In this document: one piece after another, positions 1 through 64,000 of the stretch | How positions within the stretch are numbered: position 1 is the first letter of the stretch | Layout of the letters: every line of letters starts with the position of its first letter | Assembly (NCBI GenBank): GCA_951406725.2 | Contig: OX597833.1 | Coordinates: 15,252,001 to 15,316,000, forward strand | Length of the DNA: 64,000 nt | Source of the DNA: Octopus vulgaris | Lineage: Eukaryota | Direction: 5' to 3' | Translations under genes and position numbers: made by a program | The notes under the pieces: generated by a model | Databases searched by the model: none | Told to the model about the DNA's origin: nothing | Seen by the model: the letters and a program-made list of their open reading frames with translations, nothing else

Positions 1-378
1 GTATCGCACGGCGTTGCTCGGGTTTGTAAGGGAAATAACTATAAAGCATTTTTAGAGAGTTATAGCCAAAAAATAGCAAAAAAAAGGGAAAAAAAATGAT
101 GGTAAATTTTATTTTGAGAGTTAAAAAGGTCGAGTTGCGTCCCCTAGACAGTCTGTGGTTTGTGTTTCTGATTCTCGACCCCATGTCGAATTTATCGATT
201 TCTTTCAGAACTGGGAGAACTTTTCAAAATTTTCGCTGCGTTAGTTTTGAATTATGACATTGGGCTATGTGTGTTTCAAGTTTCATCAGAATCGGTTGAA
301 AGCCGTGGTAAGGGTGAGGGTACAACCTAACAGACACACAGACACGCAGACAGACAAACTGCCGTTTATATAGAGAGA
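1..378 (-). mobile_element. Non-autonomous Helitron-like element (3' end cut by the window edge)
   Basis: Bases 1-100 match 49620-49720 (the hairpin CCCGAGCAACGCCGGG-like end). The element ends in GA|T at 377-379, which is A|TC on the minus strand. Confidence 0.75.
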
Positions 379-380
379 TA

Positions 381-640
381 TTCTTTTATATTTTACATGA
401 TGGAGTTATTAGACTGCGGTCATGCTGGGGCACCGCCTTGAAGAAATTTAAGTGTAATATATCGACGCCAGAACTTTTTGGAAAACGTGGTACTTATTCT
501 ATCGGTTCCTTTTTCCCAGCCGCTAAGTTGCGGGGACGTAAACACACCAGCACCAGATGTCTAGCGGTGGTGGTAGAACAAACTGACACGCACTAACACA
601 CACAAATACACACACAAACACACACACACACACACACACA
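381..640 (-). mobile_element. Degenerate SINE family D, 3' part
   Basis: gactgcggtcatgctggggcaccgcc...ccgctaagtt...aaacacaccagca matches the copies at 42095-42490 and 48311-48737. Confidence 0.7.
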
Positions 641-799
641 CGCGTGCGAACACACATGTACATGCCTATCTAACGTGCGTACCTAACTGTATATATATCT
701 TAATCATCGTTATTTAACGTACGTTTTCCATGCTGGCATGGGTTCGGCAGTTTGACAGGATTCGGCAAGCAAGCCACAAAGCTACTTCTCACTACAGCA

Positions 800-877
<78 letters not shown>

Positions 878-977
878 TTTTATTTATTGAGATCGATCAT
901 TATCTGTGACTTGTTCGAACACTGTCTTCACGGCTACTTTGTTTATTGACCCAGGAAAAATTTAATTCCTGTAGTTA

Positions 978-1020
<43 letters not shown>

Positions 1021-1649
1021 TGCAGACACACGCAGAGGACGGGCTCCTTTCAGTTTCTTTCTCCCAAATCCACTCCGAAGGGTTTGGGTGACCTTAGGCT
1101 ACAGTCGAAGACAAACAAAGGTGACACGCACAGGTATTGAAACCGGAACGATGTGTTTGGGAAGCAAGCTTCTGACTACACGGCTCATCTTTCTCCTGGA
1201 ACATTTATATCAGAAACATATATATATTTCTCTGTTTTACGTCAGAATCCAAATTTTTCCGAGGTTATATACACGTTTTATTCGTCGGAAGGAATAAAGG
1301 TCGAATATGATTGTGAAGTCAAATACTAGACTAAAACGCACATCGAAATTGCCGGCATTGTGCATGAATTATACACACTACATTAGCACATTCGTCCAAA
1401 AAAAACAAGAATAAGTTATGGCATTTGTTGTCCGGAGATTTACGTTCTAATTACGCCGATGTTAACATCCAATCTTTCAATGGAAATAAGATAAAGTACC
1501 AGTCATCTTCTTGAGTCTATGTGATCGACTACTCGCCTTTACCCGCATTAATGAACCTAAAATTACTCGGCCATCACCACCACCACCACCACCACCATCA
1601 TCATATCGTAATCGTCATCATCATCATCATCATCATCATCCTCAACATC

Positions 1650-2169
1650 ATTAAAGTGACAGTGGGATAAAATATACGAAGCCGATACACTCATCATGAC
1701 TACCCCTCTGGTAAGGGTGCACCAGGCACATGCATCACAACCATATGTTTGCGACATAGTGATCACATATCAAGACAAACAGCTCATGACATTGCAGATG
1801 GGGCCCCAGTTAGGATTTTCTTCAGGTCCAGTAGCCAATCCCGCTCAAAAGATCGTTGAATAGGGTTTTTTTTTACGGATGGCGAACAAGACACCCACAT
1901 TTCCAAATGTGAATTATCCAAATCCCAAAGAATTACTCTCAACGCATGGCTATGATGCTTCCCCACTTCTGTTTCTGATAAGAGATGCACATATCGTCAG
2001 CCACTAAGGAACATGCTGAACTAGTTCAGATCAAGGAACCGACAAGCAAATTTGTGGTATCGAGTAGAATATTTGCTGTAGCCCATCTATTATAAAAGAC
2101 AAACAATTTACATGATAATAATTTCAGTCGGTTAAGACGAGAAGCCATAAGTGCTACTGCCTTGTACTG

Positions 2170-2170
<1 letters not shown>
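1650..2170 (-). mobile_element. 5'-truncated TAA-associated retroelement 3' region (non-coding)
   Basis: Reverse complement matches 38699-39158 and 32601-32742; it abuts (TTA)n at 2171-2229. Confidence 0.7.
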
Positions 2171-2229
<59 letters not shown>

Positions 2230-2400
2230 GTGATTGGCCTTTGCTTTGTATTTGTACAAGCTCACAAGTCTCACCCAGAGACTACAAGAGACAACAAGTC
2301 AGAAGTTCAAATTTTTGTTATTACTAGTGTGTCATATTTTATGGCTTTGCACAGAGTATTGTGTTAAAGCCTGTCTGTCAAAACATAAACAGATTAGAAG
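2230..2400 (-). mobile_element. Probable 3' end of an R4/Dong-type LINE
   Basis: Minus strand reads ...gtctctgggtgagacttg...aatcacat directly into (AAT)n. Family assignment is inferred from the TAA tail. Confidence 0.4.
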
Positions 2401-2819
2401 TTTGTTTTAAAACAAATTTTATTATAAGATGATAGTGTGATCTTAAGGTGACGGTAAAAGATATTTGTTATCATGTACATTAAAAATTATTGTTTACATT
2501 GTTTACAGATTAAAATATTTTCGAACAATAGTTTTCGTAGTATAGTAGTATATAAGCTGTTCCCATGAGCACTATTTTTTGAATTCTTTCCGTTTTTGGG
2601 TGTCCTGTTATCTGAGATAGGTAGTGTAACGAACTTCAATGTGAGTGTGAATATATATATTCTCTTGTACTTTCGGGGTACAAGAAAGCAATCACTAGCC
2701 GTTGCTTTCATAATCCAGAATTCTACCAGTCAGAAACAACAAGACGCAGACGTAAAAGATATATATACTACTTTATTCTCTTTCTTGGTAACAGTAACAA
2801 TAAGTGGTTATCTGATGTC

Positions 2820-3220
2820 CTTGGTTCGGGGCGCGCAAGGCTGAAAGTTAATCGATTGTAATATTTACAATGTTCAGCCGCTAAAAACAGAACGGGTTCA
2901 AGATGGCGTCGAACAGGGAAGATGAATGTGGTCGGCAACAATATGGTGAAAACCTTCGGCCGACTGCTATCAGAGATGGACAGAGAGAATATACGTGTAG
3001 TACCTTCGATAGCCATGTCCCAAGTCCCCGCTGACTGCTGCTAGTGGTCAAACGTTCTACGACCCCCTTGCCTCGCTAACTGCCACGTAGGCAAAAGGGT
3101 TCTTCCGGTGTTTCGCGCATGCGCGAGAGGGCCCTTCCTCTCTCTGCCTTGGTAAAGGCACCAACACGTGCGAAATACAAATGGACGGTGCGCGAGCGCG
3201 CGCCGTTGTATAGGATCACT
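2820..3220. promoter_or_regulatory. CpG-rich promoter-like island
   Basis: GC/CpG-rich unique sequence with an NRF1-type palindrome TCGCGCATGCGCGA (3113-3126), ETS CTTCCGG (3102-3108), E-box CACGTG (3165-3170) and YY1-type CAAGATGGCG (2899-2908). Confidence 0.55.
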
Positions 3221-3877
3221 ACAGTAGCAATCGACTCTTTCTGTTATAATTGCTAGACAACTTATAGCAACAGGTATTGTTTTAGTGTTGGGGTTCCACA
3301 TTTTGCCAAATTTTATTCCAGGATGTTTATTCTTGCTCAGTTTTTGGTAGGACTTGCCCAGATACACTTGTGTCGATGGCAACAGTCATATCGTTAAAAA
3401 AGGCGTGATTATTGTCTGAAAACCTTCAATATGTCTGGCCTATGTTAATCAATCTTTCTGTCGCTTTAACCCTTGGTCTACCAGGAAAATTGCATGTTAC
3501 CAACTGGGTCCAATGGGCCTAATATTTTTCTTTCAATTAGATTTTATTCAAACTGCCACTTTTTCTTAACTACTTTATACATGCTATCAGGTGAATAAAG
3601 AATTGCTGTATTTTTAATAAACATCAAACGATTTCGAAAAACTTGTAAGGAAGATGTTAACATACAGTAATATAATATGACACTGCGCTTTAGATAAAGC
3701 AGCAGAGATGCTGCATTATTTTTGAATGCATCAAGTGCACATCTGAAACATGACTATGGTGGTATAAATAAAAACAACTGCCACGATGCCAAGCTAGTTG
3801 CAACTGTACCAGACAGAATGATAATTACTTCGCTACTGCGGTGTGGAACTTCTGAAGTTCATGTTAGTTACAATATA

Positions 3878-4391
3878 TCTATATATATAAAACTGTAGTT
3901 GTGTGAGTGTCTGTCTCCTACGATTTAGATTCCTAACTCCTCCCACATTTTGCGGTGCAGTTTAACCAAATTCGGGTATCTTATAGTCGTTATTAATATC
4001 GAGCCCGTCTGGCTATTAGCGCGCGTCTACGATGAGGCTACGATTTTAAATATAATTTAACATCATTTTTTATTCCATTTTAAGGCATAATTTTTCGTGT
4101 GTCGATGGCGGCGGAGTTGGCGTCCACGCTCACAGCTGCACCTGTGTTTGCTTCTCCCCTTCTTCCCTCCCTCGTGAAGCTGTGGGGAAGGGAGTTTAAG
4201 GAAATCAACGTCGTAATGCGTTGTCAAGGAGACCAGCGTTCTTTTAGAACAACGACTTCATGGCTTGAAGACACCAAAACAGAAATGGCTAAGAAAGCCC
4301 GAATTGGCATCTATAAGGGAAGTAACTCTCTAAAAATGCTTATATAGTTATTTCCCTTACAAACCCGAGCAACGCCGGGCGATACTGCTAG
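3878..4391 (+). mobile_element. Non-autonomous Helitron
   Basis: A|TC start at 3877-3879, subterminal hairpin CCCGAGCAACGCCGGG, CTAG|T end at 4388-4392, no TSD; homologous to 49614-50010. Confidence 0.85.
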
Positions 4392-5150
4392 TTCTAAATA
4401 CAATGCAATTCGGATGATAATAGATATTAAACGAGAATAGAATGTAGTATAAGAGATTCTGTTCAAATAGTCATTTACTAATATTGATTTCTTAACAGTG
4501 GTTCTTAACAGAAGATTATTATGAAGAATTAGTTTGGTTTGAATAGACTACTTGCAGGTGTTACATTAAGGGAATTACCGAAACAGCGTGGTCTGCAATT
4601 TCGTAAATTGAATAGAGAGATCGCAGACTAATTATACTTGTTGCAGTACCTAAATTAAAATTCTTACCTCTCATAATAATGATTAATTATCTTTCTCATC
4701 CAGACTTGGCCGTAGAAAAACAAAGAACAAATAAGAAATGCAGAACATGTTATGTGGTGAAATATTGCGGTAGCCGCGATAATAACAAGAGGAAAATATG
4801 ATATTTTCTTGTTTTCTTTAGGACGGAATCAGGTTTGCAACGAAAATGGCGTCGGTGGTGGCCATATGATAGTTAAGGATGAAATATCGCTTATTTTAAA
4901 GAGTTGTTTACTGGTTTTATTTTATTGAGAATAATCTGCTATTCTATGATGAAGGTTACAAGGTTGTGGAGATTCAATAATTTGTTCCATACAAACAAGA
5001 AGTAAAGCAAGAAATAAAGTGTATCAAATACATGATATGACGTAGCACATGATGTTGTATGATCAGCAGAATATTTAACAATGAAATTAAACAAAAGCGC
5101 ATTCATTACACAAATGTTTTGTAGTCCGTAAAATTTTAAAGCATACGTAT

Positions 5151-5424
5151 ACTCCTTTACTCCTTTACTCCTTTACTTGTTTCAGTCATTTGACTGTGGC
5201 CATGCTGGAGCACCACCTTTAGTCGAGCAAATCGACCCCATGACTCATTCTTGTAAGCCTAGTACTTATTCTATCGGTCTCTTTTGCTGAACCGCTAAGT
5301 TACGGGGATGTAAACACACCAGCATCGGTTTTCAAGGGATGTTGGGTGGGGGGGGACAAACACACACACACACATATACATATATACGACGGGCTTTTTT
5401 TAGTTTCCGTCTACCAAATCCACT
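5151..5424 (-). mobile_element. SINE family D, cut off at a mariner insertion
   Basis: Tail (actccttt)n and body match 42095-42490; the sequence stops at the TA preceding the mariner TIR. Confidence 0.8.
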
Positions 5425-5428
5425 TATA

Positions 5429-6092
5429 TGAGGGGATACCTAAAAGTAACCGGAACGAACCCCAGTTGGAGTTCAGGCCTCTACCGCTAGAAAGCCACTT
5501 GATGCGACTCTCAGGCATCAGACTACCGATCCGGTGTCGTGTTGCTACGTGATGGGTTTTTGTTTGCAATGCTTCTCTCCTGTCCGTCGATTTTTGTGAT
5601 TGCTGAAACGAAGGAACAGCGTCCTTCCGTAAAATTCTGTTTTCTGCTGGGGAAACAGCGGCAAAAATATTGCCATGCTTCAGACAGCTTAAAAGAACGC
5701 TGCCATGTTTACGAGTGGTTACACAAGTTTACGAATGGTTTCAACGCTTTAGGAATGGTCAATTGTCGCTAGAAGACCAACCTCGCTGACGACGATGGTC
5801 AAACTTCTGAACGAATGAAAAAACCATGAAATTTCATGAATTGATCTTGGAGGATCGACACCGAACAAGGGACGAACTTTTTTATATGACTAGTGTGTCC
5901 TGGAGATCTGGCCAACGAAATTTCAACAAGGAATTGCGAACAAAAAGAGCTGCAGCAAAATTTGTCCCTCTCTTGTCAAAGAAGATCAAAAGCAGTCACG
6001 ACTGAACGCGTATCGTGAATTGAAAAAAACTGTTGGAACAGTTGACCCGCACCTTTTTCTCGAAGGTCACCACGGGTGACGAAAGCTGGTGT
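5429..6092 (+). mobile_element. Decayed Tc1/mariner transposon (5' TIR plus transposase pseudogene)
   Basis: TA|tGAGGGG...AAAAGTAACCGG TIR-like start. Frameshifted peptides EQRPSVKFCFLLGK, VYEW.HKF, ILEDR, AAKFVP and FSKVTTGDESWC are mariner HTH, WVPHEL-like and first catalytic Asp motifs. Confidence 0.85.
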
Positions 6093-6239
6093 TGCAGAGT
6101 TTGCAAATGTAGAATAGATGGTGAAGCAGAAAACACTTTGTTTCTAATGACAGAATACCCATTGTACGGACATGTTAGCCTATCACTTAGGATATCCCAG
6201 AAAAAAGGGTTCAGACTGACACACATCACCATATATATA

Positions 6240-6470
6240 TATTTCTTTACTACCCACAAGGGGCTAAACACATAGGGGACAAACAGGGACAGACAAACGG
6301 ATTAAGTCGATTATATCGACCCCAGTGCATAACTGGTACTTAATTTATCGACCCCGAAAGGATGAAAGGCAAAGTCGACCTTAGCGGATTTTGAACTCAG
6401 AACGTAACGGCAGACGAAATACGGCTACGCATTTCGTCCGGCGTGCTAACGATTCTGCCAGTCCGCCGCC
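6240..6470 (-). mobile_element. SINE family A monomer
   Basis: tRNA-like head with A-box-like TGGCAGAATCGTTAG and B box GAGTTCAAATCC; TSD atcaccatatatata. Confidence 0.85.
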
Positions 6471-6889
6471 TTCAATCACCATATATATATACACACTTTA
6501 CTCCACACAAGGACACATATGGAGACACGGATCCACCCATATAAAGATGCACATCCATACATACAAACATGGTACATAGTTGCATAGCACACACACACAC
6601 ACACAGACATGCACACACAAGGAGACAGAGGTGCATGCATATACAAACACATGCTCACACACACACACACATAGAAAATACACAAACACAGACATGCAAG
6701 CACATAAATACGCAGGATACATACATACGGATGCACACACATACATACATATATACATATGCATACACACACACATATATATATATATACACATGCAAAC
6801 ACAGACATACATACGTGGAAATTTTACCGGTGAGTGTGTTAAATTATAAGGCACAAAAAGAAAATGACTCTCCCCAGATATAACAGTAT

Positions 6890-6917
6890 ATATATGTATA
6901 TATATACATATATATAC

Positions 6918-6986
<69 letters not shown>

Positions 6987-6987
6987 C

Positions 6988-7078
<91 letters not shown>

Positions 7079-7107
7079 TATATACATCTATATATATATA
7101 CATATAT

Positions 7108-7152
<45 letters not shown>

Positions 7153-7219
7153 TATATACACATATATATATATATATACATATATCTATACATATATATA
7201 TATACATATATATACATAC

Positions 7220-7302
<83 letters not shown>

Positions 7303-7335
7303 CATATATATATACATATATCTATATATATATAC

Positions 7336-7396
<61 letters not shown>

Positions 7397-7451
7397 CATA
7401 TACACACATATATATATATACATACATGTATATATATATATACACACACAC

Positions 7452-7496
<45 letters not shown>

Positions 7497-7560
7497 GTGT
7501 ATAAAAATATGTATGCATATATAAACATATATACACACAGGCACACGCACATACACACAC
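6890..7560. repeat. Compound (TA)n/(TACA)n microsatellite
   Basis: Direct reading. Confidence 0.95.
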
Positions 7561-7916
7561 GTATTTGTATAGAATCAATTATGGCCAACACCGTCGAATT
7601 CTAAGGAACAACGCAGGATTGTTCGAAGTAAACAATCTCCGTGCATTTCATCCGATGGGGGTATCAAGGTTTTGCTGAGATGGATCACAAATAGTTTATT
7701 GAGTGTATATCCAATACGATTCAAATAAATAAGGTGAATAATACACCTACGCAGTTTTTTATTCTTACAGTCAATCACACAACATATTTAATTTAAATCT
7801 TCCCGACATATGTTTCTGCTGCATGGATATTTCGCAACGTGTTTAACATTTGCATCCAGTTTGCTCCTCTTGTTAAGTGACTACGTACATCTAGTCAAGG
7901 TGTTGTCACTATTATA

Positions 7917-8147
7917 TATTTCTTTACTACCCACAAGGAGCTAAACACAGAGAAGACAAACAAGGACAAACAAACGAATTAAGTCGATTACACCGACCCC
8001 AGTGCATAACTTGTACTTAATTTATCGACCCCGAAAGGATGAAATCCAAAGTCGACCTCGGCTGAATTTGAACTCGGAACGTAACGACAAACGAAATACG
8101 ACTACGCATTTCGCCCGGCGTGCTAACGATCCTGCCGGCTCGCCGCC
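7917..8147 (-). mobile_element. SINE family A monomer
   Basis: Same consensus; degenerate TSD tgttgtcactattata / tgttgttattattata. Confidence 0.85.
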
Positions 8148-8584
8148 TTTGTTGTTATTATTATAGTCTGATTTCAATTAAATCTACAATACACCCCCAC
8201 ACACACCCCACACATATATACAGAGAAAGCAAGAGAAAGGCGGACAGTGAGGGAGAGAGAAAGAGAGATCATTTTTAATTAGTGTATTTCTAAATAGTCG
8301 CCTCCAGCAACAGAGCATATTTCTCTTCTCTTTTAAGAGACAGCCAAAACATAGCGAACGCATTTACAAGTTAGAAGTATTTCATACTCAATATATCTTC
8401 AGAAGAAAGTTTCTGTCAGCAGCTGAAATATGATTATGAACAGAGCCATTATCCAACGATTGAACACCTGTAACACTAAGTTCACAATCTGCTGATAATA
8501 TATGAGAAATATAGAATATATAGTAACAAATACCCGAGTTTAGTATCGTCCGAGAAATCTTCGCTGGCTTGTTACACCAATACC

Positions 8585-10100
8585 TATTTTTTACTACCCA
8601 CAAGGGGCTAAACACAGAGGGGACAAACAAGGACAGACATAGGTATTAAGTCGATTATATCGACCCCATGCGTAACTGGTACTTATTTAATCGACCTCGA
8701 AAGGATGAAAGGCAATGTCGACCTCAGCGGAATTTGAACTCGGAACGTAACGGCAGACGAAATACCTATTTCTTTATTACCCACAAGGGGCTAAACATAG
8801 AGGGGACAAACAAGGACAGACAAACGGATTAAGTCGATTACATCGACCCCAGTGCGTAACTGGTACTTATTTAATCGACCTCGAAAGGATGAAAGGCAAT
8901 GTCGACCTCGGCGGAATTTGAACTCGGAACGTAACGGCAGACGAAATACCTATTTCTTTATTACCCACAAGGGGCTAAACACAGAGGGGACAAACAAGGA
9001 CAGATATAGGTATTAAGTCGATTATATCGGCCCCAGTGCGTAACTGGTACTTATTTAATCGACCTCGAAAGGATGAAAGGCAATGTCGACCTCGGCGGAA
9101 TTTGAACTCGGAACGTAACGGCAGACGAAATACCTATTTCTTTATTACCCACAAGGGGCTAAACACAGAGGGGACAAACAAGGACAGACATAGGTATTCA
9201 GTCGATTACGTCGACCCCAGTGCGTAACTGGTACTTAATTTATCGACCCCGAAAGGATGAAAGGCAATGTCGACCTCGGCGGAATTTGAACTCGGAACGT
9301 AACGGCAGACGAAATACCTATTTCTTTATTACCCACAAGGGGCTAAACACAGAGAGGACAAACAAGGACAGACAAACGGATTAAGTCGATTATATCGACC
9401 CCAGTGCGTAACTGGTACTTATTTAATCGACCTCGAAAGGATGAAAGGCAGTGTCGACCTCAGCGGAATTTGAACTCGGAACGTAACGGCAGACGAAATA
9501 CCTATTTCTTTATTACCCACAAGGGGCTAAACACAGAGAGGACAAACAAGGACAGACAAACGGATTAAGTCGATTATATCGACCCCAGTGCGTAACTGGT
9601 ACTTATTTAATCGACCTCGAAAGGATGAAAGGCAGTGTCGACCTCAGCGGAATTTGAACTCGGAACGTAACGGCAGACGAAATACCTATTTCTTTATTAC
9701 CCACAAGGGCTAAACATAGAGGGGACAAACAAGGACAGACATAGGTATTCAGTCGATTACGTCGACCCCAGTGCGTAACTGGTACTTAATTTATCGACCC
9801 CGAAAGGATGAAAGGCAGTGTCGACCTCGGCGGAATTTGAACTCACAACGTAACGGCAGACGAAATACCTATTTCTTTATTACCCACAAGGGGCTAAACA
9901 CAGAGGGGACAAACAAGGACAGACATAGGTATTCAGTCGATTACGTCGACCTCAGTGCGTAACTGGTACTTAATTTATCGACCCCGAAAGGATGAAAGGC
10001 AAAGTCGACCTCGGCGGAATTCGAACTCATAACGTAACGGCAGACGAAATATCGCAAAGCATTTCGCCCGGCGTGCTAACGTTCCTGCCGGCTCGCCGCC
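8585..10100 (-). mobile_element. SINE family A octamer: one 5' head plus eight ~183-bp body units
   Basis: Units start near 8581, 8763, 8947, 9131, 9315, 9499, 9683 and 9866; the head lies at ~10050-10100; one TSD ttg(t/c)tacaccaatacc flanks the whole array. Confidence 0.9.
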
Positions 10101-10789
10101 TTTTGCTACACCAATACCAACAACTGTAGGAACAACCTAGGCATTGAAGCACTAGCTTAAGTTCACTTTTTAAGTGGAACAAGTTCAGCATTTAAAGTAG
10201 CAGACACACATTTAACGTGTTTTATTTTGGGAGAAATATTTAAGGCAAACAGGCATAACACATTTACAATTAGAAATAGAAACTGAATCAGCATTAGAAA
10301 TATAAAAAAAATAGGACGTGTTATCTGTGTAATATGTAGCCATTTTAACCAAAATTTTATAAGTCCCTTCTGTAACTTATTTTGGTTATTTTACTTGATG
10401 AACGAACATAAGTATTCAAATATTTATATCCTCATCTGTGTGTTGTGCCTTCGTGTCGTTTAGAATTCCAATTAACATTTTTCTCAAAAGTATATAATGG
10501 AATACCGATGTACGAAAGTGGTATAATGAAAATACTAATACTAATACTAATACAGCGGTTAAAGAAAAATAGGTATTGGATTCAACGCTGTTCCATTGAT
10601 TCCAGCTCGAAATAATATATAGGACAATAACTTCATTATTACAATATCTCTACTCGCGGGGTTTTCTGAAAATAGTGCAAAATGAAATCTAATATACACA
10701 CACATGCATACACACATATATATACACATAATACACATCTATATAGATACTTATAATATATAGATACACACATACACACACACAAACAC

Positions 10790-10861
<72 letters not shown>

Positions 10862-11112
10862 ATGTAAATATATATATATATAGTGATGCATCGAGAGAAC
10901 AAGCTCTGATTCATGCTTATCACAATACGCTAAATTCAATAAGGTGTTCTGCACAATAGGACTGGCAACTATTTGAAACTGGAATGAATTTCTGTCGTAT
11001 TTGTGGAGTTTCTTTAAATATCATTGTTATAACAAAGCCAACGAGTATTATAGAAAAATCTATATTTTCCATCATGACAAAGCAACGTTGCACACTAGGC
11101 ATGTACATATAC

Positions 11113-11161
<49 letters not shown>

Positions 11162-11187
11162 TGTATATGTAGTTCCACACTAGCATA

Positions 11188-11960
<773 letters not shown>

Positions 11961-12316
11961 GAGAAGTGTGCGTGTATGTGTAGGTATAGAAAAGCGTTTG
12001 AAAAAATTTAGCCAGCAAATGGTGTTTTGTTCTGTTTGGAGAGAGGAAGAAAGAGAGAGAATGAGAGAGACAGACAAACCGACCGGCCGACAAACAGACA
12101 GATTGACAGGCAGCAGACAGATCAGAGTAAGGTTACTAAGTTAAATATGTGGCTTTATATAGTTAGCGATAAGTAAAATTATAGATAGACATTCACAAAT
12201 GTATGGCTACGGTAATGGCAACAACAATATGCGCCATGACGGCTTTGTCCTGATGTTGGCACACGAATGGGTTTATTGTGTGTACATCATTGAAGTGTAT
12301 ATCATTGAAAAGTGAA

Positions 12317-12652
12317 GGCGCGTGGCTCAGTGGTTAGAGCGTCGAGCTTACGATCGTGAGGTTGTGAGCTCGAATCCCGGACCGGGCTGCGTGTTGTGTT
12401 CTTGAGCAAGACACTTTATTTCACGTTGCTGCAGTTCACTCAGCTGTAGAAATGAGTTGCGACGTCACAGGTGCCAAGCTGTATCGCCCCCTTTGCCTTT
12501 CCCTTGGACAACATCGGTGACGTGGAGAGGGGAGGCCGGTATGCATGGGCGACTGCTGATCTTCCATAAAAAACAACCTTGCCCAGACTTGTGCCTCAGA
12601 GAGTAACTCTCTAGGTGCAAACACATGGTGAGTGTCTGACCGAAGGGGGTCA
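12317..12652 (+). mobile_element. SINE family B (tRNA head, CORE-like body)
   Basis: A box TGGCTCAGTGG, B-box-like GAGCTCGAATCCC, then tgtgttcttgagcaagacacttta; near-identical to 28912-29236. Confidence 0.85.
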
Positions 12653-12931
12653 CCATCATTGAACTTAGATGTGCTGCCATTTTACAATATACATATATTT
12701 CGTATGTTTTATATTTTAATATCATATCATCATCGTTGCAATCGTAAGAATTCAATTTCACGTTCGCGACTAACCATGTTCGCAATTTTGCATTTATGCT
12801 GGTGTTGCCGTGAGTAAATTTATCCAAGTTGATGTGTATACATTTGTTTATAAGAGTGTGTGAGCACGCTTTTATGTATCTGCTTATGAGCTGTGATGTA
12901 TACGTGTAACTATTACTGCATACGTATAATC

Positions 12932-12963
<32 letters not shown>

Positions 12964-13109
12964 TATATGCGTGTATGTATTTGTATATATGTGTGTGTGT
13001 GCAAGTGTCTTTTGTGTCTGTGTCTGAGTAACAGCATGTAAAGATTTTACAGGCTTTAATAAATATTGTGTGTATATATATATACATATATATATACATA
13101 TATATATAC

Positions 13110-13140
<31 letters not shown>

Positions 13141-13421
13141 CATATATAATTTACATATATATATGTAAATTTACATATATATATATGTAAATTTACATAT
13201 GTATATATAAATTTACATATATATACGTAAATTTACATATATATGTGTAAATTATCTTGTAAATTATGTATAAAGTTTTACCTTTAAAGGCATTTATTGA
13301 TATGCTGGCGATTGATAAAAATTTTTTCCCGAAAATTTTTTTATCCTATATTAATTATATACATATATATATATACATATATATATATATACAGATATAT
13401 ATATATATATATATACATATT

Positions 13422-15895
<2,474 letters not shown>

Positions 15896-15899
15896 AATC

Positions 15900-18134
<2,235 letters not shown>

Positions 18135-18135
<1 letters not shown>

Positions 18136-18472
18136 TCAACGGAACAACCTGCTCGTGAAATTAACGTGCAAGTGGCTGAGCACTCCACAGACACGTGATA
18201 CCCCTTAACGTAGTTCTCGGGCAGATTCCGCGTGACACACAGTGTGACAAGGCTGGTTCTTTGAAATACAAGTACAACAGAAACAGGAAGAAAGAGTGAG
18301 AGAAAGTAGTGGTGAAAGAATACAGCAGGGATCGCCGCCACCGACTGCCGTAGCCTCGTGGAGTTTTAGGGGTTTTATCTCAATAAACCCTCACAACGCC
18401 CAGACTGGAAATCGAAACTGAGATCCCACGACCGCGAGTCGCTGCCCTAACCACTGGGCCATTGAAACTCCA
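18135..18472 (-). mobile_element. SINE family C (tRNA-derived)
   Basis: Head on the minus strand (tggcccagtggttagggcagcg...gtttcgatttcc) matches 23141-23531 and 24543-24914. Confidence 0.85.
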
Positions 18473-18499
18473 TAAACACACACACACACACACACGCAC

Positions 18500-18531
<32 letters not shown>

Positions 18532-18925
18532 CCACACATATACGTAAATGTCCATCAGTGAGAATGAGTGTTCAACACGGTATTGATCGGTACAGTTTCT
18601 TCATTTGTGTATTAAGGCTACCATCGGTTTCAAGTTAACAACATTTCAAGTTAACCACATGGAGGGATGGTGTCCGTCTCCATTTTGGATGGAAGCATCA
18701 AATATCTCGTGAAGCGTCTCTGGATTTCACAGAAAGTTTCATAAAGAGAACAATAAATAAAGTGGCACTATCCTGGGATGAAAACCACGTAGGATTTGGT
18801 AGATACGAGGCTGTAGTAGAGAACGCTTGCCCAAAGTTATACCCAGTGGGATGAATCTAGGGCGCATTTGGGAAGCACTGTGATTAGATCAACGTGTGAG
18901 AGTCGTCACAGGGAGGTTATTGGAT

Positions 18926-18966
<41 letters not shown>

Positions 18967-19186
18967 CAGAAAAGAAGCACTATTTACAAATTAAAAAATG
19001 AAAAATTACATTATACCATTTAGAAAAATTACTTATTATAGAAAGATTATATATAAGATAAAACATATAACAATGATTCAGTAATGTGCAAAAAAGTAAA
19101 TAAAACGTATATATTTGGTAGAGTAACGAACGTATTTCTTTCTAATTCTTTTTTTGTTCTAATTGTCTTTCTATTTGTTTTTTCTA

Positions 19187-19228
<42 letters not shown>

Positions 19229-19294
19229 TTGTGAAATTTGATTTAGCATTTCTAAATTGAAGTTTTCCCTGTAAGTTTGGAATACTATTCGCTC

Positions 19295-19363
<69 letters not shown>

Positions 19364-19796
19364 TTCACAATTATTATTTGCAACATGAAACAAGCAGCTG
19401 CAGTCGTATAACTAATCATGAAACCAAAAATGGAATTGAAAGTGGTTGTTGAAATATATGCGTCTAATTAAGCATTATTCCAAAGTAGTAATCAATCCGA
19501 CATCTGCACTCATAAGAACGAATATAAATAGTTGTATAAAATCTTATGCTGCACAATGATCATATGCATTCTAATTGATAAGTACGAATTAATTATAATT
19601 GGTACTTATCATCTATACATACCAAAATATCAAATATATGGAAAACGAACACTTCAGAAGCAGCATATCTTCTATGGAATATTTATTAAATCGCAGTCAT
19701 TTAATGATGGTACTGCGACTGTAGGAGATAATATGTGGGAGTGAGTGAAGACTAAATCGTATTTTCATGGAATTCTGATACATGTAGTATATTATG

Positions 19797-19864
<68 letters not shown>

Positions 19865-19867
<3 letters not shown>

Positions 19868-20085
19868 TTAATCGAAACAAGAAAACACAAAAAAACAAAA
19901 AAACAAAAAAACAGCTACGCGAGGACGTGGAACAAATAAAGTATTATTGGACGCTCAGGATAGAAGCGAAGAAGGAGGGTTTAACGTTTCGAGCGGAGCT
20001 CTTCGTCGGAAACATAGGAGAAGGAAAGATCCCGAGAGGGGAAGATAGAGGGAAAAAATCGCCAGCGGTACTCACGAGGTCACAT
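19865..20085 (-). mobile_element. Penelope-like terminal fragment with a minimal hammerhead motif
   Basis: Minus strand gttt-CCGACGA-A-GAGC-tcc-GCTC-GAAACGTT-aaac; flanked by (TA)n; homologous to 31632-31835 and 58270-58475. Confidence 0.65.
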
Positions 20086-20334
20086 ATATATATAGATAAA
20101 AAAGTTGGTTTGTGAAAGCACGTGGTTGAATATATAGAAAATAGTAAAAAGTGAAAAAACTACAGAAGGCTTAAAGGTTAAAAAATATATATATTTGCCT
20201 CAATATGTCTGAAGAATATTGAAAATTTTTTTCTTACAATGACATAGATTAGAAGAAAGACCGGTTTCGCGTTTAGCTTTTCAAATTTCTTGCGACGTAT
20301 ATATATATATATATAAATATATATCTTCAGAATT

Positions 20335-20880
20335 TCCCCTTTTCCACTTCGGTTGTTTATTTCATCTACTGTTCGTCGCCGTTCCGTTCTCAGTAATTCC
20401 CAATCCCGTTCTTTTCCGCCACATCCCTACTAGTAGCCCTGATAAGATTTTGTGTGATGTTCTTTGTTTCGATGTGTCTCAGTACATTATTGACTTCATT
20501 CGTCTGTTGATTTAGTCTCTTCTGGTTAGCCTTCTTAAAGTCGCACATAAATCCTGTCCATTCTGTAATCAATAGATCCAAAATTCTGTCTATTATTAAT
20601 CGATATTCATTATTTGAGTAGCCGCTGATCTCAATTCTTTCACAATTCACGGTATTATATTCTTGCGAATAACTGTCCATCTCTTCCATTATACCACTTT
20701 AATTTCCCGCACGCCCAACCTCACCCGATATCCTTCTTTTAATAGCTTCTAGCTCCAATTCTGTTAACCATCCATTCTTTTGTATTGCTCTTGGTTGGTC
20801 ACATAATCCCTGTTCAGTAATTTCGTACAGTTCCATTGTCTTCCATTCACTAAGCTTTTTGTTTTTCTGTACACTCTGAC
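20335..20880 (-). mobile_element. Decayed N-terminal ORF region of an R4/Dong-type LINE
   Basis: Peptides [29 protein letters not shown] and NEVNNVLRHIETKNITQNLIRA resemble R4-clade N-terminal regions (recalled, not searched). Confidence 0.55.
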
Positions 20881-21218
20881 AGACACGCCATAACCAGAAT
20901 GCTTACTTGTTTACTCCACATAAGTCTCATAGCATGGCTAGCAGATGCTAACGTTTCTGCCAGCTCGCACGCAACTTGGTGAGCATTCAAGTAGCGATAC
21001 CAGATAAAGAATTTATTCCGTTCAGTAAAGTCGAGCTGCAGGATGCGGCATCTTCACCATTGGTTCCACTCCCGTTCACACCGTCATAATCCTATATTTT
21101 GTTTGGCATCTTCACTCACAAATGATGTGTGTATTTCTTTTTTTTAGGTTACTACCAACTGGTGTTTTTATCGAGAGACCTTAATTATTATTATTATCAT
21201 TATTATTACAATTATATA

Positions 21219-21355
21219 AGGTTGTCCCAAAAGTTCGTAGAAAGTCTTGGAAAAAAATGGTCTTTATTTTGAGGAATAATTTTTGTTGTTTTTGTTAGTA
21301 CTTGGCGAGTAAAAATTCAATTTTCGCAAGTGTTTACGAACTATTGGGACAACCT
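21219..21355. mobile_element. Tc1/mariner-type MITE (~137 bp)
   Basis: TIRs aggttgtcccaaaagttcgta / tacgaactattgggacaacct in a TA-rich context. Confidence 0.7.
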
Positions 21356-21372
21356 AATAATTATTATATTAA

Positions 21373-21686
21373 GGCGGCGAGCTGGCAGAAACTTTAGCAC
21401 ACCGGGCAAAATGCATAGCCGTATTTCGTCTGCCGTTACGTTCTAAGTTCAAATTCAGCCGAAGTCGACTTTGCCTTTCATCCTTTCGGGGTCGATTAAA
21501 TAAGTACCAGGTACGCACTGGGGTCGATATAATTGGCTTACTCCGTTTGTCTGTCCTAGTTTGTCGTCTCTGTGTTTAGCCCCTTGTGGGTAGTAAAGAA
21601 ATAGGTATTTCGTCTGTCTTTACGTTGTGAGTTCAAATTCCGCCGAGGTTGCTTTTGCCTTTCATCGTTTCGGGGTCGGTAAATAA
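21373..21686 (+). mobile_element. SINE family A, one full unit plus a partial second unit
   Basis: Junction gaaatag|gtatttc at ~21598-21611. Confidence 0.85.
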
Positions 21687-23140
21687 GGCATCAACTGGAA
21701 GAATGTTTCCTCCACTTTCCTAAGATGAACTGTATACATTAACTCTCTATCTTACATGGTTTACTGCTTGTGAGAAAGCTGTACTGCTTTGGTTTACCAA
21801 ATTCCTGCATGTCCTTTGTTTTCTTTTAAATAGAATAGATCTAAATGTTCCAAGGGTTCATTTCCTGGAGAAGGCAAGTTTGATTTAACACACCTGCTAT
21901 ATCAATGGACTAGGTAGAACTTTTGACTTATTGTTCATATTCGTGGTAATTTCGCAATGTACTTCAGGAAGGGCTAAATTCTACCGAATGCTTTACTTTC
22001 ATTTTACAGATAATTTTCTCCGTCAGGAAATCACCCCGCCTTCCGGCATTCTATATATTTACTATGTTGTTGCTGCGAATAGGTAACTAGTCCAAATGCT
22101 ACTTTCGCTTTCACTTCAGATGACACCGGCAGTAATCCCACTTATCAAGGAACTGGAAAATTTGTTTTCCACGTCTACATAACGTAAAGCACAGTTCTAG
22201 AAATAGTTGAAATTACCTTATCTGAAAGGTGAGATCACCTTATCGGAACAAAATCTCAGTTCCCGAATTGGAAATTACCACCCGTCACCCTTGCACAAAA
22301 TTCTCCAAATACAAGCGGTTTATCAATTGTTGACACGATATTCAGTTATCTACAAAGAGCGTGACAACACTCCTAGTACTTATTTTATTCGTTTCATATC
22401 GCAGAGTCCAGAAAATCTGTTGCACTTCTATTTCAACGAGACATGCCCACACATACGTTCGTCAAGCGGTTATAGCAATATCACTCGACAACACTTCACT
22501 GAAAGGCCATTGAGAGCATTGTTTCCTGATTTCAAATCAAATGTAAATAGATGTCTTCAAGTACTGGATTTTATATACGCTGTGTCATGTCCACGTTGTA
22601 CAACACCTGACATCGAATATGTCCTTTTACATTATTGTCTAAAAATATAAATAGATTTTGAATATTGGAGTATACGGCATTAGATGTAGATATAGAAAAT
22701 ACAATGTCGGCCTACGCATCTCATGGCAGGGAGAGAATAATGAGGAAAATATGATATCCTGAAATACAAGAATAATGAATTCAGTGGCGCTATGAATGAC
22801 TTATTTTATATGGGAAGCAAAGCTACGTACGTCTTATGAATATATTAAGAAGCAGGCATGAATCCCACGAAACGGTCGAGTTATAGATGGAAAGCTGAAT
22901 GAAATGAAAACGTGTATGACAGCTGAAATTTCATTATTTCATAAATTCTCATTTATGCATCTGTTTGAGACATAACCCTCCGCAAGGAAACAGAGTAATG
23001 ATGCGACAAGACATGCAGTGGGGGTTGCCAGAAGAAAGAAAAGCAAAAAACAGAAAGACTAGAAAATGTGGGAAATTTATTTCAGTGAACTGAGGTAAGC
23101 AGGAAGCAGAACTCTAACAAAAAGAAATACAAATAGAATG

Positions 23141-23531
23141 GGATGGAAGCACTTCGTCGGTTACGACGATGAGGGTTCCGGTTGCTCCGAATCAACAGAA
23201 CAGCCTGCTCGTGAAATTAACGTGTAAGTGGCTGAGCACTCCACAGACACGTGCACCCTTAACGTAGTTATCGGCGATATTCAGCGTGACGCAGAGAGTG
23301 ACAAGGCCGGCCCCTTGAAATACAGGTTCAACAGAAACAGGAAGTAAGAGCGAGAGAAAGTTGTGGTGAAAGAGTACAGCAGGGATCACCACCATCCACT
23401 GCCGGAGCGTCGTGGAGCTTTTTTTAGGTGTTGTCGCTCAATAAACACTCACAACGCCCGGTCTGGGAATCGAAACGGTGATCCTATGACCGCGAGTCCG
23501 CTGCCCTAACCACTGGGCCATTGCGCCTCCA
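23141..23531 (-). mobile_element. SINE family C, full length
   Basis: tRNA head, (ggat)n tail, TSD aaatagaat. Confidence 0.85.
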
Positions 23532-24542
23532 CCAAAAATAGAATCATAAATGAAAAGAGTATATGAGGTGTTTTGAGAAATTACTCATATCAACTGAGAA
23601 ATCACTCCACATTGAAAATCACCGAGGACGAAAATTACTTCCCACCTACAAATATTGTGAAATAATGAAATTAGTTATCGAATCTTCGAAACGAGTAATA
23701 CGAAATAAAAAACATGTCGATTTGTCTTATGTAAAAGCTACATATTGTGTTGCTGGTATGCTTTATACGGTTTGTCAGAATACACAAGCGTAAAAAAAAA
23801 TGTCGGATTAATACTTGAGCAAGGAACAAACAAAATGTGATGTGTGTATCAAGAAATGAGAAATATTGGTAAAAGCAAACACTATTCGGTTCTTGGAAGA
23901 TAAACAATCCACGAACGGGGGAAAAAAAAAGATGGCGAAGAAAGGACAAATTACAAGACAAAAATAATAATAATAAATAATTGGATTCTTTATTATTCTT
24001 CTTCAAAGGGTAATTCATATATGAAACATCTACGTATTAAGCTGAACAAAAAATAGGATATCTTTACATAACAGAAGTCTATAGATGAAAAATACAAAAT
24101 TATAAACATCCTTGAAGTCACTAATGAAAGAAATGGAAGAAAAAACTGCTAAAGTAACGCTGGGATACAGGATCAAGCGTTAAGGAATGAAAATATTGAA
24201 AGAAACCTGGAGTGTAATAAAAAGAAAATTATATTAATATATTCATACAGGAATGCTAAGAAGAAATGATCACACGTAAATGGCAATTGTGGATAACTTG
24301 GAAATAGTTGTATAAAGAATGGATGTGATTGATGTATAAAACCCAAATGTTTCTCTATTATTCATTTATTAATACATAAGAAGGTAATATATTTGACTGA
24401 CTAACTGAAAACCCTGTGCTTTTGCAAGCCGAAATCTTATTGCGAACTAAAGACGTACCTCACAAGATCCAATTATCATGTAACTCACGTAGTTACGCAT
24501 ACAAAATAAAATAAGGAGGAATTTAATTATATCCGATGCCGT

Positions 24543-24914
24543 GGATGGATGGAAGCACTCCGTCGGTTACGCCGATGAGGGTTCCAGTTGATCCGAATCA
24601 ACGGAACAGCCTGCTCGTGAAATTAACGTGTAAGTGGCTTAACGTAGCCTTAACGTAGTTCTGGAGGATATTCAGCGTGACACAGAGAGTGACAAGGCCG
24701 GCCCCTTGAAATACAGTTACAACAGAAACAGGAAGTAAGAGTGAGAGAAAGTTGTGGTGAAAGAGTACAGCAGGGATCACTACCATCCCTGCCGGGGCCT
24801 CGTGGAGCTTTAGGTGTTTTCGCTCAATAAACACTCACAACGCCGATCTGGGAATCGAAACCGCGATCCTACGACCGCGAGTCCGCTGCCCTAACCACTG
24901 GGCCATTGCGCCTC
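24543..24914 (-). mobile_element. SINE family C, full length
   Basis: TSD tatccgatgccgt on both sides. Confidence 0.9.
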
Positions 24915-26080
24915 CTATCCGATGCCGTAAGAGTATAAGGAATGCAGGTTATGTTACATATAGGCATAACGACCACACAGAAATCAAATAATAAATGACC
25001 CGTATGTTGACTCGGGCATTAGAAAAGAAATTTTGTCTTTGCTGTTGGTGGATATGGAAGAATTAAACGTGCACAAGAAGGAATAAGTCAGAACACTTAG
25101 AATTTGTGAAGAATAACTAGTTATTTCAAAATCTCCGGCAAAAATAATTGTTACATAAAAGATGGTATAGGCGGACATAGCATATTGAATCCATATGCGA
25201 AAGGAAAATCAAAGAGAAAATAATTTCGCATTACTTGTAAAGAAAATATAAGATCCCATGTATTTTATAATATGAGGACATGTATGTGCACAATTGTTCT
25301 CTAGTATGATAAAAATAATAATAGATAAACACTTTAGATGCTCCGAATTGTACTGGTTGTAGGTACAAAGAATAAAGGCAAGCGTTATTATGTGGGTTTA
25401 GGCAAGAAAATTTATATGTACCAAGAACACAAATAAAAGAAGGTTTCGTTTATTTAACAATATTTTACCATTTATTGTGAAATATAAGCTGCGCACAAGG
25501 ACAAACACACACACACACACACAAACACACACAATTAGAAACAATAGCTACAAATAGGCACTTTATACACATTAGCGAGTGTCATTCTCTAACAATCTTT
25601 ACAACTATGCTGGACCTTATGACTAGAAAGTCCCTATTAATCTTAAAATGTCATGGGCATGGGTGGAATATATGAAGATATAACACAATTAGGCTAGTAT
25701 AATTTAATTTTAAGTTTATCCAAAATTCATTAGTAATGAATGAGTTTAATATATAAATTTACTCGTCTAAAATTAAACGTGGAAACTAAAACAAAATTCA
25801 ACATTTGAAATGAAATACATATATTTACCATTTAAATTGCCTGCTTAAATATATCCTATGCGCAGAGGAAATCAAATATTTAATAATGTCATTTCGTGTA
25901 GGACCTTACCATTTCCCCAGTAGGCATATTCTCGAATGTTACTAGATAACTTAGAATGTGGAACTCTTATGCGTGTTCTCCCTATGATTTGTATTAAAAT
26001 CAATATTAGAAATTTCAAGGAACCCATTAAAAGGATACTACTACAGTGAAGATACCGCTTTAATAAAAAATTATTTTCTA

Positions 26081-26469
26081 CTAGCAGTAACGCTCGGCGT
26101 TGCTCGGGTTTGTTTCGACCCTTTTGAATTGGAATTTTTGAAAAATAAATATTTTGCATCATTTAGCTTGTTATTCTCTTTAAGTGAACATTTTCCTGGT
26201 TGAAATACACCGAAAAATGGCGACACAGCAGGTAAAAATTCGTAAAAAATAGGGATTTTCATAGAAAAAAGCACCTTTTTGATGTAAATAATATTTGGTC
26301 TTAACATAGTCCGATTTGAATTTTATCTGCTACGGAATGAGGAGCAAGCCTTCTTCTATCATACTCTCAATTTTGGTCAACTTTCCCTGCAGAGTCTCGG
26401 AGGAGATAGTGTTAGTTGAAGGCTACCAAACCTGCCACATACAGACAACTTCAGCTTTATATATATTGA
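26081..26469 (-). mobile_element. Non-autonomous Helitron
   Basis: A|CTAG at 26080-26084 followed by the hairpin cgctcggcgttgctcggg; GA|T at 26468-26470. Confidence 0.8.
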
Positions 26470-26818
26470 TTTACATTAGTAAAGCCTTAGTCCCACGAAA
26501 ATATATGAATGCTGACATGAACATAGGCATAGTTAATGTATTGGTTTCAGTCATTTCATCGCGGAAAGGTTTAAGTCGGTTACGTCAACCCCAGAGCTCA
26601 ACCGTAACTTAGCGGTTCAGTTAATACGTCCAATAGAATAAGTATCAGGATTAAACAAAAAGTTCTAGTTTCGATGGATTCTTAAAGAAATTCTTCAAGG
26701 CGGTGCCTCAATATGGTCACAGATCAATAACAGAAAGAAATAAGAAAGAATAAAAGAAAAAGAGATTAGAGAAACACATATTTGCTAATCCAATGCCGTG
26801 TGAGTTTCTTTCGGTAAT

Positions 26819-27268
26819 CATCATCATTGTTCGACCGTGGTCGAGACAATCGAATTTCCCATGCTACGTCAGACTTCACGGTCCATCATAGCATTACGGA
26901 GGTCCTGTTGCTGGATGCCTGTATCCCTGGAGATTACATCAGGGTAGGAGAGTGTGCGCCCTCTGGTATTGCGAGTAGATGGCTTCCAGAGGAGAAGAGT
27001 AGAAATTGCCTCATTTTCATCTCTACAACAATGTCCAGCAAACTGGACTCTCCTACCTTTCACAAGAGATGACACAGGTGGTAGTTTCCCATATATTTGC
27101 ATTTTGGTTAGATGACGCTTGCACGAGAGATTTCGTGCTCTCATAAGGAGGCGAGTGTAGGTTCCATCCAACCGCCTCTCAAGCTTCTTTGATAACGTCC
27201 AGGTTTCTGAGCCATATAGTAGGGTTGGTTCGACTGTGGCTTTGAAGATTTCAAGTTTGAAGTCTCTA
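26819..27268 (-). mobile_element. 5'-truncated RTE-clade LINE 3' end
   Basis: YGSETWTLSKKLERRLDGTYTRLLMRA...RRVQFAGHCCR; (TGA)n tail; TSD ctttcggtaat at 26808-26818 and 27269-27279. Confidence 0.85.
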
Positions 27269-27961
27269 CTTTCGGTAATAACTATTATATAGATGTAATA
27301 ACGGAGCAGTATAGGAACCTCGGTGGAACTTACGCCTGTTAATGAGTGGAGAGTCAGGTAGTCTTGTATGAGAAGCGTATTATTGATGTACCTGACATAT
27401 GTTGCAATCGAAAAGTGACAAGAAGAAGAATACTTCCACTTTGTATTATAGAAGCGAAAGTAAATCTATAAATGAAACTTGAACAATGAATACCTGGATA
27501 ATGAAATGAAAATCTTTCAAACCAACGGGAGGAAGATAAAAGCATTCATTAAATATAGAATGTTCAATTGATAATTACATACTGCTAAATAATAGACCTG
27601 TATTGCAAAGCTGGCTACGTTATGGATATTACATGCGTCTTAGCAAGTGGGACTTTGGGAAATGTTAAAATCGCCATTAAGTAGACAATATTATAATCAG
27701 CTTTAAATATACAGAACATAAATTCTAACGCACTGTGATTTTCAACTTTACACTAGTGTACAGGCATTCAAACACGATTAGATATTGATCAAAGAACATT
27801 AACGCATGCGTATAAATCAAACTGGCGACAATATTTACTTAGAACGATACAAACTAAATTGCGACTTCGAAACTTCTATATTTGTCAAATACACATACGC
27901 ATACATATAAACACATACGTACGAATATATACATATATACATATATATGTACATATGTATA

Positions 27962-28036
<75 letters not shown>

Positions 28037-28184
28037 AAATGGATAAATGAATTATCTTGTTACGGATTATTTAAATTATAACCGATACCTGGGTAGCAAA
28101 AATCACAACAGAAAATTCACGGTTGAGGTTACGACCATGGGGTATCGCAACCGTGCCTTAGTGCGGATAATTGAAGTTTTATAT

Positions 28185-28574
28185 ATTTAGTGAGGGAAGA
28201 AATAGAGCTGAACGAAGATTTTACAAAATTCCTTTTTATTATTTTCTACACATGTTTCAAAGGCTGCAAATTCCCTAATTCGGATTGAATAAGGAAACCA
28301 TTTTGCAGCATTCTCTTCAGCAAAATCCAGGAATTTAAATCTCCAAACAAATGCGCAGCAATCTTTTCGAACAAACGCTCCCTAGGAGCCCATGGTATGA
28401 AAGGCACAAAACTGTCTCTCAATATTGGTCTCCTTATTCAATCCGAATACTGTCTCTCAATATGGTCTCCTTATTCAATCCGAATTAGGGAATTTGCAGC
28501 CTTTGAAACATGAGTAGAAAATAATAAAAAGGAATTTTGTAAAATCTTCGTTCAGCTCCATTTCTTCCCTCACT

Positions 28575-28580
<6 letters not shown>
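28185..28580. mobile_element. Penelope-like inverted terminal repeat with a hammerhead motif
   Basis: ~105-bp inverted arms (28188-28294 and 28468-28578). Minus strand CTGAAGA...long stem...GAAACATGTGTA at 28246-28320; lies between (TA)n tracts. Confidence 0.65.
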
Positions 28581-28618
<38 letters not shown>

Positions 28619-28754
28619 TAAATATATATATATATACATATATATATATAAATATATATATAAATATATATATATATACATATATATATATAAATATATA
28701 TATACATACATATAAACACATACGTACGAATATGTACATATATATGTACATATG

Positions 28755-28801
<47 letters not shown>

Positions 28802-28911
28802 ATACACACAAACACACACATACACACACATATATATAAATGTATGTATGTATGTATGTATGTAAGTATATAAATTGGAGAGGAACCACCATGTAGCAAT
28901 TCAACAATGAT

Positions 28912-29236
28912 ATGGCTCAGTGGTTAGAGCGTCGAGCTTACGATCGTGAGGTTGTGAGCTCGAATCCCGGACGGGGCTGCGTGTTGTGTTCTTGAGCAAG
29001 GCACTTTATTTCACGTTGCTCCAGTTCACTCAGCTGTAGAAATGAGTTGCGACGTCACAGGTGCCAAGCTGTATCGGCCCTTGCCTTTCCCTTGGACAAC
29101 ATCGGTGACGTGGAGAGGGAGGCCGGTATGCATGGGCGACTGCTGGTCTTCCATAAAACAACCTTGCCCAGACTTGTGCCTCAGAGGGTATCTCTCTAGG
29201 TGCAAACCCATGGTCAGTGCCTGACCGAAGGGGGTC
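28912..29236 (+). mobile_element. SINE family B
   Basis: Near-identical to 12317-12652. Confidence 0.85.
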
Positions 29237-29313
29237 TTTACTCTCTTTATATAAAAAAATTATATACACAATAAAATATTTACCTTGAACTAAATAATAA
29301 GTAGTATTTAATA

Positions 29314-29369
<56 letters not shown>

Positions 29370-29423
29370 TTGTGTCTGTTTGTGTTCTGTGTGTATGTGT
29401 GTGTGCGTGTTTGTGTGTGTTTG

Positions 29424-29458
<35 letters not shown>

Positions 29459-30170
29459 GTTTGTGTGTTTGTGTGTGTGTGTGTGTGTGTGAAGTAAATG
29501 TCTGGAATTGATAAAAAATATGTAAGGATTATTGGGTATAATATCTACATATATTCCCGTTACGATATCAGTTGTTATTTCTGAAAACACAATGGCGCAT
29601 ACTGGATTGTTTTAAATGTGTAATGTGTCTAAAGCAAAAAATCGACGTTAAATGATAGAAATGGTTACCGAAACGTATTTGTAGCCGAAAAAGACTGCTC
29701 AGGGTTTTATTCGAAAATGAAACACAAATGTTCAACGCAAAGTGATTTATTTAATCAATAATATAATTGCTGTTTTCTTAGAGTATTTTATGCAACCTTG
29801 AGGGCAGAAACCATTATTCTCTACTCAAAAGATTTTGCCGGCTTTACTACCACAAAACGCTTTCAGGTGAACTTTAACATCTTCAGAGTTGAAATTTGTG
29901 CATTCAATGCGAGACACTGAATCAGGTGAAAATCTAAAGGCGCAAGACTGGTTGAATAGGCAGTGAGATCCCTAGCATGAAAAATAGAACCTGCTCCGAA
30001 AGAAGTCCTTATCGAACGTCTTTCAAGTGTCAAGCATCTCTTCAGTGCGCATGGGAAAGAGGCAGATTGCTTTTTTTCTAGTTATTAGATTGCTGAAAGT
30101 ATATTGTGGACAAAAGCCAAACAGTCTTTAAGCTAACTTAATATTTCTGAAAATACCATGTTAAATATAA

Positions 30171-30579
30171 TATTCTTTTCCACTCTAGGCACAAGGCCCG
30201 ACATTTATGGGGAGGGGGCCGAACAATTAGATCGACATCAGTATGCAACTGATATTTAATTTATCGACCCCGAAAGGATAAAAAGCAAAGTTGACCTCGG
30301 AGGAATTTGAAATCACAACGTAAAGGCAGACGAAATACCGCTAAGCATGTAGACGAAATACCTATTTCTTTATTATCCACAGAGAGGACAAACAAGGACA
30401 GAGAAACGAATTAAGTCGATTATATTGACCCCAGTGCGTAACTGGTACTTAGTTTATCGATCCCGAAAAGATGAAAGGCAAAGTCAACCTCGACGGAATT
30501 TGAACTTAGAACGTAACGACAGACGAAATACCGCTAAGCATTTGGCTCGGCGTGCTAACGATTCGGCCAGCTCACCGCC
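30171..30579 (-). mobile_element. Composite SINE family A dimer with two different tails
   Basis: Two bodies, one ending in the variant tail gggccttgtgcctagagtggaaaaga; TSD atgtt(a/g)aatataatatt. Confidence 0.75.
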
Positions 30580-31231
30580 TTATGTTGAATATAATATTAA
30601 GCCATCATATTTAAGTGTTGACACATTCAGAAAAATTGTTTTTTATTTTACAATTTATATTTACGATATCGTAATACCTAACTTTTTACGAAATGCAAAA
30701 GTGTTCATGTCATCTATTGTATTAGGTCCTTTCAAGTTGCAAACAGGGCCACGATATTGTGTAACGGGCAACAATGCCCAATTCAACCTTATTTTGTTTG
30801 GTGATCCTGTTTTCTACAGAGAACATCAATATAGGTACAGTTCTATATTTATGAGATGAGGAATAATGTACAATATTTACATTATTTACAACAAACAAAA
30901 TGAGGACAAATATCCGTCGAATGTAAATAATGTTAATAATGCTCAAGGTAGGTAATTAATGTGCGATATATCACAATTTGACTGTTGTCATAAATTGTAT
31001 TCTTGGTATGAATAGAACTACAATATGCTTTGGAATTGGTTTTCTGCAGCACTCTTAGAAAGGATTTGCTCGAAGTAACCATGTCATTAAGATACAGCTC
31101 TTATACCGGATTCATTCCTTCATAAGTTGCTATTCAATGTTTCAGGCATACCATATAGTTTAGCTGGAACCTCTCTCTCTCTCTCTCTCTCTTCTCATTA
31201 TATGTGTGTGTTTGTGTATACACATACGTCT

Positions 31232-31531
31232 TTTTCTGGCTTCTCGAGCCACGCCTGGATCATAAGGGCCGGTTTCCCGGTTTCATTGGCGTACAGGTTC
31301 CCCACCTGAACGGGACGCCGGTCCTTCGCAGGTGAGCTGCAAGATGCAGGAGGAAAGGGTGAGAGAAAGTTGTGGCGAAAGAGTTGGAAGAAGTTCGCAA
31401 TTACCTCCTGCCGGAGCCGCGTGGAGCTTAGATGCTTCGCTCATAAACACACACATCGCCCGGTCTGAGATTCGAACACGCGATCCGTCGACCGCGAGTC
31501 CGCTGCTCTAACCACTAGGCCATGTGCCTTC
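31232..31531 (-). mobile_element. SINE family C-related variant
   Basis: Head similar to family C (tggcctagtggttagagcagcggactcgcggtcg) with a different 3' half. Confidence 0.75.
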
Positions 31532-31565
31532 ACGTATACACAAATGCACACACACACACACACAT

Positions 31566-31631
<66 letters not shown>

Positions 31632-31634
<3 letters not shown>

Positions 31635-31835
31635 GTTAATCCAAACAAGAAAACAAAAAGACAACAACGCGAGGATGTGGAACAAATAAAGTATTATTGG
31701 GCGCTCAGGAAAAAAGGGAAGAAGGAGGGCTTTACGTTTCGAGCGGAGCTCTTCGTCGGAAACATAGTTGAAAGAAAGATCCCGAGGTGGGAGGACAGAG
31801 GGGAAAAAATGCAAGTGGTCTTCACGAGGTCAACA
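31632..31835 (-). mobile_element. Penelope-like terminal fragment with a hammerhead motif
   Basis: Homologous to 19865-20085; motif at 31731-31765; abuts (TA)n. Confidence 0.65.
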
Positions 31836-32311
31836 TATATATACATATATGCATTGAATATAGATATGTGTGAATATACATGTGTATGAATGTCTGTGTG
31901 CGTGTGTGAGTGCGCATGTGTGGGCGTCTGTGTGTGTTTGCACGTTTATAATTATGTCCTTCATATAACACCCACCGTTCCGATCGACATATTTACCAAG
32001 ATAATTTACGATCAGTTTTCTTTAGCAACCAGATTGTTTCAAACTTAATATTAGGTTTCCAACAGATATAGCTATTGGGATCGATCAAACAACGTAAAAC
32101 CACAGATCACTTTTGAACTCTCTATAGATTCATATCACTCAAAGGGGAAAGTAAGTTCATATCACATGTCATCTCATGTTTCAATTTCATCCAGTGGACA
32201 GTATCAAATATTTAGGGAAATATTTCGCACCTACCTCATATATTTTACTCTTTGTAATATCATAGTCTCAGTAGCATTTCTTTTCACTTCATTTCGGATA
32301 TTCTGAAAAAT

Positions 32312-64000: not shown

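Follow-up and report, generated by a model that had tools for sequence, protein, structure and literature searches.

How does a single SINE come to have one head and eight bodies? The locus that raises this question lies in a stretch of 64,000 nt from Octopus vulgaris, hereafter the window. The initial annotation had described one head, eight units of ~183 bp, and one TSD of ~16 bp. Both the sequence and TRF agree with that description. The array is on the minus strand (10101-8585) and comprises a single tRNA-like head and eight bodies, each of 182-184 bp (TRF period 184, 8.0 copies, 95% matches). A 16-bp TSD, with one mismatch between its copies, encloses the whole array. Note that our numbering follows the first unit of this array: window position 10101 is nt 1 and the body is nt 49-232. 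The component parts are listed below.

10103..10118, minus strand: TSD, 5' copy (16 bp), starting GGTATT, a 6-nt match to the unit start
10054..10101, minus strand: tRNA-like head (nt 1-48 of the reference), containing an A-box-like motif and the hairpin's 5' arm, from sequence and fold
9870..10053, minus strand: unit 1 (nt 49-232), with a B-box-like motif, body, and tail A
8767..9869, minus strand: units 2-7, every start being GGTATTTCG; a mosaic of, apparently, at least three founder types, with units 3 and 4 identical
9687-9869, 9503-9686, 9319-9502, 9135-9318, minus strand: bodies of units 2, 3, 4, and 5
8951-9134, 8767-8950, minus strand: bodies of units 6 and 7
8585..8766, minus strand: unit 8, with tail A at its end, directly adjoining the TSD
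8569..8584, minus strand: TSD, 3' copy, one mismatch

The junction between units is best set between GAAATA and GGTATTTC, one base 5' of the position first given. Folding confirmed the proposed head hairpin and, as also proposed, the units have a B-box-like motif and no A-box-like motif. We presume, from general knowledge of tRNAs, that these labels are appropriate. Motifs and paired ends of the head can be seen in both sequence and fold; neither ARAGORN nor Rfam reports a tRNA. In Rfam, the unit matched no known ribozyme or RNA family, with two chance matches only (E=7.2). A 462-nt fold, of the head and units, was not more stable than shuffled sequences (z=0.30).

Multimers with a fixed junction are a property of the family

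Other copies of the junction are present in the window. A junction 24-mer, allowing up to 3 mismatches, matched 14 times, compared with 0 in 100 shuffles. All of the additional junction sites reported earlier were recovered (21595, 30348, 39866/40050, 50870, and 62759/62965), and the dimer at 43564-44001 extends that list. The elements are as follows.

39697..40296, minus strand: trimer, same junction; own 14-bp TSD, beginning GGTA
62590..63205, minus strand: older trimer, same junction
50664..51062, plus strand: dimer, with the C220 tail variant in the last unit; TSD begins AGAA
30175..30580, minus strand: head, tail-A unit, junction, and a unit with a different tail B; single 17-bp TSD
21372..21684, plus strand: head, unit, junction, and partial second unit; no TSD identified
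43564..44001, plus strand: dimer whose junction is a variant (GGTA followed by a head fragment that has a deletion); has a TSD of its own
6240..6471, minus strand: monomer of the SINE family; TSD begins TATA
7917-8148, 37061-37285, 56436-56654: further monomers of the family

In the 30348 case there are two restarts: the junction is followed by 14 nt, and then by head nt 40. One head subfamily, found at many loci (including the window elements at 21372 and 63205), often has G44 together with C49. These bases would lengthen the hairpin by one pair, and the GGTAT site is lost. The window also contains AT-rich and AAAG-rich simple-repeat tracts of 1.5-2.2 kb (15900-18136, 52366-53888, and 60286-62017), which are ordinary for this genome. 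A 101-bp duplication (49667-49867) and a degenerate 38-bp minisatellite (54181-54373) bear no relation to the SINE.

Across the 2.8-Gb genome, the exact junction had 20,700 matches and a reversed-pattern control had 0. We annotated 394 elements by BLAST chaining, of which 204 are within contiguous stretches, amounting to 1,064,000 bp, not picked for junctions. Note that 664 kb of this sequence surrounds the SINE-rich focal window, and the sample leans to SINE-rich regions. In the contiguous stretches, 82 of 117 junctions connect a tail to nt 49, while 5 connect a tail to nt 16. The other 30 are broken alignments, head-to-tail pairs, and deletions. Hence, the claim that fixed-junction multimers characterise the family, made originally from one window, holds across 1.064 Mb.

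Counts of headed elements that end in tail A, or have a junction, fall from 31 monomers to 23, 9, 3, and 1 with two, three, four, and five units; the 8-mer is additional. Multimers are thus about half of this sample (37/68). Junction-bearing elements usually start within nt 1-20 (97/116 in the whole sample), and their 3' ends are tail A in 56 instances, tail B in 39, and elsewhere in 21. As expected of a tRNA-derived SINE, the elements are short, dispersed, and high-copy, with variable TSDs (51 TSDs, of 10-27 bp). We also observed CpG decay of GGTATTTCG to GGTATTTTG, giving a T4 run 7 nt past the tail (5 versus 56, contiguous sample). This run would stop a Pol III transcript and leave a ready GGUAUUU priming end.

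The junction results from insertion of the SINE into the heads of other copies

When a SINE inserts in the head of another copy, between C and GGTATTTCG, its 3' end forms the junction. A genome search for GGTATTTCG, then 11-17 nt, then a head, returned 245 two-headed matches. The same pattern, at two other internal control sites, returned 14 and 29; the first control 9-mer is 2 times commoner in the sample than the GGTATTTCG 9-mer (225 versus 106). We inspected the first 30 of the 245 matches, and 22 are nested insertions. In 18 of these, from 17 loci, the outer head is upstream and the host body resumes past the inner tail. The other 4 are located at an existing junction, and two of the four are near-copies of each other. 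The remaining eight of the 30 do not qualify as clean nesting: one, with an outer head, lacks tail A, four show no resumption after the tail, and two are unrelated. One of the 30 is an insertion in non-SINE DNA, with a 14-bp TSD beginning GGTATTTCG. At six loci (L155, L156, L159, L163, L176, and L179) both TSD copies carry identical variant bases. Since TSD copies share variants, and the hosts span several subfamilies, these six insertions are separate events. At L168/L169, the head and TSD of a nested insertion, a segment of 65 bp, are tandemly duplicated before a tetramer.

There is a weaker insertion site at head nt 16 (AGAAACG). Here, the search gave 45 matches, and 6 of 15 inspected rows resume at nt 16 after the tail. 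The resulting second junction, tail to nt 16, matches the AGA target class described below.

The restart of each unit had first been located at the anticodon position of the head. A preferred insertion site in the head accounts for it, rather than RNA cleavage at the anticodon. We rejected cleavage because headless elements starting at nt 49-55 are few, and most keep remnants of an upstream unit or head.

The extent of self-targeting may be modest. A 5-nt preference alone gives a rough expectation of ~175 nested copies, before corrections that would cut this number 2-4-fold; these cover loss of the pattern (the 9-mer survives in about half of heads) and later-arisen sites. Hence, self-targeting is perhaps just a few-fold above the 5-nt bias.

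Target choice tracks the variant carried by the element

We scored TSDs for 83 headed tail-A elements and found one in 51, with none in 32. Immediately after GAAATA, the 51 TSDs start with GGT (15), TAT (12), AGA (7), or TGT (3), and 14 fall in no class. The start is GGTA in 13 of 51, against a background of 0.0026 (0.3%). Among monomers, 10 of 28 TSDs start GGT. The match between TSD and next unit spans 3-7 nt, and the focal array (GGTATT) belongs to the GGT class. Each of the 26 flush cases has C or T immediately before the TSD; A is excluded by construction here, and G is not.

The class of target tracks the variant. When the last unit has C220, targets are AGA in 5 cases and GGT in 1; with T220, they are AGA in 2 and GGT in 14 (Fisher p=0.004). 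Similarly, elements with the AATACCTAT variant have GGT targets in 5 of 7 cases, compared with 10 of 44 without (p=0.018). Note that these links involve small counts, and that units are not independent. An independent count of tail ends agrees with the target classes, again with small numbers. Since target class tracks the variant of the element, the 3' flank of the RNA likely biases target choice towards its own head. We infer that the RNA runs past the tail, into the flank of the source copy, and pairs with the nicked target. For L1, the available text of one study indicates that priming needs ~4 matching bases (PMC3649969). Note that L1 pairs with poly(A), whereas the pairing sequence of the octopus SINE would be the 3' flank of the source copy. 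Unlike that of L1, such a preference would be heritable, and could direct the element to its own sequence.

The AATACCTAT variant involves three bases of the body (window 9850-9940, in units 1-2, and other loci) and is the reverse complement of ATAGGTATT at the junction. It closes a long stem across the junction (-19.7 versus -10.8 kcal/mol). Its occurrence in 7 of 34 scorable monomers suggests that those derive from junction-bearing templates.

A LINE family has a 3' end resembling tail A

The window contains the 3' end of a candidate mobiliser.

58099..58148, plus strand: LINE 3' end (endonuclease and RT family), 80% like SINE tail A over 50 nt

A 3' tail in common with a LINE is a trait of tRNA-derived SINEs and, for tail A, this 50-nt similarity provides it. 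A 30-mer from the LINE family has 947 exact genome matches. One copy encodes RT and endonuclease domains, and the nearest solved relative is LINE-1 ORF2. On the basis of the similar end, this family is a candidate mobiliser of the SINE. We found no LINE partner for tail B in the sampled sequence. In the window (57960-58150), and at L091-L126, there are 5'-truncated L1-like LINE copies ending in (TATC)n. The copy at L122 is near-complete but broken, with endonuclease and RT frames present.

Tail-B elements show some arrangements of their own. At L008 (1277-2268), L042, and L047 they occur in head-to-tail runs of 3-4, apparently by insertion at the AT-rich 3' ends of one another. At L248 (1479-2135), a separate 101-bp tandem array consists of the 3' part of a tail-B element plus flank; it directly follows a six-unit multimer.

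Short multimers combine units of different origin and move together

Units within dimers differ by 0.109 (n=21), and those within trimers by 0.086-0.095 (n=11). The distance between loci is 0.105. Since units within a multimer are as distant as units at separate loci, short multimers are not recent local duplications. We therefore rejected the idea that dimers arise when a monomer is duplicated locally; their units are as far apart as random pairs, and no homology is present that would fix the junction. Short multimers are mobile as whole units, within one TSD. Of the routes suggested initially, this supports a multimeric source gene.

The origin of the units can be followed at nt 62. We picked loci by the exact tail-B motif; of the headed multimers there, 8 of 10 begin with an A-type unit and 8 of 10 end with a B-type one. 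Single B units are B-type in 9 of 10 scorable cases. An A-type first unit with a B-type last unit is in keeping with an A head that inserted in a B copy and was read through. Read-through into the host body would be possible because the majority sequence has no T4 stop; the T4 run is absent from the majority unit and present in 27% of individual units. In 7 of 20 informative arrays, an internal unit is unlike both end units at a multi-base variant. Hence, some insertions had at least three founders, or gained a unit at a junction.

Long arrays carry the signatures of growth in place

In arrays of at least four units, adjacent internal units differ by just 0.036 (median 0.017, 35 pairs), compared with 0.105 between loci, and have nested variants in common. 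Long arrays thus display the trait of SINE-derived satellites (sSat), namely tandem units, from part of a SINE, that are homogenised. Where the end units differ, the fraction of internal sites matching the last unit is 0.64, 0.63, 0.45, and 0.26, from 5' to 3' (18 tail-A arrays, with sites not independent). Rare alleles follow the same 5'-to-3' order (p=0.005 across all arrays and 0.045 among tail-A arrays alone). This gradient, together with nested variants, is the pattern given by unequal exchange.

At the focal array, A99 occurs in units 2-8 and C73 in units 3-8. Elsewhere, these bases are found at 7 of 193 and 11 of 182 loci respectively. A 41-mer containing both has 6 genome matches: 3 in the focal array and 3 in unrelated single units. 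The same genome search, with this 41-mer haplotype, revealed no sister array of the 8-mer. At least three founders are indicated because AATACCTAT is in both end units and absent from units 3, 4, and 7. Hence, the 8-mer likely began as at least three founder units and then expanded locally by unequal exchange. Alternatively, the expansion may have occurred inside a source gene that left a single offspring. The eight-unit length is thus probably due, for the most part, to local expansion, with at least three founder units, rather than a monomer, as the starting point.

A proposed route and its alternatives

We consider it probable that a tRNA-type SINE inserts at the same site in the heads of other copies, that the resulting read-through multimer RNAs are retrotransposed as units, and that local unequal exchange then extends an array to an 8-mer. 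In the first step, tail-A elements, which end sharply at GAAATA, insert after a pyrimidine, often at GGTA(T). Head nt 49, where C precedes GGTATTTCG, is such a site, and insertion there creates the junction; both the nested insertions and the target bias are direct observations. Second, the Pol III promoter of the inner head would read via the tail into the host body, generating RNAs of the form head-(body)n. Third, an L1-like RT could start at any tail, yielding n-mers with one head and one TSD. These products, and the heterogeneity of their units, are observed, while the route to them is conjectural. Fourth, RNA just past the tail would pair, over ~5 nt, with the nicked target. Sources with a junction would thus prefer GGTAT sites, including that in their own head, and the junction would re-seed itself. 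Fifth, arrays of at least four units would grow in place, as the signatures of local expansion suggest. Read-through RNA, RNA-guided priming, and the identity of the mobilising LINE are the parts we infer.

A broader proposal is plausible, though we would stop short of calling it probable. Here, target preference would be carried and inherited in the read-through RNA, whose bases past the tail would prime the LINE enzyme at matching sites. As one of these flanks is the head of the element itself, the family would keep inserting into itself and regenerate multimeric sources. Two self-pointing junctions (nt 49 and nt 16) would operate in parallel in two tail variants, and hybrids of tail A and tail B would ride two LINE machineries.

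The best of the alternatives, which we nonetheless consider unlikely, traces nearly all junctions to a single old dimeric master gene or to a few of them. The endonuclease alone would then set the target, nesting would be incidental, and long arrays would come from unequal exchange only. Consistent with this, C220 is present in 19 of 39 last units and 4 of 72 first units, a skew indicating that particular dimers were amplified. Since two-headed copies are few, compared with 20,700 junctions, most junctions could indeed stem from few old sources. Moreover, nested copies are rare, near the order of magnitude expected from a 5-nt preference, and the pyrimidine before the TSD suggests an enzyme preference. 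However, an enzyme-only preference does not predict that target class tracks the variant. Nested cases also span many host subfamilies, there are several kinds of last unit (A, B1, and B2), and the odd internal units of 7 in 20 arrays are not explicable as chimeras of the end units.

Most units might instead be added in place. SINE RNA would prime at genomic nt 49, with the cDNA joining via head homology, to add one body and no second head. Insertions at heads and existing junctions do occur, 2 of 10 tail-B multimers begin with a unit that is B-type at nt 62, and internal units from a third founder would be accounted for. Even so, we find this distinctly improbable. The 8 of 10 tail-B multimers that begin A-type are as predicted by read-through from an inserted A head. 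First and last units diverge equally from the majority (0.038 versus 0.039), and so hosts do not look older than the added units. In addition, the site does not seem frequent enough for about half of headed elements to have been converted.

In template jumping, also raised initially, RT would reach the 5' end of one RNA, cut at nt 49, and continue on the 3' end of another, chaining units at each insertion. This would explain why units of short multimers are as unlike as random copies, yet it presupposes RNA processing at nt 49. Few headless elements begin at that position, most of them with upstream remnants, and no known ribozyme or RNA family was matched in Rfam. Since nested insertions suffice to explain the junction, template jumping is not needed, and we regard it as very improbable.

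Finally, rolling-circle reverse transcription of a 184-nt circular RNA, the other initial suggestion, is hardly credible, and a single-unit circle is largely refuted. The fixed junction, the exact period, and the pairing of body across the junction in AATACCTAT units (energies above) are in keeping with a circle. Against it, among 32 headed tail-A dimers and trimers, just 4 are uniform across the seven diagnostic sites, some of which are mutable; first and last unit disagree at the two-base 126/129 variant in 11 of 28, near the 50% of random pairs; heads and fixed 3' ends are kept, with starts in nt 1-20 as above and ends at a tail in 95 of 116 junction-bearing elements; arrays often terminate in the different tail B; and variants in common are nested and polarised, not star-like.

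Comparison with known SINE arrays

Retrozymes are tandem retroelements that bear ribozymes and have circular RNAs. Like them, the octopus element has tandem units of ~180 nt. Unlike them, its units are heterogeneous (4 of 32 concordant, as above), the head is Pol III-type, the tail is LINE-like, and no self-cleaving ribozyme was matched in Rfam.

The closest anatomy is in another mollusc. In the blood clam Scapharca broughtonii, TSD1-(SINE)n-TSD1 arrays of 4-15 units have a first unit with a full head and head-truncated repeats (PMC11481361). The octopus arrays likewise have one full head, head-truncated repeats, and a single TSD pair. However, according to the available part of that account, first and internal clam units are 3'-truncated, whereas octopus internal units keep a complete tail A, and the last unit has tail A or the different tail B. 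Tandem or palindromic copies are ~3% of Scapharca SINEs, compared with 37 of 68 headed octopus elements that end in tail A or have a junction in our sample. In the same part of the account, unequal recombination between TSDs is proposed, rather than self-insertion (PMC11481361).

Squamate sSat, as far as the available text describes them, are also alike in having tandem sub-SINE units, a longer terminal unit, one unit boundary common to many loci, and long arrays that are more uniform (PMC10702118). They are read there as nascent satellites, with a subtelomeric location, and true dimeric SINEs were looked for in vain by the authors (PMC10702118). In contrast, short octopus multimers are dispersed and flanked by TSDs, and their unit boundary can be shown to be an insertion site.

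Head-to-tail SINE multimers are described for jerboa Dip (to 8 units), B2, and Ves, and dimeric SINEs include Alu (PMC8466645). Insertion of one SINE into another, and possible retrotransposition of dimers, are features in common with the octopus family. The multimers in the available text of that source are full-length units, head to tail, whereas octopus insertion is within the head (nt 49 or nt 16) and gives one head with many bodies. The same text states that the origin of dimers, by insertion or from dimeric templates, is not known (PMC8466645).

We also considered MetaSINE membership and found no support for it; six short body motifs were absent from the PMC4824008 supplement, and the bivalve Meta sequences examined there look unlike the body by eye. 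The accessible portions of PMC4758252, PMC9795677, and PMC4824008 did not identify the family. In the available text of an octopus repeat annotation, the word 'multimer' is absent and 'tandem' is used just for software (PMC13282606). The literature within our reach, which excludes repeat databases and key octopus papers, gave no account of this octopus multimer, nor any that derives such arrays from self-insertion at one fixed position in the head; supplements beyond it may contain one. Hence, array anatomy of this kind is known already, from the clam, and we did not find the self-seeding route in print.

Implications

What the focal locus displays is a family-wide property, and not a circular-RNA system: it is SINE multimerisation with unusually complete intermediates. 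All of these are kept in numbers, as monomers, two-headed nested insertions, one-headed dimers, and locally expanded arrays. There are practical consequences. For annotation, octopus SINE multimers skew SINE copy counts and ages, and junction reads from the family would look like circular RNA. If the RNA flank transmits target preference, a few RNA bases would let a non-autonomous element direct a LINE enzyme. Because the intermediates are all preserved, the path from SINE to satellite can be counted and tested in this family.
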